Virus record (IMG/VR): IMGVR_UViG_3300042453_001086
Coordinates: 1 to 64,000 of that record
Reading direction: 5' to 3' (one strand)
Length of the DNA stretch: 64,000 nucleotides
Source: a virus
Part shown: in pieces, positions 1 to 64,000 of the stretch
Layout of the letters: each line of letters opens with the position of its first letter
How positions within the stretch are numbered: the stretch's first letter is position 1
The notes under the pieces: model-generated
The model's database searches: none
What the model saw: the letters and a program-made list of their open reading frames with translations, nothing else
Told to the model about the DNA's origin: nothing
Translations under genes and position numbers: made by a program

Positions 1-400
1 TAGTGAAAGTATTATCACTACTATTCTGCGGTGCTCGCCATAGATAACTGACCATACTTTCACTGGCGTGATACTTACCATAGCGTCGAGTATATTCTAC
101 ACAGCAATGCTGGAACAACTCAAACAACCAGCGATAGTGAGAGGAGGATTGCCTCACCCACACAGCAGATGGATGGTTGATGTGAGCTGCTTTGTATAGA
201 ATATCTTCTCGCGGATAGTCTAGTCGAAAACGTTTGACTGTCTTACCCTTAGGAGATTTTTGAGTATAAGGAATGCCGTCGAGCACACGATGAGCAGTGG
301 AAAGAAGCTGAGCATACTCAAGAATCATTTTCACAACATGCTTATCGCAATGCTCGGCGGCACAGGTGCGAGGGTCGTAACTCAGATAGAAAATATTCAT
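1..400 (-). CDS. denV: Pyrimidine-dimer DNA glycosylase / endonuclease V family protein (runs off window edge; absent from ORF track)
   Basis: Manual translation from ATG at 400: MNIFYLSYDPRTCAAEHCDKHVVKMILEYAQLLSTAH...HINHPSAVWVRQS, the typical N-terminus of this family. Confidence 0.8.
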   Translation of the reverse strand, partial: MNIFYLSYDPRTCAAEHCDKHVVKMILEYAQLLSTAHRVLDGIPYTQKSPKGKTVKRFRLDYPREDILYKAAHINHPSAVWVRQSSSHYRWLFELFQHCCVEYTRRYGKYHASESMVSYLWRAPQNSSDNTFT

Positions 401-421
401 GGGGTCTCTGTCGTTGACCCC

Positions 422-450
422 ATTATATCACCATTCCATCGCTTCCGCAA
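422..450 (-). promoter_or_regulatory. sigma70-type early promoter for the denV-like gene, inside the thyX 3' end
   Basis: TTGCGG-N17-TATAAT with extended -10 TG. Confidence 0.6.
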
Positions 451-1072
451 CCGATGGAAACTGCTCCTTAAAGATTTCTCTACACTGCTCAGCGATGACC
501 ATGTGTTCCTTTTGGGTGCCATGGGCAGAGCGAAGATCGATGTAGTGCAACCATGACCTGCATGAGCCCGTCATGTAGATCCGTGTGGGGGTTGCTAGGG
601 GGAGCACGAAGCGGGCACACTCCTTAGCGACTCCCGCCCCTAGGAGGCGCTTGTAGAGGTTGTTGGCGGCGGTGAAGTGCTCAGCAATCTCTGCTTGAAA
701 CTTCAGTTTCACATAGTCTCCAAGATCATCAGTAGAATTCTGACGGTTCTTGGTATCCTGTCGGCGCAGATCGGGCACAGGAATATGCTCAGTGATTAGG
801 TTAGCATCAGCATAGCGTTGCGAAAATTCCTGGAATGTGAAGCTCCTATGACGAAGAATCTGTGCTGCGATGCCACGATTTGTTTCAATCTCAAGGGTCA
901 TATGAGATTGTTCAAACACAGACCAATGATTATGCTTAATACAATAACGAAGTAACCCCGCATAGTTCTCGTTATCTTGGTTACTAGGGTTAGACACTCT
1001 AGCAACGTATGCCATTGTCTGTTCTGCATCAGGTGTAACGGAAATGAGTTTAACTTGCGAATGATTTGTCAT
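428..1072 (-). CDS. thyX: FAD-dependent thymidylate synthase ThyX
   Basis: RHRSFTFQEFSQRY ThyX motif; H-W-S-V-F-E and HGTQKEH motifs. Confidence 0.97.
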   Translation of the reverse strand: MTNHSQVKLISVTPDAEQTMAYVARVSNPSNQDNENYAGLLRYCIKHNHWSVFEQSHMTLEIETNRGIAAQILRHRSFTFQEFSQRYADANLITEHIPVPDLRRQDTKNRQNSTDDLGDYVKLKFQAEIAEHFTAANNLYKRLLGAGVAKECARFVLPLATPTRIYMTGSCRSWLHYIDLRSAHGTQKEHMVIAEQCREIFKEQFPSVAEAMEW

Positions 1073-1073
1073 A

Positions 1074-1469
1074 TTAGTTTGATGTCAGGTTTAACGTAAC
1101 TGCAATACTATCACCATTGTTTGTAACATTATAGGGAGCACCAGGAAATCTTTCGGCAAAAACTACAGTGTTACCAGTAGATGTAACAACATAATACCCA
1201 TAAATATTACCTTTATTACCAGTGAAACTCCAAGTAAATGTAGGATAGGACACTGATTTTCCGTTTAAGATCCAAGAAGACCCAGTAAGAGTTTCTGATG
1301 CATATCCATTTCCTGTAGTTACTTCCGTAAAATCAGCGGACGTACTATCTTCATCTGGAGTATAATCATTACTATACAACTTCAAAACTAAACTCTCTAC
1401 TGTTGTATCTTTTCCTACCAAATACGATAATGCTAATCCTTTAGCAGCATCTGTAATCTGTAAAGACAT
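1074..1469 (-). CDS. Hypothetical protein, probable virion/tail-associated beta-rich domain
   Basis: 131-aa ORF rich in T/S/G; LKLYSND...YGYYVV pattern seen in phage structural domains. Confidence 0.5.
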   Translation of the reverse strand: MSLQITDAAKGLALSYLVGKDTTVESLVLKLYSNDYTPDEDSTSADFTEVTTGNGYASETLTGSSWILNGKSVSYPTFTWSFTGNKGNIYGYYVVTSTGNTVVFAERFPGAPYNVTNNGDSIAVTLNLTSN

Positions 1470-1472
1470 TTG

Positions 1473-1724
1473 TTATTTTCTCCTTTCTTTTGGTGGTTTA
1501 TTTCCCCAAAGTTTTGGGTTTACTCTTCCTTCTGATTGTTTCCATCCTTTGAGACCTTCTCTATACCTATCCCAATAGTAATCAAAGATTTCTATTTGTT
1601 TATCTGGGATAACTATATCATAAGCGATTGCTCCATCAATCTCATAGGTAACTAAGTAAGCAGTGTACGGCAGACCTCTATCGTTTGCCAGTTCAGGGTC
1701 ACAGTTTTGATGGAGAATCTTCAT
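1473..1724 (-). CDS. Conserved cyanophage hypothetical protein
   Basis: 83-aa ORF in tight co-directional gene packing. Confidence 0.75.
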   Translation of the reverse strand: MKILHQNCDPELANDRGLPYTAYLVTYEIDGAIAYDIVIPDKQIEIFDYYWDRYREGLKGWKQSEGRVNPKLWGNKPPKERRK

Positions 1725-2173
1725 CAGCTACGTCCCCCCCACTGAATCTGAGGGTATGTTTCTTCAATGAGTGCTTTTGAGATACGAGTATATTTTTTCT
1801 GTAGTTTTTTATCTTTGACTAAACAAAGAACTTCTGCTTCATCTGGATGCAGATTTTCAATCATACCTAGAAAGATCTGCTCGCGTTTGCTTTGAGTAAT
1901 GCCAGATCCACCTTTGACAAAGTGAAACAATTTTTTCCCTTCATTCTCCAAAAGAAGATGATCTGTACCTTCTGGTGCTGGATTTGGAGTATAAGGAACA
2001 TCTCCTTCTGGTAGCATAGAAACTACAGTTTCATCAAAGTTCCAAATAAACAATGAACGAAGAACTTGTGTGTTGTTCTCAAGCAGAATCTTTTTCTTTT
2101 CTTCTTTAGTCTTTGCGTTATTAGCTTTACGCAGCACCTCTGAGATTAGAGGGCGATATGTTTTAGTTGCCAT
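1724..2173 (-). CDS. Conserved T4-like phage hypothetical protein adjacent to rnh
   Basis: 149-aa ORF; stop overlaps the next start. Confidence 0.8.
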   Translation of the reverse strand: MATKTYRPLISEVLRKANNAKTKEEKKKILLENNTQVLRSLFIWNFDETVVSMLPEGDVPYTPNPAPEGTDHLLLENEGKKLFHFVKGGSGITQSKREQIFLGMIENLHPDEAEVLCLVKDKKLQKKYTRISKALIEETYPQIQWGGRS

Positions 2174-2179
2174 GTCAGT

Positions 2180-3070
2180 TCAAAATGGTTGTGTGTTACG
2201 AAATACAAAATCTTCCATCAACTTCGTGAGTTGATGTTGCTGAAAGTATTCTAATGGAACTTTCCTTTCGTTGCTATTTAGTGATTTGTAATAAGATACA
2301 ATCTCTGTAGCAAGATGTTCAGGTATACAAGAAAGATCGATTAGTTTCCGATTACGTTCATAGTTTTCTCTTGCTTGTTGATCTAAACAGAATACAGATG
2401 GATCTAGATTGACCCACTTTTCTAAGTTTTTCTTACTTATAGGTTTCTGTCTCTTGCCTACCACAAATGTATCAGCATCAGATAGGAAGTTAGGTATGCC
2501 ATCTGACTTATCTCCTTTAATGATATGCTCTCTGGCATATGCTTTAGGGTCATCATGTTTGATCTCCTTCTTAAGAATAGGATTGTATTGCTTTACAAAA
2601 GGATACTTCTGTAGCTGAATAAAATCTTTGTCACCTGAGAGAATCAATACCTCTTCAGATTCCTTGCCTTCCTTCTGAAGTTTGATGTTGCGATACGCTT
2701 GGTAAGTAGTGAGAGTGCTGATAACATCATCTGCCTCAGCTCCATATACTTCGACCACCTTATATGGAAAGAAGGTTTTGATCTCATCGCGTATCTTATT
2801 CAAGACTTCAAAGATAGCATTCCAATCTAAATCAGATGCCTCTCGATCTTTTTTTCTATTCTGTTTGTAGTAGGGGAATGTTTCTTTCCGCCAGTAGTGC
2901 TTACTGTCATACGCAAGAACAATCTCACCATACTTAGGAGAGTATTGTCTTTCAAATGCGCGAAGGGCAGTAAGCACCATATGACGAACAAGATTTTCAT
3001 TTAGAGCATCGCCCTTCAGTTGCATCATCAGATTACTAATCATAATCTGATTCATATCAATAAGAATCAT
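2180..3070 (-). CDS. rnh: T4-type RNase H / 5'-3' exonuclease (FEN family)
   Basis: MILIDMNQ, EADDVI, LSGDKDFIQL and GDKSDGIPN motifs. Confidence 0.95.
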   Translation of the reverse strand: MILIDMNQIMISNLMMQLKGDALNENLVRHMVLTALRAFERQYSPKYGEIVLAYDSKHYWRKETFPYYKQNRKKDREASDLDWNAIFEVLNKIRDEIKTFFPYKVVEVYGAEADDVISTLTTYQAYRNIKLQKEGKESEEVLILSGDKDFIQLQKYPFVKQYNPILKKEIKHDDPKAYAREHIIKGDKSDGIPNFLSDADTFVVGKRQKPISKKNLEKWVNLDPSVFCLDQQARENYERNRKLIDLSCIPEHLATEIVSYYKSLNSNERKVPLEYFQQHQLTKLMEDFVFRNTQPF

Positions 3071-3313
3071 TTAATCCTCGTCGTCGTACTCCTCAAAATC
3101 TTCAGAATTTTCAAAGCGAACCGCTACGATTTCATCAGGAATCAGTTGACCATTTTCATCAAACATTTCGGGATGTAATGGTTGGATATTATTTTTGCTT
3201 AGGAATGCATTGACGATATCGTTTCCGAACCACCCAACAATGAATCCAATGGCAAATGAACCGATGATACCTATCCCGCTGAAGAACAGGATGTATGGTG
3301 TTGCTGACTCCAT
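3071..3313 (-). CDS. Small single-TM membrane protein with acidic tail
   Basis: MESATPYILFFSGIGIIGSFAIGFIVGWF...HPEMFDENG; start trimmed from ORF track. Confidence 0.7.
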   Translation of the reverse strand: MESATPYILFFSGIGIIGSFAIGFIVGWFGNDIVNAFLSKNNIQPLHPEMFDENGQLIPDEIVAVRFENSEDFEEYDDED

Positions 3314-3317
3314 CTTA

Positions 3318-3452
3318 CTACTCCTTGTTTGGTTTGTCAACCTCCCAAGAGAACTCCATATTAAAATGAAATGTTCTGCGTAGGAGGCTGAATGTTTTAC
3401 TCAGTTTTAATCCATGTCTAGGTTTGACTTGATCAACCCTCCTACGCAACAT
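3318..3452 (-). CDS. Small hypothetical protein
   Basis: MLRRRVDQVK...FSWEVDKPNKE; the ATG at 3452 avoids a long overlap with the upstream gene. Confidence 0.5.
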   Translation of the reverse strand: MLRRRVDQVKPRHGLKLSKTFSLLRRTFHFNMEFSWEVDKPNKE

Positions 3453-3465
3453 GAATTCTATACCC

Positions 3466-3855
3466 TTATTTATTCGTAGTTGTTGTGCCTTTCTTTTTGT
3501 TTTTGCTGCCTGGTTTTCTTCCTCTTCTTTTTGATTGTTCATATTTTTTAGCGTCTTCAACTATAGTATTCAAATAATCTCTGACTTTTCTTGCTCTTGG
3601 TTTACCCATCCAACTATATGCTTCTCGCAATATAGCTGCAGATTCTCCACCATCCAAATACATATCAATCTCTTGTATTTGATCTTTGATAGATGTAAAT
3701 AAGTTTGATTTTAAAAACTCAGTTGCTATTTCTTTTTTTGTATCTATACTTTTTAAGTACTCATAAAAATTTAGATGATACTTTTCGTCAAAGAAAGCCT
3801 GTTCAATAGCAGTGTTAACAATAGCGTAAATATCTTCAACGAATAACATACTCAT
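3466..3855 (-). CDS. Conserved cyanophage hypothetical protein
   Basis: 129 aa; LREAYSWMGKPRARKVRDYL; basic C-terminal tail. Confidence 0.75.
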   Translation of the reverse strand: MSMLFVEDIYAIVNTAIEQAFFDEKYHLNFYEYLKSIDTKKEIATEFLKSNLFTSIKDQIQEIDMYLDGGESAAILREAYSWMGKPRARKVRDYLNTIVEDAKKYEQSKRRGRKPGSKNKKKGTTTTNK

Positions 3856-4106
3856 CCCTTCTTAGAACTACTGACTAATCCTTCTTTAACAAATAGCTTG
3901 ACAGTTTCTACAAGTCCTCCCACAGGTTCTTCATCAATCACGACAAAAGGAAATCCTGACGTAGAAGGATATTTTTTAGTAAAATCTTCTTTTGTCATAT
4001 CTTTTTTTACTACGATTTCTGTATAAGTCACATCAGCTCTTCTGAAAAGTTCTTTGAGGTGTCTACAAGACGGACAACCAACTAAGGTATAAGCAATAAT
4101 TTCCAT
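3852..4106 (-). CDS. Glutaredoxin
   Basis: CPSC active site; TSGFPFV and VGG motifs. Confidence 0.9.
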   Translation of the reverse strand: MEIIAYTLVGCPSCRHLKELFRRADVTYTEIVVKKDMTKEDFTKKYPSTSGFPFVVIDEEPVGGLVETVKLFVKEGLVSSSKKG

Positions 4107-4456
4107 CAGATACCTCTCTTAAGTACAGTCATTTTAGGTTGCATACATTCTAGCACTTGCACCATGTATTCGCAAGCCCTCTCTGGCATGGTGTGGTCGC
4201 CGCAGGTAAAGATATCTACAGCAGCATAACCTTTCTCTGGCCATGTATGAATGCTGATATGACTTTCTGATAACAAGCAAACAGCAGTGATTCCCTGTGG
4301 CGTGAACTCGTATTTAACTTCTTCAATCAGTGTTGCGTTAGCATGTTCTACTGCTTGCCTAAGGGAAGTGCTGATGAATGCTGAATCATTTAAAAGGTCT
4401 GCATTACACTCACATAACTCAGCAATGTGATGCACACCAAGCACTTCATCTACCAT
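4106..4456 (-). CDS. speD: S-adenosylmethionine decarboxylase proenzyme (class 1B, pyruvoyl)
   Basis: LLSESHISIHTWPE self-cleavage motif and VDIFTCG; start trimmed to MVDEVLG; late promoter ATAAATA ~25 nt upstream. Confidence 0.92.
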   Translation of the reverse strand: MVDEVLGVHHIAELCECNADLLNDSAFISTSLRQAVEHANATLIEEVKYEFTPQGITAVCLLSESHISIHTWPEKGYAAVDIFTCGDHTMPERACEYMVQVLECMQPKMTVLKRGI

Positions 4457-4494
4457 CAATGTATCTCCAATATCGTTTGAATATTTATGGCAAT

Positions 4495-4517
4495 AAAAAA
4501 GGAGGGTTGCCCCTCCT
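4495..4517 (-). terminator. Intrinsic terminator after psbA
   Basis: AGGAGGG-GCAA-CCCTCCT hairpin followed by a U-tract. Confidence 0.8.
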
Positions 4518-4542
4518 AGTATATCAGATTTTAACTGAAGTA

Positions 4543-5622
4543 TCAACCGATAGCAGGTGCAGTGAGTGCCACAGGGGTCATCTCAGCAGCAGCAAGGTCA
4601 AGCGGGAAGTTGTGAGCATTGCGCTCGTGCATCACTTCAAAACCGAGGTTAGCACGGTTGAGGATATCTGCCCAAGTGTTGACTACACGACCGCTGCTAT
4701 CAAGCAGCGACTGGTTGAAGTTGAAACCGTTGAGGTTGAATGCCATGGTGCTAACACCAAGAGCAGCAAACCAGATACCAACCACAGGCCAAGCAGCAAG
4801 GAAGAAGTGAAGACTACGGGAGTTATTGAAGGAAGCATATTGGAAAATAAGGCGACCAAAATAACCGTGAGCAGCTACAATGTTGTAGGTCTCTTCTTCT
4901 TGTCCGAACTTGTAACCGTAGTTCTGGGATTCTACTTCTGTCGTCTCACGGACGAGGGAAGAAGTGACCAGAGATCCATGCATAGCAGAGAAAAGAGAAC
5001 CACCAAATACACCAGCCACCCCAAGCATATGGAAGGGGTGCATGAGGATGTTATGCTCCGCCTGGAAAACAAGCATGTAGTTAAATGTACCTGAAATGCC
5101 GAGAGGCATAGCATCAGAGAAGGAACCTTGTCCAAATGGATATACGAGGAACACTGCAGAAGCAGCAGCAACGGGTGCGCTGTAGGCAACACAAATCCAA
5201 GGACGCATACCAAGTCGGTAAGAAAGTTCCCACTCACGTCCCATGTAAGCATAGATACCGATTAGAAAGTGGAAGACGACCAGTTGAAATGGTCCACCAT
5301 TATATAGCCACTCATCAAGTGAAGCTGCTTCCCAGATGGGATAGAAGTGCAGACCAATAGCGTTGCTTGAAGGAACTACAGCACCAGAGATGATGTTGTT
5401 TCCCCACATTAGTGAACCAGAAACAGGTTCACGGATGCCGTCGATGTCCACAGGGGGAGCACCGATGAATGCGATGATGAAGCACGTTGCTGCAGCGAGC
5501 AGCGTTGGAATCATCAGCACACCGAACCAACCCACATAAAGGCGGTTGTTCGTTGAAGTAACCCACTGGCAGAAAGATTCCCAGGGGGACGTAGATCGTT
5601 GTTGAGCGATTGAAGCTGTCAT
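4543..5622 (-). CDS. psbA: Photosystem II D1 protein (no intron)
   Basis: 359-aa canonical D1 sequence ([14 protein letters not shown]...[13 protein letters not shown]). Confidence 0.99.
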
Positions 5623-5629
5623 TTGTTTA

Positions 5630-5741
5630 AAAGGATAGTAAGACCATCAGGGAAATGGTGGAGATACTATGCTCCCGCCACCCTCAGGCGGGATATGAGA
5701 GACGTGCTTTATACACCCTATAGGTCTCGGTTAGCGGGTGT
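5630..5741 (-). ncRNA. PhotoRC-II-like cis-regulatory RNA in the psbA 5' UTR
   Basis: Minus strand ...CUCAUAUCCCGCCUGAGGGUGGCGGGAGCAUAGUAUCUCCACCAUUUCCCUGAUGGUCUUAC matches the motif I recall upstream of cyanophage psbA; not verified by covariance model. Confidence 0.8.
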
Positions 5742-5776
5742 CGGAACGTTAAGAAATGTTTCGTTTCCTTAACACT

Positions 5777-5810
5777 TATTTATAATAGCATGGGTCGCCT
5801 GCCCTGTCAA
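5777..5810 (-). promoter_or_regulatory. Overlapping sigma70 and T4-late promoters for psbA
   Basis: TTGACA-N17-TATTAT overlapping TATAAATA. Confidence 0.8.
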
Positions 5811-5828
5811 GCCCCTGCCAGAACCATT

Positions 5829-5836
5829 TATAAATA
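5829..5836 (+). promoter_or_regulatory. T4-type late promoter for the tail-fibre-like gene
   Basis: TATAAATA 36 nt upstream of the ATG at 5872. Confidence 0.75.
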
Positions 5837-5871
5837 ACATAAATAGAACTCATTTTTACGAGCGTCGTGTA

Positions 5872-8508
5872 ATGGCAAATCGCTTTCCGTTAATAGGTAA
5901 CTCTGTAACTAAACGTCTAGAAGAACTAGCAGCAACGGACAATCTAAATCTTTCAGAGAGTGGGATTTATGACGGAACAGGTATAGGTAATCCTGGTCAA
6001 ATCCTATATTCAACTGGAGAAGGAATCGAATGGGCAAATGTTCCTGCAGAAATCGATACTACTTATTCTATTAGCGCAGAAGATGGTGGCAGTGGCAAAA
6101 AAATAATCAGATTAACTGATGTAAACTTTGTCACTGATGATGTAACTTTAGCACCTGGAACAAATATTTCACTCACAAGAAGTGGAGATGAAATAACTAT
6201 AAACGCAACCTATGTAGATACAGATACTATTACAAGTATCAAAGGTGGTGTTGCTGGTTCTTTTGTCACTGGCGAAGTTTCTTTATTGCCTACTGGTTCC
6301 GTTTTTATAACTCAAGTAGGTAACAACATTACTATTGGTGCTTCTGATACAAACACTATCACTAGAATAAAGGGTGGTAGTAGCGGAAGTTTTGTTACAG
6401 GTGATGTAACTATTACTGCATCTGGCGCTTCATCTGTAAACCAAGCAGGAAACACTGTAAACGTTTCTAGCACAGACACTGTAACTAGACTAAAAGCAAG
6501 TGGAGCAGGCGGAACATTCACAACAGGAGATATTACGTTAGCGGGTGGTGGAGCTGCCTCAGTAACTCAAAGTGGTTCTACTATCACAGTTAACTCTCCA
6601 AACACTACATATGGACTTAATGTAACTGATACTTCAACCACAGTAAAAACCCTCTCTTTAGCTGGTTCAGATAATACTTCTGTTGATGTTACTATCACTG
6701 CTGGACCTGGAGTTGTATTAACAGTTGATAATAATGATATTGAGTTTTCTGTCAATGTTTCAACCATCAACATCAATGACTTGGGTGATGTCACAATCAC
6801 AGATCCTGTCAATAATCATGCATTAAAATATTCAAATGGTTCTTGGGTAAATGGGTTTGTAAGTTATTCTGAACTTACCAATACTCCTGCTCTAGCAACA
6901 GTGGCAACTAGCGGCAGTTACAGTGATCTATCAAATCTCCCAGACTTACAACCAGTAGCAACATCGGGATCATACAACGACCTAGATGATTTACCTGTAT
7001 TAGTTACCGATGCATCAGATTTAACTGACACAACGAATCGTTTCTTCTCTGGAGATTATAGTGACTTATTAAATGCCCCTACTCTAGCAGATGTAGCAAC
7101 ATCAGGAGACTATAATGATCTACTAAGTCTCCCTGATTTAAAACCAGTTGCAACCTCTGGTGAGTACAGTGATTTATCTGGACTGCCAACTATTCCACCA
7201 AATAGAGAATACATTATATCAGCAGAAACCGATACAACTGGAGCTAAGATTAGACTTAGGGAAAATAATAGTTTAACAGATGATGATTTAGTTTTAGTTT
7301 CTGGAACTGGCATCACTGTCAGCAGAACAGATCAAAATACTATTAATATCACATCAACTGTAAGTGGATTACCTTCGGGATTAACTGCTACTGCATCTTC
7401 GCTAGTGTTTGAAGGTTCTACTGTAGATACTTTTAAAACTACTGTCCAAGTAGCAAACCCAACCGCAAATAGAACCCTAACACTACCCAACTTAAATGGC
7501 ACTATCATTGTAGATAGCACCAACAAAACTTATACGATGGATGTTTCTGAAACTGATACTCGTTTTTACGAAGGAAAAATAGGTTTACTAGGATCAAACA
7601 CAGGTGGTACTACATACGCTATAGTTTCTGGCGTGGGTGGTCTTAAAGTAGATACAGATAGCGTAACAGGTTCTCAGCAATCTGCATCAATAGGTGGACT
7701 AACTATCACACCACCCCCAGCAGTACATGTAGGAACTTCTGCTCCAGCATGGGCAAAAGATGGAGATCTATGGTATAACAATACCACAGGAGTTTTAAAA
7801 ATATTCGATGAAAGTTTATATCCAACTCCAGATGCTACTGTAGATTATTTTCAAGCAGTAGACTTAGGAGATAGTAGATTTTTCTGTGACAGAATCCCAC
7901 TGATTTACATTCCTACAGATAACCAGTTTATTGTTGGACCTGGCATACCATCAGGTGCTTTTGTTTCCAGTAGATTTGATCCACAAACAGGTAATAATGT
8001 TGGGTGGTTCAACTTAAACACTCCAGTTACCACAAACATTCCACATAATGCAAAATTAAGAGTTTATAGCACAAATCCAAACGTAAATATTAGTACTATT
8101 TGGAGAACTGTATACGAACCACAACCACAAAAACAACTACAGTCAAGAACAACTGCTGTAGGAACAACACCATTACTAGCACAAGACGAATCCGCAAACA
8201 TAACCATAACAGGATTCAAATCTTATGCACTATTAAAAGTACAAACAAATAACTCTGCGTGGGTTCGTTTGTATACAAGCTCAACCGCAAGAGATAATGA
8301 TGCAGGGAGAAGTTATGGCAATCCAGTTCCACAAAATGCTGGCGTTGTCTGTGACGTGACAACGATATCAAATCAAGTTCTTCCAATAACTCCATCTCTC
8401 ATAGGGTTTAGTGACGAAGATACTACTATATTTGCAACCATCGTAAATAAATCTGGTTCAAACACTGCGATTACAACTACGTTAACTATCCTAAAACTAG
8501 AAGATTAA
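5872..8508 (+). CDS. Tail-fibre / virion fibre-like protein with internal repeats
   Basis: 878 aa, T/S/G/D-rich; ~41-aa repeats and ~16-aa VATSGxYxDL repeats; DGDLWYN motif; late promoter. Confidence 0.8.
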   Translation: MANRFPLIGNSVTKRLEELAATDNLNLSESGIYDGTGIGNPGQILYSTGEGIEWANVPAEIDTTYSISAEDGGSGKKIIRLTDVNFVTDDVTLAPGTNISLTRSGDEITINATYVDTDTITSIKGGVAGSFVTGEVSLLPTGSVFITQVGNNITIGASDTNTITRIKGGSSGSFVTGDVTITASGASSVNQAGNTVNVSSTDTVTRLKASGAGGTFTTGDITLAGGGAASVTQSGSTITVNSPNTTYGLNVTDTSTTVKTLSLAGSDNTSVDVTITAGPGVVLTVDNNDIEFSVNVSTININDLGDVTITDPVNNHALKYSNGSWVNGFVSYSELTNTPALATVATSGSYSDLSNLPDLQPVATSGSYNDLDDLPVLVTDASDLTDTTNRFFSGDYSDLLNAPTLADVATSGDYNDLLSLPDLKPVATSGEYSDLSGLPTIPPNREYIISAETDTTGAKIRLRENNSLTDDDLVLVSGTGITVSRTDQNTINITSTVSGLPSGLTATASSLVFEGSTVDTFKTTVQVANPTANRTLTLPNLNGTIIVDSTNKTYTMDVSETDTRFYEGKIGLLGSNTGGTTYAIVSGVGGLKVDTDSVTGSQQSASIGGLTITPPPAVHVGTSAPAWAKDGDLWYNNTTGVLKIFDESLYPTPDATVDYFQAVDLGDSRFFCDRIPLIYIPTDNQFIVGPGIPSGAFVSSRFDPQTGNNVGWFNLNTPVTTNIPHNAKLRVYSTNPNVNISTIWRTVYEPQPQKQLQSRTTAVGTTPLLAQDESANITITGFKSYALLKVQTNNSAWVRLYTSSTARDNDAGRSYGNPVPQNAGVVCDVTTISNQVLPITPSLIGFSDEDTTIFATIVNKSGSNTAITTTLTILKLED
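6226..6600 (+). repeat. Three tandem ~41-aa coding repeats (IT.IKGG..GSFVTGDVT...)
   Basis: Visible in the translation of 5872..8508. Confidence 0.75.
6890..7200 (+). repeat. About six ~16-aa coding repeats VATSG[SDE]Y[SN]DL..LP
   Basis: Visible in the translation; DNA repeats gcaacatc/tagcaac. Confidence 0.8.
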
Positions 8509-8535
8509 AAAAATGGGGGTCTTTCGACCCCCTTT
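8507..8535. terminator. Bidirectional terminator between convergent genes
   Basis: A-run, GGGGGTC-TTTC-GACCCCC, T-run. Confidence 0.8.
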
Positions 8536-8541
8536 AAAGTA

Positions 8542-8661
8542 TCACCAAATGCCAGGGATGATTTGCCCAGTGGTCATGTAAGTACCAACAGCAATGACGA
8601 AACCGAGCATTGCCAGACGAGCGTTGAGGATCTCTGCCTCAGGGGTGAATCCGAATTTCAT
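8542..8661 (-). CDS. hli: High-light inducible protein (39 aa; absent from ORF track)
   Basis: MKFGFTPEAEILNARLAMLGFVIAVGTYMTTGQIIPGIW; ExxNxRxAMxG chlorophyll-binding motif. Confidence 0.95.
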   Translation of the reverse strand: MKFGFTPEAEILNARLAMLGFVIAVGTYMTTGQIIPGIW

Positions 8662-8676
8662 AGTAGTTCTCCTAGA

Positions 8677-8970
8677 TTAAAGATTTTCTTCTTGTTCAGT
8701 CAGAATAACACAGTCGCTGGTGGGATATGCTACACAAGTTAGAACCCAACCATCTGCCATTTGTTCATCATCAAGAAAGGATTGCTCCTCGTTATCAACA
8801 GTGCCGCTGATTAGTTTACCAGCACAGGCACTACAGGCACCCGCACGGCAACTGGAAGGTAGGTCGATACCTGCAAACTCAGCAGCATCAAGAATATATT
8901 GGTCATCAGGGCACTGAATAGTCTGCTCAGTACCATCAGGGGATTGAAGAGTAATGGAATAGGTAGCCAT
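8677..8970 (-). CDS. petF: Plant-type [2Fe-2S] ferredoxin
   Basis: [13 protein letters not shown]...VLTC motif. Confidence 0.97.
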
Positions 8971-9056
8971 CAATAAGTCTCACAAAGTTTTTCTACAGAG
9001 ATTGCCAGCAATACGAAGAAGGCAACGGAAGTCATTGTAAACAAAAGTTCAGTCAT
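8970..9056 (-). CDS. 28-aa hydrophobic peptide coupled to petF (TGATG overlap)
   Basis: [28 protein letters not shown]; exactly fills the hli-petF gap. Confidence 0.65.
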
Positions 9057-9070
9057 TGTCAAGCCCTCAG

Positions 9071-9274
9071 TCAGAAGATGCCGAAGAAGAGTTTGCCAGT
9101 GACAAGATAAGAAACAGCACCAGCAACGATGCCGACCATTGCCCAACGCCCATTGTACATCTCCGTAGTTTGCATAGGAGTCATAAGACCCTTGCGATTG
9201 TATTCTTGGTAAACCATTTCAGGTTCTTTGGCCCACATGTTTTGCTGGCCATACTCATTCGTCGTAACAGTCAT
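9071..9274 (-). CDS. hli: High-light inducible protein (67 aa)
   Basis: TEMYNGRWAMVG motif; MTVTTNEYGQQNMWAKEP N-terminus. Confidence 0.95.
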   Translation of the reverse strand: MTVTTNEYGQQNMWAKEPEMVYQEYNRKGLMTPMQTTEMYNGRWAMVGIVAGAVSYLVTGKLFFGIF

Positions 9275-9283
9275 TTACACTCT

Positions 9284-9329
9284 GTCATAAATCTTTACAT
9301 AGTATATAGCATCCCAGTCCCCCTGTCAA
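9284..9329 (-). promoter_or_regulatory. sigma70 promoter for the hli-petF operon, with an HLR1-like repeat over the start site
   Basis: TTGACA-N17-TATACT (9329-9301); GTCATAAA-TC-TTTACATA at 9284-9301. Confidence 0.7.
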
Positions 9330-9398
9330 GCCCCCTTTGTCAGGGAATCTTAATAAGTATATTCACCCATCTAAATAGTCCGAAGGTAATCTAAAGAA

Positions 9399-9530
9399 AT
9401 GCGGCGTATACAGATTTGTCTGCTAAAATGGGATGGCACTACTGAGTGGCGTGTTATTCCTTGGGGTAAACGTCACTTAGATTATCATCGTAAAGATGGA
9501 GATGTCATCATGTACTTTGAGATAAACTAA
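9399..9530 (+). CDS. Micro-ORF, 43 aa
   Basis: MRRIQICLLKWDGTTEWRVIPWGKRH...; CTAAATA upstream; TAATG overlap with the next ORF. Confidence 0.6.
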   Translation: MRRIQICLLKWDGTTEWRVIPWGKRHLDYHRKDGDVIMYFEIN

Positions 9531-9742
9531 TGTATAACCTATCAAGTAGAGACGTTAATAGAATCATCACAGCATGTAAGCATTATGCCTACCACGAAAC
9601 TGGTAGTGACTGGATGCACGATGAGTATATGAAAATCATCAATAAACTTTGCGTCTACCTAGACCAAAACTTTGATTCAGAAACTCAAAAGCCACTTGAA
9701 TGTTACATCAATGTAAAGAAAGATGACTCATCTAGTAGTTGA
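9530..9742 (+). CDS. Hypothetical protein, 70 aa
   Basis: ORF track; coupled start. Confidence 0.65.
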   Translation: MYNLSSRDVNRIITACKHYAYHETGSDWMHDEYMKIINKLCVYLDQNFDSETQKPLECYINVKKDDSSSS

Positions 9743-9863
9743 AATATTAAATAATCCCATCAGTTTGGGCATCCTTTGCTTTGCCCTTGTAATGTTTCCC
9801 ATTATCGGAATCGCTAAAATCCATGACACAAGTAACGAAAGAAGAAGTGAAGGAGATGATTGA
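9723..9863 (+). CDS. Micro-ORF, 46 aa, single TM
   Basis: MTHLVVEILNNPISLGILCFALVMFPIIGIAKIHD... Confidence 0.6.
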   Translation: MTHLVVEILNNPISLGILCFALVMFPIIGIAKIHDTSNERRSEGDD

Positions 9864-10011
9864 TGATGCAATACGAAGACACAATCGTAATGCTGCGATT
9901 ACTTCAATGTGTATTGGCTGGGTTGTTCTTGCACTTTTTGCTGAGGGTCTTCTTAGACTCATTGGAGTAATACCACCTCTGCTACCATGGCTCAGCATTA
10001 CCCTGAAATAA
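9823..10011 (+). CDS. Small membrane protein, 62 aa
   Basis: IDDAIRRHNRNAAITSMCIGWVVLALFAEGLLRLIG. Confidence 0.75.
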   Translation: MTQVTKEEVKEMIDDAIRRHNRNAAITSMCIGWVVLALFAEGLLRLIGVIPPLLPWLSITLK

Positions 10012-10166
10012 TAGGAATAGTTTTCCTGCTAGTGTTTGCTGCCACCATGTTCTATCAAGGAACATGTATCATCAAAGGGCAGCGTGGTTATTCATGTAGA
10101 GATTACATGAAGCAAGATAGCACAAACATGCGTAAAAGAATAGAAGAAATACTTAAGGACAAATGA
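9987..10166 (+). CDS. Micro-ORF, 59 aa, N-terminal TM
   Basis: MAQHYPEIIGIVFLLVFAATMFYQG...MRKRIEEILKDK. Confidence 0.65.
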   Translation: MAQHYPEIIGIVFLLVFAATMFYQGTCIIKGQRGYSCRDYMKQDSTNMRKRIEEILKDK

Positions 10167-10276
10167 TAACTCTTACCGAAGAAGACTTACAAGAACTACA
10201 AGAAATAGTTTTCCAACAAAAGATGGACGAGTTATTTGAAGAACCATCTACCTACGAGGATGATGACCACTACTGA
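10163..10276 (+). CDS. Micro-ORF, 37 aa, acidic
   Basis: MITLTEEDLQELQEIVFQQKMDELFEEPSTYEDDDHY; ATGA overlap. Confidence 0.65.
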   Translation: MITLTEEDLQELQEIVFQQKMDELFEEPSTYEDDDHY

Positions 10277-10385
10277 ATGGTTACAGTTTATTAGTTTTGT
10301 ATCCGATATGCTCTACATGCTCGTTGCATTTATGTGCGGGCTCATCATCGGATACATAATAGGATTTAGAAACGGAGGAATGTAA
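10260..10385 (+). CDS. Micro-ORF, 41 aa, single TM
   Basis: MMTTTEWLQFISFVSDMLYMLVAFMCGLIIGYIIGFRNGGM. Confidence 0.65.
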   Translation: MMTTTEWLQFISFVSDMLYMLVAFMCGLIIGYIIGFRNGGM

Positions 10386-10510
10386 TGGACCAACTTCCAT
10401 GGGGAGTAATCATATTACTATCATCTGGCTTATTGTTTACACTATATTGTATCTACTACATACTACGCTTAGCATACGAGGAAATGAAAGATGAACCACC
10501 TCATCATTAA
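10385..10510 (+). CDS. Micro-ORF, 41 aa, single TM
   Basis: MDQLPWGVIILLSSGLLFTLYCIYYILRLAYEEMKDEPPHH; TAATG overlap; GGAGG SD. Confidence 0.65.
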   Translation: MDQLPWGVIILLSSGLLFTLYCIYYILRLAYEEMKDEPPHH

Positions 10511-10592
10511 GTCTTTACTGTTGTTCACTTCCATAGGTCTATTCATCTATTGGGGATTGAACAATGCTTATCCTACTGACTTGACAAGTTGA
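10491..10592 (+). CDS. Micro-ORF, 33 aa, single TM
   Basis: MNHLIIKSLLLFTSIGLFIYWGLNNAYPTDLTS. Confidence 0.55.
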   Translation: MNHLIIKSLLLFTSIGLFIYWGLNNAYPTDLTS

Positions 10593-10609
10593 CATATATA
10601 TCTTATAAT
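10581..10609 (+). promoter_or_regulatory. Consensus sigma70 early promoter
   Basis: TTGACA-N17-TATAAT. Confidence 0.85.
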
Positions 10610-10632
10610 CAGCCACATATATCTGTTTTGTT

Positions 10633-10833
10633 ATGACGCACTACAAACCATACTCAGCTGAGTGGCATCGCAAACGCTATCTAAAGGAAGCGTTGGACAA
10701 GTATTTGGATGAATACATCGACAACGAAGTAATCGTTGAAGATATTTTAGACATTCTATCTGAACGCTCCGAGAAAGCATACCAAGAGTTCAGTAGAATC
10801 AACGATTTGGAATCAATGCTAAATGCTAAATAA
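10633..10833 (+). CDS. Hypothetical protein, 66 aa
   Basis: Directly downstream of a consensus promoter. Confidence 0.75.
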   Translation: MTHYKPYSAEWHRKRYLKEALDKYLDEYIDNEVIVEDILDILSERSEKAYQEFSRINDLESMLNAK

Positions 10834-10852
10834 CCCTATATGGAGATTGCAC

Positions 10853-11179
10853 ATGCTCTCTACACAATATCGCCTACGCTTGGAAGGTATCTGCAGCAAG
10901 ATTGCCAAGCATGAATCAGTAGGTTTAGAAGATATGATTTGGGCAGAGAAACTGGCCAAAGCAAATCGTTCTGCTGCAACAATACTACGTCAAGCAAGAC
11001 GTAAAGCAGAGAACCCAGACATGCAAGAAGGAGATATGGATGATTTTTTAAATCAACTTGACATCGGTGGTCTTGGACACGAACGTTTCGGCAAGCGTGG
11101 TTTTGATAGTGTAGATGATATGGTTGATTGGTTTACTGAAGGTAGAGACAAACCCGAAGACTGGAGGCAACGTGACTGA
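10853..11179 (+). CDS. Conserved cyanophage hypothetical protein
   Basis: MLSTQYRLRLEGIC...DMIWAEKLAKAN...PEDWRQRD; GGAG SD. Confidence 0.8.
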   Translation: MLSTQYRLRLEGICSKIAKHESVGLEDMIWAEKLAKANRSAATILRQARRKAENPDMQEGDMDDFLNQLDIGGLGHERFGKRGFDSVDDMVDWFTEGRDKPEDWRQRD

Positions 11180-11339
11180 AGACAACGACAAATGGAATAG
11201 AGGTTTAGATCTATTCATAGAGAGCGTACACAAACCAGACAACGAACTGAGACAGTGTGCTCACAATCAGAAATGCTACCACGAGCTAATGTATATCAGG
11301 GAAGCGATGATTCAATACTTACATACACTAAGGAAATAA
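11172..11339 (+). CDS. Hypothetical protein, 55 aa (GTG start)
   Basis: DKWNRGLDLFIESVHKPDNELRQCAHNQKCYHELM; overlaps the previous stop. Confidence 0.65.
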   Translation: MTEDNDKWNRGLDLFIESVHKPDNELRQCAHNQKCYHELMYIREAMIQYLHTLRK

Positions 11340-11362
11340 AAAAGGGGGCATACGCCCCCTTC
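11338..11362. terminator. Terminator between convergent units
   Basis: A-run, AAGGGGGC-ATAC-GCCCCCTT. Confidence 0.75.
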
Positions 11363-11368
11363 GTTGTA

Positions 11369-11452
11369 TCATAGAGTTGCCATATGATATTGGGCAATCT
11401 CCAATCTCTTTTGTTTTTCAATCTGTCTACGGATTAGATTCAACCAGTTCAT
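11369..11452 (-). CDS. 27-aa peptide coupled to the DUF4278-like gene (ATGA overlap)
   Basis: MNWLNLIRRQIEKQKRLEIAQYHMATL; GGAGG SD upstream. Confidence 0.65.
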   Translation of the reverse strand: MNWLNLIRRQIEKQKRLEIAQYHMATL

Positions 11453-11607
11453 TTTGCTACCTCCTGATTGTTACAGGGACGATAGGCAACACCACGATAT
11501 GTATTCTGTGGATGTGCTGGTGCATGAGTTTGTGAATACCAACGCTGATATTCTTGCTTAGGTACGTCAGTGTTGTACTGACAACCTCTGTAGGTTGCTT
11601 GTGACAT
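11449..11607 (-). CDS. DUF4278-like small protein, 52 aa (absent from ORF track)
   Basis: MSQATYRGCQY...NTYRGVAY, a duplicated YRG motif; AAGGAG SD; lies under a glutamine riboswitch. Confidence 0.8.
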   Translation of the reverse strand: MSQATYRGCQYNTDVPKQEYQRWYSQTHAPAHPQNTYRGVAYRPCNNQEVAK

Positions 11608-11635
11608 TAGGTTTCTCCTTAGTTTTTTAGGTTAA

Positions 11636-11729
11636 AGAGCGTTCCTTCAGTCGGCTTTTGCGTTCGCTATATAGCGAATGAACGATCCGTTCCGAGTCGG
11701 CTTACTTCCGTCCCATAGGGATGAACGTA
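11636..11729 (-). ncRNA. Tandem glutamine-I (glnA motif) riboswitch
   Basis: Two aptamers: CGUUCAUCCCUAUGGGACGGAAGUAAGCCGACUCGGAACG and CGUUCAUUCGCUAUAUAGCGAACGCAAAAGCCGACUGAAGGAACG; CGUU..AACG P1, GGAAGUA E-loop and CUGAAG elements. Confidence 0.85.
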
Positions 11730-11737
11730 TTTTATAT

Positions 11738-11765
11738 ATGGTATCCTTTTTGTAACTTTAGATAC
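11738..11765 (-). promoter_or_regulatory. NtcA box 8 nt upstream of a TAN3T -10 element
   Basis: GTATCTAAAGTTAC (GTA-N8-TAC) at 11765-11752; -10 TACCAT at 11743-11738. Confidence 0.7.
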
Positions 11766-11769
11766 CAAA

Positions 11770-11843
11770 CACTCTCTGTAGGATTCGAACCTACGACACC
11801 CTGATCCGTAGTCAAGTGCTCTAATCCACTGAGCTAAGAGAGT
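11770..11843 (-). tRNA. tRNA-Arg(ACG)
   Basis: Cloverleaf; loop CT-ACG-GA. Confidence 0.95.
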
Positions 11844-11846
11844 AAG

Positions 11847-11920
11847 GTTCTGAGGGTAGGATTCGAACCCACGAATGGCGGGACCAAAACCCGCTGCCTT
11901 ACCGCTTGGCGACCTCAGAA
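11847..11920 (-). tRNA. tRNA-Gln(TTG)
   Basis: Cloverleaf; loop TT-TTG-GT. Confidence 0.95.
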
Positions 11921-11991
11921 GCCCTCAACTAGATTCGAACTAGCGACCTACTCATTACTAGTGAGTTGCTCTACCACTGAGCTATAAGGGC
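11920..11991 (-). tRNA. tRNA-Thr(AGT)
   Basis: Cloverleaf; stem ACTCA/TGAGT, loop CT-AGT-AA. Confidence 0.93.
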
Positions 11992-11993
11992 GG

Positions 11994-12064
11994 GGTGACG
12001 TATGAGAATCGAACCCATCTAGGTGGTTCCACAAACCACTGCCTTACCTCTAGGCTAACGTCAC
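11994..12064 (-). tRNA. tRNA-His(GTG), no encoded G-1
   Basis: Cloverleaf; loop TT-GTG-GA; C73; the base at -1 is T. Confidence 0.92.
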
Positions 12065-12065
12065 A

Positions 12066-12137
12066 AGGCAGTGGGTAGAATCAAACTACCGACATGGAGG
12101 GTATGAATCTCCTGTTCTATCACTGAACTACACTGCC
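12066..12137 (-). tRNA. tRNA with CAT anticodon (probably elongator Met), somewhat degenerate
   Basis: Loop TT-CAT-AC; D-loop lacks GG; T-loop TTTGATT. Confidence 0.75.
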
Positions 12138-12141
12138 AAAG

Positions 12142-12213
12142 TGGAACCGACAAGATTTGAACTTGTGACCGCTCGGTTATCAGCCGAGTGCTCTACCGCT
12201 GAGCTACGATTCC
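12142..12213 (-). tRNA. tRNA-Ile(GAT)
   Basis: Cloverleaf; loop CT-GAT-AA. Confidence 0.95.
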
Positions 12214-12217
12214 ATAG

Positions 12218-12289
12218 TATTCCTAACGGGATTCGAACCCGTGCTGCCACCTTGAAAGGGTGGTGACCTAACCGCTAGTCGATAGGAAC
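12218..12289 (-). tRNA. tRNA-Glu(TTC)
   Basis: Cloverleaf; loop CT-TTC-AA. Confidence 0.95.
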
Positions 12290-12337
12290 TTGATGCTACA
12301 ACCGCCAAGGAGGGACACTCCACAGGCAGCGTAGCAA

Positions 12338-12409
12338 CGACTCTAACGGGATTTGAACCCGTGATACTACCGTGACAGGGTAGCGTGATAACCGCTTCAC
12401 TATAGAGTC
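12338..12409 (-). tRNA. tRNA-Asp(GTC)
   Basis: Cloverleaf; loop CT-GTC-AC. Confidence 0.95.
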
Positions 12410-12412
12410 AAA

Positions 12413-12485
12413 TGGGTCTGGTCGGGCTCGAACCGACGACTTACAGGTTAAAAGCCCGCTACTCTACCAACTGAGTTACAGACCC
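12413..12485 (-). tRNA. tRNA-Lys(TTT)
   Basis: Cloverleaf; loop CT-TTT-AA. Confidence 0.95.
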
Positions 12486-12496
12486 AAGAGATTAGA

Positions 12497-12571
12497 TTGT
12501 CAAGGTGCTGGTCGGGGTGGTTCCCCTTCCGTCGATGGATGTATCATAGCAAAAGGGGGGTGGTTTTGCAA
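12497..12571 (-). promoter_or_regulatory. Promoter and leader of the 9-tRNA operon, with a boxB-like hairpin and boxA-like element
   Basis: TTGCAA-N17-TATGAT; GGGG-AACCA-CCCC; GCACCTTGACAA. Confidence 0.6.
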
Positions 12572-12722
12572 CCGCCCCCCTGATAAATCTTGCTTATGTA
12601 TCGATGGTTACATATTAGCAAGCAGGAGGGATTTGGCGATATGCTGGCGGCAATCGCTAATCTTAATCTCCATTTGCTTGTTGAAGTTAACCATGATGTT
12701 TACCAATGTGTGTTTATTTATA

Positions 12723-12804
12723 TGGGCAGGGAGGGATTTGAACCCCCGAAAGCATAGCTGTCTGATTTACAGTCAGATTCCTTTAACCACTCGGAAACCT
12801 ACCC
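12723..12804 (-). tRNA. tRNA-Tyr(GTA)
   Basis: Class II cloverleaf; loop CT-GTA-AA. Confidence 0.95.
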
Positions 12805-12807
12805 GAA

Positions 12808-12880
12808 CTCCCCCACCTGGACTCGAACCAGGAACATCAAAGTTAACAGCTTTGCGCTCTGCCAATTGAGCTATAGGGGA
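12808..12880 (-). tRNA. tRNA-Asn(GTT)
   Basis: Cloverleaf; loop CT-GTT-AA. Confidence 0.95.
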
Positions 12881-12886
12881 ATGAAA

Positions 12887-13057
12887 TCAGGATTGTTTAC
12901 AATCCATCATATATTCTACTGTGTTTGCAATGTCATTCATGGCATCACGCAGATGTGGTCGTTGACCACTCTCTTGTCTAACGATTGGTCTGTGGTCGTC
13001 AGTCAGAGACCAACGCCATTGATTCATATTAGCGCAATACCACAGATTAATTTTCAT
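12887..13057 (-). CDS. Conserved small cyanophage protein, 56 aa
   Basis: MKINLWYCANMNQWRWSL...QESGQRPHLRDAMNDIANTVEY; start trimmed. Confidence 0.75.
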   Translation of the reverse strand: MKINLWYCANMNQWRWSLTDDHRPIVRQESGQRPHLRDAMNDIANTVEYMMDCKQS

Positions 13058-13217
13058 GTTTGAAATGTTCCAATCGTATCCAGTTGAGAAGCGCATGTAT
13101 TTCAGATGATGAATGATGTGGGGTGCCGAGATAATACTCGGTTGTTTCTGCTTCGGAAGCATACATTTCAAGTGCTCTAATAGCAACTTCTCTGTCTCTC
13201 TGTGAAATAAGTGACAT
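13047..13217 (-). CDS. Small hypothetical protein, 56 aa (absent from ORF track)
   Basis: MSLISQRDREVAIRALE...EIHALLNWIRLEHFKHEN; GAGG and ATAAATA upstream. Confidence 0.7.
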   Translation of the reverse strand: MSLISQRDREVAIRALEMYASEAETTEYYLGTPHHSSSEIHALLNWIRLEHFKHEN

Positions 13218-13241
13218 GTTATTTATCCTCTAGTTGGAGGA

Positions 13242-13313
13242 AGCGGATTAGGGGATTCGAACCCCTGACGAACTGCTTGGAAGGCAGCCATTCTACCACT
13301 GAATTAAATCCGC
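13242..13313 (-). tRNA. tRNA-Gly(TCC)
   Basis: Cloverleaf; loop CT-TCC-AA. Confidence 0.95.
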
Positions 13314-13615
13314 AGGTGCTCTCCACTACACTATATATCTGCTACGATAGCGTGTAGTTTTGAGCGAAACCCAACATATTGGGCTGCAATCTCCAGTTTT
13401 TCATGCTTTTGATTGCCTTTGCGTGTCGGACTTGAACCAACAACCTCCCCACCATCGGGGGCGCTCTACCGATTGAGCTAACGCTGATAGAGGCTTGACC
13501 GCGTAAGCAGTCTGTTTGAGCATATCATGCCCGTGCCAATCTCGGACTAGGCTAACTTTGTACTACCTGGCCAGATAGTTGGCGTCTTTCTAGGCTATCT
13601 GCCTAACGACTACCA
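13314..13615 (-). ncRNA. Unassigned ~300-nt structured RNA (paralog 1) containing a tRNA-like domain at 13415-13494
   Basis: Fills the Leu-Gly spacer; 5' hairpin shared with 16169..16298; D-arm and T-arm present with a non-canonical anticodon arm. Confidence 0.6.
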
Positions 13616-13616
13616 A

Positions 13617-13698
13617 TGTCGCTGAGAGGACTTGAACCTCCACGAGTTACCTCACTGGAACCTAAACCCAGCGCGTCTACCAATTCCGCCACAGCGAC
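13617..13698 (-). tRNA. tRNA-Leu(TAG)
   Basis: Class II cloverleaf; loop TT-TAG-GT. Confidence 0.95.
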
Positions 13699-13699
13699 G

Positions 13700-13776
13700 T
13701 GGGGGCGGGAGTGGGATTTGAACCCACGACCTGCGGCTTATGAGACCGCTGAACTACCAGACTGTTCCATCCCGCG
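13700..13776 (-). tRNA. tRNA-Met(CAT), initiator type, CCA encoded
   Basis: CGCGGGA start with a C1 mismatch; loop CT-CAT-AA. Confidence 0.9.
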
Positions 13777-13787
13777 TTAACCATCAT

Positions 13788-13816
13788 ATTATACCCGAGA
13801 GGGTGGGGGATGTCAA
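13788..13816 (-). promoter_or_regulatory. Consensus sigma70 promoter for the fMet-Leu-ncRNA-Gly unit
   Basis: TTGACA-N17-TATAAT; the -35 sits inside GGGGG/CCCCC. Confidence 0.85.
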
Positions 13817-13821
13817 CCCCC

Positions 13822-14015
13822 CGTTGCTCGGCTCGCCACTTGCCCTTTGACTGGAGGCAAGAAACCAGGCGGGAGAGAGTCCCATCCGCACCACTTGTTT
13901 TTTAATGGGAAAACAAGAAACCAGAAGGGGGTTCACCCGACCAGGGCGCTTTTTATGTCATCCCGAGACAAGTAGGGTCATTGACTCCACCAGTGCTGTT
14001 ATAGACCATCCGTGT
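13822..14015 (-). ncRNA. manA-like RNA motif
   Basis: Two repeated modules GGUUUCUUG-loop-CAAGUGG, GUGGUGCGGAUGGG..CCCGCCUGG and a terminal GUGGCGAGCC; the loop UUCCCAU can pair with AUGGGA (pseudoknot); located beside tRNAs. Confidence 0.75.
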
Positions 14016-14016
14016 C

Positions 14017-14325
14017 TTATTTATTTGCAGGTACAAATGAGGTTTTATTGTCCCATTTGAATGGAGTGTTATTCATTTCATATTTTACAGAACCATTTGA
14101 TTGAGATTCCTTGGTGATAGAAATGAGACCTTGTGCTGAAGTATTACCTTCTTTAGCAGCTGCCTCAATACGCTCAGCAAACATAGTGTTATCAAGTTCA
14201 ATCAGTGCTTTAGAAATAGCAGAGATTACATAGACACTTTCTTTTTCAGAGAAAGAAAGTGCTGTGCGTAGAGCACATTCTGCCTTTTCTATATGATACT
14301 TAACTCTATCATTCATCTTCTTCAT
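14017..14325 (-). CDS. Hypothetical protein
   Basis: MKKMNDRVKYHIEKAECALRTAL...; start trimmed to limit overlap. Confidence 0.65.
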   Translation of the reverse strand: MKKMNDRVKYHIEKAECALRTALSFSEKESVYVISAISKALIELDNTMFAERIEAAAKEGNTSAQGLISITKESQSNGSVKYEMNNTPFKWDNKTSFVPANK

Positions 14326-14578
14326 CGTCTCCTCCTTTAATGTAGCATGGAACTGTGTCTGGGTCAAGCCATTTGGTGTATTCAAAATCCTCAATCGCTG
14401 TCATAAACTGCATTTCATTATCACAAAGATACATGTCACGGTAGCGACCAGTATACGAATCTACTTTTTGAATACGGCAATCAGGTTTACCATTGATCTC
14501 AAGTGTACCAACCTGTACATATCTATAAGGAAAACGATCAAGGATTGTCTTCACGCGGCTTTGGTTTGTTACACTCAT
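14309..14578 (-). CDS. Conserved cyanophage hypothetical protein
   Basis: RFPYRYVQVG...YRDMYLCDNEMQF...KWLDPDTVPCY. Confidence 0.8.
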   Translation of the reverse strand: MSVTNQSRVKTILDRFPYRYVQVGTLEINGKPDCRIQKVDSYTGRYRDMYLCDNEMQFMTAIEDFEYTKWLDPDTVPCYIKGGDDEEDE

Positions 14579-14720
14579 TACAGTAGTAGGAGAATCCTGT
14601 GCGAAAGTATTTTACTACTTGGTAGTGGGTGCTGTCAAGGGGTTGCTCGGTGTGGCACTTGGAACAGGTTCTAGTCCCACCACCAGCAGAGGTTTGTGAG
14701 CGTGTTGAGGAACTGCTCAT
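14538..14720 (-). CDS. Small Zn-finger protein (CxxC...CxxC); start uncertain
   Basis: RTCSKCHTEQPL...YYCNECNKP. Confidence 0.55.
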   Translation of the reverse strand: MSSSSTRSQTSAGGGTRTCSKCHTEQPLDSTHYQVVKYFRTGFSYYCNECNKPKPREDNP

Positions 14721-15249
14721 GGTAGACAGTGCGGCTTGGATTAGGTTTACCATCTTTCATGTCTTGGAGATACTGTATTATACCACGAACTACTGGGGTG
14801 TCTTGGAAGTATTCGTGCATTCGATAACAATCAAACTTTTCATTGTATTGAATGAAGTCATGTAATGGATCCATGTTACGACGGTAAGCATAGATGAATA
14901 CATCTTCATCTTTGATACCATGTTTGTTGATGATATCTAACGGATAAAACTTTTCTCCATCTTCATCTCTTTCTTCTTTTGTGTCAAACTTAAAGTGAAG
15001 ACCATCGTAATATTTGTTGTGTAACTCTTCATCTGGTGCTACACGAACTCTTTCATTCTCTCTCATAATGTATTCCATACGACCTTTGGCATCTTCGTTA
15101 GTCAAACGGAATACAATGTTGCCGATGTAGTAATGTACAGGACCGCCATAAAGATGGGATGATTCTCTTCTTCTGAATGACAGATGAGTAATCTCAAATC
15201 CACGGTCTTCATCTTCAGTTTCAACTAATCCTTGTGTCAACATAATCAA
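14671..15249 (-). CDS. Hypothetical protein, 192 aa
   Basis: Long ORF ending EQFLNTLTNLCWWWD; ATGA-type coupling upstream. Confidence 0.7.
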   Translation of the reverse strand: MIMLTQGLVETEDEDRGFEITHLSFRRRESSHLYGGPVHYYIGNIVFRLTNEDAKGRMEYIMRENERVRVAPDEELHNKYYDGLHFKFDTKEERDEDGEKFYPLDIINKHGIKDEDVFIYAYRRNMDPLHDFIQYNEKFDCYRMHEYFQDTPVVRGIIQYLQDMKDGKPNPSRTVYHEQFLNTLTNLCWWWD

Positions 15250-15461
15250 TAACGCTCAGGGATTTGATCGTAATCTAATGGATGGTCTTGTTTCTTTTCT
15301 TGCTTACGAAACTTTTTGAGGTCTTCAAACAAGTGTTTGATTTTTTTATATGCCTCATTAGCATCTTGTTTACCTGCCATTTCAGCAGCAATAATATACT
15401 CTACTTTTTTACCGAAGTCAAATAGATGATACTCAAAATCTGTTTGATGTTGATATGACAT
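15246..15461 (-). CDS. Conserved small cyanophage protein
   Basis: MSYQHQTDFEYHLFDFGKKVEYIIAAEMAGK; GGAGG SD. Confidence 0.75.
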   Translation of the reverse strand: MSYQHQTDFEYHLFDFGKKVEYIIAAEMAGKQDANEAYKKIKHLFEDLKKFRKQEKKQDHPLDYDQIPERY

Positions 15462-15485
15462 TTGACCTCCTTTGTTTTTAGTATA

Positions 15486-15578
15486 TAGGGGTGGAGGGAG
15501 TCGAACCCCCAACCGCGCACTAATCTGGTGCATACAGAAGGTATAAGCTTCTCGCTCTGCCAATTGAGCTACACCCCC
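15486..15578 (-). tRNA. tRNA-Ile(TAT) with a long variable arm
   Basis: Stem AGAAG/CTTCT, loop CT-TAT-AC; 25-nt variable region with a GCAC/GTGC stem. Confidence 0.85.
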
Positions 15579-15581
15579 TTA

Positions 15582-15654
15582 TGGAGAATAGCGGACTCGA
15601 ACCGCTGACATTCGCCTTGCAAAGGCGCTACTCTACCAACTGAGTTAATTCCCC
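15582..15654 (-). tRNA. tRNA-Ala(TGC)
   Basis: G3:U70; loop TT-TGC-AA. Confidence 0.95.
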
Positions 15655-15801
15655 CTGTATTCGGGCATAGTTTTCATATGGCATCAGAAGAACATCCCCA
15701 CCATTGGAAGTGGTAATAATAAAACTTTCTTTGTTTAGCATTACATTGTCCATGATTTCATCAAAGTCGTGACAAAAAGTTTCTTCTGTAATCGTTTTCA
15801 T
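15628..15801 (-). CDS. Phd/YefM antitoxin-like small protein; 3' end reads into tRNA-Ala
   Basis: MKTITEETFCHDFDEIMDNVMLNKESFIITTSNGGDVLLMPYENY resembles the Phd/YefM pattern. Confidence 0.55.
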   Translation of the reverse strand: MKTITEETFCHDFDEIMDNVMLNKESFIITTSNGGDVLLMPYENYARIQGELTQLVE

Positions 15802-16070
15802 ACCATACACTCCATGTCTTTTTCTTCTTGTAGGCAACCAATACTGGTTAGATATTCAATAGTTTCAGTGCAACCTCCTACACGATGACCATCAAGGGTA
15901 ACCTGAGGGAATGTTGAACCTTCACCAAACTCATTATAGAATGCTTCTCTGTCAAAGTCAACATCCAGTTTGTACTGTGTGTATTTGACAGTAAAACTAT
16001 CAAGGATAACCTTGAGTTTACGACAATATTCACAGTTATCTCGTGTGTAAATAACCAGTTGCGAAATCAT
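15798..16070 (-). CDS. Glutaredoxin
   Basis: CEYC active site; STFPQV and VGGC motifs. Confidence 0.9.
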   Translation of the reverse strand: MISQLVIYTRDNCEYCRKLKVILDSFTVKYTQYKLDVDFDREAFYNEFGEGSTFPQVTLDGHRVGGCTETIEYLTSIGCLQEEKDMECMV

Positions 16071-16091
16071 TAATCTCTCCTAAAAGAAGAA

Positions 16092-16165
16092 TCGGGATGA
16101 CAGGATTCGAACCTGCGACATCTCGCTCCCAAAGCGAGTGCTCTACCAAACTGAGCTACATCCCG
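16092..16165 (-). tRNA. tRNA-Pro(TGG)
   Basis: Cloverleaf; loop TT-TGG-GA. Confidence 0.95.
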
Positions 16166-16168
16166 TGA

Positions 16169-16298
16169 TGGAGTAAGCGTAATATACCTCAAGGGCATAA
16201 CAGAGGCTTACCCTCTATCGTATCACAGCAGACAAGTTTATCTCCAGGCGCTTGTGATAAGTTGGTCTCCTTCTAGGCTATCTGCCTAACGAGTACCA
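16169..16298 (-). ncRNA. Unassigned ~130-nt structured RNA (paralog 2) between tRNA-Ser and tRNA-Pro
   Basis: 5' hairpin nearly identical to 13615-13575 with compensatory changes; further stems TATCACA/TGTGATA and AGAGG-GTAAG-CCTCT; ends in CCA. Confidence 0.65.
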
Positions 16299-16300
16299 AG

Positions 16301-16385
16301 CGGAAGTGGTAGGATTTGAACCCACGATGGCTTTCACCATGCTTGTTTTCAAGACAAGTGCCTTAAACCACTCGGCCACACTTCC
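16301..16385 (-). tRNA. tRNA-Ser(TGA)
   Basis: Class II cloverleaf; loop CT-TGA-AA; G73. Confidence 0.95.
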
Positions 16386-16402
16386 ATTTGTTTGACCTCC
16401 AT

Positions 16403-16432
16403 ATTATATAGGAGGTCTGGGGGGTCTGTCAA
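16403..16432 (-). promoter_or_regulatory. sigma70 promoter for the Ser-ncRNA-Pro-grx unit
   Basis: TTGACA-N18-TATAAT; the -35 sits inside GGGGGG/CCCCCC. Confidence 0.75.
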
Positions 16433-16445
16433 CCCCCCGTGGTCA

Positions 16446-17300
16446 TCAGAACTTGATGCCCAGACCCGTGGTGAACACAGGAGAGTAAGAACCCGTACCA
16501 ACTTTCTCGGTAGGGAACTTCAGATCAGCAAAACCAATCAGGGAGTTGGTGATGCGACCTTCCAAACCAAGAGCAAGCACAGCAGTGCCAGTGCCTACAG
16601 CAGACTGAGAGTTTGCTTCAACACCGTTGACGAAAGGAACTTGGTAACCAGCAGCGGCATAGATGTTAGCGGCGCTTACACCTGCCTTACGGGCGATGCT
16701 CCAGTCATAGGAGAGCATAGCACCACCAGCAGCACCGATGTTGCTATCAGGACCAGCAACAGCATTGATGTAAGGGCGAACCGATACAGCATTCTGGTTG
16801 CTGAAAGTCTTCACAGCATAGCGAGCTTGGAGAGTACCACCAGAGATGGTGCTGTTGGCAGTCTTACCACCACCGTCAACGCCTTGCTTATTCAGCAGGA
16901 CGCCAAGACCAACGTAGTTACCTACGCCTTGTGCCTTGCGAGCAGCAGCGACCTCAAGGGCGCTCACGCGGGTGTTGGTAGCAGCGATCTCTTTAGCAAA
17001 CTGAGCGCGTAGAGCGGCAGCCAGAGCAGCGTCAGCGGCGCTCTGATACTCGCTGATACGGTCAAGGCAAGCGTTGGTGAGAGCGGCGAGCTCAGCACGG
17101 GAAGCGGGTTGACCAGGCTCAAAAGTGCCATTGGGGTAACCAGCAACACAACCGTAGCGAGAGATCAGGTTAGAGATAGCCTGATACGACCAATCAGTAG
17201 GTTGCACATCTTTCAGTTGAGTCACACTGGTGACTTGTGCCATGGCAGGAGCAGCAATAGAAGCAGCAGCAACGCCAGCAGCAATAAACGAACGAATCAT
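16446..17300 (-). CDS. Outer-membrane protein: signal peptide, SLH domain, coiled coil and small beta-barrel
   Basis: DVQPTDWSYQAISNLISRYGCVAGYPNGTF...SRAELAA matches cyanobacterial porin SLH N-termini; amphipathic strands end in GLGIKF (terminal Phe). Confidence 0.85.
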   Translation of the reverse strand: MIRSFIAAGVAAASIAAPAMAQVTSVTQLKDVQPTDWSYQAISNLISRYGCVAGYPNGTFEPGQPASRAELAALTNACLDRISEYQSAADAALAAALRAQFAKEIAATNTRVSALEVAAARKAQGVGNYVGLGVLLNKQGVDGGGKTANSTISGGTLQARYAVKTFSNQNAVSVRPYINAVAGPDSNIGAAGGAMLSYDWSIARKAGVSAANIYAAAGYQVPFVNGVEANSQSAVGTGTAVLALGLEGRITNSLIGFADLKFPTEKVGTGSYSPVFTTGLGIKF

Positions 17301-17345
17301 AATAGTTTCTTAAGATTTAAACGACATGTCATGCCCATAGGGCAA

Positions 17346-17434
17346 CGGAAGTGGTTGGATTTGAACCAACGGATGCCCATAAAGACATCGGCGGTTTAGC
17401 AAACCGCTGCATTAAGCCGCTCTGCCACACTTCC
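17346..17434 (-). tRNA. tRNA-Ser(GCT)
   Basis: Class II cloverleaf; loop TT-GCT-AA; G1 is shared with the TAG stop of the upstream ORF. Confidence 0.95.
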
Positions 17435-17691
17435 TAGCGGATTTCAAAGTCCAGTTTTCTGGGTATTCTCTTAGTATAACCTGCTACAGGAGGATTGTCA
17501 ACCCTTTTCTCTTTCGGTTTACCGACTCCATCAACAGCAGTAATGTGCGACAAGTCATTGCCACTGATAATAGGCATACCACTTCTATCTAACCTCAGAA
17601 GGGTATGATTATCGCAGCCACATGACTTGCTTTTGTTTGGTTGATATACTTCTAACTCTACGCCACATGCGTTACATCTGATCTTTGCCAT
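17434..17691 (-). CDS. Small Cys-rich hypothetical protein
   Basis: IRCNACG...SCGCDN...KRIPRKLDFEIR. Confidence 0.75.
   Translation of the reverse strand: MAKIRCNACGVELEVYQPNKSKSCGCDNHTLLRLDRSGMPIISGNDLSHITAVDGVGKPKEKRVDNPPVAGYTKRIPRKLDFEIR
17473..17501 (-). promoter_or_regulatory. Internal sigma70 promoter driving tRNA-Ser(GCT) and the outer-membrane protein gene
   Basis: TTGACA-N17-TATACT inside the coding sequence. Confidence 0.7.
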
Positions 17692-17902
17692 TTTTTTCTT
17701 TTAACCACTCTGCCATTTCTTTTTGCATTTTTTTAGATTCTCTATCAAGTTGTTGCTTCATATTTCTTGCCATGTTCCACCGAATAAAGTTGATATGCAT
17801 TAACTTTATTCTTAAGTTAATGTACTCTGGTACATTTGGATCCTGCCAGATGATATACACCAGAGCACAGATTAGTATTAAAGAAATATAGTATGTATTC
17901 AT
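17672..17902 (-). CDS. Small membrane protein
   Basis: N-terminal hydrophobic stretch followed by WQDPNVPEYI. Confidence 0.7.
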   Translation of the reverse strand: MNTYYISLILICALVYIIWQDPNVPEYINLRIKLMHINFIRWNMARNMKQQLDRESKKMQKEMAEWLKEKNGKDQM

Positions 17903-17910
17903 AGTTTATA

Positions 17911-17982
17911 TGGGCGATACTGGAATCGAACCAGTGACAGCTTGCTTGTAAGGCAAGAGCTCTACCGCTGAGCTAATCGCCC
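17911..17982 (-). tRNA. tRNA-Val(TAC)
   Basis: Cloverleaf; loop CT-TAC-AA. Confidence 0.95.
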
Positions 17983-18058
17983 TGGCGCTTCAGGTTGGAT
18001 TCGAACCAACGGCTAACCGCTTAGAAGGCGGATACTCTGTCCCCTGAGTTACTGAAGC
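17983..18058 (-). tRNA. tRNA-Arg(TCT), CCA encoded
   Basis: Cloverleaf; loop CT-TCT-AA. Confidence 0.95.
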
Positions 18059-18066
18059 ATGAAAGT

Positions 18067-18095
18067 ATTATATCACTGCTTAGGGCAGTTGTCAA
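18067..18095 (-). promoter_or_regulatory. Consensus sigma70 promoter for Arg-Val tRNAs
   Basis: TTGACA-N17-TATAAT. Confidence 0.85.
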
Positions 18096-18474
18096 GCCAT
18101 GGAGCACAGAGTCTCATCGGTGGAGCGAGTGCTTTGCACTCATCACTGTAGCATAATGTTTCGTCATTTGCTTCTTCTATATAGCGAGGTTTATATACTT
18201 GTGCTTTTGATAAACCAGATTGTCTCCAATAATCATCAATAGCATTGGTGACATCTCGTTCTACTCTACGTTTTACTTTGTCAGGGTCTTTAACAATAAC
18301 CCTGTTAATAGTAGTCTGCGGGAAAAACTTTCTTTGAACTTCGTCAAGTAAATCCCAAAGGTTGTTTTCATGTATTCCAGTGCATTGTGAGAGTGCTGCA
18401 ATGATAGAAGATAATACGATACTGGTTGTTATAATAGTTTTGTTAGAGGGCTTACCAAAGTGAAAGTTAAACAT
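18073..18474 (-). CDS. Conserved cyanophage hypothetical protein with an N-terminal hydrophobic segment
   Basis: MFNFHFGK...IIAALSQCTG...CYSDECKALAPPMRLCAPW; late promoter ATAAATA at ~18503. Confidence 0.75.
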   Translation of the reverse strand: MFNFHFGKPSNKTIITTSIVLSSIIAALSQCTGIHENNLWDLLDEVQRKFFPQTTINRVIVKDPDKVKRRVERDVTNAIDDYWRQSGLSKAQVYKPRYIEEANDETLCYSDECKALAPPMRLCAPWLDNCPKQ

Positions 18475-18516
18475 AAAGGGGAGGTCTGCAGCACTCCCCA
18501 ATATTTATTCAGTTAT

Positions 18517-18879
18517 TCAAACCCTTGAATAGCAGACGCTGGCAACGCCTTGACTGGGTGAAGCAATAGTTGAGAATGCACCATAAGACAAGTCAAGGTC
18601 TCTCCCACCAACGTAGGGACCGCGATCATTTACGCGCACAATTACCGTCTTACCATTTCGTTGATTTGTAACTCTTAATCTAGTTCCGAAAGGAAGCCAT
18701 TTGTGTGCTACTGATTTGCCATAAGCATTGTATCTTTCGCCGTTTGCAGTCGTCTGCCCATGATATCCATCACCTACTCCATAATGTGATGCGAGGGAAC
18801 ATCCGCTCGCTGCCTTTGCCTGCAGGGGTGCCAATCCTGTAACTGCAATGGCAAGAATTGAAAGTGATTTAAGAAGCAT
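18517..18879 (-). CDS. rlpA: RlpA-family (DPBB) septal ring lytic transglycosylase with signal peptide
   Basis: ASHYG...TANGERYN...AHKWLPFGT...VRVNDRGPY...DLDLS. Confidence 0.9.
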   Translation of the reverse strand: MLLKSLSILAIAVTGLAPLQAKAASGCSLASHYGVGDGYHGQTTANGERYNAYGKSVAHKWLPFGTRLRVTNQRNGKTVIVRVNDRGPYVGGRDLDLSYGAFSTIASPSQGVASVCYSRV

Positions 18880-18885
18880 TAATTT

Positions 18886-18962
18886 TAATAGAACTCTACA
18901 TCCGAATAGAAGGGGGGTATACCACAACCATCTCTGGGGGCACCTTCCTCGGCTCTAAATGT
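18886..18962 (-). ncRNA. Structured 5' leader RNA upstream of rlpA
   Basis: Nested stems UAGAGC/GUUCUA, CCGA/UCGG, GGAAGG/CCUUCU and CCA-GAGA-UGG. Confidence 0.5.
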
Positions 18963-19009
18963 CACTCACGTTATAATAATGAGACTCCTCACAAATGTGA
19001 AGAAATCAT

Positions 19010-19054
19010 AATATAACACGTATTTAGCTTTCTGTCAAGCCCCCCTCATAAATA
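19010..19054. promoter_or_regulatory. Divergent promoters: sigma70 leftward (rlpA), late ATAAATA rightward
   Basis: TTGACA-N17-TATATT on minus; ATAAATA at 19048-19054 on plus. Confidence 0.7.
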
Positions 19055-19075
19055 TAGTGTATCGGTATACCGAAT

Positions 19076-19180
19076 ATGTCTAAGTCAAAAAACAAAGGTA
19101 GCAAGGCTGCCAAGAAACCCAAACAAAATCAAGGGAATGCGACTGCGAAGAAGGCAAAGAACGGGGGTAAGAAAAAGTGA
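19076..19180 (+). CDS. 34-aa Lys-rich basic peptide (absent from ORF track)
   Basis: MSKSKNKGSKAAKKPKQNQGNATAKKAKNGGKKK; first ORF after the late promoter. Confidence 0.65.
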   Translation: MSKSKNKGSKAAKKPKQNQGNATAKKAKNGGKKK

Positions 19181-19183
19181 AGT

Positions 19184-19375
19184 ATGCCAAGAGAATGGAA
19201 TACTCCCAAACGTGAGCCTTGGAACGCACCTATACATCATATTCTCAAAGCAATAGACAATCACACTCAAGAGTATTTCAAGAGTGGTAATACGTGGCAT
19301 CTACACAAAGCAGACGAACTTAGACAATATCTACACGAGTTAAAAACATGGATTCATAAGGAGGAAGGACGATGA
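19184..19375 (+). CDS. Conserved cyanophage hypothetical protein
   Basis: MPREWNTPKREPWNAPIH..LKAIDNH. Confidence 0.8.
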   Translation: MPREWNTPKREPWNAPIHHILKAIDNHTQEYFKSGNTWHLHKADELRQYLHELKTWIHKEEGR

Positions 19376-19668
19376 ATGAAACACCAGAAGAGTTAGCAGT
19401 AGAAGAAAAGAAAGAAAAAAAGTCTCACCTAGATGCGGTGATTAGTTGGTTGCTAGGTGCAGTTGTAACAGCAATCATCTCAATGGTATTCTTCAACTAT
19501 GCTGTGTGTAACATCAAACATCCATTGAACCTTCAGTATCTTTATACTGTCAATGGGTTGAGTAAAAATAAAACTCCTCCTAGCAAATGTGACGATACAA
19601 ACTCCAAGTCTATAGAGACATTGGTTGGGTTGCTCGCTACATTAATCGCACTTAAAACTAAGCTTTAA
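19372..19668 (+). CDS. Two-TM membrane protein (holin/lysis accessory candidate)
   Basis: Two hydrophobic segments bracketing a Cys...Cys loop; ATGA overlap. Confidence 0.6.
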   Translation: MNETPEELAVEEKKEKKSHLDAVISWLLGAVVTAIISMVFFNYAVCNIKHPLNLQYLYTVNGLSKNKTPPSKCDDTNSKSIETLVGLLATLIALKTKL

Positions 19669-19672
19669 GAAA

Positions 19673-20014
19673 ATGTATACTTACAAAGTAAAAAAAATCA
19701 ACCGAGTCGTTGATGGAGACACAGTTGATTTGGATATTGATTTAGGATTTGGTATTACGATATCACAAAGAGTCCGTCTTAAAGGTATTAATACTGCTGA
19801 AACTAGAACTAAAGATTTAGCAGAGAAGGAAAGAGGTCTAGCAGCAAAGGTATGGTTAGAAGAACAACTATCCCGTGAAGGTAAGTGGATCATTGAAACC
19901 ACAAAAGAGGACAAGTATGGAAGAATACTTGGCACTCTTTATCTTGCAGGTGATTCAGTCACAATCAATGAATGGATGATGAATGAAGGTATTGCCGAAC
20001 CTTATTCATGTTGA
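19673..20014 (+). CDS. Thermonuclease (SNase-like) family protein
   Basis: RVVDGDTVD...RVRLKGINTAE...DKYGRILG. Confidence 0.85.
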   Translation: MYTYKVKKINRVVDGDTVDLDIDLGFGITISQRVRLKGINTAETRTKDLAEKERGLAAKVWLEEQLSREGKWIIETTKEDKYGRILGTLYLAGDSVTINEWMMNEGIAEPYSC

Positions 20015-20494
20015 CCAGAGTTTACCCTCTGCTTTTCTACGTCTCAGTAGTCCTGCCTCTACATTGCTGCCAGGATTACGATACATTTCCAGCACCTTAG
20101 GCACTTCATTCCATTTACGCTCTCTTAGGATGCGTGTAATAGTATAGAAGTTGCTACTACCATAAAAATCTCCACCAAGATTATAAGCAAAGCAAAGTAA
20201 AGCCCCTCTTTGATTTTCATTCATCTCACTCCAATAAGGAATCTTAGATAGTTTAGGCAGAAACTCTTTCTTCAGTTGCTCATACAGAAGTTGGTCTGCC
20301 TGAAACTGAGTAATCATGTCACCTATTTTAAATGGTTTGCCATTAGAATCTCTAGTGCTTCCCCATCCTATAGTAATAGGTAATCCACCAGTGAGAGGAT
20401 CATTGTATGCATACAAATGGCATCCTTCAAACTCTTTGATAAGTCTGATGCCTCCCTCTGGCAGACCATCATCTATAGAGATGAGGGGTGTCAC
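20006..20494 (-). CDS. GH24 lysozyme (endolysin)
   Basis: IKEFEG..L.AY.D....TIGWGST catalytic motif; GLLRRRKAE. Confidence 0.92.
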   Translation of the reverse strand: MTPLISIDDGLPEGGIRLIKEFEGCHLYAYNDPLTGGLPITIGWGSTRDSNGKPFKIGDMITQFQADQLLYEQLKKEFLPKLSKIPYWSEMNENQRGALLCFAYNLGGDFYGSSNFYTITRILRERKWNEVPKVLEMYRNPGSNVEAGLLRRRKAEGKLWST

Positions 20495-21186
20495 TTTTTT
20501 GCATCAAAGATTCTGCCCCATCCGTCGTTGCCTGCAGGACACCACCTACGAGCGAGTTCTGAACGCTTGTAGACTGCGCCCTCGCCGTTGGTCACAGCGC
20601 CTGTGTAACCATCGTTGAGACTGCCGTAGGGGTCGTTGACGACGTAATCGCCTGCAGGAGTCTTGCCGATGACTACAACCATGTGCCCACCAATAGGATT
20701 AGATAGAGGACCACGATGGAGGATGCCAATAACAACGGGTCGCCCAGCAGCAAGCTCACGGTCAAGGTCAGCAAAAGAAAGACCGTAACTAAAGTGTGAC
20801 TTAATGCCATAAGACGCCAACACACGGGTCTGAACCACATGGTCAGTTGAGTCACCGATTGCAAATACTTTTTGAACGTAAGCATCATCGCCTTTCGCTC
20901 CCTTGAGTGTGCCTGGTTTGAAATATTCTAACACCATAGCACAAGCAGATGAGTTACAGGTGCGGTTGGCATCTCTGTAGTTATCTGTCTGTGGAAAATA
21001 GGGCACATCAAGGATTGATGATTTTGGTTTCTCTGGTTGAGTTCTATAGATTTTAACCCAGTTTGCTGAGTCTTCCATGAGTGGAGAATCCTTGAGGTCA
21101 ACCTCAAGTTGCTCTACAGCAGCAACGTGCTTAGGATTCTTCTCATCAAAATGTTTGAAGAAGTTGTGTAAATCAATCTTTGCCAT
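20491..21186 (-). CDS. C39-like cysteine peptidase (cell-wall hydrolase)
   Basis: QTDNY...RTCNSSACAM; GGHMVVVIG; VNDPYG. Confidence 0.88.
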   Translation of the reverse strand: MAKIDLHNFFKHFDEKNPKHVAAVEQLEVDLKDSPLMEDSANWVKIYRTQPEKPKSSILDVPYFPQTDNYRDANRTCNSSACAMVLEYFKPGTLKGAKGDDAYVQKVFAIGDSTDHVVQTRVLASYGIKSHFSYGLSFADLDRELAAGRPVVIGILHRGPLSNPIGGHMVVVIGKTPAGDYVVNDPYGSLNDGYTGAVTNGEGAVYKRSELARRWCPAGNDGWGRIFDAKK

Positions 21187-21520
21187 CTTTGTCTCCGAAT
21201 AGTTGAATGTAATACTCTGCGTCTACGACTACCAGTGGTTTCTTGCCATTCTTTTTGATAACAACAATAGGCTCATAGTCACCACGATTGGCAGTTGCCT
21301 GCTCATAGGCTTCCCAGATATTTAGTTTCTCTACATTCTTACATTCAATGCTATGAGGAAACTTCTGGCGAGCAGCACGAGCCATGATAAGGTCTTCGCC
21401 ACCAGCACCCATGCTACGAGATTCAATATCTTCTGGGTGAACCTCAAGCATTTCAATGAGTTTATCTCTTACCCACTGTTGCAGACGGCGACCCTTCGCT
21501 TTCGCTGAACTTGGATTCAT
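21173..21520 (-). CDS. Putative Holliday junction resolvase (PD-(D/E)XK)
   Basis: KAKGRRLQQWV...MGAGGEDL...SIECKNVEKLNIW. Confidence 0.8.
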   Translation of the reverse strand: MNPSSAKAKGRRLQQWVRDKLIEMLEVHPEDIESRSMGAGGEDLIMARAARQKFPHSIECKNVEKLNIWEAYEQATANRGDYEPIVVIKKNGKKPLVVVDAEYYIQLFGDKDGKD

Positions 21521-21551
21521 AATAAAAAACCTCCACGATGGAGGTATTTAT
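21521..21551 (-). promoter_or_regulatory. Late promoter abutting a hairpin that contains the SD sequence
   Basis: ATAAATA-CCTCCA-TCG-TGGAGG-TTTTTT-ATT-ATG. Confidence 0.75.
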
Positions 21552-21698
21552 CTATTCAGTTGAACCAGGGGTCGGAAATCTCCTCTTTAGTGCTGCTAGC
21601 ATGTATGCTTGTGACAGACTCTTCGGACCTTCCTTCTCCAGTTGCTCCTTCATTTTGAGCAACTTTTCTAGGTTTCTTTTTCGCAGAAACTTTTTCAC
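21552..21698 (-). CDS. Small basic protein, 48 aa (GTG start overlapping the nrdB stop)
   Basis: MKKFLRKRNLEKLLKMKEQLEKEGPKSLSQAYMLAALKRRF; a different frame from the ORF track. Confidence 0.6.
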   Translation of the reverse strand: MKKFLRKRNLEKLLKMKEQLEKEGPKSLSQAYMLAALKRRFPTPGSTE

Positions 21699-22876
21699 AG
21701 TTTAAAACCAGCGAAAGTATCTTTCTTAACATCTTGTTTAATACCTCCAATGACATAGGACTCCACCTCAGTCTCCTGTGGTGCAACTTGTAGACCCTTA
21801 GAAGACAACCAGTGCTGAGTCCAAGGCAGTGGATTATTTGACATAGGAGTATCAAACACAGGCTTCAAACCAATCGCTCTCATGCGGCGGTTGGCAATAT
21901 ACTCAACATAAGAGTTGAGTAGTTTATCATTCAATCCAATGATGCTACCATCTTTGAATAGATACTGTGCCCATGCTTTCTCTTCATCAACAGTCTTCTT
22001 AAACTGCTCTACTGTCCAGGATTCTTCTTCTTTAGCGATTTGAAGAATGTCTGGGTCATCTCCATTAAGCCAGTTTTTGATAATGTTTTGCGTAAGGACA
22101 AGATGCTGGCTTTCGTCTCTGGCGATGAGAGAGATAATCTTAGCGGATCCCTCCATAAGCTTAAGTTCGCCAAAAGCGAACGAACACGCGAACGAAACAT
22201 AAAATCTAATCCCCTCTAAAATGTTTACGTTAATCACAGCGCGATAGAGTTTACGCTTCAACTCATAGAGAGTCTCCTTAGCAGCAGGCACACCTTCTAG
22301 TTGATGTTGCCACTGATTACCCGACGAGTAATCTTGTGCTGCTTGAATGAAATCATCATACGCTTCAGTTACACTCTTCGCCCTATCAAGGATATTCTGG
22401 TCATCAAGGATAGTATCAAATACTTCTGATGGATCAGAATAGATATTCTTAATAATGTATGTATAAGAGCGGGAGTGAATCATCTCCATTGTCTCCCAGA
22501 TAGTCATCGCTGACTCTAGTTCTGGGAGAGAGCAGTAGGGAATGAATGCCATGCCAGGACCGCGACCCTGCACAGAGTCAAGCATAATCTGATACTTTAG
22601 ATTAGAAGTATAGATATGCTTTTGCTCTGGGCGAAGTTGTGCATAGTCTGCACGATCCTTTTGGAGGGAGACCTCCTCAGGTCTCCAAAAGTATCCCAGT
22701 TGCTGTTGAGTTAGCTTGTCGAAGATAGGATACTTGTAGGTATCATATCTCTGAATCCCCAAAGGAGCACCGAAGAACATCGGTTGCTTTTTAATATCAA
22801 CCTGTTTGGTGTTGAATACAGTCATACCTTCTACGCTGGGTGTGTTTTCGGTTAGTTCAAATCTTGCAACTGTCAC
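21695..22876 (-). CDS. nrdB: Ribonucleotide reductase class Ia beta subunit
   Basis: FWRPEEVSL, EMIHSRSY, LEGIRFYVSF and DESQH motifs. Confidence 0.97.
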   Translation of the reverse strand: MTVARFELTENTPSVEGMTVFNTKQVDIKKQPMFFGAPLGIQRYDTYKYPIFDKLTQQQLGYFWRPEEVSLQKDRADYAQLRPEQKHIYTSNLKYQIMLDSVQGRGPGMAFIPYCSLPELESAMTIWETMEMIHSRSYTYIIKNIYSDPSEVFDTILDDQNILDRAKSVTEAYDDFIQAAQDYSSGNQWQHQLEGVPAAKETLYELKRKLYRAVINVNILEGIRFYVSFACSFAFGELKLMEGSAKIISLIARDESQHLVLTQNIIKNWLNGDDPDILQIAKEEESWTVEQFKKTVDEEKAWAQYLFKDGSIIGLNDKLLNSYVEYIANRRMRAIGLKPVFDTPMSNNPLPWTQHWLSSKGLQVAPQETEVESYVIGGIKQDVKKDTFAGFKL

Positions 22877-25184
22877 AATCTTCCTCCTCCTGTGCTCCTT
22901 CTAAGATCGAGTTAAGTAAACTTTCTACTGATTTTTTCTTTTCGTCATCATCAGCATCATCTTTCTTAATATCATATGTGTTCTGATAATAAGATGTCTT
23001 CCATCCATACTTGTAAGTGTTAAGTAGATCTTGTGCCATTACCGACACAGGAACTTCATTATCGGCATAATGCTCTGGGTTATACGACCAGTTACCACTA
23101 ATCGCCTGATCAAAGAACTTCTGCATAACAGCGACAATATTGATATAACCAGTATTGTCAGGCATATCCCAAAGAAGCGTATAAGCATTCTTAAGGCTTT
23201 GATACTGAGGGACAATCTGCTTGAGAACGCCCTTCTTCGACTTCTTAACGGACAAGAATGCACGGGGAGGTTCGATTCCGTTTGTCTCATTTGACACAAC
23301 GGAACTGCTCTCCGAAGGCATTTGTGCGGACAGTGTTGAGTTCCTAAGACCGTGTTGTTTAATAGATGCCCTGAGAGATTCCCAATCATAATGGAGAACG
23401 TTTGGTACGAGTTCGTCTACGTCTTTCTTGTATGTATCGATTGGGAGAATCCCATCAGCATACTTCGTGCGATCAAAGTAACCACACTTACCTTTTTCAA
23501 TGGCAAGTTGATTAGAAGCCTTCAACAGATAATACTGGAATGCTTCAGTCAGACCATGAACGATGTGTGCTGCTGCTCCATCAGAATACTTAACTTGATG
23601 CCTAGCAAGGAAGTGAGCAAGACCGATATAACCAATGCCCAGCGAGCGGCGGTTACGGGTGGATGCTTCAGCAGCAACCACAGGATACTCTTGGTAGTCA
23701 ATCAACTCGTCTAGCGCCCTCACAGAGAGGTCACAGAGTTCTTCTAGGTCATCTAGGTGCTTAATCTTACCTACGTTGACAGCAGACAGAATGCACAGGG
23801 CAATCTCGCCATTGATATCATCAATGTGCTGTAGCGGATTGGTGGGCAGTGTAATCTCTTGGCAGAGGTTACTCATCCAAACCTTATCTTTGAAGGAAGA
23901 ATGCTCATTGCAGTGGTCGATATTCATAATGTAGATACGACCAGTCTCTGCTCTCTCCTTTAGGAGTGAAAGAAGTAGTGCTTGAGCGCCAATAGTTTTT
24001 CTTGGAATAGAAGTATCTCGTTCGTAAGCATTGTATAACTCATCAAATCCAGCAAGACCAAAAGCATCAGACAAGCCTGGAACGTCGTGTGGTGAGAAGA
24101 GAGTGATGTCTTCGTTACGGATGAATCGTTCATAGAACAGTTTGCTGATTTGAATACTGTAGTCTAACTTACGAACGCGGTTATCCTCTGTTCCTTTGTT
24201 ATTTTTTAATACTAGGATATCCTCTATTTCCCTGTGCCAGATTGGGAAGTGTACTGTTGCGCTTCCGCCTCGTATGCCATTTTGCGTACAGCAACGGACA
24301 GTCGCTTCAAACTTTTTGAGAAACGGTATAACACCAGTGTGGCTGACTTCACCGCCTCTAATCTTGCTGTTGAGAGCACGGATTCTGCCTGCGTTGATAC
24401 CGATGCCCGCCCTTTGAGCAACATAGCGACCAATAGCCATGTCGCTACTGAAGATGCTATCAAGGGTGTCATCAGAATCAACCAACACACAACTAGCGAA
24501 CTGTCGCAGAGGCGTCCTAACTCCCGCCAGGATGGGAGTTGGCACGTTGATTTTGTGCTTGCTGATTGCGTCATAGTATCGCTTGACATAAGATAGACGA
24601 TTTACCTGAGGATACTCTGCGAAGATGGTTGCTGAAACCAACATATAAGCGTATTGTGGTGTCTCAAAGACACTTCCGCTGCTTCTATCCTGCACCAGAT
24701 ATTTATCTACTACTTGGCGAAGACCAGCATAAGTAAACAAATAGTCACGGTCATGGTCAATGAAACTATTAATCTTATCCCACTCCTCATCAGTATACTT
24801 GCCAGCAAGTTCCTTGTCATAGATACCTTTGATGATACCTTTGGTTAGGTGCTCTCCTACTGAGGGGAAACCGTGCTTCCAATCATTTCCAAAGACTTGC
24901 TTATATAGACCGAACAGGAGAAGACGAGCAGCAACAAACTGATAGTTTGGAGAGTCAAGGTCAATAAGGTCACTAGCTGACCTAACAAGGATTTCTTGGA
25001 TTTCATTAGTGCTGATGCCATCATAAAACTGAATGCCTGATTGTATTTCTACTTGAGATGGTGACACACCAGCAAGACCACCACAAGCACATTCTACCAT
25101 GCTATGAATCTTATCAAGGTTAAGAGATTCTGTAGACCCATCACGCTTTTTAACTTTGATTCCGTTGCTCATATTTTCTTCCAA
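22857..25184 (-). CDS. nrdA: Ribonucleotide reductase class Ia alpha subunit (no intein)
   Basis: ATP cone; SNLCQEI; C-terminal CDSCKI. Confidence 0.97.
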   Translation of the reverse strand: MEENMSNGIKVKKRDGSTESLNLDKIHSMVECACGGLAGVSPSQVEIQSGIQFYDGISTNEIQEILVRSASDLIDLDSPNYQFVAARLLLFGLYKQVFGNDWKHGFPSVGEHLTKGIIKGIYDKELAGKYTDEEWDKINSFIDHDRDYLFTYAGLRQVVDKYLVQDRSSGSVFETPQYAYMLVSATIFAEYPQVNRLSYVKRYYDAISKHKINVPTPILAGVRTPLRQFASCVLVDSDDTLDSIFSSDMAIGRYVAQRAGIGINAGRIRALNSKIRGGEVSHTGVIPFLKKFEATVRCCTQNGIRGGSATVHFPIWHREIEDILVLKNNKGTEDNRVRKLDYSIQISKLFYERFIRNEDITLFSPHDVPGLSDAFGLAGFDELYNAYERDTSIPRKTIGAQALLLSLLKERAETGRIYIMNIDHCNEHSSFKDKVWMSNLCQEITLPTNPLQHIDDINGEIALCILSAVNVGKIKHLDDLEELCDLSVRALDELIDYQEYPVVAAEASTRNRRSLGIGYIGLAHFLARHQVKYSDGAAAHIVHGLTEAFQYYLLKASNQLAIEKGKCGYFDRTKYADGILPIDTYKKDVDELVPNVLHYDWESLRASIKQHGLRNSTLSAQMPSESSSVVSNETNGIEPPRAFLSVKKSKKGVLKQIVPQYQSLKNAYTLLWDMPDNTGYINIVAVMQKFFDQAISGNWSYNPEHYADNEVPVSVMAQDLLNTYKYGWKTSYYQNTYDIKKDDADDDEKKKSVESLLNSILEGAQEEEDCDSCKI

Positions 25185-26155
25185 AGATTAAGTTTTACTT
25201 TTGCTTCTAAACCAGAATAGGTATTACATTCTACCATAGACTGAACATCATGTCCAGCGAGAATCATGTCATTGATATCTTTTTCTTTGACTGAATCTGG
25301 CCAGATTACTATCTTATTTCCGTGCTGTATGGTTTTGTTAATACGTTCGACGATTTGTTTATTTCGTGGTTCGTTATCGTATATCCAAGTAACATTGTCA
25401 ATGCCGAGGTCGCCAAGATGAACATCTGCACCACACATAGCAAGTGAGTTGCGTATGAAGAGTGAGTCAAATGGTCCTTCGGTAATATAGATGTTTTCAT
25501 TTTTGTTTATACGATCAAGTCCAAATAGTTTAGGGTATTTCTTATCCAAGATGGTAGTGATATAGCGAAGGCTTGCATTCTTATTAAGAGACCTTGCTTG
25601 ATATCCGAATACATTTCCATCTTCCGAGATTAGTGGGAGTATAATTCTAGGTTCTTTAATTGTATTTTTATTATTCTCCCAGGCGTTGAAGTCTTCTGCA
25701 TAATAGAAGTTTGAGTAAAATGACTCTGGTATCTTTCGGTTGAGCAGATATTGCTTTGCTGGGTGTGTAGTATTTAGTGATTCGATAGTTGGGAGTTCAC
25801 TAAAAATGTTCTTCTTGAACACTGGTTTAGCAGTGAATGGTTTGAAGTCAGGCGTCTTTACCTGATAGTTCTTACCTGTCATTCCCTCCTTATAACGCTC
25901 CAACACATACTCATCATGGAGCATAGTGTTTTGATCTTTCAGAAACTGAGCGAAGTTACGAGTCACACCACAGTTATGGCACTTGAAAACAAAACTATCC
26001 CTCATGGTGAAGAGATAGCCTCGTGCTTTATTCTGCTTCTTCTCGGAGTCACCACAGTAGGGACAGCGGAAGTTGTATGTTCCTTTCTTTTTCTCGGTAA
26101 ACTTAAGGAGTTGCGAAGAGACCAAACCAATGTATTTGGTGTCAATGTAGTTCAT
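25169..26155 (-). CDS. gp61: DNA primase
   Basis: Zn ribbon CPYCGDS...CHNC; TOPRIM EGPFDS. Confidence 0.95.
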   Translation of the reverse strand: MNYIDTKYIGLVSSQLLKFTEKKKGTYNFRCPYCGDSEKKQNKARGYLFTMRDSFVFKCHNCGVTRNFAQFLKDQNTMLHDEYVLERYKEGMTGKNYQVKTPDFKPFTAKPVFKKNIFSELPTIESLNTTHPAKQYLLNRKIPESFYSNFYYAEDFNAWENNKNTIKEPRIILPLISEDGNVFGYQARSLNKNASLRYITTILDKKYPKLFGLDRINKNENIYITEGPFDSLFIRNSLAMCGADVHLGDLGIDNVTWIYDNEPRNKQIVERINKTIQHGNKIVIWPDSVKEKDINDMILAGHDVQSMVECNTYSGLEAKVKLNLWKKI

Positions 26156-26574
26156 TATCTAACGATGGTCTGCTGGTTACCCCCATTATAGTGCGATCCG
26201 AGCATGTTGTCAACAAAGGGAACGAGGAATCCAACCAGCAAAACAGCAGCGCCCACAAGAGCCGCTGCCTGCCACTTGAACTTTGATAACTCGTTAACGT
26301 TATTTTCAACTGTCTCCAGTCTTTTGATAACTGAAGCATGTTCTATTGAGTTTTGGTGCTTGACATCCTCAATCATTTTAATAATGAGTTCGTCTGTTTT
26401 TATGCTTTGTTCAATACGTTCATCATGTTTTGTCAGAATGTTAGCAATACGCTGATTTGCATCAGAGATTTTATCTACTGCTGTTTCCAACTTGTCTAGC
26501 ATCTCCCTTGAGAGTGATTCGTAGATGTTTAATTTAGATTCCAATACATCTAGTTTTGAGTTTCCGTTAAACAT
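26155..26574 (-). CDS. Coiled-coil protein with C-terminal TM
   Basis: MFNGNSKLDVLESKL...KWQAAALVGAAVLLVG; start trimmed. Confidence 0.7.
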   Translation of the reverse strand: MFNGNSKLDVLESKLNIYESLSREMLDKLETAVDKISDANQRIANILTKHDERIEQSIKTDELIIKMIEDVKHQNSIEHASVIKRLETVENNVNELSKFKWQAAALVGAAVLLVGFLVPFVDNMLGSHYNGGNQQTIVR

Positions 26575-26587
26575 CTCTTCCTCTGCA

Positions 26588-27334
26588 TCAAACGTTACGA
26601 ACGGCAAAGTCAAGAGCCTTTTGATAAGATGAAGCACTCATGTTTAGCATGACGCGAAACTTATCTCTGTTCTCTGGTGATAAACCTTCATAAGTTGCTA
26701 GGATTCTCTTGGCATCGAAGACACCGATTCTGCCGCCAGTGCCATCTTGGAACACAAGATTTGCAAATGATGTCTCTGGATCTCTACCCCAGCTGCTACC
26801 CTCTTCAGCAACTTTCATTGCCATAGTGAATACATCTACGCCACCAGCAGAACCAGTTCTAGGTTGAGAAATCATTTCAACTTCCTCTTTCTTCATGATT
26901 TGTTTCGATGCTCTCTGTTGCTTCTGTGCAGATTTCTTTTTGAAATCAGACATACGAGCACGAAGCAGAGTATTCATTTCATCTGACTTGTCTTGTGCTT
27001 GTTGCTTAGCAGCAGTGCGCTTTGATTGAAGTTCTCTCTTTGCTCTCATCTGCTTAGAAGCTTTGATTTGCTTCTGCGCCTTTTCGGTTTCGGATGTTGC
27101 TTCCGAAATATTTTCCATATTCTCTTCGGACATTTTAGTTGTTCTCCTAGACATTACACGTTGGATTAGTTTTCTAGCACTTTTCTTGCGACCATCAATC
27201 TTTTCATCTTTGGTCTTTTTCAAGTTTTTCTTTTTCTTTGCTGTGTTAACAAAGACAAAGGCAGGAGGAAGTGCTAGTGACGATCCATCACCTGCCATCA
27301 TTTCATTCATATTAGCATTAACATTTTTAGACAT
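26588..27334 (-). CDS. Conserved late hypothetical protein
   Basis: AGDGSSLALPPAFVFV...IDGRKK; long basic helical region. Confidence 0.75.
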   Translation of the reverse strand: MSKNVNANMNEMMAGDGSSLALPPAFVFVNTAKKKKNLKKTKDEKIDGRKKSARKLIQRVMSRRTTKMSEENMENISEATSETEKAQKQIKASKQMRAKRELQSKRTAAKQQAQDKSDEMNTLLRARMSDFKKKSAQKQQRASKQIMKKEEVEMISQPRTGSAGGVDVFTMAMKVAEEGSSWGRDPETSFANLVFQDGTGGRIGVFDAKRILATYEGLSPENRDKFRVMLNMSASSYQKALDFAVRNV

Positions 27335-27666
27335 TGCTCATCCATATCTGATTTGTCTACTTCTTCTGGCAATCTATTCAAAAATATCATAAATGCTTTC
27401 AAAATTGACCAGTATTGTGATTCTATTTTATAGAATAGAAGCAGCGTTGCTGCATCATTAAAAACATTATATAGAGTAATCATATGATTAAGAATCAAAT
27501 GATGTTTCAACTCACCTGTTGTATCATAGCGTCGAAGTAATCTCTTTATATATTTAAACTTTTGAAGGTCTTCTTCAAAGTCATCATATGTAACAGATAA
27601 CGGGTTGTTGTAGTTTTTGATTGCAAACATCAACCAGTTATCTGGAGTCAACTCATGAAAAATCAT
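27307..27666 (-). CDS. Conserved T4-like phage protein
   Basis: LMFAIKNYNNP...FEEDLQKFKYIKRLL...LILNH. Confidence 0.85.
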   Translation of the reverse strand: MIFHELTPDNWLMFAIKNYNNPLSVTYDDFEEDLQKFKYIKRLLRRYDTTGELKHHLILNHMITLYNVFNDAATLLLFYKIESQYWSILKAFMIFLNRLPEEVDKSDMDEQCLKMLMLI

Positions 27667-27672
27667 ATATCA

Positions 27673-28794
27673 TCAAGCAGCAGTTACAGTAAGAGTTGCG
27701 GTGTTGGAAATAACTTCCTCACCACCCGCAGAACCACCAACCTTAACTCTATACTTCTTACCAGTATCTGAAGTTGAGAGACCAGTAAGAGCAAGCGAAG
27801 CGGAAGTAGCACCAGAGATGTTGGTCCACTTCGTTGTAGACGCAGCAGTTTGAACTTGCCACTGATATGTTAGAGAACCAGTTGTAGCGGAAGCAGTAAC
27901 TGAGAATGTGGCAGCAGCAGTTGCAACAGTTGCAACATCAAAGGTTAGGTCAGCAGCGCCGCCACCACCTAGATCAGCATCATCAATAGTGATGGTTTCG
28001 TCAACAACGAATCCAGAACCAGCGTCATCTACAGTTACAGTAGCAGCACCAGAACCATCAACAACTACAGTAAATGTAGCGCCAGTTCCAGCAGCGTCTG
28101 TTGTGTAATCAGAAGCAGTGATGGTATATGTATCAGCAACTCTTAGTGCATCAGCAGCGCCAATAGTATCAACCGTTAGAATACCACCAGCAGGTGCTTG
28201 TGATGACTGGTTGGAAGGTTGTGCTGAAATGCTAATAGCGGATGCTACATCAGCAGCGGGATTATCTTCAGTTCCACCCTGGGCAGTACCATAGTCACCA
28301 ACAGATGCTCCAGCAGTTGCATTAGCGAATGCTAGACATTCTGCCTTATGACGAGTATTGCCATCGCCATCAGTATAGGTTCTATATGCCCACCAACCTG
28401 GCCACTTAAGACCACGAATCTTATTCTCATCTAGAGCAGCTTCAGTGTCATCAATGAAGATAAGATTTGTTCCTGTTGGGAAGTGTGCTAGTTGACCATT
28501 CTCGTCAAGAAGAAGAGTAGCAACTTCTTTTGGAGGAGTTCTGCGAATAGCATTAGCAGCAAGAACAGTTCCAGTTGAACCAGCATATGCTGTTCTGAGT
28601 TTAAGTGATGTTGCTGAAACTACTGACTCAATCGTATACTGAACACCACCAAGAGAAAGAACATCTCCATTTTGAACAAAGTTAGCGGAAGTTCTGTCAG
28701 TAAAATCACCAGTTGTTGTTACTGTCGTGCTGCCATTTACAACACTAACATTATTTGCCAACGCCTTCGCGTCGATTGTTCCGAAAATTGCCAT
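27673..28794 (-). CDS. Virion structural protein with a C-terminal Ig-like domain
   Basis: LTYQWQ...ISGATSASLALTGL...KYRV Ig motif; late promoter at 28830-28836. Confidence 0.8.
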   Translation of the reverse strand: MAIFGTIDAKALANNVSVVNGSTTVTTTGDFTDRTSANFVQNGDVLSLGGVQYTIESVVSATSLKLRTAYAGSTGTVLAANAIRRTPPKEVATLLLDENGQLAHFPTGTNLIFIDDTEAALDENKIRGLKWPGWWAYRTYTDGDGNTRHKAECLAFANATAGASVGDYGTAQGGTEDNPAADVASAISISAQPSNQSSQAPAGGILTVDTIGAADALRVADTYTITASDYTTDAAGTGATFTVVVDGSGAATVTVDDAGSGFVVDETITIDDADLGGGGAADLTFDVATVATAAATFSVTASATTGSLTYQWQVQTAASTTKWTNISGATSASLALTGLSTSDTGKKYRVKVGGSAGGEEVISNTATLTVTAA

Positions 28795-28836
28795 CGGTTT
28801 CCTCTATAAAATATTCGTATTCTAAAAAGTATTTAT

Positions 28837-28862
28837 AAAAAAAGGGATGCCTAAGCATCCCC
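28837..28862 (-). terminator. Intrinsic terminator adjacent to a late promoter
   Basis: GGGATGC-TTAG-GCATCCC followed by a U-tract. Confidence 0.8.
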
Positions 28863-28882
28863 AAGACACTTATGATTTTTTA

Positions 28883-29053
28883 TCAGCAACCCTTCATAAG
28901 CGCAACTCTTACTGTTGATGCGATTACATTGTCAACATCGTTGTCGGTCTTCTCAACATATCTGTCAAGTAGATCACATACGAGTCTCTTTGTGTGGCAG
29001 CTGTTGAGTGCTGCGAAGATGATTGGTTTTACTAGTTCTACGATTGCGCCCAT
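28883..29053 (-). CDS. Small conserved protein, 56 aa (absent from ORF track)
   Basis: MGAIVELVKPIIFAALNSCHTKRLVCDLLDRYVEKTDNDVDNVIA; GAGG SD. Confidence 0.75.
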   Translation of the reverse strand: MGAIVELVKPIIFAALNSCHTKRLVCDLLDRYVEKTDNDVDNVIASTVRVALMKGC

Positions 29054-29080
29054 GATAGTATCCTCTAATAGAGTTTAAAG

Positions 29081-29782
29081 CTATTTAGCAGATTTTTTTG
29101 CCATGGCAGTAGCAGTTCCATACATCACATCTTTTGCTCTCTCGCCATACTTAGATTTAAAAGAACCAAACTTCTTTTTCATTCCTTTAACAAATTTTTC
29201 TTTCTTGGCAGTTTCTGCTTTCGAGAGTTTTTTCTCTTCAAGAGGTTCTACCTCTTCTTTCATTTTCTTTTTCTTTTCATCATACTTTGAGTTCTTGGCA
29301 TCGGAAGAAATCTCACTGCTTTCCTTTTCACCTTGCTCAGTAGGATTGTCATTGATGGTTGGCATCACTTCAATCTTTGTTTTGTTTTTTGCCTCGGCAA
29401 TATCAGCAGCCTGTTGCCACATTTCCTTGACTGACTTCTTACCTTTCTTAGCACGAAGTAGAGCAAAGTCATGAGCATCTACCTTGCCGTTCTTATTGGC
29501 ATCAATCTTCTCTTGATTGCCAGGCATGTCTCTTGCTTCTTTCTTTAACTCTTTTTTCTCTTCTGCCTTACCTTCCTTATGCTTTTTCTCTCCCTTCTCT
29601 TCTTTCTCCACTTCTTCAGATTTTACACACTTGTCTTTACCATTTTTAGTACCAGCATACTTGTATCCATCCCAACAAGCTTTGCCGTCAGCACCTTGCT
29701 CTTTTCCTTCTTTGTTTTTTGCTTCATCTAGTTCAGCAACTACTTGCTCAATAAGATTTTTTGAAAAATCATCAATCGTCAT
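29081..29782 (-). CDS. Highly charged late protein with an EF-hand-like motif
   Basis: CWDGYKYAGTK..C; IDANKNGKVDAHDF; K/E-rich. Confidence 0.75.
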   Translation of the reverse strand: MTIDDFSKNLIEQVVAELDEAKNKEGKEQGADGKACWDGYKYAGTKNGKDKCVKSEEVEKEEKGEKKHKEGKAEEKKELKKEARDMPGNQEKIDANKNGKVDAHDFALLRAKKGKKSVKEMWQQAADIAEAKNKTKIEVMPTINDNPTEQGEKESSEISSDAKNSKYDEKKKKMKEEVEPLEEKKLSKAETAKKEKFVKGMKKKFGSFKSKYGERAKDVMYGTATAMAKKSAK

Positions 29783-30065
29783 TGGTCTTTTTGCGTTTAT
29801 TCTTATTTATAAAATGCTGCACTTTTTCTTTGTTTGTTACTGTTATTTCATTGCTACTGTCACCCCAATATTCTTTAATATCTTTTACCCACGAACGAAA
29901 CATCTTTCCTTCAGTAGTGACAGCAATAACATAGTTGACACCACGGCGATGAATCTTTCCAACCTCCCCCATATTATTTTCTACCCAATCACCCTCGGCA
30001 AATACTTTACCGAGCATGTAAGATTTCTGTTTCGATTGCTGTAATAGATCTTTAAGTGATTTCAT
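29772..30065 (-). CDS. Small protein (SH3-like beta domain) coupled to the cytidyltransferase-like gene
   Basis: VFAEGDWVE...GKIHRRGVNYVI...FRSWVKDI; ATGA overlap. Confidence 0.7.
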   Translation of the reverse strand: MKSLKDLLQQSKQKSYMLGKVFAEGDWVENNMGEVGKIHRRGVNYVIAVTTEGKMFRSWVKDIKEYWGDSSNEITVTNKEKVQHFINKNKRKKTNDD

Positions 30066-30616
30066 TTAATACCCAATCCTTCTCTAACTTCTTTCATTAG
30101 TTGCATCATTTCTTTATCGTCTAAAGTAGATGGTATGCCTTTACGAAACTCAGCAACGTTTGCATTCGTTGCTGCTTCTCTCATTTTGCTAGCAGACATT
30201 CCAGTTGCCCCATCAGCATCAGGATCTCTTTCGCCAGCAGATTTTGTTTCAAGAGTTCTAAATGTATACTCTGTTTCATTATAACGTTGAATCAAAGTAT
30301 CCATTTCCTGCACACGATCACTACCAACAACAAGAGTAAGATCCGAATATTCTCCTTGCAAGCTCTGAAGAACTTTGATGATAGTCTTCAGATCAGTATC
30401 AAGCATGATATTATTTTTGTGTTTTGGAAACATCTTTTTCATGTATCCTACTTTCTGCTCAGAAGATAAAGGATTCTTCTTCTTGTCTTTGGTGTGACTA
30501 GTAAAGATTTTATAGTCATCGGTTCCTGCAATCTTTGCCACAGCATCAATCAGTTTTTCATGACCGATGGTAGGAGGATTGAATCGACCGAAAGTGATGA
30601 CTACTCTCTTAAACAT
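30062..30616 (-). CDS. Cytidyltransferase-like (HIGH nucleotidyltransferase) protein
   Basis: TFGRFNPPTIGHEKL; VVGSDR; GMSASKMR. Confidence 0.9.
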   Translation of the reverse strand: MFKRVVITFGRFNPPTIGHEKLIDAVAKIAGTDDYKIFTSHTKDKKKNPLSSEQKVGYMKKMFPKHKNNIMLDTDLKTIIKVLQSLQGEYSDLTLVVGSDRVQEMDTLIQRYNETEYTFRTLETKSAGERDPDADGATGMSASKMREAATNANVAEFRKGIPSTLDDKEMMQLMKEVREGLGIK

Positions 30617-30628
30617 TTTTATTAGTAT

Positions 30629-31840
30629 TTAGTTTCCCTTAACCCAGTTCTTTGCGAGAGTAAAGTTTGCCAAACTAAACTCCAAACGATCAACAAGCTT
30701 AGTAGCATTTCCATCTTTAATAGCAACAAATCCTTCAGGAGCAGTAACACGGAATCCATCTTCAGTGCGAAGGAACGTGCGAGTGCTATCAGCAGATTCC
30801 AGTTTCTTCACGAACAGATTCTTGGCATTCTGAAGGATGACATAGAGAGTGATCGTTGCCTTGAACCCAGCGATGTTGGAATCCACGAACTCGATACCAT
30901 CATAGAGTTTCTTCAGTTTAGCAGCCTTGGTCTTCTCCTGCTTCACTTTGTTAACTTCCTTCATCATAGTCTCATGATAAGCATTTTTAAAGTCATCGAT
31001 GAAACGATTAACATTACTAATGCGTTTTCCTTCTCTCACATAAGTATTGAAGTAAGTTTTTAAACGAGTGCCAACACTAAAGTTATCCTTGGAGTTGATC
31101 TGTTCAGAAATCTCATCCAAGAAAGATCCTGCGTTGCGAAGAGCAGTAGGAGCAGTTCTCTTCATGTTACTGAGATTTCTTTTCTCAGAAGCATTGAGAA
31201 TCATATTACTTCCTAGAGTATCCACCTCAGCACTGATTACAAACACATCATCAGTCTTGCTAAACTTACTGATGTCAACTCCGAAGGTAGCATTAGAAGT
31301 TGCGATGCTAGAACCAACATATCGAGTGTGAAACACTACACCGATCTTAGCTCGCTTTGCTTTTTTGTATGCCTCAGTTCCTTTAGGGATAGCATAGGTA
31401 ATAGTGTTAGGAGTAAAGGTGAGATAATCCACACCATCAATCTTCTCTTCTTTAGCATCATCGGTAAACAACAAGTCACCTTGAATGATTCCTTTGATAC
31501 CAAGTTTAGGGAAATGCTCTAATGCTACTTTAAGTTTCTCTACAAGACCAGGAGAGTTGCCGTGGTTTGCTTCGATAAAAGTATCATTGTAATTAATCTT
31601 AGGTTCAGTTTTATTGAAAACAGATTTTGTTCCAACAAAAAACATATTAGTTTCTGGATCAATACCGCAAATTACAGCAGGTGCTCCATCCCACTTAGTA
31701 GTGATTTTAAAGTTACTGGTTTGAGTTCCACTAAAAGTCTTAGTCAGTGCATCAAGAAACGCGAACGCATCGTTCGCACCTTCTTTGCCATCAAACAAGA
31801 TGCTATCTTCTAAGTGTTCTAAGTGAGTGTTCTTGCTCAT
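30629..31840 (-). CDS. Conserved T4-like phage protein (DUF6267-type)
   Basis: KNTHLEHLED...TTKWDGAPA...PEGFVA...KLVDRLEFS..NF. Confidence 0.85.
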   Translation of the reverse strand: MSKNTHLEHLEDSILFDGKEGANDAFAFLDALTKTFSGTQTSNFKITTKWDGAPAVICGIDPETNMFFVGTKSVFNKTEPKINYNDTFIEANHGNSPGLVEKLKVALEHFPKLGIKGIIQGDLLFTDDAKEEKIDGVDYLTFTPNTITYAIPKGTEAYKKAKRAKIGVVFHTRYVGSSIATSNATFGVDISKFSKTDDVFVISAEVDTLGSNMILNASEKRNLSNMKRTAPTALRNAGSFLDEISEQINSKDNFSVGTRLKTYFNTYVREGKRISNVNRFIDDFKNAYHETMMKEVNKVKQEKTKAAKLKKLYDGIEFVDSNIAGFKATITLYVILQNAKNLFVKKLESADSTRTFLRTEDGFRVTAPEGFVAIKDGNATKLVDRLEFSLANFTLAKNWVKGN

Positions 31841-33120
31841 GATACGGGATGCATTTGGTAGTTTCCTTTTCGGTCTTTCGACACGATGAACTTGGCGGCG
31901 CGGCTCGCCCTTGGTTGAACCACCACTCTAGCACCTTGGATGCCATACTGTCTCCTATCTCCTTTGTTAATAAGCATTAAGACTGGTTCATAATCGCCAG
32001 TCATAGGAGTGGGATTCATAACTAAGTGGGCAGACATTTCTAATCTATATTTACCCCCAACCTTTCTCAATGATGGGTTTCCTTGTAAAACTCCCGTACA
32101 GTTAGATATTCCGTATGTAGAAGTTCCAAAGTTTTTTCCATAAACAGATTCCATCTTTAAAGCATTATCTTCAATATCCATCATTGCAGTAAAACCTTTT
32201 CCACTTGATTGTTGAAAATCATACTGCATTCCTGCACCACAAAAATACGAAAGATATTTTGCAAAAGCTCTAATCTCAGGAAACTTATCCAAACTTTCAT
32301 CAGCACCTTCTTTATCATTTGCGTAATGACTAACGCCACCCCATTGCTGAAAATGACTTGCGCGTGATCCTTGCTTGTGAGAAAACCAAGCAACATCTAC
32401 AAGTTTTCTATTTTCTAAAGCAACAAAAGCAAGATCAGCTTTAACGTTTCCTTCGACTTTATTAACACCAACAATATTAGAAAAAGTTTTGTTTCCTATC
32501 TGTAAGTCTATAGTCGGAACACCAAGATCATCAAGTTCTTTATTAAAGGTGTTTATGAAATCTGCTTCTCCTTGTTCAGTTGCTGATGGTTCGTTCAACG
32601 AATAAGAAGAATCAACTGTATCGACATAAAACCCCAGTTTACCCCAGTACATCCCTGGTTTACTTCCACCCGAAACTTTTCCACCAAAACCAACATCCAT
32701 TCCCATTCCATTATCTTTTAAAATTTTTCCACTATTAACAGAACTAGCAGTTGACTTTGTTGTTGTTGTATAAAAGTTTACACGAAAAGGAGCTTTATCT
32801 AGATTTGGAGTATTTTTAATTGAGTTTTCTATTGTTTTTAATATACCATTTTTTCCAGAATAAAAATTCTGAAATGAAGTAAATCTTTTTGGTTCAAATT
32901 CTATAAACTCTTTACTTTGCTTCCACCTACCATTTACTTTTTCTGGTATGCTAATGCCAACCATTTTAAAATAGATTTCTACGCCATTGTCTTCAGACAA
33001 TCTATTTTTGTCCAATAAAATAAATGGTCTGTCATTTTTAATTCTATCGTATATAACCTCAAAACACTGTTTATATCTTTTGGTTATTTCTCCCCAAGTT
33101 AATCCTTTGCCGCCTGCCAT
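31837..33120 (-). CDS. Putative PD-(D/E)XK nuclease-domain protein
   Basis: C-terminal half KADLAF...WFSHK...FQQWGG; AT-rich gene. Confidence 0.5.
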   Translation of the reverse strand: MAGGKGLTWGEITKRYKQCFEVIYDRIKNDRPFILLDKNRLSEDNGVEIYFKMVGISIPEKVNGRWKQSKEFIEFEPKRFTSFQNFYSGKNGILKTIENSIKNTPNLDKAPFRVNFYTTTTKSTASSVNSGKILKDNGMGMDVGFGGKVSGGSKPGMYWGKLGFYVDTVDSSYSLNEPSATEQGEADFINTFNKELDDLGVPTIDLQIGNKTFSNIVGVNKVEGNVKADLAFVALENRKLVDVAWFSHKQGSRASHFQQWGGVSHYANDKEGADESLDKFPEIRAFAKYLSYFCGAGMQYDFQQSSGKGFTAMMDIEDNALKMESVYGKNFGTSTYGISNCTGVLQGNPSLRKVGGKYRLEMSAHLVMNPTPMTGDYEPVLMLINKGDRRQYGIQGARVVVQPRASRAAKFIVSKDRKGNYQMHPVS

Positions 33121-33129
33121 ATAAAAATA

Positions 33130-33154
33130 CCTCCCCTAATATATTTAGGGGAGG
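33130..33154 (-). promoter_or_regulatory. Perfect 10-bp hairpin containing late promoter CTAAATA and the SD GGAGG
   Basis: CCTCCCCTAA-ATATA-TTAGGGGAGG, 9 nt upstream of the ATG at 33120. Confidence 0.7.
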
Positions 33155-33160
33155 CATATA

Positions 33161-33565
33161 TCAAAGGTCGTTGGCGACTCGTTTCTCACTTCGCTCAATA
33201 CTGAAGGTTCCTTCTGGGTATCGAGCAGTCAGTTTCTCAAAGTTCATTTGAGCAATCTCCTCAAACGAAATATCAAGAGCAATACATGCTTGAGCAACAT
33301 ACCACAGGATATCACCAAGTTCACGTTTCATGTGAAAGATGTTATCTTCATTATAAGGTTTGCCTTGGAATGCGATCTTCTTCACGATCTCAGTAAACTC
33401 ACCACCTTCGGCAGTGATGCCACAGGCAGCAGTCATCAGACGCTGAATGTCAGCGCCTTGATTTTTCAGTTCGAGAATACGATCAACAAACTCACTAGTA
33501 TCTTTAGATGCTGGGCTGGTGACGGCACCAACAAACTCAACATACTTATTAAAATCAATCGTCAT
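33161..33565 (-). CDS. mazG: MazG-like NTP pyrophosphohydrolase
   Basis: EGGEFTEIVKK...ELGDILWY. Confidence 0.93.
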   Translation of the reverse strand: MTIDFNKYVEFVGAVTSPASKDTSEFVDRILELKNQGADIQRLMTAACGITAEGGEFTEIVKKIAFQGKPYNEDNIFHMKRELGDILWYVAQACIALDISFEEIAQMNFEKLTARYPEGTFSIERSEKRVANDL

Positions 33566-34944
33566 AGAATAAAACTGGTAAACTTGTTTTGTGTGTTTCG
33601 ACTTTGTTCTGCCGCCATTTCTTCAAAGTCATATTCCTCTTCTTTATCAGAAGAGAGGTCAACGGCGTTATCAACATTATAGAGCTTCATCCGTGCTCTG
33701 TCAACCCCAACCAGAAAACGCTTGTGCATGGTGGGATCGTTGTATCGATTCTTCAACTGCTTGACCATAATCTTGCCATCCTTCTCCAGATCCTCTGTAG
33801 CGATGAGAGCAAACATAAAGTCAGCAGTAGCTGGCAAGCCAAAAGACTCACTGGTATCAGTGAGATCGACATCACTATTACCAAACCCACTCCTAGTAGT
33901 CTGGGTAGCAGATACAAGCGGAACATTGTGCTCAACGGCAAGACCTCTAAGTTCTTCTGCGATTGCTTTGACATAGGTATAGGAGTTTACGATCGCTCCT
34001 TTGTATCTCGCACTTGCACAGATGTTGAGGTAGTCGATAAAGATGATATCGGGTTTAAATGTTTTCTTCAGTTGTAGTTCGTTAAGCAGGGATTTGAAAT
34101 GCCCGACGTGTGCTGATGCTGTAGGATATTCTTTGATGATAAGTCTACCTGCAGTCTTACGCTTCAGTTCATTGATGCGACTTTGAAAGATTGTCTCAGG
34201 CAAATCAATCAGGTCTTTGATATTGACGTTAAACAAGTTAGCATCAATACGTTCGGCAATCTTTTCTTCTGCCATTTCCATAGTGATGTAGAGAACGTTG
34301 CGACCCATCGACAAACAATGAGCGGCAAGGTCACACATAAAGAGTGACTTACCTACACCAGTGCCAGCAAGAGCAACGTTAAGAGTCTTGTTTGGCAGAC
34401 CACCTTTGGTAATCTTATTAAAGTATTCAAGGTGGAAAGGAATCTTATCTTCCTCACGATGGTAGAACTCATATCGCTCAACACTATTCTCTAGATAATC
34501 GTGACCTACATGTTCGTCGAACGATACTGCCAGGGCCTCTTGAAGGATTGCTGGGATCGCATCTTTTGATATTTTTGTATTACCTCCATCCGCGACCTTG
34601 ATTGATTCGAGGAGAGCAAGATAGATTGCTCTGTCTTTACACCACTTCTCTGTGGTGTCGAGCAACCAGTTGTATTCGACTGGAGCATCACTAAGCTCAG
34701 CAATCGTTTTAACCGCGTTTTGATATACTTCCTCATTTAAATCTTTCCTTCCTTCAAGGTTAATCGTCAACACTTCTTTGGTAGGCACCAGTTCATAGGT
34801 GCTTGCGAAGTTCCAGACTTCTTCATAGATCACACGTTCATGGATCTCATTGAAGTAATCTGGTTTTACAAAAGGAACAACCTTCCTGTAGAACTGTTCG
34901 TTACACAGGAGGTTGCGTAAAATAGTTGTTTCAATCCTCTCCAT
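33562..34944 (-). CDS. gp41: Replicative DNA helicase
   Basis: AGTGVGKS Walker A; IFIDYLNI; [10 protein letters not shown]. Confidence 0.97.
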
Positions 34945-35959
34945 CCACTACTCCGTATAGAAACTCTTTACTGGCACACTCATCAAGGGCTTGCATTATT
35001 TCGGGGGTGAAATATTTTTCGGGATCAGCAAGTATAACAGAAGGATAAACGGAAGATTCCCCAACAACCACCCGATTCCCCTTACGCTGGAATACTCCGT
35101 ATTTCTCACCCAACTCCAATAATCCATAATACTTATCCAATCCCCGTGAGTCATAGAATAACCTCGTCTCGATGTCTGAGTTTTCTTTGGTGAAGCGAGA
35201 CTTCTGTGCCTTCACTTTAATAATGTTACCCACAACTTCAGTGCCATCTTTCTCTTTCTTCTTAGACAAGAAGAGGATAGTTGATGCAGCATACTTCAAA
35301 CCAGTGCCGCCACCCATTTCTTTAGTCGGCACATAAGCACCAACCACTTCATATGTATGGTTAGTAACGATGAGCGGAATACCTGCTTGACCTAGCTTGA
35401 GTGATAGAATCCTAAAGATAGATTTGATCACCTGAGCGCGAGTCATGTCGCGTGTCTCCTTACCATCGGTTGCATCCTGAATCTCCTTAGAGGTCGAGAG
35501 CATCCCCAAAGAGTCTAGCACAAAAAGCAGCGGAGGTCTATCCTCTTTCTTAAGTTTCACATACTCATCTACCACCTTGATAGACTGAGTGCGAAACTCT
35601 TGAACAGTAGTGACAGGAACCAGACCGACACGTTTAACATCAATACCACGCGAAACCATCATGTCTTTAGACACAGCAGATTCAGTTTCAAAATAGATTA
35701 CCTGAGCATCAGGATTACTATTCAAGAAATGTTTGACGATGGAGAGGGCAAAGAATGTTTTACCAGTAGAGGATTCTCCAGCAAGCGCGGTGATTTTGTT
35801 GGAGGGTAATCCACCATAGATACTCCCACTAATGAGAGCGTTGAGAATATAGCTCCCTGTATCAACAAAGCCGTCGCAATCGCCCGTTGCGATTCCGTCA
35901 TCCGCCACACTTGCAAACTCATTATCTAACTCCTTAATAACAGATTGTAGGAAACTCAT
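34931..35959 (-). CDS. uvsX: RecA-like recombinase
   Basis: AGESSTGKT; VLDSLGML; MGGGTGLKY. Confidence 0.96.
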
Positions 35960-35965
35960 AATACC

Positions 35966-38458
35966 TCAACTAAAAAAACTACTTAAACTGCCTTTGCGTT
36001 CAGATTGCCATCCGATACATTCTAGCACGTTCTTCAGTGGTTCGAAGAAACTCTTCTCAAACTGTAGCGTATAGTCAACGTATTTGTCAAGGTTCAGTTC
36101 CTTCGGCAGTTGTTGAAAGAACGAGATGACATTTTCACGGATGGGGTTAGGTGTCTTCAGATATAGAAACTTAATCTTTTCACCTTCTTGAATGATTGGA
36201 TACTTGTGCTCCAAGTTATTCTTGCGAATATAATAGTTGTAAAGCAATGCTCCTCTTACTTGAATCGGTGTGCCCTTCTGGTAAATATCAGCCGCACTGC
36301 GATACTTCTTCAATCCATTGCAACCACGAGGGAATGCAACGTCAAGATAGTTCTGCTTCTTAGTGTCTTCCTTGATTTCATTAATGAAGTCAAGCACATC
36401 ATCATTTGTTTTAGTAATGATAATAGTGTATGCCTGCATCAGTTTGTCTCGGAAGTAAGCAGGAGTGGAAGAACGTGCCGTCTCCATGCCACAGATTTTC
36501 ATCTTAGGTTTGGCATAACGCACACCTTCGCTATCCCATACGTTGAGAACATAGCGTTTCTTCGCGGTCCAGAAACCACGCTCAGCAATGTTCTCACGCT
36601 TCATCTTCATCATTTGCGCGTAGGCGTTGAGGTAATCCGCCAGTTCTTGGTAAGAACTTTCAATAAACTTTTCAAGTTCCATGCTACAGACCTTATCAAG
36701 GAATGTAACAATGCTCTCATTAGTTTTCTCTCGTCCTGCGAATACCTTTTCAACCAGAGGACCAAGATTAAGATACATAGAATCAGTGTCTGAAGCAATA
36801 ACATAATCAACTCCATTCGTTTTCAGGATTTTATTTAGATAGGCATTCATTCTATCTCCAATCCAACGAATAGATAGCTGACCAGATAGAGTGATTGCCT
36901 CAGCGATTTCAAGTTTGTAATAACGGAAGTGCTCGTTACCGATAGCACCATAGGCAGAGTTGAGTTGAATCTTTCGTGCCATCTGAATGTTATTGCAGCG
37001 AGAGATTTCTTTCTTCAACTCAATCGTTGGAGTCTTTTCGTATTGCTGTTTAGCAGCAAGCATCTTCTTTTTGTAGATGGTTCTGTCTTGATAGATCTTC
37101 TCCATGAGCTTGGGAAGGAATCCCTGAAACTCAGTGGTGTAGTGCGTCCCATTGGCGCACAGGGTCTCCCCTACGAGGTCGCTGGTATCGAACGCCTTAT
37201 CGAGCAGCATATCCACGTTGACGCTGCTACGGCGTGGTAGGAGGGTCTCTGGAGACAGGTTGTATTGCATGATTAGGTGAGGATACAGGGAGTTCAAGTC
37301 GAACGACACCACCCAGTCATACATGCCAGGCACAGGTTCCTTCACATAAGCACCAGCATACTTGGCATCCTTAACACTATCTTTCTTAGGAGGAATCACT
37401 ACGCCCATCTTCGCAAGATAGATGAAGATGATGTTATCCCACATACGCACCTGAGAATACACATCCTCAAAGTTTACCTTAGCGTCGTATGCCATAGTAA
37501 ACGCCAGTTCCAATAGCTTCATCTTGTCTTCTAGTTGGTCAACAAGGCGAACGTCAATGATGTTATACCTAACAAACTTATCCCAATCTTTAGTGTAGAA
37601 CTCCTTGAAAGTATCAAACTCAGAGTGGTCAAGTTTCTTAGCGTCAAGTTCTACCGACGCGATATGGTCGAGGCGATAGGATTCTTGGTTGGTGTATGTG
37701 AACTTCTTATAGAGTTCAAGGTAATCCAAACAAGCAACACCAGGAATATCATATGCAATCTGTTTGCGACCCTTAATGAAAATCTCACGCGAGGAGATTA
37801 GTTTCCAAGGAGACAAAAGTTTAGTATAATCTTCACCAAGCATTCTATCCATGCGGCGGCAGATGTATGGAATATCAAATAGTTGAACGTTCCAACCAGT
37901 GATTACGTCGGGGGTATTCTCCTGCCACCAGCGTAGAAAGCTAGTGAGGAGTTTCGTTTCATCGTTGCAATGAATGTAATCAACCTGTCTGTCTTCATTC
38001 TGGAAACTTTTTGATCCCCAGACAGTGATGCGATTTGTAAAAGAATCACGGATAGAAATAAGCAGAATCTCTTGGTCTGCTGATTCAATATCAGGGAAAC
38101 CATTTTCTGCTCCAGTCTCAATATCGAGAGTGAAGGTGCGAATAAGAGATGAGTCGAACTTGATTTCATCTTCTGGATATGCTTCGTTGATATACTGATA
38201 CAAGTATCTAGTATTTCCATGGATTTCAAATCCTTCCACACCTTCATACTGATTGATGAACTGCCTACAATCATTAATAGAGCCTGGAGAGATTGCTTTA
38301 AGAAAGCGCCCATCCAGACTCTTGTGGTCTGTTTGCTTATTGCTAAGCACATACAGTTTAGGATTGTAGTTTACACGATACTGAACACGCTCACCATTTT
38401 CATAACCACGAACGAGGACACGATTCCCCGCTTGTTCAATGTTCGTATAAAACTTCAT
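35966..38458 (-). CDS. gp43: Family B DNA polymerase
   Basis: DIET exonuclease; SFDLNSLYP; KIQLNSAYG; SDTDS. Confidence 0.98.
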   Translation of the reverse strand: MKFYTNIEQAGNRVLVRGYENGERVQYRVNYNPKLYVLSNKQTDHKSLDGRFLKAISPGSINDCRQFINQYEGVEGFEIHGNTRYLYQYINEAYPEDEIKFDSSLIRTFTLDIETGAENGFPDIESADQEILLISIRDSFTNRITVWGSKSFQNEDRQVDYIHCNDETKLLTSFLRWWQENTPDVITGWNVQLFDIPYICRRMDRMLGEDYTKLLSPWKLISSREIFIKGRKQIAYDIPGVACLDYLELYKKFTYTNQESYRLDHIASVELDAKKLDHSEFDTFKEFYTKDWDKFVRYNIIDVRLVDQLEDKMKLLELAFTMAYDAKVNFEDVYSQVRMWDNIIFIYLAKMGVVIPPKKDSVKDAKYAGAYVKEPVPGMYDWVVSFDLNSLYPHLIMQYNLSPETLLPRRSSVNVDMLLDKAFDTSDLVGETLCANGTHYTTEFQGFLPKLMEKIYQDRTIYKKKMLAAKQQYEKTPTIELKKEISRCNNIQMARKIQLNSAYGAIGNEHFRYYKLEIAEAITLSGQLSIRWIGDRMNAYLNKILKTNGVDYVIASDTDSMYLNLGPLVEKVFAGREKTNESIVTFLDKVCSMELEKFIESSYQELADYLNAYAQMMKMKRENIAERGFWTAKKRYVLNVWDSEGVRYAKPKMKICGMETARSSTPAYFRDKLMQAYTIIITKTNDDVLDFINEIKEDTKKQNYLDVAFPRGCNGLKKYRSAADIYQKGTPIQVRGALLYNYYIRKNNLEHKYPIIQEGEKIKFLYLKTPNPIRENVISFFQQLPKELNLDKYVDYTLQFEKSFFEPLKNVLECIGWQSERKGSLSSFFS

Positions 38459-38461
38459 GCG

Positions 38462-38848
38462 TCAACCCACGGTCTTCTGGTAGTATTCTAGCACAGAATA
38501 GGACGGATCGCAAATGGTCAGAATGTCATCTGCTCGCATGTAGATTTGAGTTTGATTAGTATATTTTGGAAACTTCTGTAATAGAATATAATCTGACTGA
38601 ATAACTGTCACTTCGTTACCATCCTTATCTGTTTCTTTTTCCACACTCTCTTCAATAAAAAGAGCATCTGGATTGTGAACGTTTTTGTAATCAACGTTAG
38701 AATGATCCCAGTAAGTCAGGTCAGTTATTCTGTATGGATTTGTAAGAAGACACTCGGGGCTTTCTTCTCTTTCTTCAATCCCCGCTATCAGATACTCCTG
38801 ATTCTTCAACAGAATCACTTGAATCACTGGTTGCTGTGGCGTCGTCAT
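38462..38848 (-). CDS. Hypothetical protein (Sm-like beta fold suspected)
   Basis: 128 aa; paralog-like pattern with the neighbouring gene. Confidence 0.65.
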   Translation of the reverse strand: MTTPQQPVIQVILLKNQEYLIAGIEEREESPECLLTNPYRITDLTYWDHSNVDYKNVHNPDALFIEESVEKETDKDGNEVTVIQSDYILLQKFPKYTNQTQIYMRADDILTICDPSYSVLEYYQKTVG

Positions 38849-39134
38849 TTAGTTTATCTCCAAATTTTTCAATGTAAATGTTAGCAATGTCTGGTTCTGG
38901 ATCTCCAATAGCAGCAACTACATCATAAGGAACTTTATATTGAATATCGGTAGCATATGGAATCCATTTAGTAAAGTTTACAGAGAACTGACCATCTCCA
39001 CTAGGAGTCATAGAAAGAACATACGGACACCTAAAAACAAATCCTAATCCTTTATTTGTTTCTGGATCAGTAAACTCACCAACTGCAGCAATGAGTTTTT
39101 CTCCATTCTTAGTAACAATAATCTTTGGAATCAT
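38775..39134 (-). CDS. Hypothetical protein (Sm-like beta fold suspected)
   Basis: 119 aa; own promoter TTGCCC-N17-TATACT at 39186-39158; GGAG SD. Confidence 0.7.
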   Translation of the reverse strand: MIPKIIVTKNGEKLIAAVGEFTDPETNKGLGFVFRCPYVLSMTPSGDGQFSVNFTKWIPYATDIQYKVPYDVVAAIGDPEPDIANIYIEKFGDKLNDDATATSDSSDSVEESGVSDSGD

Positions 39135-39167
39135 AAAATAATCTCCTGTTTAATAAAAGTATAGCAC

Positions 39168-39212
39168 AAAAAAGAAAATAGGGCAAGAGCTGATAGTTGC
39201 CAGCCCCGCCCT
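39168..39212 (-). terminator. Long-stem terminator after hsp20, overlapping the next promoter
   Basis: AGGGCGGGGCTG...CAGCTCTTGCCCT followed by a U-rich tract. Confidence 0.7.
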
Positions 39213-39242
39213 TGCGCCGACGATATTTGGGTTGCCCCGCGA

Positions 39243-39689
39243 CTATTTATCCTCAGTTAAAAACTTAGGATCTAGTTTTCTACCAATAGTATACGTCGTT
39301 CTCTTCTGATGTTCTGGGATGACTTTCTCCAGTGAGATTGTTAGTAGACCATCCGCAAAGTCTACAGAGGATACTCTGACTTCATCTGCAAGTTGCCATG
39401 AGTTATTGAAGGAACGTTTGGATAAACCTTTGTGCAAGTATGTTCTTTCAGTATCTCGTTTTTCAACTTTTGAGGTAACTCTGAGAATGTTTTGTTCTGT
39501 AGAGACCTCAATCTCATCTGCTCTAAATCCAGCCAGAGCGATTTCAATTTCGTAGTTAGCTTCATCGTGTTTGACGATATTGTATGGAGGATAGCTTGTG
39601 TTGTGACCAGACATGGCATCCAGTCTATTAAAAATGCTATCTAATCCAACGCCAAAGGGGGCGTAAATATCCCAGGTGTATTGTGACAT
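39243..39689 (-). CDS. hsp20: Small heat-shock protein
   Basis: YPPYNI...EIALAGF...YLHKGLSKRSF...DGLLTI. Confidence 0.95.
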   Translation of the reverse strand: MSQYTWDIYAPFGVGLDSIFNRLDAMSGHNTSYPPYNIVKHDEANYEIEIALAGFRADEIEVSTEQNILRVTSKVEKRDTERTYLHKGLSKRSFNNSWQLADEVRVSSVDFADGLLTISLEKVIPEHQKRTTYTIGRKLDPKFLTEDK

Positions 39690-39768
39690 GATAGTTCTCC
39701 TTGTATAAGCGAGAGTTTTAGTGGAGACCCCGAAGGCATCTCTTCAATATTATATATCAGATAGCAAT

Positions 39769-39792
39769 AAAAAAGGGAGTGTGGAACTCCCT
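39769..39792 (-). terminator. Terminator after regA
   Basis: AGGGAGT-TCCAC-ACTCCCT followed by a U-tract. Confidence 0.75.
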
Positions 39793-39798
39793 ACAAAA

Positions 39799-40227
39799 TT
39801 ATTCGGTTACCTCAGTCTTCTTACGACCAATGTTATATTTACTTTCGAGCGTCCATTCGTCTTTCTCTTTAAAAGCAAGAACTTTGATTTGATTCAACGG
39901 AGCAACATCAGCGATTGCTTCTGCTTTAACAACAGAAATCAATCCCCAATCGGATAACAGTTGAATGATTCTGTTTCTACGTTGCACATCATTCACTGAA
40001 AGATTTGTATTCTTTCCATCAAGGGCAAACAGCTCCTTGAAGTGAACGATATAATACTTGCCTTGCTTATGCAAGATATGGCAAGATTGATAAATCTTTT
40101 TTTCTTTACGGGATGCGACACCGATACGAGTTAGGGTCTCACGAACTTTGAGGAAATCATCAGGTTCATTGAGAGTAACCTCAACCATATCAGCTTGCTT
40201 CCATTCTACTTCGATATCAGGAGTCAT
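39799..40227 (-). CDS. regA: Translational repressor RegA
   Basis: DDFLKVRETLTRIGVAS...QSCHILHKQG.YYIVHFKELF. Confidence 0.97.
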   Translation of the reverse strand: MTPDIEVEWKQADMVEVTLNEPDDFLKVRETLTRIGVASRKEKKIYQSCHILHKQGKYYIVHFKELFALDGKNTNLSVNDVQRRNRIIQLLSDWGLISVVKAEAIADVAPLNQIKVLAFKEKDEWTLESKYNIGRKKTEVTE

Positions 40228-40610
40228 CGTTTTCCACCTTTGTCTACAAGTTTTTTAATGTGTTCAAGTTGATCTTTAGATAAAATTCTCAATGCCTGTA
40301 GAGCCTTATCGTCGTTATAACCATAATACTCCTTAATCGCATCAAGGTATTCTACTTGTGATTTTTTCGCCCAAGGCGAAAACCGCTTGCGCGGATTGAT
40401 ACTATTTATAAAAAAGTCATACTGCAACTTCTTATCCAAATGAGGATACATGTTCATCTCATTGGCAAAGAGAACTGTATCGTGGAATGCAGCAAGACAC
40501 TTGTTGACAATGAAAGGTGGATATGCTTTTTCCGATTCCTCGTCAATAACTACCGACTTCTTGTTTTGATTTATTGAGTTCAAATATTCCGTTAGAGATG
40601 GTTTCGTCAT
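40224..40610 (-). CDS. gp62: Clamp loader small subunit
   Basis: YPPFIVNKCL...QYDFFINSI..RKRFSPW; synteny. Confidence 0.93.
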   Translation of the reverse strand: MTKPSLTEYLNSINQNKKSVVIDEESEKAYPPFIVNKCLAAFHDTVLFANEMNMYPHLDKKLQYDFFINSINPRKRFSPWAKKSQVEYLDAIKEYYGYNDDKALQALRILSKDQLEHIKKLVDKGGKR

Positions 40611-41433
40611 AGTTAGTAATCAATAGTTCAGCACGGTCTTTTTGCTCATTCATGTAGTCACCCACTGAACGCATAGTATAAGTCAAATCCCATTTGGTTT
40701 GATAGAAACCATCATACCACTCCATAAGAGTTGGGTTGGTATTGTAAGTAATCATCCACTTGTCTTTTAGATTACCCTGAGTAATCCAAGCATGAAACTC
40801 TTCATGGTTGAATCCTTTGTGTAGTTCTCCTTTCTTACCATAGAGATTATCTTTGATATCATAAGGAGGGTCGAAGAACCAGAACGTTCCAACGGGAGCA
40901 GATGTCATCATCATATCCCAATAAGGACCACGAGTAATCTTCCAGTGTTGAATCAGTTCAGAATACTTGGGGAGATTTTCAATACCTCGCATTGAGAAGT
41001 TAGAGACACTTGCTTGAGGAGAGAAAGATGATGATTCAGTCAGACCAGAGAAACTACACTTGTTGACCACATAAAAAGCAGCAGATTTTTGAAGGTCAGG
41101 TGTATCAGCACTATTCAGTTGAATCTTCATTTCATCAAACAGTGCCCGTGCTTTACCTGGCGTGTCGTATTCATTCTTGTATGCTTCCAGCAAACAGAAT
41201 AGACCATCAGGTGACTTCTGCAGCATCTGCCAGAAGTTTACCAGCGGTTCATACAGGTCATTCACCCACACAGGAATGTCAGGGTATTCTTTTGTGAATG
41301 CGATTGCTACGCTACCACCACCGATAAAAGGTTCACGGTATTCGGTAACATCCTTAGGCATCTTGGGAACAAGATACTTGACGGCACGAGATTTACCGCC
41401 AGGATAGCGAAGGGGGGTTTTCAAAGATTTCAT
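40543..41433 (-). CDS. D12-class N6-adenine DNA methyltransferase
   Basis: LRYPGGKSR; YREPFIGGGSV; FFDPPY. Confidence 0.93.
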   Translation of the reverse strand: MKSLKTPLRYPGGKSRAVKYLVPKMPKDVTEYREPFIGGGSVAIAFTKEYPDIPVWVNDLYEPLVNFWQMLQKSPDGLFCLLEAYKNEYDTPGKARALFDEMKIQLNSADTPDLQKSAAFYVVNKCSFSGLTESSSFSPQASVSNFSMRGIENLPKYSELIQHWKITRGPYWDMMMTSAPVGTFWFFDPPYDIKDNLYGKKGELHKGFNHEEFHAWITQGNLKDKWMITYNTNPTLMEWYDGFYQTKWDLTYTMRSVGDYMNEQKDRAELLITNYDETISNGIFELNKSKQEVGSY

Positions 41434-41942
41434 AGTTTAAAAAGTTCGTCAATAATAGAGTTGTAAAGAGGTCTTACTTGGTCTATCGTAGCAGGTTTAA
41501 TGTCAGTTGCAAGATAGATTAAATCGCTTTTATCTATTTTAATTTTTATTCCATCGGTAGCAGTTCTCCATCGTTTAATACTATTATCATAACTTGTATA
41601 TGCAATAGCATTATTAGTTTGATCTATTAATACCATATAATCATAAGTATTTTTAGGAGCACTAACACTACCCATGAAGTTTTTTAATGTTATTTCTTTA
41701 GTGAGTTTAGCGCGGTTTGTTTGAAATAAATTATCTTGCCCCTTACATTCATACCTATTATTAGTAGTAGGACATTCAAAATCTCTGCCAAGAGTAGAAT
41801 CTAATCCAACATAAGTGAGGGTGCTGGTTTTTTCAATAGCCTTTTCAATAATAATCGCTCTACTAAATCTCATACCACCGTGTCTAAGTTCTCGGGTAGC
41901 ATGTACTACACCCATCACCATTTCGAAATCAAACTTAATCAT
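41430..41942 (-). CDS. Putative PD-(D/E)XK endonuclease coupled to the MTase
   Basis: GRDF...RYECK motif; AT-rich; 4-nt overlaps with both gp44 and the MTase. Confidence 0.5.
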   Translation of the reverse strand: MIKFDFEMVMGVVHATRELRHGGMRFSRAIIIEKAIEKTSTLTYVGLDSTLGRDFECPTTNNRYECKGQDNLFQTNRAKLTKEITLKNFMGSVSAPKNTYDYMVLIDQTNNAIAYTSYDNSIKRWRTATDGIKIKIDKSDLIYLATDIKPATIDQVRPLYNSIIDELFKL

Positions 41943-42883
41943 TTGAACTTACACTCCACCATGATTTCGGTTAGACAAGCAAGAAGATTAATCTCTTGGT
42001 CTGCCACAAAGGCAATCTGATATTGATACTTAGCAAGCACCAACACAGCTGGAGGAATAGAAGAACCTTCCAGCACTTCATTCAACGCATTGTAGATTTT
42101 ACGAATGATAGTGTTAGGGTCACTATCCATATTATCCACAACCCACTGACGAACAACCTTGTATTCCTTAGACTTCATTGCTCGCATGAGTTGGTCTAGG
42201 TTAACGTCAGCGATGTCACAGAGCACAGCAGAGTCCAGTGACCCGCTAGCAGAGTGGCGCTGCGCTTCGTTCAGCAGGCGTCGCCAGTCGGGGTAGTAAC
42301 GCTGAATCAGTTTGACCAGCACCTTGTCCTCATACGCCACGCCAGAGGCGTCTAGGATGCCCTGTAAGCGCCCGAAGAACGCCGCCTGCAACTTCTTCTG
42401 CTCCTCTGGTTTGATGCGGAAATCAACGACCGTGCAGCGGGAGTGCAAAGGGTCAACGATTTTGTTAATGAAGTTGCAGGTAAAAATGAAACGACAGTTG
42501 CTATGGAACTCTTCAACAAAGGCGCGAAGAGATAGCTGAACGTCATGAGTGGTATTATCTGCTTCGTCAATGATGACGACTTTATGCTTACCACCACCAG
42601 TTAAACTGACAGAACTGGCGAACTGTTTGACACGAGTTCGGATAGTATCAAGGAAGCGACCTTCATCCGAACCGTTGATAACAATGTATGAAGCACCAAT
42701 CTCTTCACACAGGGCTTTGGCAACTGTAGTCTTACCAACGCCAGGAGGACCAGACAGAAGAAGATTAGCAATCTCCCCCTGCTCTACAAATCCAGTGAAT
42801 ACTTTCTTTAACGAATCAGGGAGGATACAGTCTTCAATCTTACGAGGACGATACTCCTCCACCCACAAAAAGTTTTTCATCAA
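41939..42883 (-). CDS. gp44: Clamp loader large subunit
   Basis: LWVEEYRP; GPPGVGKTT; IIDEAD; SRC. Confidence 0.97.
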   Translation of the reverse strand: MMKNFLWVEEYRPRKIEDCILPDSLKKVFTGFVEQGEIANLLLSGPPGVGKTTVAKALCEEIGASYIVINGSDEGRFLDTIRTRVKQFASSVSLTGGGKHKVVIIDEADNTTHDVQLSLRAFVEEFHSNCRFIFTCNFINKIVDPLHSRCTVVDFRIKPEEQKKLQAAFFGRLQGILDASGVAYEDKVLVKLIQRYYPDWRRLLNEAQRHSASGSLDSAVLCDIADVNLDQLMRAMKSKEYKVVRQWVVDNMDSDPNTIIRKIYNALNEVLEGSSIPPAVLVLAKYQYQIAFVADQEINLLACLTEIMVECKFK

Positions 42884-43542
42884 GGTTCAAGCGCAATGTA
42901 ATATGTAACGTCAAGGTTCAGATGCTTCCACTCAGAAATATGATGCTTGGAAACACCAACCTGATAATCACCTTGAAGAAGACGAATGTTCTCAACCTTC
43001 AGGTCAAGCGAATGCGTTCCTTCAAACGTGCCTGGTACAATGATATCATACGTGTTAGACGTTGACACTTCATTGTCGCGGACTGACAGAATAATCTCTT
43101 CATCAGAGCTGATGTTCAGGTCAGGTAGTTTGTAGATACCAGTTGCTTTCTGAATGGCAGCGATGTTAGCAGCAGACAGAGTGAACTGAATATCGGAACC
43201 AGGATACTTTACGGATTTGTCAGGTGCAGTTTTGAGCGTAATCTCAGGGTCTGAAAAATAATACTTGACACGGCTACGTCCATCTTTGATAGTAACATAA
43301 TCAGCATTGTCAAAGACCAGAGAAGGATTGTCAAACAAACTAAGACCAGCGAGAAACTGATTGAGATCATAAATCGCAAAGGTCTGAGGAAAAGACTCTT
43401 CCACATTTGCCGCAGCCAGGATGTTCTCGGCGTTGGAAATGGTCCGTAGCGTGTTTCCCTTTTTGATGATGATGCCATTGTTAATCGTGGCGAAGTTCTT
43501 TAAAATATTCAGAGTAGTTTGGGAAAGTGCGACTGTGCTCAT
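42880..43542 (-). CDS. gp45: Sliding clamp
   Basis: LKNFATIN...FAIYDLNQFL...YYIALEP. Confidence 0.96.
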   Translation of the reverse strand: MSTVALSQTTLNILKNFATINNGIIIKKGNTLRTISNAENILAAANVEESFPQTFAIYDLNQFLAGLSLFDNPSLVFDNADYVTIKDGRSRVKYYFSDPEITLKTAPDKSVKYPGSDIQFTLSAANIAAIQKATGIYKLPDLNISSDEEIILSVRDNEVSTSNTYDIIVPGTFEGTHSLDLKVENIRLLQGDYQVGVSKHHISEWKHLNLDVTYYIALEP

Positions 43543-43826
43543 CGGTTGTAATCTTCACGGGTTGCATTTTTATCATTGAAGTTCATAAGAAGAACTGCAT
43601 AGTGCAGCACCTTCATAATATCCATACGAGCACTACCTTTCTTATCATAACGAGAAGCATACTTGAGAATATTACTACGGCAGAATGCCTCGCCATCTCC
43701 ACATGCTTCAATCAAATCAAGGGTTTGAATACTGTCATCACCAGCAGAGTAATGCTGCCTGTAAGTATTGGCGATGTATTCTCGCAGTTGATTGAGGATT
43801 TCCTCTTCGTTGTATTTCCATTGCAT
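43539..43826 (-). CDS. DUF3310-like conserved protein
   Basis: WKYNEEEIL...HYS...QTLDLI...FCRSNILKYASRYDKKG; start trimmed. Confidence 0.8.
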   Translation of the reverse strand: MQWKYNEEEILNQLREYIANTYRQHYSAGDDSIQTLDLIEACGDGEAFCRSNILKYASRYDKKGSARMDIMKVLHYAVLLMNFNDKNATREDYNR

Positions 43827-43828
43827 AG

Positions 43829-44029
43829 TTAAGCGTCCTCCAAGACACATTCAATATCAGTAATATAGCACGTTGCGGGTTCGTAGTCAACCCCATTGAC
43901 AGAATAAAGATGACCAATGTAACAAGGTGAGTTCTTGCCACCAAGCCATTGATAGATTTTACATTTAATCAAAAAAACACCCCCATCCGTCTTGCGAATG
44001 AGGGTGTGGCGGGAGAGATTATCAAACAT
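43829..44029 (-). CDS. Hypothetical protein, 66 aa
   Basis: Coupled to the cobS-like stop (TGATG). Confidence 0.6.
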   Translation of the reverse strand: MFDNLSRHTLIRKTDGGVFLIKCKIYQWLGGKNSPCYIGHLYSVNGVDYEPATCYITDIECVLEDA

Positions 44030-45132
44030 CAGAAGGGATCAGATTCAACAGTCAGTTCGGGTTGAGTGGTTTCAGTAGGTTGAGCATCAATGGAAGCGTC
44101 AATCTTGGAATAGAGTTCCATGAAGGATTGCTTAGTCTCATCATCAAAACGAGCGATGCAAACCTCAATCGCTTTTTTACGCTTGCCAAAGATACTGAAG
44201 GCGCGGATAACGTGAACCAGACGACGAGTGGAAATGATTTCGTCAACACCACCATCGTAGAAGGTCTTACGAATAATCTCCGCCCATGCAACCAGACGAC
44301 TCACAAACTCTTCATCGTAGCAGTTCAGCGAATCAGCAGCTTTCTTAAGGATAGCAGTTTCAACCTTAGGAGTGGGATATGCCTGCTCAAAGGTCACAGG
44401 AAAACGCTCAAGGAATGCTTCGTTGAGAACGTTAGTGCCAATGAAGCGACCGTCATCGCTACCCTTACCTTTGGTGTTGGCAGTAGCAACAACGTTGAAA
44501 CCAGCAGCGGGTTTGACATACTTGCCGATCTTCTTAAGGAAGACACCCTTACCCTCAAGCACAGATTGCAGGCAGAGGATTTTGTTAGAGGCAAGATCAA
44601 TCTCATCCAGCAGCAGAATAGCACCGCGATTCAGTGCTTGAACCACAGGACCATCGTGCCATACGGTCTCACCGTTGACGAGACGGAAACCACCAATCAG
44701 GTCATCCTCGTCGGTCTCAATGGTGATGTTGACACGAATCAGTTCACGCTTCAGTTGAGCACAAGCTTGCTCAACACTGAAAGTTTTACCGTTACCAGAG
44801 AGACCAGTGATGAAGATAGGATAATACTGGCGAGAAGAAACAATCTTCTTAATATCACTAAAGTTACCAAAGCTGACGAAGGAAGCATCTTTCGCAGGAA
44901 TAAAGTTTTCAGGGTTTTCTGCCACAGGTTCAACAGCGGGTTGATTATAGGTTTGCTCAAGTTGCTCAGCAGCAGTCAGATGCCACAGACCACGCTGCAC
45001 CTTGAACTGGTCCAGTTTCTTAGTGAGCGTTTGGTAACCCATGCCAATCTCATCAGCATAGGCACGAACGTCAGCGGCAGTCACAACAGGACCGAAGCGG
45101 TCAATCATGGGGGCGACTTCAAAGTTTTTCAT
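44029..45132 (-). CDS. cobS: CobS-like MoxR AAA+ ATPase
   Basis: GLSGNGKT; LLLDEID; ATANTKG; LNEAFLERF. Confidence 0.93.
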   Translation of the reverse strand: MKNFEVAPMIDRFGPVVTAADVRAYADEIGMGYQTLTKKLDQFKVQRGLWHLTAAEQLEQTYNQPAVEPVAENPENFIPAKDASFVSFGNFSDIKKIVSSRQYYPIFITGLSGNGKTFSVEQACAQLKRELIRVNITIETDEDDLIGGFRLVNGETVWHDGPVVQALNRGAILLLDEIDLASNKILCLQSVLEGKGVFLKKIGKYVKPAAGFNVVATANTKGKGSDDGRFIGTNVLNEAFLERFPVTFEQAYPTPKVETAILKKAADSLNCYDEEFVSRLVAWAEIIRKTFYDGGVDEIISTRRLVHVIRAFSIFGKRKKAIEVCIARFDDETKQSFMELYSKIDASIDAQPTETTQPELTVESDPF

Positions 45133-45158
45133 GGTGTGGGGTCGTTTCGTATGTAAGT

Positions 45159-45187
45159 ATTATAGGGCAAAAGGGGTGGGGGCACAA
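45159..45187 (-). promoter_or_regulatory. sigma70 early promoter; the -35 sits inside a hairpin
   Basis: TTGTGC-N17-TATAAT; GGGGGC-TTGT-GCCCCC. Confidence 0.75.
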
Positions 45188-45203
45188 GCCCCCATTGATC
45201 AGA

Positions 45204-47348
45204 TCAACTAATGAGTGTGGCGAAGGAGGTCAGCATCTTCTTATTGACACCTTTCTTGGCGAGTGCTTTAGTAAATGCCTTGCCGATTTCTTTCTCGGTA
45301 GCATCATCTTCAACATCAAATTCGCTATTCGCAGATAGCGAATCAGTGCCCATCATGTAAAGTGCTTGATAACCAAGATGCTCAATCAGTTCAGCGGACT
45401 TGTTTTTCTTCCACTGCTTTTGAACTTCATCCCAAGAAGTTTTACAATCTTCAGCATTGTAGGTGGTGTTAAGACCACGACCATTCACCAGACGAATACC
45501 GATAAGGTTTACATCAGGGAAACGATCACGCACATTCTGAAGAAACACTTTGGTGATTTTATCAGAGTTACCATAGTAACCACCATCATCAAAGCGAGGA
45601 TACACACGACCAGTTTTACGATCACGCAGAACACAATCATTGGTTACATGATTCGTGCCCATACGGCTACCATACTTCTGGTCAGTGTAGTAGTTGATGC
45701 TGGCAGATTCACCGTCAGTCAGAATAATAACGTTGGTCTTTTGAACCTTGTTACGCTTCTGAAAGGCAGGGATAAGTGCTGTCAGAGAGATTGCTGCCTC
45801 ATGCAGAGGAGTGCCAGACAAACTATAACCAGCAGGAATAGAGTAACCAGAGTAGCTACCATTGCCAACAACAAGACGCCAGAAGTTTTTAAGTTGTGCT
45901 TCAAGGTCTTTGCCGTTGCGACCGTTGCTGCTGACAAGATTCAGCATGTTGAAGTGGTCACACAGTTTGACTTGACCCGCCTTAGGAGTTTGAATGCGAG
46001 GAGATTTGTTGCGAGTTTGAGTGTGATAATCGTAGCTTCGGTGATACCAGTAGTCATTGGTAAAAGCATAGATGTCAAAAGGAATCTGCACTTTCTTACA
46101 GAACCATGCAAGATTCAAAAGTTGCTTAGCAGTATCCTGCAGAATACCACCCATAGAACCAGACCAGTCAAGAATAAAAATCAGACCGTGATTCTTACCG
46201 TCAGGCACCACATTGATTTTCTTGAATACATCTTCATTCCACTTGTAGGTATGAAGCAGTGCAGTATCAAGGATACCAGTCTTGGCAGTAGATGCACGGG
46301 CATACTGGTCTGCAGACTTACGCATCTCAAACTCTTTCACAAGGTAGTTAACCTCGCGCTGAGCCTCGCTACGAAAAGTCAGATACTGTTTGTCAACTTC
46401 AGCAAACACACGGGAGGTCTGCTCATTGAAGCAAGTATTGCAGTCTTCTTGCACTTGCTTGTTAGAGACAACAATGTTATCTACTTTGAGGTCAGGCAGC
46501 TCAATGTAGTTGAGGTGATGAGAGCGAGGATGCTGACTAATCAGTTGTTTCTGATTCTCAGTGAATGCCTTGTCAGTTTCAGACTCAAGCGTGTTAGTTT
46601 GACCACCACCATTGGTAGCACCTTCACCTTGCTCATTGGGTTGATCAGAATCAGCACCTTTGGTTTGATTACCGTCACCAGAAGTTTGCTGAGGTTGCTC
46701 ACCCTCACCATCGGTAGAATCACCCTCGCCCTGAGTGGAATCACCACCACCTTGGGTAGATTGCTGGAGGTCGCCTTGCGCCTCAACAACCTGCTGTTGT
46801 TCCTGTTGCTCAGTATAAGCAAGAATCTTGCGAGCAACATCTACAACTTGCTCAAAGGTTTCGGCATTGGCAAGTTCATCTACGATAGCTTTCTCTTCAG
46901 CATTCCAAGAGAACACTTCACCAGCATGAATGCCGATTTTAAAATAGAGATTCACACGGTCAATCAGAGCATAACTATCCAGCTCACGGTCGCCAATGCA
47001 GAAGAAATCATCATCTTGCAGTTCTTTATAACCAGCGTAGAAGTTACGGGCGAGGCCAGGAAACTTACGCTTCATCAGTTTCTCAATACGAGCATCCTCA
47101 CACACGTTCAGGTAGGACTGAGGAATGCCATAGTCATCACCCCAACGGTCAGGGGTGTAGAGAGCGTGACCGACTTCATGCCCCACCAGCATATCGTAGA
47201 CGTTGGCGGATGCCCGCTCCCACATCGGCAGGGTGAGGATACGGTCTTTCACGTTGAACATCGCCGTCTCTACAGGGCGGTGCTCTACAATAAGATTCTC
47301 GGTAGCGAGGAGGCGAGCGAGATTGCCCTTGACTTCGGCGTTGAACAT
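45204..47348 (-). CDS. Metallopeptidase-like plus vWA domain protein (CobT-like partner)
   Basis: HEVGH (HExxH) and EDARIE; acidic linker; vWA MIDAS DWSGSM, GTPL and ILTDGE; start trimmed to MFNAEVKG. Confidence 0.88.
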   Translation of the reverse strand: MFNAEVKGNLARLLATENLIVEHRPVETAMFNVKDRILTLPMWERASANVYDMLVGHEVGHALYTPDRWGDDYGIPQSYLNVCEDARIEKLMKRKFPGLARNFYAGYKELQDDDFFCIGDRELDSYALIDRVNLYFKIGIHAGEVFSWNAEEKAIVDELANAETFEQVVDVARKILAYTEQQEQQQVVEAQGDLQQSTQGGGDSTQGEGDSTDGEGEQPQQTSGDGNQTKGADSDQPNEQGEGATNGGGQTNTLESETDKAFTENQKQLISQHPRSHHLNYIELPDLKVDNIVVSNKQVQEDCNTCFNEQTSRVFAEVDKQYLTFRSEAQREVNYLVKEFEMRKSADQYARASTAKTGILDTALLHTYKWNEDVFKKINVVPDGKNHGLIFILDWSGSMGGILQDTAKQLLNLAWFCKKVQIPFDIYAFTNDYWYHRSYDYHTQTRNKSPRIQTPKAGQVKLCDHFNMLNLVSSNGRNGKDLEAQLKNFWRLVVGNGSYSGYSIPAGYSLSGTPLHEAAISLTALIPAFQKRNKVQKTNVIILTDGESASINYYTDQKYGSRMGTNHVTNDCVLRDRKTGRVYPRFDDGGYYGNSDKITKVFLQNVRDRFPDVNLIGIRLVNGRGLNTTYNAEDCKTSWDEVQKQWKKNKSAELIEHLGYQALYMMGTDSLSANSEFDVEDDATEKEIGKAFTKALAKKGVNKKMLTSFATLIS

Positions 47349-47371
47349 CGGTCTCTTTCGTTGATGAATCA

Positions 47372-47400
47372 ACTATACAGCAAAGGGGTCGCCGCAGCAA
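47372..47400 (-). promoter_or_regulatory. sigma70 early promoter; the -35 sits inside a hairpin
   Basis: TTGCTG-N17-TATAGT; AGGGGTTGC-TGCG-GCGACCCCT. Confidence 0.7.
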
Positions 47401-47411
47401 CCCCTGTTAAG

Positions 47412-49136
47412 TTATTCTGATGTCTCGTCTGTGACGTATGAGAAGTTTTTATGCTTCTCAAATCGTAGGCAGCGGTCAAACTTGTCTGCCATATTGTCGC
47501 GGTGGGAGATAACAAATACGTTTGTTTTGTCATCGAATGTTTTGAGAATCCATCCGAGGTCACTGTTACCAGATTGGTCAAGTGACCCGTCAAAGATTTC
47601 ATCAAGGATTAGAAGATTAGTATCCACGCTATTCTTAAGTTTAGCAACACTACGCCAAGTAAGCAGCAGAGCAATATCGATTCTAGCCTTTTCGCCTTCA
47701 GAAAAAGATTCATAACTAAACTCATCCCTATAACGTGATTTGATTACCTCTTCAAAACTTTCGTTGAGCATGAACGATGCTGGAAACTCCATCTTATCAA
47801 GGTAGTCGTTGATAAGTTTGTTCATCGTTGGGAGGTATTTTTTGATGATGCGCGTTTTGATGCCCGAGTCTTTGAGGAGTTGTGCCGCCGTGAGTAGGCA
47901 GTCTTTTTCTTCTTTTGTTTCAGAAATCGTTTCTTGGATTCGCTTCCCGTCCTCGCTGAGCGATTTAAGTATTGAAAACTGCTCCCGTTGACTGACATCT
48001 GAATCCCGCAGTTTTCTGATGTCGTCGTCCAGTTCTTCAATTCGTTTATGAAGTGACTTAATTTCATTATTGAGTTGTCGATTCTTTAGATTGAGTTCGT
48101 TTATTTCATCAATCAAAAGAATAAAGGTATTCTCTTTACTTTGGAGATCAGAAAGTTGTTGTCCCAAATCAGACATAGCTTTCTCCACCTCAGCAAGTTT
48201 ATCCGAGAGAACTTGGATCTTCTCTTGTTTAAAATGCTCCTCAATACTCTGCCCGCATGTCGGGCACGAATCATTCTGCTCAAAGAATATTTTTTCCTTA
48301 TTATATGTTTTTTGTTTGGATGATATTTTGTTGCTGAGCGTATTAACCTTAGTGATCGTTGCTTTAAGCGTCTGCGTGTCTGAAACGGCAGCGGTCTTAG
48401 TGTCGATTTCCTTGTCGTTATTGAGGATTTGTGTCTCATAATCTAGAGCCTCTTGTAGAAGAGTTTCTTTGCGATTCTCTTTTTCTTGAATGTCTTCTTT
48501 ATTCTTCTTTTCAATGTCAAGCATAAACTGCTTCTGCATGTCAATCTTCTCTTTGACAAGTGAGAGTTTATATTCGTGGTCTTTAAGTTCGTCGTTGATT
48601 ACTTTGATTTTTTCTTTCAGATTGACATTCATTGTTGAGAAGATTTGAATGTCAAGAATGTCTTCGATGATTTCTCTGCGAGCTGCCAATGGAAGACGCA
48701 TAAATGGCACAAAGGTGGATGACCCGAGCACCACAATCTGAGTAAACGATTTGTAGTTCATCTTCAGAATCGTTTGCTCAAAATGTTTCTGCTGATCTAC
48801 GGCAGATGAATCTTGGTTGAGTAGCGCACCATTCTGATAGATTTCAAACTTCGCTGGTTTAATACCACGAATCACTTTGTATTTATTATTGCCAATATCA
48901 AAGTTAACTTCTACAACACAATCAGATTGATTGATAGAGTTGAGAAGTTGTGGTTTATTAATCTTACGGAAAGGTTTACCAAATAAAGAAAAAGTCAAGG
49001 CATCTAGAATAGTTGACTTGCCAGCACCATTGGTTCCCACAATCAAACTACTCTTTCTATCGGTCAGAGAAATCTCCGTGAACTGAGCACCAGTAGAAAG
49101 AAAGTTTTTCCATTTAATCGTCTTGAAAATTATCAT
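47412..49136 (-). CDS. gp46: SbcC/Rad50-like recombination ATPase
   Basis: GTNGAGKST; CPTCGQ zinc hook; FSEGEK; LILDE; start trimmed. Confidence 0.96.
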   Translation of the reverse strand: MIIFKTIKWKNFLSTGAQFTEISLTDRKSSLIVGTNGAGKSTILDALTFSLFGKPFRKINKPQLLNSINQSDCVVEVNFDIGNNKYKVIRGIKPAKFEIYQNGALLNQDSSAVDQQKHFEQTILKMNYKSFTQIVVLGSSTFVPFMRLPLAARREIIEDILDIQIFSTMNVNLKEKIKVINDELKDHEYKLSLVKEKIDMQKQFMLDIEKKNKEDIQEKENRKETLLQEALDYETQILNNDKEIDTKTAAVSDTQTLKATITKVNTLSNKISSKQKTYNKEKIFFEQNDSCPTCGQSIEEHFKQEKIQVLSDKLAEVEKAMSDLGQQLSDLQSKENTFILLIDEINELNLKNRQLNNEIKSLHKRIEELDDDIRKLRDSDVSQREQFSILKSLSEDGKRIQETISETKEEKDCLLTAAQLLKDSGIKTRIIKKYLPTMNKLINDYLDKMEFPASFMLNESFEEVIKSRYRDEFSYESFSEGEKARIDIALLLTWRSVAKLKNSVDTNLLILDEIFDGSLDQSGNSDLGWILKTFDDKTNVFVISHRDNMADKFDRCLRFEKHKNFSYVTDETSE

Positions 49137-49401
49137 AAGATCTAGGGGGAACAATAATGTCGTCAGGTTCAACAATGAGGTATTTCATACCTCGCAACTC
49201 ACACATGCCAACACCTGCTTTAGCATCAACTTCATAAGTCATTAGTGGAGGAAGACTGTCATCATCTTGATTCGCCACAAGCAATCCAAGATAACGCTCT
49301 GCATCATCTTCCTCTCGAAAAAAGTATACCACATGATCACCCTCTTCGTCAAGAACTGAGTATACTCCGTCTGGATGTTCAGTAAGAGTGATCAAAAACA
49401 T
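49114..49401 (-). CDS. Conserved hypothetical protein between gp47 and gp46
   Basis: YFFREEDDAERYLGLL...DDIIVPP. Confidence 0.8.
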   Translation of the reverse strand: MFLITLTEHPDGVYSVLDEEGDHVVYFFREEDDAERYLGLLVANQDDDSLPPLMTYEVDAKAGVGMCELRGMKYLIVEPDDIIVPPRSYDNFQDD

Positions 49402-50451
49402 TTATACTACCTCACAACTTTCAATATATAGTGACTTCATTATACTCTTTAACTTTGCTTTGTCTACGGCAATCTCCACCTCATCAATGTATTCATTAAG
49501 AAGTGTGAGTGTATCTTTGATTTCTACATTATCATCATCTTCAACAAAAGCATCATTGACCAGAGTTTCAATGATTTTGACATCGTGAGGAGCAACTGCA
49601 AACACAGAATCTACAAACTTTTCAAACTCAGTATAGTCTTTCTTATCTTCTACGATAATCTTGACAAAAGAATTTGAACACTCACTGGTATCGAAGCTGA
49701 GATGAGAACCAGTAGAATCATTATAATAGATTTTCTGGAAAATCTCATAAGGGTTCTTGACCCGCTTGAGTTTATTTGTCGTTGGTTCATAAAGGTGAAA
49801 TCCTCGCTCGTCTTTATAATCATTCCAGAACATCTGGTAAGGATTACCCAGATAGGTGATGTTACCTCTGGATGATTTGTGGTGGTAGTGTCCCGAGAAT
49901 ACTTGTTTGAACTTTTTGAAAATCTTAGGATCCATACCATGATCTTGTGTATTCCCAGGAGTCACTTCAAAACCAGATAGTTCAAGGTGACCCATAGCAA
50001 TCTCAGCACCAGTATCTTCAATGTGCTTCATGGTTTCCTCATAGTTAGAGGAGTTAATCCAGGGCAGCATCAGAATCTTAGCGCCATCAATCATTACAGT
50101 CTCTGGACGAGAATAGATTTCAATGTTACTAAAGTCCTTGAGCAGAAGTTCTGGGGAATTAATCTCGTTAGTATTCTTGTAGTAGGTACAGTGATTACCA
50201 AGAATCATGTGAACGAAGATACCCATATCTTCAAGGCGTTGAAAATAATAACTACGCACACGGTTCCAAACATTGAAATCAATCCCCTTACGATTATCAA
50301 ACGTATCACCGAGGTCAATAACAGTCTTGATTCCATGTCTCTCCAGTGTTGGGAAAAAGATGTCGTCGTAGAATTTTTTGAAGTATTCCCAGAACGCGAC
50401 ACTACCTTTTCTCCCGTCAAGATGTTGGTCAGTAATAAGAGCTACGGTCAT
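49402..50451 (-). CDS. gp47: Mre11/SbcD-like recombination nuclease
   Basis: ITDQH; DLGDTFD; LGNH; FSGHYH. Confidence 0.96.
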   Translation of the reverse strand: MTVALITDQHLDGRKGSVAFWEYFKKFYDDIFFPTLERHGIKTVIDLGDTFDNRKGIDFNVWNRVRSYYFQRLEDMGIFVHMILGNHCTYYKNTNEINSPELLLKDFSNIEIYSRPETVMIDGAKILMLPWINSSNYEETMKHIEDTGAEIAMGHLELSGFEVTPGNTQDHGMDPKIFKKFKQVFSGHYHHKSSRGNITYLGNPYQMFWNDYKDERGFHLYEPTTNKLKRVKNPYEIFQKIYYNDSTGSHLSFDTSECSNSFVKIIVEDKKDYTEFEKFVDSVFAVAPHDVKIIETLVNDAFVEDDDNVEIKDTLTLLNEYIDEVEIAVDKAKLKSIMKSLYIESCEVV

Positions 50452-50963
50452 CGTTTAGATCTAATCTCAAGGTTTTCTTTGATACTGTTCATGTCAGCAC
50501 TGCTGCTACTATAACCATACATGTCCCCACCGTGACTGTCCATATGCAAAACTTCATCAAAACCAGAACGTTCGAGAATCTTAGCTTTGATTTCTAGTTG
50601 CTTTTTCTCACGCTGAATACGACGAAGAAAAGCATAGTAGATGATTTGAGTAAAGTAAGCAAACGGGTTAGTAGACTTTTCTGGATTAAAGTTGTCAATA
50701 TATTGAAGGCAGTTTTCGATGCCATCACAAATCATATCTTCCCTAAACATGTAGTTGACAAAGTTAGGTTTGTATGATAAATGAGTGGCAATCTTTAGAA
50801 AACACTCTCCAATATAGTTTGGTACTTTTGGTTTTGGTTTTCCCTTTTCTTTGGCGGCAGCAACTTGTTGCCGATAAACCATAAGGGCATCCAAAAATTC
50901 CCTGTTGTTTACATAGTTCTCTTTGGTTGCCCTTCTAGCCATGGGTTTGTTTGCTGCTAACAT
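50448..50963 (-). CDS. gp55: Late-transcription sigma factor
   Basis: YVNNREF...YIGECFLKIA...NPFAYFTQI...RRIQREKKQ. Confidence 0.96.
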   Translation of the reverse strand: MLAANKPMARRATKENYVNNREFLDALMVYRQQVAAAKEKGKPKPKVPNYIGECFLKIATHLSYKPNFVNYMFREDMICDGIENCLQYIDNFNPEKSTNPFAYFTQIIYYAFLRRIQREKKQLEIKAKILERSGFDEVLHMDSHGGDMYGYSSSSADMNSIKENLEIRSKR

Positions 50964-50986
50964 TTGCTTTTATTTACTCTGTGTGT

Positions 50987-51049
50987 ATTGTAACACACCA
51001 AGCAACGTTTGTAAAGGGGCTTGACAAGACCTTATATTCTAGGTATAAT
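50987..51049. promoter_or_regulatory. Back-to-back sigma70 promoters: leftward for gp55, rightward antisense
   Basis: Minus: TTTACA-N17-TACAAT (51015-50987). Plus: TTGACA-N17-TATAAT (51021-51049). Confidence 0.8.
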
Positions 51050-51064
51050 AGCAATGTCGCGCTT

Positions 51065-51484
51065 TCAAGATTTATTATATATCTCTTCTAATAACTTCTT
51101 AGCTTCTTTAATAGATCCTAGATATCCTTCATGATCTTTAGGATCTTGTTTTTTTGTATTTGATTTTTGTTCCTTTGATCTTGATTTTCTATATTTACTT
51201 TTATCATTTAAATGATCTTCGTAAAATCCACAGATTTTATTATCTAGTTCAATCATAGTTATAATATGACTTCTAGGAATAATAAACATATCTTCGTGAG
51301 TGGCGTTGATCCAATCATCAAAGACGATTCCTTCCACAATCATATTAGGTTTTTTAATTTCTATTTTTTCAACTAGGCGAGGATTAAAGACAATAACAAC
51401 ATCATCATCTGGATCGTAACTAACTTTAGCTACGATTTCTTCTCCAGACGTAAGTTTCATTGATGCATAAAAATCTTCTTCCAT
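51065..51484 (-). CDS. Conserved cyanophage protein between uvsW and gp55
   Basis: FYASMKLTSGEEIVAKV; synteny. Confidence 0.8.
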   Translation of the reverse strand: MEEDFYASMKLTSGEEIVAKVSYDPDDDVVIVFNPRLVEKIEIKKPNMIVEGIVFDDWINATHEDMFIIPRSHIITMIELDNKICGFYEDHLNDKSKYRKSRSKEQKSNTKKQDPKDHEGYLGSIKEAKKLLEEIYNKS

Positions 51485-51485
51485 G

Positions 51486-52964
51486 TTAGTTTAAATCCAG
51501 TTTAATGATTTCTACATTGAACTTTTCTTCTTCATAGATTTTCAAACGCTCATCCAGATGTTTAAGCGTATAGTTTTTTTGTGGTGTTCTGCAGAACTCA
51601 TCGGCAATGTCATAAAGAGTTGCATAAGTTTTATTATTACCCTTACGCAATACACGACCGATAGACTGTAAGTTCCTTACTCTTGATTTTGAAGGTGAAG
51701 CAAATACAACATTGTGTAGATTACGAATGTTGATGCCAGTGCTGAATGTTCCGTATGAAGCAACAATCACTGCGTTGTTTTCAGTTTCAGTGATGCGTCT
51801 AATCTCTTCGCGTTCTTCAGTGTCTACACCACCATAGACCAGAAAAACTTTACGACCTTCTTCGACAACACTATTTATCGCCTCGTAAAGTGGCATCCCG
51901 TGACGCTCAACATAGTTGAAAAGAACCAGAGAGTTTCCTTCAAGGTCACGCACAAGATTTTTAATCAGTCTGTTGCGTTTTGGATTATCAACAATAGCAT
52001 CAATCTCTCCCTGATAATCAAAGAACTCCATTCTCTCATGCTTCAGCAAAAGAACTTTGATTCTGAAATCAGATAGATGACCTTCCTTAATAAGTTTCTC
52101 TGTCTTGGTAACATGCTTACACTCACCAAACAATCCTTCCAGCACCCACTTGTGGGTAGCAGAACCATCTAGTGTTCCAGTGAAACCAAAACGATACTTA
52201 GCTTCATGCAACTTAGTCATGATGCCAGTAAGTGATTTGGATTTGAATAGGTGTGCCTCGTCACCAATGACACAGGAGAAGTCATCGAACCAACGCTTTG
52301 GAAACTTGTAGATAGATTGCCAAGTGGAAATGATGACCGCTTTCTCTACGTTCTTATCTTTACCACCATAGATTTTGTGGCAGTGTTCTTCTACATCCCA
52401 ACCATAGTCTTCGAAGTCTTTATACATCTGCTCCACCAGTGAAGTAGTGGGAACAATGATAAGAGTTTTCTTTCCTGTCTTTCTATATTCCGACGCATAA
52501 TAATAACGCACCAGAGAATAAATCATTAGAGATTTACCAGATGCAGTGGGGGAGAGTAGAAGCCTACGATTGTTTAGCAATGCTTCGTAGACAGCCTGAA
52601 CCTGATAATCTCTGGGTTGATGGTTTGGGCATACCGCTGCCATGAATCCTTTGACTCCTTCGAGAGTGATCATCGGATTCTTTTCTTCTACATCTCCGTA
52701 GAACTTATTGGGCTCATAAGAAATAGAATAGTTTTTAATACCACACCATTCCTTCAGGTGTGAGATTAGACCACAATAGAGCTCACCTGTTCCTGGTGAA
52801 TAAAGTCTAATCTTGCCATCCCACACACCACTTCTATACTGTGGCATAAACTTGGCGTTGGGAATGTCGAACGTAAAGTAATCTGCTAACTCGTAATGAA
52901 CGTGAGGTTCTGCTTTGATGGTCAGATAAATGTTGTTCTTTTTTGCAACTGCCAGATTTGTCAT
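51486..52964 (-). CDS. uvsW: SF2 DNA helicase UvsW
   Basis: SPTASGKS; IGDEAH; LQSIGRVLR. Confidence 0.96.
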   Translation of the reverse strand: MTNLAVAKKNNIYLTIKAEPHVHYELADYFTFDIPNAKFMPQYRSGVWDGKIRLYSPGTGELYCGLISHLKEWCGIKNYSISYEPNKFYGDVEEKNPMITLEGVKGFMAAVCPNHQPRDYQVQAVYEALLNNRRLLLSPTASGKSLMIYSLVRYYYASEYRKTGKKTLIIVPTTSLVEQMYKDFEDYGWDVEEHCHKIYGGKDKNVEKAVIISTWQSIYKFPKRWFDDFSCVIGDEAHLFKSKSLTGIMTKLHEAKYRFGFTGTLDGSATHKWVLEGLFGECKHVTKTEKLIKEGHLSDFRIKVLLLKHERMEFFDYQGEIDAIVDNPKRNRLIKNLVRDLEGNSLVLFNYVERHGMPLYEAINSVVEEGRKVFLVYGGVDTEEREEIRRITETENNAVIVASYGTFSTGINIRNLHNVVFASPSKSRVRNLQSIGRVLRKGNNKTYATLYDIADEFCRTPQKNYTLKHLDERLKIYEEEKFNVEIIKLDLN

Positions 52965-53440
52965 TAGGTGCTACCGTTAATAAACTTCTCCCACTCGATA
53001 GCGTTTTTAATTTGGAAACTTCTGTTGGAAATCATTTTAAGAACATTATCCAAAAAGAAAAGTGCCTTATTAATAAACTCTATTTTCATCTCAATGTTAA
53101 TCAAATCCTCATCCGCTTCTAGATATACTTTCATCTTCTCGGATGTTTTTATGGATTGCCCAAAAGGTTTTTCTTTGTAAACTTCGGGGTCTGCTTCCCC
53201 TTGATAATATTCTCTTTTTTCTTTTAACTTCATACGATACTGGAACTCCAGTGCTGTCTTCTCTGTAGAGAAATCGTTGTAAAAGTTTAAATATTTATTG
53301 TGCTGGTAAGGAATGTCTAGCGAGATTTGTGCTAGGTCTGCTGAGTATTGTTTGTTTTTAAACTGAAAGTCGATATGTGAATCTTCTTGCCATTCTGATT
53401 TAACATGATTAAAAAGGGTTCTCAAATCATCAAACTTCAT
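52964..53440 (-). CDS. uvsY: Recombination mediator UvsY
   Basis: Position; KYLNFY...KREYYQG...ISNRSFQIKNAIEWEKF. Confidence 0.9.
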   Translation of the reverse strand: MKFDDLRTLFNHVKSEWQEDSHIDFQFKNKQYSADLAQISLDIPYQHNKYLNFYNDFSTEKTALEFQYRMKLKEKREYYQGEADPEVYKEKPFGQSIKTSEKMKVYLEADEDLINIEMKIEFINKALFFLDNVLKMISNRSFQIKNAIEWEKFINGST

Positions 53441-53443
53441 AAA

Positions 53444-53956
53444 TCACAACTCCTTGTTATTTTTATCTGTAAAATAATATCTAAAAAACTTAAAAGTTAC
53501 ACTAGCAGTAATGTATTCCACATCTTGATCTCCAACATCAAACTCGACTCCAGATAAATCTACTGGGAATAATCTTTCGAAAAATACTATTCGGTTAGTT
53601 TTAAAGTTGCTATTGAGTATGTGAAGTTCTGCATTACAAAACTCTATGCCGCTATCATCATAAGTTTCTGCTAGGTTATTTTTTTGAATCCAATGAAAAA
53701 TAGAAAGATAGTTTTTTAAATCTTCATCAATAATAAACTGTAATCTAAAATCTCCATAAGTTACACCACCCGCAGAAGGTATTGGTAAACTTCTAAATGG
53801 AGTTGGAATTTCTGTAGTTGGAACGGAAATATCAGGTACTCCAGCTCTCTGGCAGAAAAAATCTACACCTGGAAAAAGTTCCAACTCTAGTTTAAATCCT
53901 GCAGGAGCAAGGAAGTTTCTGTTTGATGGTTGTTCTTCAAACCATTTTGCTGGCAT
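53444..53956 (-). CDS. gp3: Tail tube terminator / completion protein
   Basis: NRNFLAPAGFK...VDFFCQ...FIIDEDLKNY...YITASVTFKF. Confidence 0.88.
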   Translation of the reverse strand: MPAKWFEEQPSNRNFLAPAGFKLELELFPGVDFFCQRAGVPDISVPTTEIPTPFRSLPIPSAGGVTYGDFRLQFIIDEDLKNYLSIFHWIQKNNLAETYDDSGIEFCNAELHILNSNFKTNRIVFFERLFPVDLSGVEFDVGDQDVEYITASVTFKFFRYYFTDKNNKEL

Positions 53957-53988
53957 GATCTTATCCTTTTTTTACTATTTATTTCCAT

Positions 53989-54016
53989 AAAAAAAGACCC
54001 CCCTTGCGGGAGGTCC
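53989..54016 (-). terminator. Terminator after gp23
   Basis: GGACCTCCC-GCAA-GGGGGGTC followed by a U-tract. Confidence 0.85.
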
Positions 54017-54033
54017 GAGAAGAACCTGATAAA

Positions 54034-55455
54034 TCAGGTGAGGTTGGTAACCTTAACTCTTCTGTAATACTGGTTAGTATTAGGAGTAAGGATGCCGCCA
54101 TCTGGAGTACCACCAGCGATACCATTAACGTTTGTGGTTGAAACGAATGGGTTGCTGACCATGCCGTAACGAGTCTTGAAGCCAATCTTAGGCTGGAAGG
54201 TGTCAGGGTTGATCGAACGAACCATCTGGAGAGGAACGTATGGGCAATAGAAGAGACCTGCATCATAAGGTGAGGTGCCCTTATAACCCATAACATAGTA
54301 GTGCTTAGCAGCCTGACCCTGTGAGTAGACAGGAGCACCGAATGGATCGATGTAAACACGGATACCACCCTGGAGAACACCAGCAAATACGTTACCAGTG
54401 TCATCAACGTTGAGTGAAGTGTTGAGAGCAGGGGCGTAATCAAGCATACCAGCCATGCTCATAGCGGAAGCAACGTCTGCAGAGCAGATCATGAAGTTGC
54501 CCTTACCTCTACGGGTTAGTTGACCGATAGCGTTTGCATCACGTTGAATCTGGAATAGAAGACCCTTGAACTTCTCTGCCATCCAACGACCGTTTGAATC
54601 GATATCAAGGTCGAAAGTACCCTGAGTAGCAACGTCTTGCTGAGCACCAGGAAGCGCAACAGTGTAAACGGTACGGATGATTTCACGGTTGATCTCAGCA
54701 AGAATCTCGCTTGAGAGTAGGTTGGCGAGCTCTTGCTCAGCATCAAGACCATGGATTGCCTTGAGGTCTTGTGCTAGTTCTAGGGTGTACTCAGCCTTGA
54801 GAGCGCGTGTCTTAGCAGTCACCGAGGTCTTCTCGATGCTGAACGCCATCTCGCGGAATAGAGTATTTGCTTCGCCTAGAACTTCAGAAGTCTCACGGCT
54901 CATGCCACGAGCAACTTCATATGCAGAAGGTACAGCGTCGTTAAGAACTGCAGGGTTGTTGCCCTCAGCATCTCCACCAGTTCCGTCAGCACCACGAACG
55001 TTATAAGCGCCCTTGGTTGCATCGTAACCAGCTGAGAATGCCTCGTCTGGTTCGTAGTAGAGAGCCTCAGCGCCGCCTTGGTTCTCGTAACGAGCACGCA
55101 TTGCGAAGATAAGACCAGTAGGACCGCTCATTGGTTGAACACCAGCGATGTCATAAGCGACAAGGTTAGGCATTGAACGGCGGATTAGGCTGATTAGGAT
55201 AGGATCGAAACCAGCAAGACCAGCAGTGTTGCTGGATGATAGAGCTGAACCAGCAGGTGAAATGGTTGCGGAACCTAATGAGTTTACCTGTGAGGTAACT
55301 TCATGAAGCATTCCATACTCTTCACGAACTGCACGCTCTTGATTTTCTAGCAGGGTAGCAACAACCTGTTTACGATATGCATCCTTGATTTCAGGAAGAC
55401 CACCGTGATTTAGAACAGGTGCCCACTTTTCCTGCAAAATTCTTGTATCAGACAT
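54034..55455 (-). CDS. gp23: Major capsid protein
   Basis: LLENQE; GVQPMSGPTGLIFAMR; FYCPYVPL; KIGFKTRYG. Confidence 0.98.
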   Translation of the reverse strand: MSDTRILQEKWAPVLNHGGLPEIKDAYRKQVVATLLENQERAVREEYGMLHEVTSQVNSLGSATISPAGSALSSSNTAGLAGFDPILISLIRRSMPNLVAYDIAGVQPMSGPTGLIFAMRARYENQGGAEALYYEPDEAFSAGYDATKGAYNVRGADGTGGDAEGNNPAVLNDAVPSAYEVARGMSRETSEVLGEANTLFREMAFSIEKTSVTAKTRALKAEYTLELAQDLKAIHGLDAEQELANLLSSEILAEINREIIRTVYTVALPGAQQDVATQGTFDLDIDSNGRWMAEKFKGLLFQIQRDANAIGQLTRRGKGNFMICSADVASAMSMAGMLDYAPALNTSLNVDDTGNVFAGVLQGGIRVYIDPFGAPVYSQGQAAKHYYVMGYKGTSPYDAGLFYCPYVPLQMVRSINPDTFQPKIGFKTRYGMVSNPFVSTTNVNGIAGGTPDGGILTPNTNQYYRRVKVTNLT

Positions 55456-55503
55456 TTTGCTTTTACTCCGTTGAGTTATTGGGGTTAAAATTATTTATTA
55501 TAA

Positions 55504-56634
55504 TCAGTTGCTCCAGCGAGAAAGAGCCTGGAGATATGCAGCCATTACTGGTGATACTTCTTCGGTTCCTTGCTCACCTGAGACTTCAGGTAGTACTTGC
55601 TCATTCACTACATGCTTAGGGAAGTAGCTGCCAATGAGAGTTGCGACTTTGTTCTTGAAATCTTCTTCAGAAACAAACTCCACCCCTTCAGCAAGAGAAG
55701 CAAGTTTTTCTCTTTGAGTATCAACAAGACCCTCGCTCATTTGAGAAAGGATAACTTGCTTTTGATAACCAGCGAGTTTATTATTAAGATCAATATTACG
55801 CTCAATCTGTTCGTTTAAGCGACCTTCCATTTCACAAAGCTCCTCAGTCATTGTTTCTACAACATCGACTTTCTCTTCTGGGAGATTGAGGTAGTTTTCT
55901 TCAAAAACTTTTTTGAGACCACCCATGAACTCTTCAGCGATCTCAAGCTTGAGACCTGCATCGAGTGCAACTTGGTTCTCTTCTACCCAAGTGGTGATTG
56001 CATAGTTGAGTGTTTCATCAACTTTCTCTGAAAGGGCAGCAATCTCCTCTTGGAGTTTGGCGGAGAACTGCTCCTCTAGAGTTGAAGCAATAGCAGTTAC
56101 TTGCTCTTCGATGCGTGTCTTGACAGCAGCTTCAAAGATTGTGGTTGCTTTTGCTTTGAACTCTTCTGAGAACTCTTCGCCTTCAGTAAGGGCAGCAACA
56201 TCTTCCGCAGCGGAATAGTTGATTGCTTCCATACCAAATACTTTTGTATTGTTGGGACCATTCTCAACGCCATAACCAGATGACTTAACCGAGAAGCCCG
56301 AATCTTGGTGCTTACCGCGTGTTTGTGCATCAGCAACTTTTTTGTTGTGCTTAGCAGCTTTTGCTCCAGGATTCTCTTCACCTTCTGGATCTTCAAAATC
56401 AGAACCACCGTTATCTTCTTCTGATTGCCCAGGAGCAAGAGAAGTTGGTAGTTCGAATCCTGAATCTTTATGACCACCGCGAGTCTGAGCGTCACTTACT
56501 TGACCAGTAACGGGTTGCATGTATTGACCGATACCAGATGATTGACCAGGAACAATAGCTGGGGAGAGAGCACTCGTCATTACATCTGACTCAGTTACAA
56601 GCTCCTCAAACTTTTCGTTTAAGTTATCTGACAT
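55504..56634 (-). CDS. gp22: Prohead core scaffold protein
   Basis: EEFKAKATTIFEAAV...; acidic coiled coil; synteny. Confidence 0.92.
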   Translation of the reverse strand: MSDNLNEKFEELVTESDVMTSALSPAIVPGQSSGIGQYMQPVTGQVSDAQTRGGHKDSGFELPTSLAPGQSEEDNGGSDFEDPEGEENPGAKAAKHNKKVADAQTRGKHQDSGFSVKSSGYGVENGPNNTKVFGMEAINYSAAEDVAALTEGEEFSEEFKAKATTIFEAAVKTRIEEQVTAIASTLEEQFSAKLQEEIAALSEKVDETLNYAITTWVEENQVALDAGLKLEIAEEFMGGLKKVFEENYLNLPEEKVDVVETMTEELCEMEGRLNEQIERNIDLNNKLAGYQKQVILSQMSEGLVDTQREKLASLAEGVEFVSEEDFKNKVATLIGSYFPKHVVNEQVLPEVSGEQGTEEVSPVMAAYLQALSRWSN

Positions 56635-56687
56635 TTGAGATTCCTCGTAATACTTACTATATGTTTATTCTATGATTATTTATGATA

Positions 56688-57332
56688 TTATAAATTTTGT
56701 AAGAAATCGTTGAAAGCTTTCAGCGATCTCTCCTCCAGATTTTTTCTGGTGGATTCAGAAATATATCTGTGATATTTAGCAATATTAACTTCCTTAATAA
56801 TGCCGTTTTCCCAAACCCACTCTTTACCTTCCATGATACCATTCACAAATGCGTCAGGTGCGGAGGGGTCTGCTACAATATCAGCAGCAGTTGCGAGCAT
56901 GAAATCATCACGGACATAGTTGGCACCGTTCTTCTCTTCGATAGAACCCATGCCCCTCGAAGAAACGCCAAGTTTAACTCCTGAACTTAGGAGAGATTTG
57001 GCGATGTTTCCCATTGGTGTATCTAAGATTTGTGCTTTTCCAATGAAGTTTGAACCCTCTGCTTTGAGAGAAACAATCTTATGAGATACGCGATCTAGAT
57101 TTACAGTGGGACCATCAGGATGACCTAGTTCACCGAGAGCACGACCAGCAGAAACATACTGTTCATTGTATCTACCAACTTCACGCTCAAGAACACCGAA
57201 TGGATAAACACGACCATTTCGGTTTTTCAAATCTGCCTGAAGGAATACACCTTCAATGTATAGTAGTTTTTTTCCGTTTGCTTCTTCTTCGAGGATTTGA
57301 ATATCTTCGATTGCTTCGGTGATTAGTTTCAT
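56688..57332 (-). CDS. gp21: Prohead protease
   Basis: IEGVFLQAD.KNRNGRVYP; ALGELGHP; GVSSRGMGS; DIVADPSAP. Confidence 0.97.
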   Translation of the reverse strand: MKLITEAIEDIQILEEEANGKKLLYIEGVFLQADLKNRNGRVYPFGVLEREVGRYNEQYVSAGRALGELGHPDGPTVNLDRVSHKIVSLKAEGSNFIGKAQILDTPMGNIAKSLLSSGVKLGVSSRGMGSIEEKNGANYVRDDFMLATAADIVADPSAPDAFVNGIMEGKEWVWENGIIKEVNIAKYHRYISESTRKNLEERSLKAFNDFLQNL

Positions 57333-57529
57333 TGGTCTGTTTCCTCTGATGGTGTTTCTTCTACCTCCTCTTCAGGAGATTCTGGTTGATCGAAAAAAGA
57401 ATGAGCAACAACTTGTTTGTAATCTTTCATTGCTTCTGCTGCTTTTCCGTAGAGGATGTCAGCAATTTTATCGAGTGCTTGAACTCTATTACCGTCACGG
57501 ACGGCGTTTACGACTTCAATAGTATCCAT
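57329..57529 (-). CDS. Small acidic prohead core protein (gp67/68 position)
   Basis: 66 aa with a Glu-rich tail; lies between gp20 and gp21. Confidence 0.65.
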   Translation of the reverse strand: MDTIEVVNAVRDGNRVQALDKIADILYGKAAEAMKDYKQVVAHSFFDQPESPEEEVEETPSEETDQ

Positions 57530-57552
57530 TTGATTTACCTATAATAAATTAT

Positions 57553-59169
57553 TTATTTTTCTGATGTTTTAGGTTTAGGTGCAGCTGCTGGAGCGGGAGG
57601 TGGAGGAGGCAATGCCCCCACTTCCAAAGTTGCTGCATTCATTAGGTTTGTGTGGATTGGATCTGGAATCTTGCCTTCCGCAATCTCATTCTCCATTTGC
57701 TTGGTAATCTCGTCATACTCAGCATCAGTTTGCATTAATACTTGACGACGAACGTGTTCAATCGAATAATACTTTCCTAAGAAAGGATCTAAAGCAGTTG
57801 CAACTTGTAGGCGATTGCCCATTAGTTCTGCTTGCTTGAGTTCTTCAAAATGATTATCAAACTGATAGTCATACTGAATGTGCTCTTGCATTTGCTCCCA
57901 ATCTTCTGGAGCAATGATTCCTTTTAAAATAAGTTGTGTTCTTAAAGTGTCGTGAAATATAGTGCTAAATCTTTTACGAAGTCTTCCGATCCACTTAGAA
58001 AACTTAAGTTCATCTCTTAGAATCTCAGATGAACGACCAAGTGAGAATCCTTGGTTGGCATCATCTAAACGTGATGGTGGAAGGTTGAGTGAGTTGTATA
58101 GTTTCTTTTTAAAATACTCAACGTCTTTCAGTTCGCCCAGATTTTGACCACCAGGCAGAGTTGTGATTTCAGTTCCTCTGCCACCTTCACGACGAGGGAG
58201 CCAAAAGTCTTCAAGCATACTCATATGCTTTTTGTCGTCGCGGATTTCTCCAGTGGCAGCATCGTACACAAGTTTGTTGCGGTAACGTGCCATTACCTCT
58301 CTAAGGTATTGCTCCGCTTTTACTTTAGGGAGATTGCCTACGTCGATGTAAAAGATACGGCGTTCTGGTGCGCGTGAAAGTCTGTAGATAACCAGCGCAT
58401 CTTCAATCATGCGAAGCTGGTTGAGTGCTTTGATTGCTTTATGTAAGAAACTCAACGTCATTTTTTTGTTGAGATCTTGGATGCCCGAAGGAACATATGT
58501 AATAGCATCAGCAGCAATCTTCATGCCATTTGCCATGGCATTACCATCAAAGTTTGCGCTTGTAATATATCCTTTTGGATTATAAAGGAAGTACTCAATA
58601 AACTCACCAAAGTTATATTGGAGTGCTGTGCCGCGAGTCTCCTGACTCATTACTTCTTTCTGGTCTTTATTTTGAACTTTGACCTTTTTGATTTTCATCG
58701 GGTCAATATATCTCAGTTCAAGAATACCAGATTTGGGATTGTTCAAATCTATTACTTTGTGGTAATATAGTCTTCCATCAATATACCAGTTTCTGAAAAT
58801 CTCGTGTGAACGAGAATCAAAATTTAATAAACGTTTGATGTAGTTAAACTCTTCTCTGATTTTATTTTTAATACTTTCACTAACTTGCAAGTTAGATAGT
58901 TCTATTTGAACTGGACTATCATCCAAATCAGATGCTATAGTTTCATTAACGATTTCGTCAATAGCAGAATCGACTTCTGGATGTAGTGCCATGTCTCTGT
59001 ATCTGCGAATGAGTTCAAACTCATTGCGAGCGACACCTTCGATGTCTACATACGAACCAAAGTAACCGCCTGCTACAGCGGTTACTCCATCGTCTGCATT
59101 TGGTGGGATGGGGGATTGACCTTTTAATCCCCCCTCCTGCTTAATAGAAAATCCAAATAGTTGACTCAT
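57553..59169 (-). CDS. gp20: Portal protein
   Basis: WYIDGRLYYH; EDALVIYRLSRAPERRIFYIDVGNLPK; MLEDFWLPRREGGRGTEI. Confidence 0.98.
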   Translation of the reverse strand: MSQLFGFSIKQEGGLKGQSPIPPNADDGVTAVAGGYFGSYVDIEGVARNEFELIRRYRDMALHPEVDSAIDEIVNETIASDLDDSPVQIELSNLQVSESIKNKIREEFNYIKRLLNFDSRSHEIFRNWYIDGRLYYHKVIDLNNPKSGILELRYIDPMKIKKVKVQNKDQKEVMSQETRGTALQYNFGEFIEYFLYNPKGYITSANFDGNAMANGMKIAADAITYVPSGIQDLNKKMTLSFLHKAIKALNQLRMIEDALVIYRLSRAPERRIFYIDVGNLPKVKAEQYLREVMARYRNKLVYDAATGEIRDDKKHMSMLEDFWLPRREGGRGTEITTLPGGQNLGELKDVEYFKKKLYNSLNLPPSRLDDANQGFSLGRSSEILRDELKFSKWIGRLRKRFSTIFHDTLRTQLILKGIIAPEDWEQMQEHIQYDYQFDNHFEELKQAELMGNRLQVATALDPFLGKYYSIEHVRRQVLMQTDAEYDEITKQMENEIAEGKIPDPIHTNLMNAATLEVGALPPPPPAPAAAPKPKTSEK

Positions 59170-59199
59170 TGTTAAATGGTTTCATGATATAACTATTTA

Positions 59200-59805
59200 T
59201 TAGCTCTCAGAACCAGCGCCTGCAATAACATTTTCTGCAGCATCATCATCACCACGAGTCCAGTATTGAATCTGAAACTCTACGGTGAAATCTTCAATCT
59301 GGTCATTGCTATCATAAGCAAGATCAATCTGAGAAATGTTGGTTGGGAAACATCCAACTAGTTTATAAACTGTTTTGGTTGCACCTCCAGCACTGTCATT
59401 TCTTTCTAGTTGCTTAACTAAAATATCTCTGAGATATCCATCGGTTGAGTTTGGTAGGACTAAACCAGCACTATTTTGTTCGTGTCTGTTGATAGCTTCC
59501 ATCCACTTTTCCATAGCTCCGCGAATAGCGAAGTTTCTGTCGTTGATGAAAGTAGCAGTCCAGGTATCGAAGGTTCTATCCCCAGCAATCTTTACTGTTC
59601 TTCCTCTGAAAGGAACTTCAATAACACCTAAGTTGGAAGCTGGTAGAGCAGCAGCTTTACATAGAAGACCACTTAGATCATCCACTGCCTGTGCATTTTC
59701 AATATCAACTCCACTTGGAAAAGCAAAATCAACTAGATAAAGGTTTGGACGTACACCGTTCTGTACGTTTTGTAAGAAAGCATTAATGCTACTTGTGATT
59801 GCCAT
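59200..59805 (-). CDS. gp19: Tail tube protein
   Basis: RPNLY; VPFRGRTVKIAGDRTFDTW; IEDFTVEF. Confidence 0.96.
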   Translation of the reverse strand: MAITSSINAFLQNVQNGVRPNLYLVDFAFPSGVDIENAQAVDDLSGLLCKAAALPASNLGVIEVPFRGRTVKIAGDRTFDTWTATFINDRNFAIRGAMEKWMEAINRHEQNSAGLVLPNSTDGYLRDILVKQLERNDSAGGATKTVYKLVGCFPTNISQIDLAYDSNDQIEDFTVEFQIQYWTRGDDDAAENVIAGAGSES

Positions 59806-59838
59806 TTTTTGTTACCTCTTTAAGTGAATAAATTTTTA

Positions 59839-61488
59839 TTATCTACCAACAACTTCAGAGAAAGATACGCCAGTGCGAGTGGCAACAAATGTAATGGTGA
59901 TAAAGTTAATAGATCTAGCTGGTTTTACATAAATCTCAGCAACAAACTCATTTCTGTCAATAACATCGGGTGTGTTATTTGACTCATCGCAAACTACTAA
60001 GAAGTCAGTTACACCACGCTTAGCTCTTACCTCTGTCATATAAGAGTTAACTGCATTTGTGAATGTAGATCTTGTTGCTTCATCGTTAAGTTCAAATAGA
60101 ACATTCTTTGCTAAGCTACCGATTCTCTTTTCGATAGCAAGGAATAAACGACGAACGTTGATTCTATCAAAAGCACTTGGAGTTGCTAATGCAGTTTTGT
60201 CTCCAAAAAGAACTACACCTTGACCTGGGAAAGAGGTGATTGGGTTGATTCTCTTTAGATAGAGTTTATCTCTATCAGTTTTTCCTGGAACGTATGCTAG
60301 TTTAACAACGTTCTTTAAGTTTCCTCTTTGAGTTCCAGCAGGTGAGAACCAATCCTCTGCATTTAATGAGGTCTCTACACATAAACCTGCTACATCTCCG
60401 CAGCATGGTACATAACGATAAACATCATTGTATCTATCGTAGATATATTTGTAACCAGAATCAAACACAGTGTATGAGTTGCTTGTTCCTAGTTGATCGA
60501 AGAAAGCAATGATTGCATCTCTTTGAGCAGATACGGAAGATAGAGAAATAAAGTTATTGTAAGGAGAAACGAAAGCGATGCAATCTTTTCTGGAAGTGGC
60601 AATGTTTATGGCAGCCTGTGCTTTTGTTACAGTGTTGTTTTGATTAGATAAGGAACCACCAACTAAAATAAAGTTTACATCGATAGATTCTGTGTCAGCA
60701 AATAAATCATATGCTGAGTTGTAATCTGCTACTGATGCGCCATAATCATCAGATCCACCACCAAAGATGTAAGTTTTTTGACCGATTTCTGAACCAACTG
60801 AAGCGCCAGCATATACATATCTCGATCTGTTTCTCAAAACATTCACGTAGTATAGAGAAGCACCTTCGTTATCTACAGCGTTTGATGATGTTGATAGATA
60901 TTGATAGAGTTCTAAAACATTGTTATCTCCATCTAGAACTGCAATGTGGCAGCTATTTGCAGGAGCAAAAGTGAAATCTGGAGCGTAAGCAGACCAAAGA
61001 ACGTCGTTACCTTCGCTGTCTTCGTGGATAACTGCTGTACTGTAACTAGCATCCGCATCGATGTAGCAAACTTTTAAATCATTTCCCCATTGACCTGCAG
61101 TTCTTGCTGCAAATGCCCAGGTATAAGTAGAATAGCTTGCTTCATACTGTGATGTAGTCGAGATTAGTTGACCAGTACCAACAGTTTCATCTAAATCTGC
61201 GGTAGCATTTTCTGCATCTCCGTCATCTGGAGCAATGCGAACAATCTGGAGTTGACCACCATATGCTAAAAATGCAGTTGCGGTAAACCAATCTTGAAAG
61301 TTATTATCGTTTGGACCACCAAACGTATCTAGAAGTTCTCTTTCTGAAGTTATATTTGTAATAACACCAACTGGTCCCTTCTCAAACAATCCAACAAGTG
61401 CTGCAGTGTTTGCTTGAGTATTGACAATAGTTTGTGCTGTTAGATCACGCTCTCTAAGAACAATTCCAGGTGATACTTGACCTGCCAT
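59839..61488 (-). CDS. gp18: Tail sheath protein
   Basis: SPGIVLRERDLT; WFSPAG; FDRINVRRLF; KPARSINFI. Confidence 0.97.
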   Translation of the reverse strand: MAGQVSPGIVLRERDLTAQTIVNTQANTAALVGLFEKGPVGVITNITSERELLDTFGGPNDNNFQDWFTATAFLAYGGQLQIVRIAPDDGDAENATADLDETVGTGQLISTTSQYEASYSTYTWAFAARTAGQWGNDLKVCYIDADASYSTAVIHEDSEGNDVLWSAYAPDFTFAPANSCHIAVLDGDNNVLELYQYLSTSSNAVDNEGASLYYVNVLRNRSRYVYAGASVGSEIGQKTYIFGGGSDDYGASVADYNSAYDLFADTESIDVNFILVGGSLSNQNNTVTKAQAAINIATSRKDCIAFVSPYNNFISLSSVSAQRDAIIAFFDQLGTSNSYTVFDSGYKYIYDRYNDVYRYVPCCGDVAGLCVETSLNAEDWFSPAGTQRGNLKNVVKLAYVPGKTDRDKLYLKRINPITSFPGQGVVLFGDKTALATPSAFDRINVRRLFLAIEKRIGSLAKNVLFELNDEATRSTFTNAVNSYMTEVRAKRGVTDFLVVCDESNNTPDVIDRNEFVAEIYVKPARSINFITITFVATRTGVSFSEVVGR

Positions 61489-61588
61489 GTTTTTCTCCTC
61501 GTGAAAAGTAGTTCATTTTAATCTAAAAGTATTTATGAAAATGGTTATTTCAAATCCAAAAAATATGCATGAACAGTGCATGAACTAG

Positions 61589-61810
61589 TTACCAGTCAGG
61601 ATATTCCCATGTATTTGGGGATTTTTTATTTGCCATCAGTCTCTTGATGGTACAATCTTTACACTCATAAGAGTATGACGAAGGTAAATGTCTCTTTGAT
61701 TTTCTTATAATATAATAATCATCTAAAAGATCTTTGATCTCTCCACAACATCTACATGTTCTTTCTTTAAACAATAAATGCTCTAGTGAAAACTGATCTT
61801 CGATGTCCAT
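61589..61810 (-). CDS. Small Zn-finger protein (endonuclease-VII-like N-terminal finger)
   Basis: RTCRCCG...YSYECKDC...WEYPDW. Confidence 0.75.
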   Translation of the reverse strand: MDIEDQFSLEHLLFKERTCRCCGEIKDLLDDYYIIRKSKRHLPSSYSYECKDCTIKRLMANKKSPNTWEYPDW

Positions 61811-63474
61811 TAGTAACCCAACATATACTCTACATCTGCAAACGGATTACCATATCCATCTGTGTACCAAACGTTCCCATCTTCATCAACAAATTTTTCT
61901 TCTTCGTCGATTATGCCGTCTGATATAAACCCGAACGGTGCCATGTCTTGTTCAATCTGATTCTTCTGTTCTTCGTAGATTCGTTTGCGAACATCGTTAT
62001 CAGTCATCTCCCTGAAGTAAGGTTGAACCGCCAACCACGAGAATAGAACTAGACACATCACAAGGTCATCGTTATATCCATCGTCAGCTTCAAACGATTG
62101 ATTCTTTTGAATAAATGTAGTGAGTTCACTGATAATCTCATAGTCTGAGATTAATAGTTTATCGTCTTCAATCAATGTCTTTAAGTTTGAGCACCCAACT
62201 TTCTTAGTCACCTTTGACATCTTCAGACCAAGTTGAGATTTGGTGCCAGAGAATCCCTGACCAACAATCTGACCAGCTCTACCACGCATGGCACACATTA
62301 GAATATTTGGATACTCTAAATCGTAATGAAGAATATTAGTTACCTGCTCACCGATGTCATTGACTTCAGCAAGGATATATGCTTTGTTGTAGTTCTTGCC
62401 AACCTGTTCAATAATGTTGGGGAATAGGATTGGTTTGATTTCGTTGTTTCTATACTTAGCAACTATCTTCCAAGGTAGTGTGGTAATATCAAATACAACA
62501 AAAGCAGAGTAATCATTGTTGGTTCCACGGGATACATCGACTGTCATGATGTAGTCGTGATCCTTCTTCGCTTCCTCGTATACCTTTAATCCTTTGCTGT
62601 TATCTTGTATAGGGTCTTCAAAGACCATTGAACGCAACTTAGCAGCCGAGATAAGTGTATCAACTGATCCTAGGAACTCACATTCAAACTCCTGCGTGAA
62701 CTGCCTCTCTGAGGTGTTCCTAATGGTCTCTTCTTTCCACTTCTCATCTCTACCAGGAACTGCACTCCAATGCACTTCTAGGGGCACGTAGCCGTTCCTG
62801 CCGCGCTCTGCGTCATGCCACAGCTTGTAGAACATATTCATACCCTGTGGGGTAGAAATGATAATAACCTTTGTGGTCTTACCAGACGAGATAGTAGGAT
62901 ATACAGACGAGAAGAACTGTTCCGCCATGTGGTTAGGAACGAACGCAAACTCGTCAAGGAAGATGATGTTAAAAGAGTTCCCTCTAACGGCGCTAGAAGA
63001 CGTTGAGGCAGCGATGATCTTAGAACCGTTATCGAGCTCCATCGAACCTTTGTTCCATGCTACAATGCCTTGCTGCATCCACTTGGGAAGGTTCTCATAC
63101 GCAAGTTGCAAACGAGACAGAAGTTCTCTTGAAGTTTCTGCTTTGTTTGCTAGAATAGCAATCTTGATGTTGTCGTTGAATACTGCGTAGTGCAGTAGGT
63201 ATGAAATAACTGTGGTTGATTTTCCAGTCTGTCTGGGGAGTTTGGCGATGTTGAATCTATTATTATGAAAGTTTTCGATGAGTTTCTCTTGGAAATCATA
63301 CATCTCAAAAGGAACAAGACCTTCATCAAGTGAAATAATCTTCACATAGTTTTTTGCAAAGTAAACGGGATCATCTTTGCATTTAATAAACTCTTCTACT
63401 TGATCCTTTGTAAAACTAATAGCGGTATTAGCTTTCTTTAGATTGGGATTACCAAGATATACATTATCACTCAT
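61810..63474 (-). CDS. gp17: Terminase large subunit
   Basis: PRQTGKST; IFLDEFAF; VDVSRG; DDLVMCL. Confidence 0.98.
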   Translation of the reverse strand: MSDNVYLGNPNLKKANTAISFTKDQVEEFIKCKDDPVYFAKNYVKIISLDEGLVPFEMYDFQEKLIENFHNNRFNIAKLPRQTGKSTTVISYLLHYAVFNDNIKIAILANKAETSRELLSRLQLAYENLPKWMQQGIVAWNKGSMELDNGSKIIAASTSSSAVRGNSFNIIFLDEFAFVPNHMAEQFFSSVYPTISSGKTTKVIIISTPQGMNMFYKLWHDAERGRNGYVPLEVHWSAVPGRDEKWKEETIRNTSERQFTQEFECEFLGSVDTLISAAKLRSMVFEDPIQDNSKGLKVYEEAKKDHDYIMTVDVSRGTNNDYSAFVVFDITTLPWKIVAKYRNNEIKPILFPNIIEQVGKNYNKAYILAEVNDIGEQVTNILHYDLEYPNILMCAMRGRAGQIVGQGFSGTKSQLGLKMSKVTKKVGCSNLKTLIEDDKLLISDYEIISELTTFIQKNQSFEADDGYNDDLVMCLVLFSWLAVQPYFREMTDNDVRKRIYEEQKNQIEQDMAPFGFISDGIIDEEEKFVDEDGNVWYTDGYGNPFADVEYMLGY

Positions 63475-63700
63475 TTGCTCTTCTAATATCCTTTTCTATA
63501 TCGTCCATACTATTTAATCTCTTTTCCCACCCATCACCTTTTGTAGTTCCTTGTGCTGGATTGATACAGGTGTCATCTCCAAACTTGTCACAAACTAAAG
63601 AAGCGAGTTCAGTTTCATTTCCCTTCTTGTTTGTGCCAACCCAATAGTGCTGTCCACCAATCCAGCAAGCCCCGCATTTGGGGCAGGTTTTAGTATCCAT
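63467..63700 (-). CDS. Small Cys-containing hypothetical protein
   Basis: CPKCGACWIGGQHYW...LASLVC; sigma70-like promoter at ~63727-63754. Confidence 0.75.
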   Translation of the reverse strand: MDTKTCPKCGACWIGGQHYWVGTNKKGNETELASLVCDKFGDDTCINPAQGTTKGDGWEKRLNSMDDIEKDIRRANE

Positions 63701-63776
63701 GTGTCTTACCTTGAGACGGTAATGCTATTATATAGGTAAATCGTGTATCGTCAAGTTACAGTTTACACATATTTTA

Positions 63777-64000
63777 TTAGCAATTCCAAGCTCTTAATGA
63801 CTTATTGATACGTGAATCTTTATCGTTTGCTGTTTTTTTAGATGTTAACTTCTTTTTCATGCCTTTCATTCTGGCACAAAACGACGCCCTGCGGGGATTT
63901 CCAACCTTTTTTGAAGGTGCCTTAAGGTCGCTTCCAGGATTTTCGCGTTCATAAGATTTACGCCCCTTTTCGTTGAGTCCTCCACTGGAACTCTTACCAG
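63777..64000 (-). CDS. C-terminus of a conserved late protein (DUF6321-type), partial
   Basis: GGLNEKGRKSY...NPRRASFCARM...SRINKSLRAWNC*. Confidence 0.8.
   Translation of the reverse strand, partial: GKSSSGGLNEKGRKSYERENPGSDLKAPSKKVGNPRRASFCARMKGMKKKLTSKKTANDKDSRINKSLRAWNC

Follow-up and report, generated by a model that had tools for sequence, protein, structure and literature searches.

A mobile cyanophage cassette with a predicted NtcA-type box, a proposed two-core glutamine riboswitch and two micro-protein genes

The DNA analysed here is a stretch of 64,000 nucleotides (the window; positions 1 to 64,000 of IMG/VR record IMGVR_UViG_3300042453_001086) from a complete virus of 189,882 bases, and between positions 11339 and 11765 its minus strand carries the only copy in that record of a compact cassette. 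The cassette consists of a box of the type bound by the nitrogen regulator NtcA, a structured leader RNA (11727 to 11640), two very short genes and an intrinsic terminator. An initial annotation, made from the letters alone, had listed these elements apart from the terminator, and all that it listed were found on the minus strand where it had placed them. In the direction of transcription the features are as follows.

11769..11844, minus strand: tRNA-Arg(ACG), final gene of a unit of nine tRNAs; context, and a possible source of read-through
11752..11765, minus strand: NtcA-type box GTATCTAAAGTTAC, a palindrome match to GTA-N8-TAC
11733..11743, minus strand: candidate -10 elements, predicted only, TACCAT (11743-11738, fits TAN3T) and the overlapping TATATA (11738-11733)
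11723..11727, minus strand: 5' strand of the outer P1, CGUUC, invariant
11711..11721, minus strand: P2a hairpin UCCC-UAU-GGGA, changed on both sides in 4/4 pairs among relatives
11703..11710, minus strand: J2/3 CGGAAGUA, holding the 5' half of loop E (AGUA) and G11708
11695..11702, minus strand: 5' strand of P3, AGCCGACU, partner of 11656-11649
11657..11692, minus strand: putative inner, permuted core capping P3, composed of GAACG (11692-11688), loop GAU (11687-11685), CGUUC (11684-11680), A, the P2b hairpin (11678-11663) and CGCAAA (11662-11657); P2b covaries and a G-C pair (alignment columns 49/82) is invariant
11649..11656, minus strand: 3' strand of P3, AGCCGACU; innermost pair GC, UA or AU among relatives
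11640..11648, minus strand: J3/1 GAAG (3' half of loop E) and 3' strand of the outer P1, GAACG
11633..11639, minus strand: anti-SD CUCUUUA, abutting P1; C11639 is the partner of G11708
11615..11621, minus strand: Shine-Dalgarno sequence (SD) UAAGGAG of ORF1, predicted to pair with the anti-SD
11449..11607, minus strand: ORF1, 52 aa, DUF4278-like by profile matches, with two YRG motifs
11460..11465, minus strand: SD of ORF2, AGGAGG, within the end of ORF1 and 7 nt before the ATG
11369..11452, minus strand: ORF2, 27 aa, basic helical peptide, ATGA-coupled to ORF1; matches phrog_545
11339..11362, minus strand: strong intrinsic terminator, a 9-bp G+C-rich stem and a T run, which also faces convergent plus-strand genes

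Comparison of sequences shows that the cassette is a real conserved unit. An exact search with the 16-base junction between the two RNA units recovers it from at least 120 viral contigs, and homologous cassettes are present in ten GenBank cyanophages (DSL-LC03, S-CREM1, P-SSM7, S-PM2, P-TIM68, S-SRM01, P-RSM6, Bellamy, DSL-LC02 and a single-cell virus). The genes that flank it differ among these GenBank phages and include nrdB, speD, td, regA and talC (transaldolase); box, leader, ORF1, ORF2 and terminator form one unit, which moves as a block from one genomic context to another. Among 185,579 prokaryote species genomes the double-core junction has five matches, all of them on short MAG contigs or contigs of phage size and none on a clear cyanobacterial chromosome, so that in the exact form searched the junction looks phage-borne. 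The nearest DNA matches of the window belong to the Kyanoviridae, cultured members of which also have the cassette, and the cassette would be a host-derived mobile mini-operon of these T4-like cyanophages. The window also encodes PhotoRC-II, a wcaG RNA and more than 20 tRNAs.

The NtcA-type box was described in the initial annotation as a GTA-N8-TAC palindrome 8 nt ahead of a TACCAT hexamer, and this is what lies at 11765-11752, followed after 8 nt by TACCAT (11743-11738) and ATATAAAATA. Of 90 unique loci, 65 have an exact GTA-N8-TAC at the corresponding place and 80 have one with at most one mismatch (background expectation 0.016 per 41-nt window); the family consensus is TGTA(T/A)CA...TACAAAA. 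The conserved layout across contigs, together with the fixed place of the box, excludes chance, and the sequences indicate that the predicted NtcA-type box travels with the cassette. Matches to GTA-N8-TAC are generally abundant in the window (25 against 9.5 expected), and enrichment of this motif in cyanomyoviruses has been reported before (Sullivan et al. 2010). A role of the box as a general early-promoter element was considered and rejected, as none of the 24 other GTA-N8-TAC sites in the window has the arrangement box-AAAA-N8-TTGACT and TTGACTATATA is absent from the window. The candidate late-promoter word CTAAATA has 11 matches in the window where 11 are expected, from which nothing can be concluded. 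In host gifB-type loci a box also lies upstream of the aptamer (10-16 nt before it in 11 of the 12 loci fetched), so that the association of box and riboswitch is ancestral, with a different placement in the phages.

The promoter regions fall into two classes. In class A, to which most relatives belong, the box is followed by 8 nt, TTGACT(A/T)ATA, 17 nt, TATAAT and, after another 7-8 nt, the aptamer, which centres the box near -51. The window belongs to the minority class B (nine loci), in which this sigma-70 pair is missing and the aptamer begins 24 nt after the box; it has no -35 hexamer at the position where relatives have TTGACT and then ATATA. If TACCAT served as the -10, the predicted start would lie about 4 nt before P1 and the box would be centred near -27.5, or near -32.5 with TATATA, while TATAAA as the -10 would place the start inside P1. 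NtcA sites that activate are centred about -41.5, whereas those that repress lie over the core promoter; the NtcA-repressed gifA promoters have their boxes at -30.5 (Synechocystis) and -28.5 (Anabaena) (PMC6316151). The earlier statement that the box sits at a repressor-type position would hold for the window with TACCAT or TATATA as the -10, both of which put its centre in the gifA range, and does not extend to most relatives, in which a centre near -51 does not predict repression. In the mechanism that we favour for the window, NtcA with 2-oxoglutarate would bind the box over the -35/spacer region of the only plausible local promoter and would block transcription under nitrogen limitation. 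Only 3-4 nt separate the end of the tRNA-Arg gene from the box, and no terminator lies between them, which makes read-through and processing a live alternative source of the mRNA; lacking a strong TTGACT-N17-TATAAT promoter of its own, the cassette in the window may need transcripts that continue from the tRNA operon.

The same observations feed a different account of the box, in which NtcA is not a repressor here and instead activates under nitrogen stress, or in which the box is a relic and the cassette is read from the tRNA operon and freed by tRNA 3' processing. The class A arrangement agrees with this account, as the box there lies upstream of a complete sigma-70 promoter, and so do the lack of a -35 element and of a terminator behind tRNA-Arg in the window; cyanophage NtcA sites have moreover been read as driving expression (Sullivan et al. 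2010), and the window contains GTA-N8-TAC-N22-TACGTT, which fits activator spacing. The TACGTT match, however, is forced by the conserved aptamer sequence, and an activator-type start would lie within P2a, so that the outer aptamer would be lost. Where hosts have this riboswitch in gifB-type genes, the box sits over the core promoter and NtcA represses, and activation by nitrogen stress would contradict an ON switch that needs glutamine. We consider a non-repressor role unlikely, though it deserves a hearing, and continue with repression by NtcA as the preferred reading.

The leader belongs to the glutamine-I family. A scan with the glnA model of Rfam (RF01739) gives 37.7 bits for 11686-11636, above the gathering score of 35, and a sub-threshold match of 24.8 bits for 11727-11688 (E 0.004 in a local search); both scores come from a parse that sets the two units side by side. 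Beyond P2a, P2b is also changed on both sides among relatives in 3/4 pairs, the three-way junction of P1, P2 and P3 is present with an invariant P1 and a P3 that covaries as a long-range helix between the units, and loop E (AGUA at 11706-11703 opposite GAAG at 11648-11645) is complete across the two units and in neither unit by itself. Published glutamine-I aptamers have a long-range pair between the second G of CGGAAGUA and the C just 3' of P1. With RF01739 matches, junction, loop E and long-range pair all in place, the initial identification of the leader as a glutamine riboswitch stands as a firm prediction. A glnA RNA in a cyanophage has been reported already, namely the S-CREM1 copy annotated as a glnA riboswitch (PMC9964418).

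The arrangement of the two units is a separate question. They had been described as two tandem aptamers, a description that does not survive comparison with relatives: the P3 that covaries joins the units, local P3s fail and the long-range pair spans both. The 8 nt that follow AGUA in unit 1 are complementary to the 8 nt that precede GAAGGAACG in unit 2 in every variant, among them AGUCG/CGACU, AGUCA/UGACU, GGACGG/CCGCCC, GGACGACG/CGCCGCCC, AGCCGACG/CGCCGACU and AGCCGACA/UGCCGACU; several of these, such as GGACGG/CCGCCC and AGUCG/CGACU, can pair between units only and make local mini-hairpins impossible. In an alignment of 38 sequences the innermost inter-unit pair of P3 is GC in 12, UA in 10 and AU in 4, with none unpaired, and the outermost is AU in 30, GU in 4 and GC in 3. 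Local 2-bp mini-P3 hairpins, one per unit, were rejected on the pair counts of the same alignment, being unpaired in 18 of 29 and 16 of 26 sequences. The J2/3 base corresponding to G11708 is complementary to the one that follows the last P1 strand (C11639) in 38/38 aligned sequences (22 C-G, 16 G-C) and in 116/116 unique loci (69 C-G, 47 G-C). A side-by-side parse would turn this pair into G-G and C-C in the two units of the window's allele class. Throughout the alignment AGUA is confined to unit 1 and GAAG to unit 2, so loop E can be complete only across the units.

These patterns indicate, as far as comparative sequence data go, that the two RNA units form a nested two-core fold that shares a long-range P3 and are in series in the sequence only. 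The outer part would be a complete type-I aptamer with P1 (11727-11723 with 11644-11640), P2a, loop E (AGUA with GAA), P3 (11702-11695 with 11656-11649) and the long-range pair G11708-C11639, and this outer element is collinear with the single aptamers of hosts. P3 would be capped by a second three-way junction and not by a loop, built from the GAACG-GAU-CGUUC hairpin, P2b and CGCAAA. In the inner junction the elements follow the same cyclic order as in the outer core, J2/3 resembles that of type II, and a candidate long-range G-C pair is invariant. An extension of P3 is plausible, since in the crystal structure of a glutamine-I aptamer P3 projects to one side (PMC6698751). The evidence for nesting comes from the long-range pair, P3 and loop E. 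Because the four P1 strands are identical, covariation is silent on them and the P1 partners are deduced rather than seen; inspection of the alignment for extensions at the P1 flanks gave no signal that separates nested from side-by-side folds. The covariation of the long-range pair may reflect few events, with its switch requiring five changes on a weakly supported tree and one on supported branches. The minimum free energy of the whole leader is unexceptional (z = -1.16), and in the nearest-neighbour model enforcing P3 costs energy.

An ordinary tandem or pseudo-cooperative riboswitch of two independent glutamine-I aptamers would instead have P1 helices between 11727-11723 and 11692-11688 and between 11684-11680 and 11644-11640, with a mini-P3 in each unit. 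The complementarity of the P1 strands permits this fold, Rfam parses the leader in this way, and the first P1 would form first during co-transcriptional folding; 157 doublet glutamine riboswitches have been catalogued as pseudo-cooperative (PMC9481103), and tandem glnA RNAs have been noted (PMC2864571). It is difficult to reconcile, however, with the covariation of the inter-unit P3 and the loss of local P3 pairs in most variants, with long-range pairs that would be G-G or C-C in 47 of 116 loci, the window included, where the nested fold has Watson-Crick pairs in 116/116, and with loop E halves that never occur together in a single unit. The linker is fixed at 3-5 nt, and the Rfam scores of the two units lie far below those of host cyanobacterial aptamers (45-61 bits), which are single and collinear and have a local P3. 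Independent side-by-side aptamers are in our view improbable, and the nested fold is used in what follows.

The doublet glutamine riboswitches in the literature (Weinberg 2010, Sherlock 2022) probably belong to the same sequence class, as they comprise two glnA-like units and many are from marine metagenomes; there the units are treated as independent and control as pseudo-cooperative, whereas covariation in the phage leaders points to a shared P3 and a nested topology. The tandem glycine riboswitch is comparable in that its two ligand-binding cores share one leader and one expression platform and depend on each other structurally, but its aptamers lie side by side and are joined by tertiary contacts, while in the phage leader one core would be inserted into a helix of the other. 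An annotated relative, Synechococcus phage S-CREM1 (PMC9964418), has a homologous cassette with 83% leader identity and a class B promoter region; it differs in being annotated only as a 99-nt glnA element and in having the helical peptide fused to the C-terminus of the YRG half.

Directly 3' of P1, CUCUUUA (11639-11633) can pair with UAAGGAG (11621-11615) in a 7-bp anti-SD:SD helix that abuts P1. The SD of ORF1 is predicted to be paired with a probability of at least 0.98, and of the 30 distinct leaders in the allele class to which the window belongs, 26 have the hairpin, with variable loops. In the model proposed for gifB of Synechocystis, the ribosome-binding site is masked by the C just 3' of P1 and the nucleotides next to it, and glutamine recruits this C and melts the helix. 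As the anti-SD directly 3' of P1 matches this model, we infer by analogy that the leader is a glutamine ON switch. Binding of glutamine would draw C11639 into the long-range pair, melt CUCUUUA/UAAGGAG and free the SD of ORF1, and translation of ORF2 would follow via coupling and its own SD.

ORF1 matches DUF4278 (PF14105) at 22.7 bits (E 1.3e-4, profile positions 2-41 of 57), under the gathering threshold of 25.3; its homologue in P-SSM7 passes at 30.3 bits and two close homologues carry PF14105, so ORF1 is called DUF4278-like. It also matches phrog_5049 (4.8e-9). Its close homologues number 34, every one an unnamed protein from metagenomes, and a search for longer ones yielded one metagenomic protein of 95 aa and no IF17. 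An AlphaFold model (mean pLDDT 69.5) combines a beta-hairpin with a helix (residues 14-28) and a second, weak hairpin; it is too weak for a fold search. ORF2, proposed as a 27-aa peptide coupled to ORF1 through ATGA, is by the sequence evidence a real gene, because it matches the N-terminal half of phrog_545 (5.8e-6), has a strong SD of its own and belongs to a family with fusions and stand-alone copies. Its relatives are basic helical peptides with a consensus close to LNxLxLIKxQxxKE...AQL, ATGA-coupled in dozens of loci. In S-CREM1 and in two further loci (L031, L052) the ORF2 module forms the C-terminal part of a fusion with the YRG half, in the Bellamy type it is fused at the N-terminus, and in some metagenomic homologues it is joined in frame to ORF1; in three loci (L043, L068, L124) it stands alone behind the riboswitch. 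From the fusions of the two modules it can be argued that their products work together. Searches of PDB, NCBIfam and PADLOC with both ORFs gave nothing meaningful. The sole PDB match is a chance NWL..IR word in a gp41 peptide.

A close known system is the promoter and leader of gifB (IF17), described for Synechocystis sp. PCC 6803 and further cyanobacteria by Klahn et al. 2018 (PMC6212724). It likewise has an NtcA box at the core promoter, a type-1 aptamer in the 5' UTR and, after P1, a C that pairs together with the following nucleotides with the ribosome-binding site; it is a glutamine ON switch, and the gene downstream begins with a YRG domain of the DUF4278 type. In the host, however, there is one aptamer only, whose P3 is a local hairpin (45-61 bits). 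The host box is 10-16 nt away from the aptamer and covers the -10 and the transcription start, and the host proteins, of 90-157 aa, have an IF7-like or another domain at the C-terminus. The phage differs by its nested second core, by a protein of 52 aa and by a separate peptide of 27 aa. In Prochlorococcus MED4, PMM1846 / Yfr6 also combines a short IF17-like protein that lacks the GS-binding C-terminus with a glutamine riboswitch and an NtcA motif over the start, but its aptamer is a single type-2 'Downstream-peptide' pseudoknot, while the outer core of the phage leader is type 1 (loop E, P3) and only the inner core is type-2-like. The earlier assertion that glutamine-I riboswitches precede DUF4278 genes in picocyanobacteria has to be corrected accordingly, as marine picocyanobacteria carry type 2 (DP) aptamers and not glutamine-I (PMC6212724), with which our own check of sequences agrees.

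The likeness to gifB raises the possibility that ORF1 and ORF2 are phage versions of the glutamine synthetase (GS) inactivating factors IF17 and IF7 and shut down the GS of the host, and GS had been named as a possible target. The regulatory logic of NtcA box and glutamine riboswitch is that of gifB, ORF1 resembles the DUF4278 part of IF17, and small basic proteins fit the electrostatic style of interactions between inactivating factors and GS. DUF4278 is, however, the N-terminal part of IF17 and dispensable for GS inactivation (PMC6316151); the GS-contacting, IF7-like region is absent from ORF1, ORF2 shows no similarity to the IF7-like domain, and neither ORF has a match in PDB or NCBIfam. 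A split IF17, with ORF1 as the N-terminal domain and ORF2 as the IF7-like C-terminal domain, found no support either: the profile of the ORF2 family reaches an hhalign probability of 0.2% against host IF17-type proteins and 0.4% against the other C-terminal type, values that have low power for helices of 30 aa. GS as the target is therefore unsupported, and inactivation of host GS by these peptides appears improbable.

A role of the two proteins in nitrogen metabolism is deduced only from their regulation. The two tiny proteins would be made only in the nitrogen-replete infected cell, and the earlier proposal of expression mainly in nitrogen-replete cells is a reasonable one, given the position of the box and the fit of the anti-SD to an ON switch; from the sequence the nitrogen-gated design is plausible. 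The DUF4278-like protein and the basic helical peptide would then jointly act on a host target tied to nitrogen metabolism. Our main reading, to which we assign a probability of roughly 0.55, is a host-derived mobile cassette in which a composite glutamine sensor and repression by NtcA would confine to nitrogen-replete conditions the expression of two proteins that act together on a host target. A broader and more tentative proposal, which we would back at slightly under even odds, is that 'tandem' glutamine riboswitches, at least in cyanophages, are single two-core sensors consisting of a type-I aptamer whose P3 is closed by a circularly permuted, type-II-like core, with coupling of two ligand sites and a steeper response to nitrogen as possible consequences, and that together with the NtcA operator such a sensor times the action of two cooperating micro-proteins on a host nitrogen target.

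NtcA sites and glnA RNAs in cyanophages, doublet glutamine riboswitches and the combination of riboswitch and DUF4278 in hosts are already known. New with respect to published work are the nested architecture, the box that travels with the cassette and the second peptide, for none of which a paper was found in the literature compared (which excludes Ames and Breaker 2011). If true, the nested two-core architecture changes how many "doublet" glutamine riboswitches should be modelled and probed, and it predicts ligand sites that are interdependent and not independent. A mobile and widely shared cassette that appears to read both nitrogen signals of the host, 2-oxoglutarate via NtcA and glutamine via the RNA, opens the sensing of host nitrogen status by cyanophages to direct tests. 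The two conserved micro-proteins offer a way into the function of the DUF4278 peptides that abound in picocyanobacteria.

Within the inner permuted core of the leader RNA, the loop of hairpin P2b is replaced in many relatives, and not in the window, by a complete ORF of 50-60 codons (L001:1517-1700 and L003:1545-1745; also L006, L007, and L009). This ORF begins with an ATG in the P2b 5' arm and ends with a TGA inside GACUGAAGGAACG, and the stem that closes it covaries (UCUAU/AUAGA, UCCCA/UGGGA, UCCUAUG/CAUGGGA). Hairpin P2a of the outer type-I aptamer also encloses an ORF in other contigs (L027, L034, L054, and L098). The copy of the hairpin-enclosed ORF in P-SSM7 has already been annotated as a gene, PSSM7_205, and none of the ORFs enclosed by P2a or P2b in the relatives matched a Pfam family.

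The phage double-core junction, which joins both aptamer units, is also present in contigs assigned to non-cyanobacterial genomes or MAGs, such as a 188-kb contig of Nonlabens xiamenensis (L133), as well as in a Prochlorococcus single-cell assembly, on a contig of 189 kb. The contigs of this set (L131-L135) are probably cyanophage DNA that was binned or assembled together with cellular genomes.

Some metagenomic homologues of ORF1, the DUF4278-like protein of the cassette, extend beyond the usual stop (P0017, P0032, P0001, and P0016); the additional sequence reads ..KWILNLL.. or ..QWTGW..., and these proteins are in-frame fusions to the start of an ORF2-like peptide. At the host cyanobacterial loci (L141-L168), C-terminal domains of two distinct types occur among the DUF4278 proteins of 120-157 aa, one IF7-like (..IKxRQQxMLxRxAxExG..) and one helical (..HxANIRxxLERRxxxAKxxGDExLVxLLE..); proteins of either type can be encoded behind a glutamine-I aptamer, as at L145 and L149.

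Further features of the window are:

5659-5751 (-), PhotoRC-II RNA, strong Rfam match (73.9 bits)
10823-11179 (+), 118-aa ORF, C-terminus ...DKPEDWRQRD
12598-12611, GTA-N8-TAC site in the gap that precedes the nine-tRNA unit
13825-13925 (-), wcaG RNA, strong Rfam match (95.8 bits)

Both RNAs are known cis-regulatory motifs of cyanophages. The whole window holds 25 GTA-N8-TAC sites, most of them in coding regions; dinucleotide shuffling predicts 9.5, and none of 100 shuffles reached 25. At the cassette, the minus strand at 11740-11766 contains an inverted repeat of 6 bp around a 15-nt loop; its GGUAUC arm (11766-11761) overlaps the left half of the NtcA-type box and its GAUACC arm (11745-11740) the candidate -10 TACCAT. 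The repeat was not found in the other class B loci, the relatives whose aptamer likewise starts 24 nt after the box, and could be a structure within a read-through transcript or due to chance.

The 118-aa ORF converges on the cassette terminator. In the cyanophage DSL-LC02, its homologue (L009:1152-1469) immediately precedes the cassette and points the same way, so either the cassette or this neighbor has been inverted between the two phages.

Follow-up and report, generated by a model that had tools for sequence, protein, structure and literature searches.

Genomic context of the two spacers

The DNA analysed here (the window) is a stretch of 64,000 nucleotides from a virus, positions 1 to 64,000 of IMG/VR record IMGVR_UViG_3300042453_001086. 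It contains a tRNA island on the minus strand in which two non-tRNA spacers each directly follow a tRNA gene, and the features at and around the two loci are as follows.

13314-13416, minus strand: structured spacer of three hairpins before tRNA-Gly (fold z = -3.8), conserved in the related loci L100, L082 and L169
13417-13487, minus strand: degenerate tRNA-like element ('His atg'), 39.4 bits, with no U33 and two acceptor-stem mismatches; an insertion relative to L100 and L082
13485-13527, minus strand: circularly permuted abiF-like motif UGAUA-U-GCU-CAAACA-[GACUGC-UUAC-GCGGUC]-A-AGC-CUC-UAUCA
13488-13616, minus strand: spacer 1, after tRNA-Leu(tag)
13528-13578, minus strand: variable middle of spacer 1 with local hairpins, kept only in the close relatives L064 and L100
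13579-13616, minus strand: hairpin H, copy 1, type A, ...A-GUC-G-[UUAGGC-AGAUA-GCCUAG]-AAA-GAC... (covariance model R1, 65.8 bits; fold z = -3.5; covariation)
13617-13698, minus strand: tRNA-Leu(tag), CCA not encoded, discriminator at 13617 abutting hairpin H
13788-13816, minus strand: sigma70-type promoter, perfect TTGACA-17-TATAAT (12/12 matches), driving tRNA-Met, tRNA-Leu and spacer 1
13825-13925: wcaG RNA (RF01761), 95.8 bits, a separate element of the same island
15628-15837, minus strand: orphan gene for a Phd/YefM-like antitoxin, located within this tRNA island (24.7 bits, below the 29.8 cut-off; match to phrog_375 with E = 2e-10)
16092-16165, minus strand: tRNA-Pro(tgg), whose 5' end determines where spacer 2 stops
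16166-16225, minus strand: module M3 (covariance model R2, 76.4 bits; covariation)
16166-16299, minus strand: spacer 2, between tRNA-Ser(tga) and tRNA-Pro(tgg)
16226-16261, minus strand: variable middle hairpin of spacer 2 (UAUCACA...UGUGAUA), replaced by an unrelated hairpin in relatives
16262-16299, minus strand: hairpin H, copy 2, type B, ...A-CUC-G-[UUAGGC-AGAUA-GCCUAG]-AAG-GAG... (R1, 61.2 bits; fold and covariation)
16300-16385, minus strand: tRNA-Ser(tga), CCA not encoded
16403-16432, minus strand: sigma70-type promoter, perfect TTGACA-18-TATAAT (12/12 matches), driving tRNA-Ser and spacer 2

As an earlier note on this DNA had stated, both elements directly follow a tRNA on the minus strand: the helix of the first starts at 13616, next to the end of tRNA-Leu(tag) at 13617, and that of the second starts at 16299, with tRNA-Ser(tga) ending at 16301 according to Rfam or at 16300 according to ARAGORN. 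The element ends coincide, as was also claimed, with the putative tRNA processing sites. From each consensus promoter, the transcription unit would run through one or two tRNAs, the spacer and the next tRNA, and the spacers hold no open reading frames beyond short frames running into the tRNAs.

The two spacers, of about 130 nt each, had been described as paralogous non-coding RNAs. The comparison showed instead that they are mosaics with one common 38-nt module, hairpin H, to which their homology is limited (13579-13616 and 16262-16299), and that the remainder cannot be aligned. The common sequence block reported earlier was recovered over about 40 nt, and a 22-mer from it occurs exactly twice in the window in comparison to 0 expected occurrences, while a search with R1 found no further diverged copies of H in the window or in the genome. 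The suggestion that the elements might belong to wcaG did not survive the analysis, as neither 13488-13616 nor 16166-16299 matched the wcaG model (gathering score 42 bits), even with E values of up to 10 allowed; the full wcaG RNA of the same island is likewise a cyanophage ncRNA but is unrelated to both elements.

Structure and covariation of hairpin H

Hairpin H consists of a covarying outer stem, a bulged A, a UC/GA step that is fixed, an internal loop (1x3) in which a G stands opposite AAR, and an upper part made of a nearly fixed 6-bp stem and an NNAYA loop. The differences between the two copies are paired and compensatory, G-C to C-G and U.G to U-A, just as first described, and the stem implied by them was upheld across 87 distinct homologues, in which 95.9% of the cells are paired in comparison to 79.7% in shuffles; 0 of 500 shuffles were as high, and sliding the partner lowered the value to 31% to 47%. 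The stem covariation supports the claim of selection on RNA structure. Since U.G pairs stand at two positions in 50 to 52 of the 87 sequences, the pairing agrees with folding of the tRNA-sense strand alone. With a search pattern that left the unpaired bases free, 148 of 152 matches have an NNAYA loop, and 148 of 152 have AAA or AAG in the internal loop.

The Rfam scan of both elements that had been suggested returned no described family, whether at the gathering threshold or with E values of up to 10, and the statement that no family could be assigned holds for H, which no described family covers. A literature search for the hairpin sequence gave no match, and no tRNA (RF00005) cloverleaf or T-arm-like match was found on H, the loop of which has 5 nt and not 7. 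Inspection of the alignment showed a misfit with several known motifs, namely the K-turn (the non-bulged strand shows C-G where G.A pairs are required), sarcin-ricin/loop E, the 11-nt tetraloop receptor, the T-loop, GNRA-like loops, the MS2-type ANYA loop and attC R-boxes, the R-box not being conserved. A pseudoknot of the loop AGAUA with a downstream CUAUCU was rejected, its partner being confined to the copy-1 lineage and missing from most instances of H. A coupling of the AAR purine with the G-C/C-G pair has exceptions (L018, L038 and L115) and is thus read as a lineage correlation.

The compact form of H, its conserved unpaired nucleotides and its place at exact processing junctions would also suit a small ligand-sensing or self-cleaving RNA, i.e., a mini-riboswitch or ribozyme. 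We regard this as highly improbable, since no Rfam ribozyme or riboswitch family matches H at E up to 10, the 38 nt form a single helix stack without the multi-helix core of known ribozymes, and there is no consistent expression platform or downstream gene class. In addition, a 2',3'-cyclic phosphate 3' end blocks CCA addition to a tRNA, and self-cleavage leaving such an end would block it on the tRNA upstream of H.

Distribution and context of hairpin H

H was found in about 150 occurrences in IMG/VR viral contigs and also in four phage isolates, and R1 gave no match in about 300 cyanobacterial genomes searched. When 185,579 species genomes were pattern-scanned for H as a host array repeat (a CRISPR-repeat mimic), 4 matches were obtained, all single copies on contigs of 0.8 to 2.5 kb. 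H is so far phage-only, and a host origin, as antitoxin or CRISPR repeat, was rejected, no host-encoded H having been found in the genomes scanned.

All 685 tRNAs in the H loci lie on the same strand as H and 0 on the opposite one. H starts 0 to 2 nt past a tRNA end in 73 of 128 cases (57%), the junction being flush (0 nt) in 50 of these 73, and 53 of the 91 contexts have a near-consensus promoter no more than 300 nt upstream, in comparison to 16 of 91 with one downstream, with promoter-to-H distances clustering at 19 nt and at 82 to 104 nt. In 9 of 75 cases the inter-tRNA spacer consists of H and nothing else, and H is also found in mRNA 5' leaders, about 65 nt ahead of a major-head-protein gene, and in phage tmRNAs at the tip of a hairpin, which together argue that it is autonomous. 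In the window it adjoins only 2 of the 22 tRNAs, so that H is not a general requirement for tRNA processing. H is a real, widespread and previously undescribed phage RNA module.

Two further readings have to be weighed against this distribution. H could be a selfish DNA-level palindrome (MITE-, REP- or attC-like) spread between phages and tolerated at non-coding spots only, with no RNA function; in line with such an origin, it is found in phage lineages that are not related and in contexts of several kinds, among them the loop of a tmRNA hairpin into which it is inserted, HNH endonuclease genes are often found nearby, and the direct repeat CGTTCATCC flanks it in one group of loci. This is nevertheless very unlikely, as the orientation is strictly that of the tRNAs (685 to 0), the two U.G pairs would read as A-C mismatches if the other strand were to fold, the copy number is low, the attC R-box is not conserved, and the outer stem has diverged with compensation around a fixed core, which points to long purifying selection and not to recent copying.

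Alternatively, H could be purely a cis-acting processing or stability element with no role in trans: as a trailer hairpin it would shield CCA-less tRNAs from 3' exonucleases until the RNase Z cut, and as a blunt 5' hairpin it would shield the downstream RNA from RNase E or RNase J. The frequent flush junction with the discriminator, the promoter-proximal position, the location upstream of ORFs (the major head protein gene among them) and the heterogeneous cargo downstream would all agree with this. However, the loop, internal loop and upper-stem sequences are conserved far past the needs of stability, H is present in only 1 to 2 copies per genome in comparison to 20 or more tRNAs, and it also lies between tightly packed tRNAs and at the tmRNA hairpin tip, where there is no end to protect, and we consider an exclusively cis-acting role somewhat unlikely.

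The M3 module of spacer 2

M3 is an 8-bp helix (16206-16213 with 16171-16178) around a nearly invariant 27-nt loop, occurs in at least 120 viral contigs and ends 5 nt before tRNA-Pro. No Rfam family matches it, either at the gathering threshold or with E values of up to 10, and it is a second new leader module, located just 5' of tRNAs. A hammerhead core was considered and rejected, CUGAUGA being present in some M3 variants only. The GUAAG and GCUUAC of copy 2, interpreted earlier as a pseudoknot, are part of the covarying 8-bp helix and are better described as a plain long-range helix, and the copy-2 RNA does not end in CCA as had been stated, the sequence before tRNA-Pro being ...CAUCA. GCUUAC and AAGCCUCU had further been listed as common downstream motifs; both are indeed present in each copy, but in opposite order and in different modules, and among the relatives of the 'other' module neither is conserved.

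A circularly permuted abiF motif in spacer 1

The AAGCCUCU of copy 1 is part of an abiF motif (RF03085) that is circularly permuted, abiF being an RNA that acts as antitoxin to the AbiF/Abi_2 HEPN toxins. The elements of the motif, A-AGC-CUC..., ...AU-GCU-CAAAC and a GC-rich helix, are those of abiF and keep their cyclic order, and the core nucleotides A-AGC-CUCU... loop ...GAU-GCU-CAAA(U)C are all present with their linear order permuted. The linear topology of abiF, i.e., 5' P1, core and 3' P1 with a closed terminal loop, is not that of copy 1, where the GC-rich outer helix P1 next to the core is a loop-closed hairpin and the opened terminal loop has become a 5-bp helix; the MFE fold contains the open helix, then GCU/AGC, then the closed P1. 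The permuted motif occurs in the window and 7 relatives, with the predicted fold present and the closing hairpin covarying. Four compensating P1 variants (GACUGC/GCGGUC, GACUGC/GUGGUC, GAUUGC/GCAAUC and GAUUUC/GGAAUC) were seen in the 8 closely related contigs, and because this family is small and closely related the covariation rests on few events.

The phage genome as a whole gave no match to the RF03085 model (threshold 37 bits) with E values of up to 10, unlike the canonical abiF copies of related phages, which do score (53.8 bits in L096, for example) and occupy the same kind of place, the tRNA leaders, directly 5' of tRNAs in 15 related loci. The phage genome holds no Abi_2 gene, which makes its abiF motif an orphan, and hairpin H is not abiF. 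Of 301 picocyanobacterial genomes, 15 have Abi_2, and an abiF-like RNA was found upstream of it in 4 of 6 loci examined, with 30.7 to 33.6 bits, below the Rfam gathering score of 37. The AbiF toxin is neutralised through direct binding by abiF RNA (bioRxiv 10.1101/2025.04.15.648962), and an abiF sRNA has been reported in cyanophage S-CREM1 (PMC9964418). Judged from sequence, the abiF part of copy 1 is most likely a decoy antitoxin against host AbiF. The proposal of antitoxin-like RNAs made in the earlier note therefore gains independent support for copy 1, because its AAGCCUCU is the core of the abiF antitoxin RNA, circularly permuted; for H, which unlike abiF has no host counterpart, a role as antitoxin mimic is unsupported. 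A model for the decoy reading is pseudo-ToxI of phage phiTE, a phage copy of a host RNA antitoxin (a type III mimic) that neutralises an abortive-infection toxin, although it belongs to a different toxin-antitoxin family and has tandem repeats that its toxin processes.

Proposed composite small RNAs in the tRNA array

We propose, with a probability of about 0.45, that both loci are composite small RNAs with tRNAs as punctuation, built from shuffled, independently conserved modules, in which H would be a protein-recognised handle or 5' cap and the abiF part a decoy. As these tRNAs do not encode CCA, RNase Z should cut after the discriminator, and this inferred cut would fall exactly at the first base pair of H, while the 3' end of the small RNA would come from RNase P cleavage at the following tRNA. 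H may serve as a sequence-specific handle for a protein or RNase, would give the downstream RNA a blunt, hairpin-capped 5' end, and would be released as a free RNA of 40 to 50 nt where nothing lies downstream; its position would be where expression is highest. The predicted cargo includes the permuted abiF in copy 1 and is M3 in copy 2, and with some picocyanobacteria having Abi_2 and an abiF-like RNA upstream of it, the abiF cargo would most likely act as a decoy against host AbiF. The occurrence of H between adjacent tRNAs or inside tmRNA is unexplained by a 5'-cap role.

Phage tRNA arrays are now viewed as counter-defence loci. A wider reading, distinctly unlikely in our estimate, is that they are an expression and processing platform for RNA counter-defence, from which RNase Z and RNase P would release H, M3 and canonical or permuted abiF, with H and M3 as new decoys for, or inhibitors of, the host's RNA-targeting defence or decay proteins, acting beside replacement tRNAs and the orphan Phd-like antitoxin.

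To our knowledge, the non-tRNA spacers of phage tRNA arrays have been ignored since the species 1 and 2 RNAs of T4. In freshwater and estuarine phages, these spacers combine three or more conserved RNA modules that hold precise positions relative to the putative tRNA processing sites, H flush after a tRNA and M3 and abiF just before one. The undescribed H and M3 each have about 100 or more natural variants with clean covariation and are ready for Rfam-type families, pull-down or structure work, and if they bind host factors they could provide new RNA-based anti-defence or RNA-stability tools. The abiF module ties the cyanophage to the AbiF/Cas13-ancestor toxin-RNA system of hosts, and its natural circular permutation is missed by covariance models.

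Comparison with known systems

In the TMER units of murine gammaherpesvirus 68 and in engineered tRNA-gRNA arrays, a hairpin directly follows a tRNA and its 5' end is made by RNase Z, so that the tRNA serves as a processing handle for the small RNA; unlike the present loci, these are eukaryotic or synthetic, feed miRNA or Cas pathways and share no homology. The species 1 and 2 RNAs of T4 (rnaC and rnaD) are small non-tRNA RNAs inside the tRNA array of a T4-type phage, co-transcribed and released together with the tRNAs, and we know of no function for them. They are without sequence or structure similarity to H, R1 reaching no more than 7.2 bits over T4 positions 69000-74000, with that match on the wrong strand, and T4 tRNA-Arg encodes CCA whereas the tRNAs here do not. 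In the T4 annotation the start of rnaD (71053-71171) is 1 nt past the end of tRNA-Arg (71173-71247), so that, as in the window spacers, a non-tRNA RNA starts directly after a tRNA in a phage tRNA cluster.

Structured RNA modules in the two spacers

In the two elements behind the tRNA genes, three structured RNA modules that are independent of one another were found. All read in the same sense as the tRNAs, and each keeps a constant position with respect to the ends of tRNAs. They are a 38-nt hairpin shared by both copies (H), an abiF-like motif in copy 1 and a further module in copy 2 (M3), and H and M3 are undescribed.

13488-13616, minus strand: spacer 1, directly 3' of tRNA-Leu(tag)
13579-13616, minus strand: H, copy 1
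13485-13527, minus strand: permuted abiF-like motif of copy 1, with the abiF pieces in rotated order
16166-16299, minus strand: spacer 2, directly 3' of tRNA-Ser(tga)
16262-16299, minus strand: H, copy 2
16206-16213 with 16171-16178, minus strand: 8-bp helix of M3, with strands GUAAG and GCUUAC

The position of both elements directly after a tRNA agrees with the earlier note, while its description of two paralogous ncRNAs applies only to their beginnings: in the pairwise alignment identity was confined to the first ~40 nt and the remainder gave no convincing alignment. A 22-mer common to both copies has exactly two occurrences in the window, where shuffles predict 0, and each 42-nt piece was predicted to fold into a hairpin (z = -3.5 and -3.2), in which a 5-bp outer stem is followed by a bulged A, then by a 3-bp stem, a 1x3 internal loop and a 6-bp upper stem that carries the AGAUA loop. 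The two paired differences between the copies, taken earlier as compensatory, are real and are so. The suggested wcaG assignment was dropped, since no Rfam family matched either spacer even at E up to 10 and the wcaG RNA of this phage is a separate element at 13825-13925.

Covariation and conserved loops of the shared hairpin

By blastn, the 38-nt H piece alone was matched in the isolates S-SZBM1, DSL-LC02 (2 copies), DSL-LC03 and S-EIVl, and a degenerate pattern of its 24-nt inner core matched at least 120 IMG/VR contigs. Covariation was evaluated on 87 distinct sequences, with the outer stem left unconstrained by the 24-nt search pattern. The results showed that 95.9% of the outer-stem cells were paired in comparison to 79.7% in shuffles (none of 500 shuffles reached the observed value), and to only 31-47% when the partner strand was slid. 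Double changes were observed at five outer-stem pairs (e.g., U-A/G-C/C-G/A-U), and U.G pairs, which become mismatches when read on the other strand, occupy two positions in 50-52 of the 87 sequences. A second, looser pattern that leaves both loops free gave 152 matches, in which the internal loop is AAA (91) or AAG (57) in 148 and the terminal loop follows NNAYA (AGAUA in 85, ACAUA in 36, CCAUA in 8, and others). Since both loops are conserved though left free in the pattern, the unpaired bases of H are also under selection.

Genomic contexts of the shared hairpin

The tRNAs in H loci are oriented on the H strand in 685 cases and opposite to it in none. In 73 of 128 instances a tRNA ends 6-11 nt before the start of the pattern, which leaves 0-2 nt between its discriminator and the helix; in 50 of these 73 the two adjoin directly, and 12 different anticodons are represented. 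Of 75 distinct spacers, 9 consist of H alone, the next tRNA following after 3-7 nt, and in the others the sequence downstream of H is heterogeneous. Covariance-model searches with H (R1) found two copies in the phage genome and no others. An alternative explanation, that H is a selfish element acting at the DNA level, is unlikely because of the 685-to-0 orientation, the U.G pairs and this low copy number.

H was also found in 5' leaders, 19 nt past the -10 of a TTGACT-17-TATAAT promoter with a small ORF (phrog_504) or tRNA-Tyr next; in S-EIVl-like contigs, about 65 nt before the major-head-protein gene and enclosed by an extra outer helix; and in tmRNA, where it forms a 66-nt insert in the tip of the hairpin preceding the tag reading frame. 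The leader, head-gene and beta-proteobacterial-type tmRNA contexts indicate that H is not confined to cyanophages. Across 185,579 species (one genome each), the H pattern gave four single matches, on MAG contigs of 0.8-2.5 kb, and R1 found nothing else in samples of 150 genomes of the picocyanobacterial family and 150 of the phylum, so that H was not found in the hosts searched. H is promoter-proximal: of 91 distinct contexts, 53 have a near-consensus sigma70 promoter in the 300 nt upstream and 16 have one downstream, the overall density of such sites being about 0.65 per kb, and the distances cluster at 19 nt (promoter-H) and 82-104 nt (promoter-tRNA-H).

Two side observations concern these contigs. 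The tmRNA genes that carry H in the tip of that hairpin are two-piece (permuted) and beta-proteobacterial in type, and were seen on several viral contigs (L088 26-476, L206 1274-1729, L207, L213 and L114). In the 5' leader group (L007, L057, L060 and L023), a direct repeat, CGTTCATCC, flanks H and the following hairpin, and its downstream copy comes after the Shine-Dalgarno sequence and before the ATG of a phrog_504 gene. The repeat may have a regulatory role or may be left over from an old insertion.

The abiF-like motif of copy 1

A scan of related loci with Rfam identified an abiF RNA (RF03085) in locus L096 at 53.8 bits, and its core, A-AGC-CUCUCAACGAU-GCU-CAAAUC, includes the AAGCCUCU remarked on previously. 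In 15 H loci a canonical abiF motif precedes a tRNA by 5-10 nt, with covariation of P2 from AGC/GCU to UGC/GCA. In copy 1 UGAUA-U-GCU-CAAACA comes first, followed by the closed hairpin GACUGC-UUAC-GCGGUC and finally by A-AGC-CUC-UAUCA. This order recurs, with compensating hairpin variants, in L064, L082, L089, L100, L161, L164 and L169, and the minimum-free-energy fold reproduces the permuted topology exactly. Some canonical copies have the terminal loop extended into a helix, showing that this end of abiF is variable.

The RF03085 model had no match over the phage genome, which is attributable to its linear form. The nearest family for part of copy 1 is abiF, and by the Rfam standard copy 1 falls outside it, both on linear topology and by covariance model.

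In C. difficile, the abiF RNA binds and neutralises the AbiF/Abi_2 toxin (bioRxiv 10.1101/2025.04.15.648962), and a canonical abiF sRNA was reported in cyanophage S-CREM1 (PMC9964418). No Abi_2 gene was found in the phage. Among 301 picocyanobacterial genomes, 15 carry Abi_2 genes, and four of six such loci have an abiF-like RNA just upstream of Abi_2 at 30.7-33.6 bits; with these scores falling just under the gathering score of 37, the Rfam model under-calls this clade. The abiF part of copy 1 is read as an orphan antitoxin motif, with the toxin carried by the host group, and most likely serves as a decoy. The RNAs upstream of Abi_2 in these loci (L137-L142) have a 15-nt loop versus 7 nt.

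The M3 module of copy 2

The pairing of GUAAG with GCUUAC in copy 2, previously proposed as a pseudoknot, was retained as pairing and is read instead as the 8-bp helix of M3 (16166-16225, minus strand), which surrounds a nearly invariant 27-nt loop. M3 matched at least 120 contigs; pairing in its helix reaches 99.7%, four of the pairs vary on both strands, and 65 of 87 sequences have a G.U pair. M3 is single-copy in the phage genome by its own covariance model (R2), and its end always lies 8-14 nt ahead of one of four things: the 5' end of a tRNA, an abiF motif, a further RNA, or a Shine-Dalgarno sequence with an ORF.

The downstream GCUUAC and AAGCCUCU that the earlier note regarded as a motif common to both copies belong to different modules, abiF in copy 1 and M3 in copy 2. 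In copy 1, GCUUAC comes from the stem and loop of the closing hairpin, where relatives have other sequences. Within M3, AAGCCUCU is not kept, relatives carrying AAGUCACU or AAGUCCCU, so its presence in both copies is not homology.

Directly after M3, a conserved sequence (AGGAAGTGCAA..CCCTCTCGCTGG...GATGA.GGAAAAGGTGAT.CTGTC) was observed in L009, L223, L268, L279, L283 and others, and may be another ncRNA. An odd tRNA-like gene (CTCTGGTAGTCTATTGGTAAGGAC...) with an unusual anticodon region also recurs after H or M3 (L004 1569-1640, L035, L108, L225, L237 and L319); ARAGORN labels it tRNA-Leu(caa) or tRNA-???(gaca).

Possible processing and function

Since the tRNAs have no encoded CCA, RNase Z would be expected to cut at the H junction, after the tRNA end. 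Together with an RNase P cut at the next tRNA, this would release composite RNAs with the blunt H hairpin as their 5' end. The sequence conservation of the loops and upper stem, the free covariation of the outer stem and the placement in the most expressed or most stable RNA contexts suggest a specific protein or RNase partner of H; H may cap and stabilise RNA in cis or act by titration in trans. The nearest functional analogues are T4 rnaC and rnaD, the latter starting 1 nt after tRNA-Arg, but neither is homologous. A second analogue is provided by viral units in which RNase Z processes a tRNA followed by a hairpin.

The surrounding tRNA island

The window covers the first 64 kb of a viral record of 189,882 bp of the T4-like cyanophage type, and its 22 tRNA genes lie on the minus strand from 11769 to 18058. 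When the phage collection was searched with a 3.1-kb query around both elements, no record covered more than 6% of it. Rfam matches in the window were PhotoRC-II, the glutamine riboswitch and wcaG RNA. In the window, promoters with 12/12 consensus matches lie ahead of tRNA-Ser (16432-16403) and of tRNA-Met/tRNA-Leu (13816-13788).

13314-13416, minus strand: three-hairpin segment of the spacer, fold z = -3.8, kept in relatives
13417-13487, minus strand: tRNA-like element called tRNA-His(atg), Rfam 39.4 bits
13825-13925, minus strand: wcaG RNA, Rfam 95.8 bits, full-length
15628-15837, minus strand: orphan Phd/YefM-like antitoxin gene, phrog_375 E = 2e-10, Pfam 24.7 bits (under cut-off)

The element called tRNA-His(atg) has the anticodon loop CGAUGGU, which lacks U33, and two acceptor-stem mismatches. 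L100 and L082 lack it at the same place, which makes it an insertion relative to them, and L161 has it. It is therefore a tRNA-like element and not a decoding tRNA.

The wcaG RNA stands just upstream of the tRNA-Met/tRNA-Leu consensus promoter and not ahead of any protein gene. In S-CREM1, wcaG, manA and abiF RNAs are likewise clustered next to tRNA-Leu (PMC9964418), and the two arrangements together suggest an ncRNA island. No toxin partner was seen adjoining the Phd/YefM-like gene; a glutaredoxin gene also lies within the tRNA island, and antitoxin and MazE-like genes are annotated in the DSL-LC02 tRNA array. The 93-nt tRNA-Ile(tat) (15486-15578, minus strand) has a long extra arm, with homologues of 95 nt in DSL-LC02 and a 98.8%-identical stretch in SynMITS9220M01.

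Follow-up and report, generated by a model that had tools for sequence, protein, structure and literature searches.

In this study, we found that a tRNA-like element in the tRNA array of a T4-like cyanophage is a clean 65-nt insertion in the hypervariable slot of a conserved spacer RNA, a feature of which we found no description in the literature. Our overall conclusion is that the element is a non-decoding, dispensable, tRNA-derived cassette inside that spacer RNA, probably co-transcribed with the tRNA operon. As to how it came to be there, we give about an even chance to the reading that it is a non-decoding remnant of a class-I tRNA gene that is carried as a passenger.

The window, by which we mean the whole 64,000-nt stretch of DNA that was analysed, covers positions 1 to 64,000 of a complete 189,882-bp T4-like cyanomyovirus record (IMGVR_UViG_3300042453_001086) whose nearest named relatives are the Synechococcus phages S-CREM1 and S-PM2. 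The locus is present in sequencing runs from lake, freshwater and wastewater metagenomes. ARAGORN makes 22 calls in a tRNA array on the minus strand of the window, and the Rfam tRNA model has 25 matches over the whole phage genome; three further tRNA genes are located at 167381-167954 (minus strand), outside the window and far from the main array. Besides tRNAs, Rfam models for wcaG, PhotoRC-II and the glutamine riboswitch have matches in the window. The features of the locus are as follows, with element position i corresponding to coordinate 13488-i on the minus strand.

13788..13816, minus strand: consensus sigma-70 promoter TTGACA-17-TATAAT (12/12), upstream of tRNA-Met
13617..13698, minus strand: tRNA-Leu(UAG), upstream neighbour of the spacer (ARAGORN, Rfam)
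13488..13616, minus strand: 5' part of the spacer RNA, with variable hairpin P1, hairpin CUAUCU/AGGUAG, conserved blocks, covarying hairpin GACUGC/GCGGUC and block AAGCCUCUAUCA
13417..13487, minus strand: tRNA-like element as called, tRNA-His(atg) (ARAGORN; Rfam tRNA, 39.4 bits)
13420..13484, minus strand: common 65-nt core, the actual insertion, with a GCGU/ACGC 4-bp acceptor stem, D arm, 15-nt anticodon arm, variable region, T arm and one A
13478-13463, minus strand: D arm GCUC-AAUCGGUA-GAGC (read from the sequence)
13462, minus strand: G26 (read from the sequence)
13447..13461, minus strand: shortened anticodon arm CCCC / CGAUGGU / GGGG (Rfam alignment; alignment to tRNA-Ile(GAU))
13446-13442, minus strand: variable region AGGUU (read from the sequence)
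13441-13425, minus strand: T arm GUUGG-UUCAAGU-CCGAC (read from the sequence)
13417..13419, minus strand: variable 3' junction after ACGCA, AAG in the window and TC or AAA in other copies
13314..13416, minus strand: 3' part of the spacer RNA, with hairpin GCAAUC/GAUUGC, variable hairpin GCCCAA/UUGGGU and an invariant 3' domain GCUC..ACUACA..UGUAGU..GAGC
13242..13313, minus strand: tRNA-Gly(UCC), downstream neighbour of the spacer (ARAGORN)
12141-12213: intact tRNA-Ile(GAU), in the same array as the element (ARAGORN)
11992-12064: intact tRNA-His(GUG), in the same array as the element (ARAGORN)

Three observations suggest that the element is likely transcribed within the tRNA operon precursor. 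The promoter at 13788..13816 would drive tRNA-Met, tRNA-Leu, the spacer and tRNA-Gly; we found no terminator-like site on the minus strand from tRNA-Leu to tRNA-Gly; and a contig from a lake metatranscriptome (X5) spans tRNA-Gly to tRNA-Leu including the element, although an assembled contig shows no RNA ends, strand or level and is thus not proof of transcription.

The element is clearly related to tRNA. The Rfam model RF00005 matches it with 39.4 bits, above the gathering threshold of 29 bits, and the E-values of 8e-5 (window) and 6e-8 (genome) indicate that the match is not due to chance. Nonetheless, this is the lowest of the 25 tRNA scores in the genome, the other 24 falling between 52 and 74 bits. 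The original prediction had described a canonical D arm, an AGGUU variable region and a T arm, together with an anticodon arm of only 4 bp with loop CGAUGGU and no U33; all of these are in the sequence and are borne out by the Rfam alignment. The bases of the tertiary core are likewise all present (U8, A14, A15-U48, G18, G19, A21, G26-A44, G53-C61 and T-loop UUCAAGU), so that D arm, T arm and tertiary core are those of a canonical tRNA. The two ends are not. The anticodon arm has 15 nt instead of the normal 17, 4 bp instead of 5, and G at position 33, and a 7-nt segment in it aligns where the Rfam model has 9; it therefore lacks the canonical 5-bp stem and 7-nt loop with U33. The acceptor lacks the canonical 7 bp with a defined discriminator and 3' end: GCGU/ACGC are paired and are the only acceptor pairs common to all copies, C2.A69 and A3.A68 are mismatched beyond them, and the outer three acceptor "pairs" of the ARAGORN and Rfam calls are flanking sequence. 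The prediction of an acceptor stem of four contiguous pairs extended through an internal loop by GCCU/AGGC thus holds for the four pairs only, since the extension, like the U1-A70 pair, is private to the allele in the window and the 3' junctions of other copies differ (ATC, AAAA). The copy in a second metagenome contig (L086) illustrates this point: its junction differs, ARAGORN makes no call, and the local Rfam match of 36.3 bits is confined to model positions 4-67. The actual unit thus comprises the 65 nt at 13420-13484, with a 4-bp acceptor stub. The absence of an encoded CCA, also pointed out in the original prediction, is real and yet uninformative, since CCA is encoded by 0 of the 22 tRNA genes of the array.

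Taken as it stands, this anatomy supports the proposal that the elbow is intact while decoding and charging features are lost. We consider decoding or charging by the element very unlikely, given the lack of U33, the anticodon stem and acceptor of four pairs each, the lack of a conserved 3' end, and the intact tRNA-Ile(GAU) and tRNA-His(GUG) elsewhere in the array. An ARAGORN call of tRNA-His(AUG) at this site should not, in our opinion, count as a decoding tRNA. Fold predictions bear on the same question. In isolation, the cloverleaf is the predicted minimum-energy structure of the element. In context, it is predicted to be 5 kcal/mol worse than a structure in which the conserved 5' flank CCUCUAUC (13485-13495, minus strand) pairs with the complementary GGUAGAG(C) of the inserted D arm (13463-13471, minus strand), unlike the neighbouring tRNA-Gly, whose cloverleaf is the minimum-energy fold in context.

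The sequence surrounding the element is a conserved structured RNA in its own right. We gathered syntenic loci via the small ORF downstream of tRNA-Gly and via a conserved spacer block, and derived the structure of the spacer from three alignments (A1-A3) and RNAalifold. The gene order of the relatives is the same as in the window (wcaG, promoter, tRNA-Met, tRNA-Leu(UAG), spacer, tRNA-Gly(UCC), ORF), and in relatives that lack the insert the Leu(UAG)-Gly(UCC) spacer is 203-253 nt long and has no tRNA-like call. The sequences that flank the element in the window (129 nt on the 5' side, 103 nt on the 3' side) are contiguous in these relatives (alignments A1 and A2). The spacer contains a covarying hairpin and an invariant 3' domain (GCUCAAAACUACA...); between block AAGCCUCUAUCA and this domain lies a slot that is hypervariable in length and content, and it is there that the insert sits, between the flanks AAGCCTCTATCA and GCAATCAAA. 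The relatives' alignments thus support the earlier suggestion that the element is embedded in a longer non-coding RNA, and they show this RNA to be conserved. The 3'-side hairpins GCCCAA/UUGGGU and ACUACAC/GUGUAGU that the prediction had listed with the element do exist, but they belong to the spacer RNA and are kept in relatives without the element.

The conserved spacer RNA was seen at 13314-13616 (minus strand) of the window and in L008, L014, L016, L019, L020, L089, L091, L094, L112 and L122, all of them freshwater cyanomyovirus contigs. Searches with the window and with the insert-less relative L094 returned no Rfam family for it. A manA RNA occurs at or near the equivalent slot in S-CREM1 and in L010, and manA was considered as an identity for the spacer RNA; it was rejected, as neither the window nor L094 matches manA or any other Rfam family. 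The spacer sequences of S-CREM1 are not homologous to the spacer RNA of the window. A candidate second tRNA-like element in S-CREM1, between tRNA-Met and tRNA-Leu (L001, about 2846-2925), was dropped because it has no Rfam match at E<=1. We also observed that the first 40 nt after tRNA-Leu (13577-13616, minus strand) are repeated directly after tRNA-Ser(UGA) (16260-16299, minus strand) with 90% identity, so that the same hairpin follows two long-arm tRNAs; L086 shows the same pairing of the repeated hairpin after tRNA-Leu and tRNA-Ser(UGA).

The distribution of the insert among related phages is all or nothing. Orthologous loci either lack the element entirely, as in at least 12 related haplotypes, or carry a copy whose core is 100% identical, as in 10 samples and always at the same Leu-Gly site (window, L086, L119, L121, L124, L120 in part, and the Logan contigs X2, X3, X4 and X5). 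Relative to L008, L014, L016, L019, L020, L089, L091, L094 and L096, it is a clean insertion. A normal tRNA at the same place in relatives, which the original prediction had named among the grounds for abandoning it, was found in none of them. The filled sites themselves are diverse: L086 has only ~82% identity to the window over 7 kb and a 3' junction of ATC where the window has AAAG; in L119 the junction takes a third form, AAAA; X2 and X4 match the window exactly, X3 resembles L086, and X5 adds another haplotype.

A lookup of contigs that encode exactly the neighbouring 56-aa ORF recovered both site states. L119, L121, L124 and L120 (partial) have filled sites, whereas L112 and L113 encode an ORF identical to that of the window and yet have an empty site with other hairpins; similarly, the ORF and tRNA-Gly allele of L122 are identical to those of L086, yet its site is empty and has other hairpins. 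The X4 sample contains filled and empty forms side by side. The element is thus polymorphic among near-identical phages, on mosaic backgrounds, and its absence from L112, L113 and L122, together with the two forms in X4, indicates that it is dispensable. The mosaicism extends to tRNA-Gly(UCC), which has two alleles with ~20 differing positions among otherwise close relatives (window 13242-13313, minus strand, versus L016:2407-2479); one allele is common to all insert-bearing copies, and L122 has this same allele with an empty site. HNH-type endonuclease ORFs occur within tRNA arrays at L114:540-887 and L115:459-842, and both contigs encode the exact 56-aa ORF of the window. It is plausible that HNH endonucleases drive the cassette-like mosaicism of these arrays. 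Insert-bearing samples come from lakes and wastewater and date from 2017 to 2025.

Once the insert is removed, the window groups with L086 in a clade supported at 96/99 among insert-less relatives, which indicates a single event. Judging from the sequences, gain of the element is favoured over loss, because close and distant relatives alike are without it and because acceptor positions 1-3 of the call are the conserved flank of empty sites. Searches for a donor or for copies elsewhere gave zero matches in IMG/VR for three patterns (anticodon arm plus variable region; exact D arm plus T arm; T arm plus acceptor) and zero in GTDB genomes for the anticodon-arm pattern, and a scan of JGI metagenomes found one true copy, that in L086. 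Since these scans of IMG/VR, the JGI metagenomes and GTDB turned up no copy outside the Leu-Gly site, nothing points to a functional family that moves or exists in several copies. The D arm alone occurs in 13 viral contigs, in tRNAs of seven isotypes, none of which is the donor.

The closest bona fide tRNA appears to be a bacterial-type tRNA-Ile(GAU), and we tentatively suggest descent from such a gene. Among the E. coli tRNA genes, only tRNA-Ile matches the element, with 78.6% identity over positions 8-60 and an E of 0.5, and tRNA-Ile is the best E. coli match in 5,408 of 5,426 genomes, at a median of 3 places per genome. In an alignment with tRNA-Ile(GAU) of E. coli and of a Phycisphaerales genome, the anticodon arm of the element is an Ile arm that is shortened by 2 nt but still contains GAU, and the Levitt pair, G15-C48 in the aligned tRNA-Ile(GAU), is A15-U48 in the element. 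The assignment is tentative because the D arm is common to many isotypes; matches of the element in the phage database include Asn, Phe and Ile tRNAs.

The core of the element is more uniform than its surroundings. Among four full-length insert-bearing haplotypes, 0 of 64 columns vary in the core and 49 of 248 in the flanks (Fisher p=4e-6 in a naive test); when clustered flank changes are counted as ~13 events, the probability of seeing none in the core is ~0.03. The bases directly after the core do vary (AAAG, AAAA, ATC). Recent origin combined with recombination could explain the invariance of the core without selection. At the same time, this invariance is compatible with co-option of the element, either as a signal for processing or as a protein-binding module.

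These observations can be combined into the following model for a passenger remnant. A 65-nt tRNA body would have entered the hypervariable spacer slot once, in one lineage of freshwater T4-like cyanophages, and would then be transcribed within the tRNA operon precursor, where, judging from its anatomy, it could neither mature to a chargeable 3' end nor present an anticodon. We propose that it persists because it folds as a compact autonomous domain at a place where the spacer RNA tolerates any hairpin, and that frequent short-tract recombination in tRNA arrays, as hinted at by the HNH genes in related arrays, has brought one and the same cassette next to several different flanks. The remnant reading is supported by the weakest tRNA score in the genome, separated from the rest by a gap (39.4 versus at least 52 bits); by defects at both functional ends, the anticodon arm and the acceptor; by the clean, dispensable insertion in a hypervariable slot and the single supported clade (96/99); by redundancy with intact tRNA-Ile(GAU) and tRNA-His(GUG); by the best E. 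coli match to tRNA-Ile and an Ile(GAU) arm that is short by 2 nt; by the lack of a copy at any other site searched; and by the 5 kcal/mol disadvantage of the cloverleaf against flank/D-arm pairing in context. Several observations count against it. The core shows no decay and the tertiary core is intact, although a randomly decaying pseudogene should be hit there too; samples that contain the insert span the years 2017 to 2025, so it has persisted; and the reading does not account for the symmetric loss of exactly the outer three acceptor pairs. The tRNA pseudogene that the original prediction had offered as its alternative is thus our leading reading, with the reservation that its core has not decayed among copies with differing flanks.

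That reservation is the starting point for readings in which selection keeps the element. In general form, which we consider unlikely, the 65-nt tRNA body would be kept as an accessory RNA module. It would give the spacer RNA an L-shaped handle for recruiting a host factor that recognises tRNA, be it RNase P, RNase Z, the CCA-adding enzyme or a defence protein that reads shape, and, like counter-defence genes, would come and go among freshwater cyanophages that are nearly identical in other respects. A related reading, which we also consider unlikely, is a processing or stability module in which the tRNA body would recruit RNase P and/or RNase Z (or the CCA-adding enzyme) to the precursor and thereby cut the spacer RNA into a ~130-nt 5' RNA and a ~100-nt 3' RNA, or cap their ends. 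The mascRNA module in MALAT1 and tRNA punctuation in mitochondria provide models for such a role, and RNase P and RNase Z recognise the tRNA elbow and T arm, both of which are intact here. The insert also sits exactly between the conserved 5' blocks and the 3' domain, its core is invariant while its junctions vary, the other members of the operon are released by the same enzymes, and a contig from an RNA library spans the region, though such a contig shows no RNA ends. However, close relatives do without the element, so splitting the spacer RNA is not required; four acceptor pairs stacked on the T stem make a helix of 9 bp where a full tRNA has 12, and the copies diverge beyond these pairs, so that no common cleavage site is defined; and the predicted pairing with the 5' flank competes with the cloverleaf. 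More doubtful still is the proposal at the heart of the original prediction, that of a decoy or sponge for host tRNA-binding proteins such as shape-reading defence nucleases or modification enzymes, serving as accessory counter-defence; we regard it as quite improbable. Such a role would fit an intact elbow with inactivated decoding ends, an invariant core, a consensus early-type promoter upstream, and presence/absence polymorphism in a hypervariable slot among near-identical phages, which is typical of accessory counter-defence loci. Yet our analysis produced no direct evidence in favour of a decoy. The anticodon nucleases PrrC, RloC and colicins D and E5 read the anticodon loop, and to our knowledge the loop CGAUGGU is unlike any known target loop of such enzymes, which counts against the proposal. 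The element is, moreover, single-copy and restricted to one narrow lineage with no relatives elsewhere in the databases searched, and it has neither a Ro60/TROVE partner in the phage nor a YrlA-like match. Known phage countermeasures against tRNA nucleases are tRNAs that can still decode but have altered loops, not dead ones (PMC10264068), which again speaks against a decoy.

Two further readings take the element to be, or to have been, a functional tRNA gene. It might be ancestral, a once-functional gene between two spacer RNAs that was precisely deleted in most lineages and is decaying in the rest. The order at the syntenic slot of S-CREM1 (tRNA-Leu, structured manA RNA, tRNA-Asn, short RNA, tRNA-Gly) speaks for such a history, a GC dinucleotide repeated at the two junctions offers a possible route for a deletion to the exact empty site of L019, and gain and loss have equal cost if the tree is rooted on the branch of the window and L086. 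On the other hand, distant relatives (L008, L020, L091, L096) and all close relatives bar one clade are empty, so that multiple exact losses would be needed; the would-be acceptor positions 1-3 (UCA) are conserved flank in every empty site; and the S-CREM1 spacer sequences, as noted above, are not homologous to the spacer RNA here. We consider this history improbable. That the element works as an unusually designed tRNA whose anticodon is AUG or GAU seems hardly credible. Both ARAGORN and Rfam call it, and non-canonical but conserved phage tRNAs do exist. Against this stand the four conserved acceptor pairs with no conserved discriminator or 3' end, the 4-bp anticodon stem without U33, the silence of ARAGORN on the L086 copy, and the fact that the element is dispensable among near-identical phages and redundant with tRNA-Ile(GAU) and tRNA-His(GUG).

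The closest known things are, for the element, the pseudogenes of phage tRNA clusters and, for its host RNA, RNA C and RNA D of T4. Like the element, phage tRNA pseudogenes lie inside arrays, have sub-par covariance scores and damaged anticodon and acceptor ends, and are redundant and variably present; the element differs from them as a body-only cassette with a symmetric 4-pair acceptor, lodged inside a conserved spacer RNA and with a core free of decay. RNA C and RNA D are stable non-tRNA RNAs in a T4-type tRNA cluster, co-transcribed with it and of unknown roles (PMC3014915). Their analogue here would be the spacer RNA that hosts the insert, an analogy for which we claim no sequence relationship; they are fixed in their cluster, whereas the tRNA-like piece is optional. 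The mascRNA of MALAT1/MEN-beta (RF01684) is likewise a non-decoding tRNA-shaped domain inside a longer non-coding transcript. The element belongs to a bacterial/viral system and has an acceptor of only 4 bp, and RF01684 has no match on it, hitting only the genuine tRNA-Leu with 21.8 bits, below threshold. YrlA and the Y RNAs that act with Ro60 (Rsr) share with the element an intact elbow, a reduced anticodon arm and an "acceptor" that continues into the rest of the RNA. Identity with YrlA (RF02553) was rejected, the score at the element being 9.9 bits against a cut-off of 69, and a search for a TROVE/Ro60 gene (PF05731) in the 189.9-kb phage genome gave no match. Phage tRNAs that evade anticodon nucleases (PMC10264068) are alike as phage tRNA-type genes with an anticodon loop unlike the host form, but they are complete and decoding, whereas the element has neither U33 nor a 5-bp anticodon stem nor a full acceptor.

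If the element is only a remnant, its value is descriptive: tRNA-sized cassettes enter and leave cyanophage tRNA arrays at base-pair precision, and a conserved but so far unnamed spacer RNA can take up any foreign fold at one slot. If instead the invariance of the core reflects selection, the element would exemplify, in a bacterial virus, the reuse of a tRNA body as a module for structure or recruitment within a different RNA, and the natural insert-plus and insert-minus phages would make this directly testable. Finally, the metagenome scan returned a match in L085 that was rejected as a second copy, being an unrelated, high-GC, phage-like "tRNA-Cys" in a context that is not homologous. This gene, a tRNA-Cys(GCA) at L085:2394-2465 (OCZT010056124.1), has a 15-nt anticodon arm CCCC / CGGCAAG / GGGG with G at position 33 and three acceptor G.U pairs, and may be a second short-armed tRNA look-alike.
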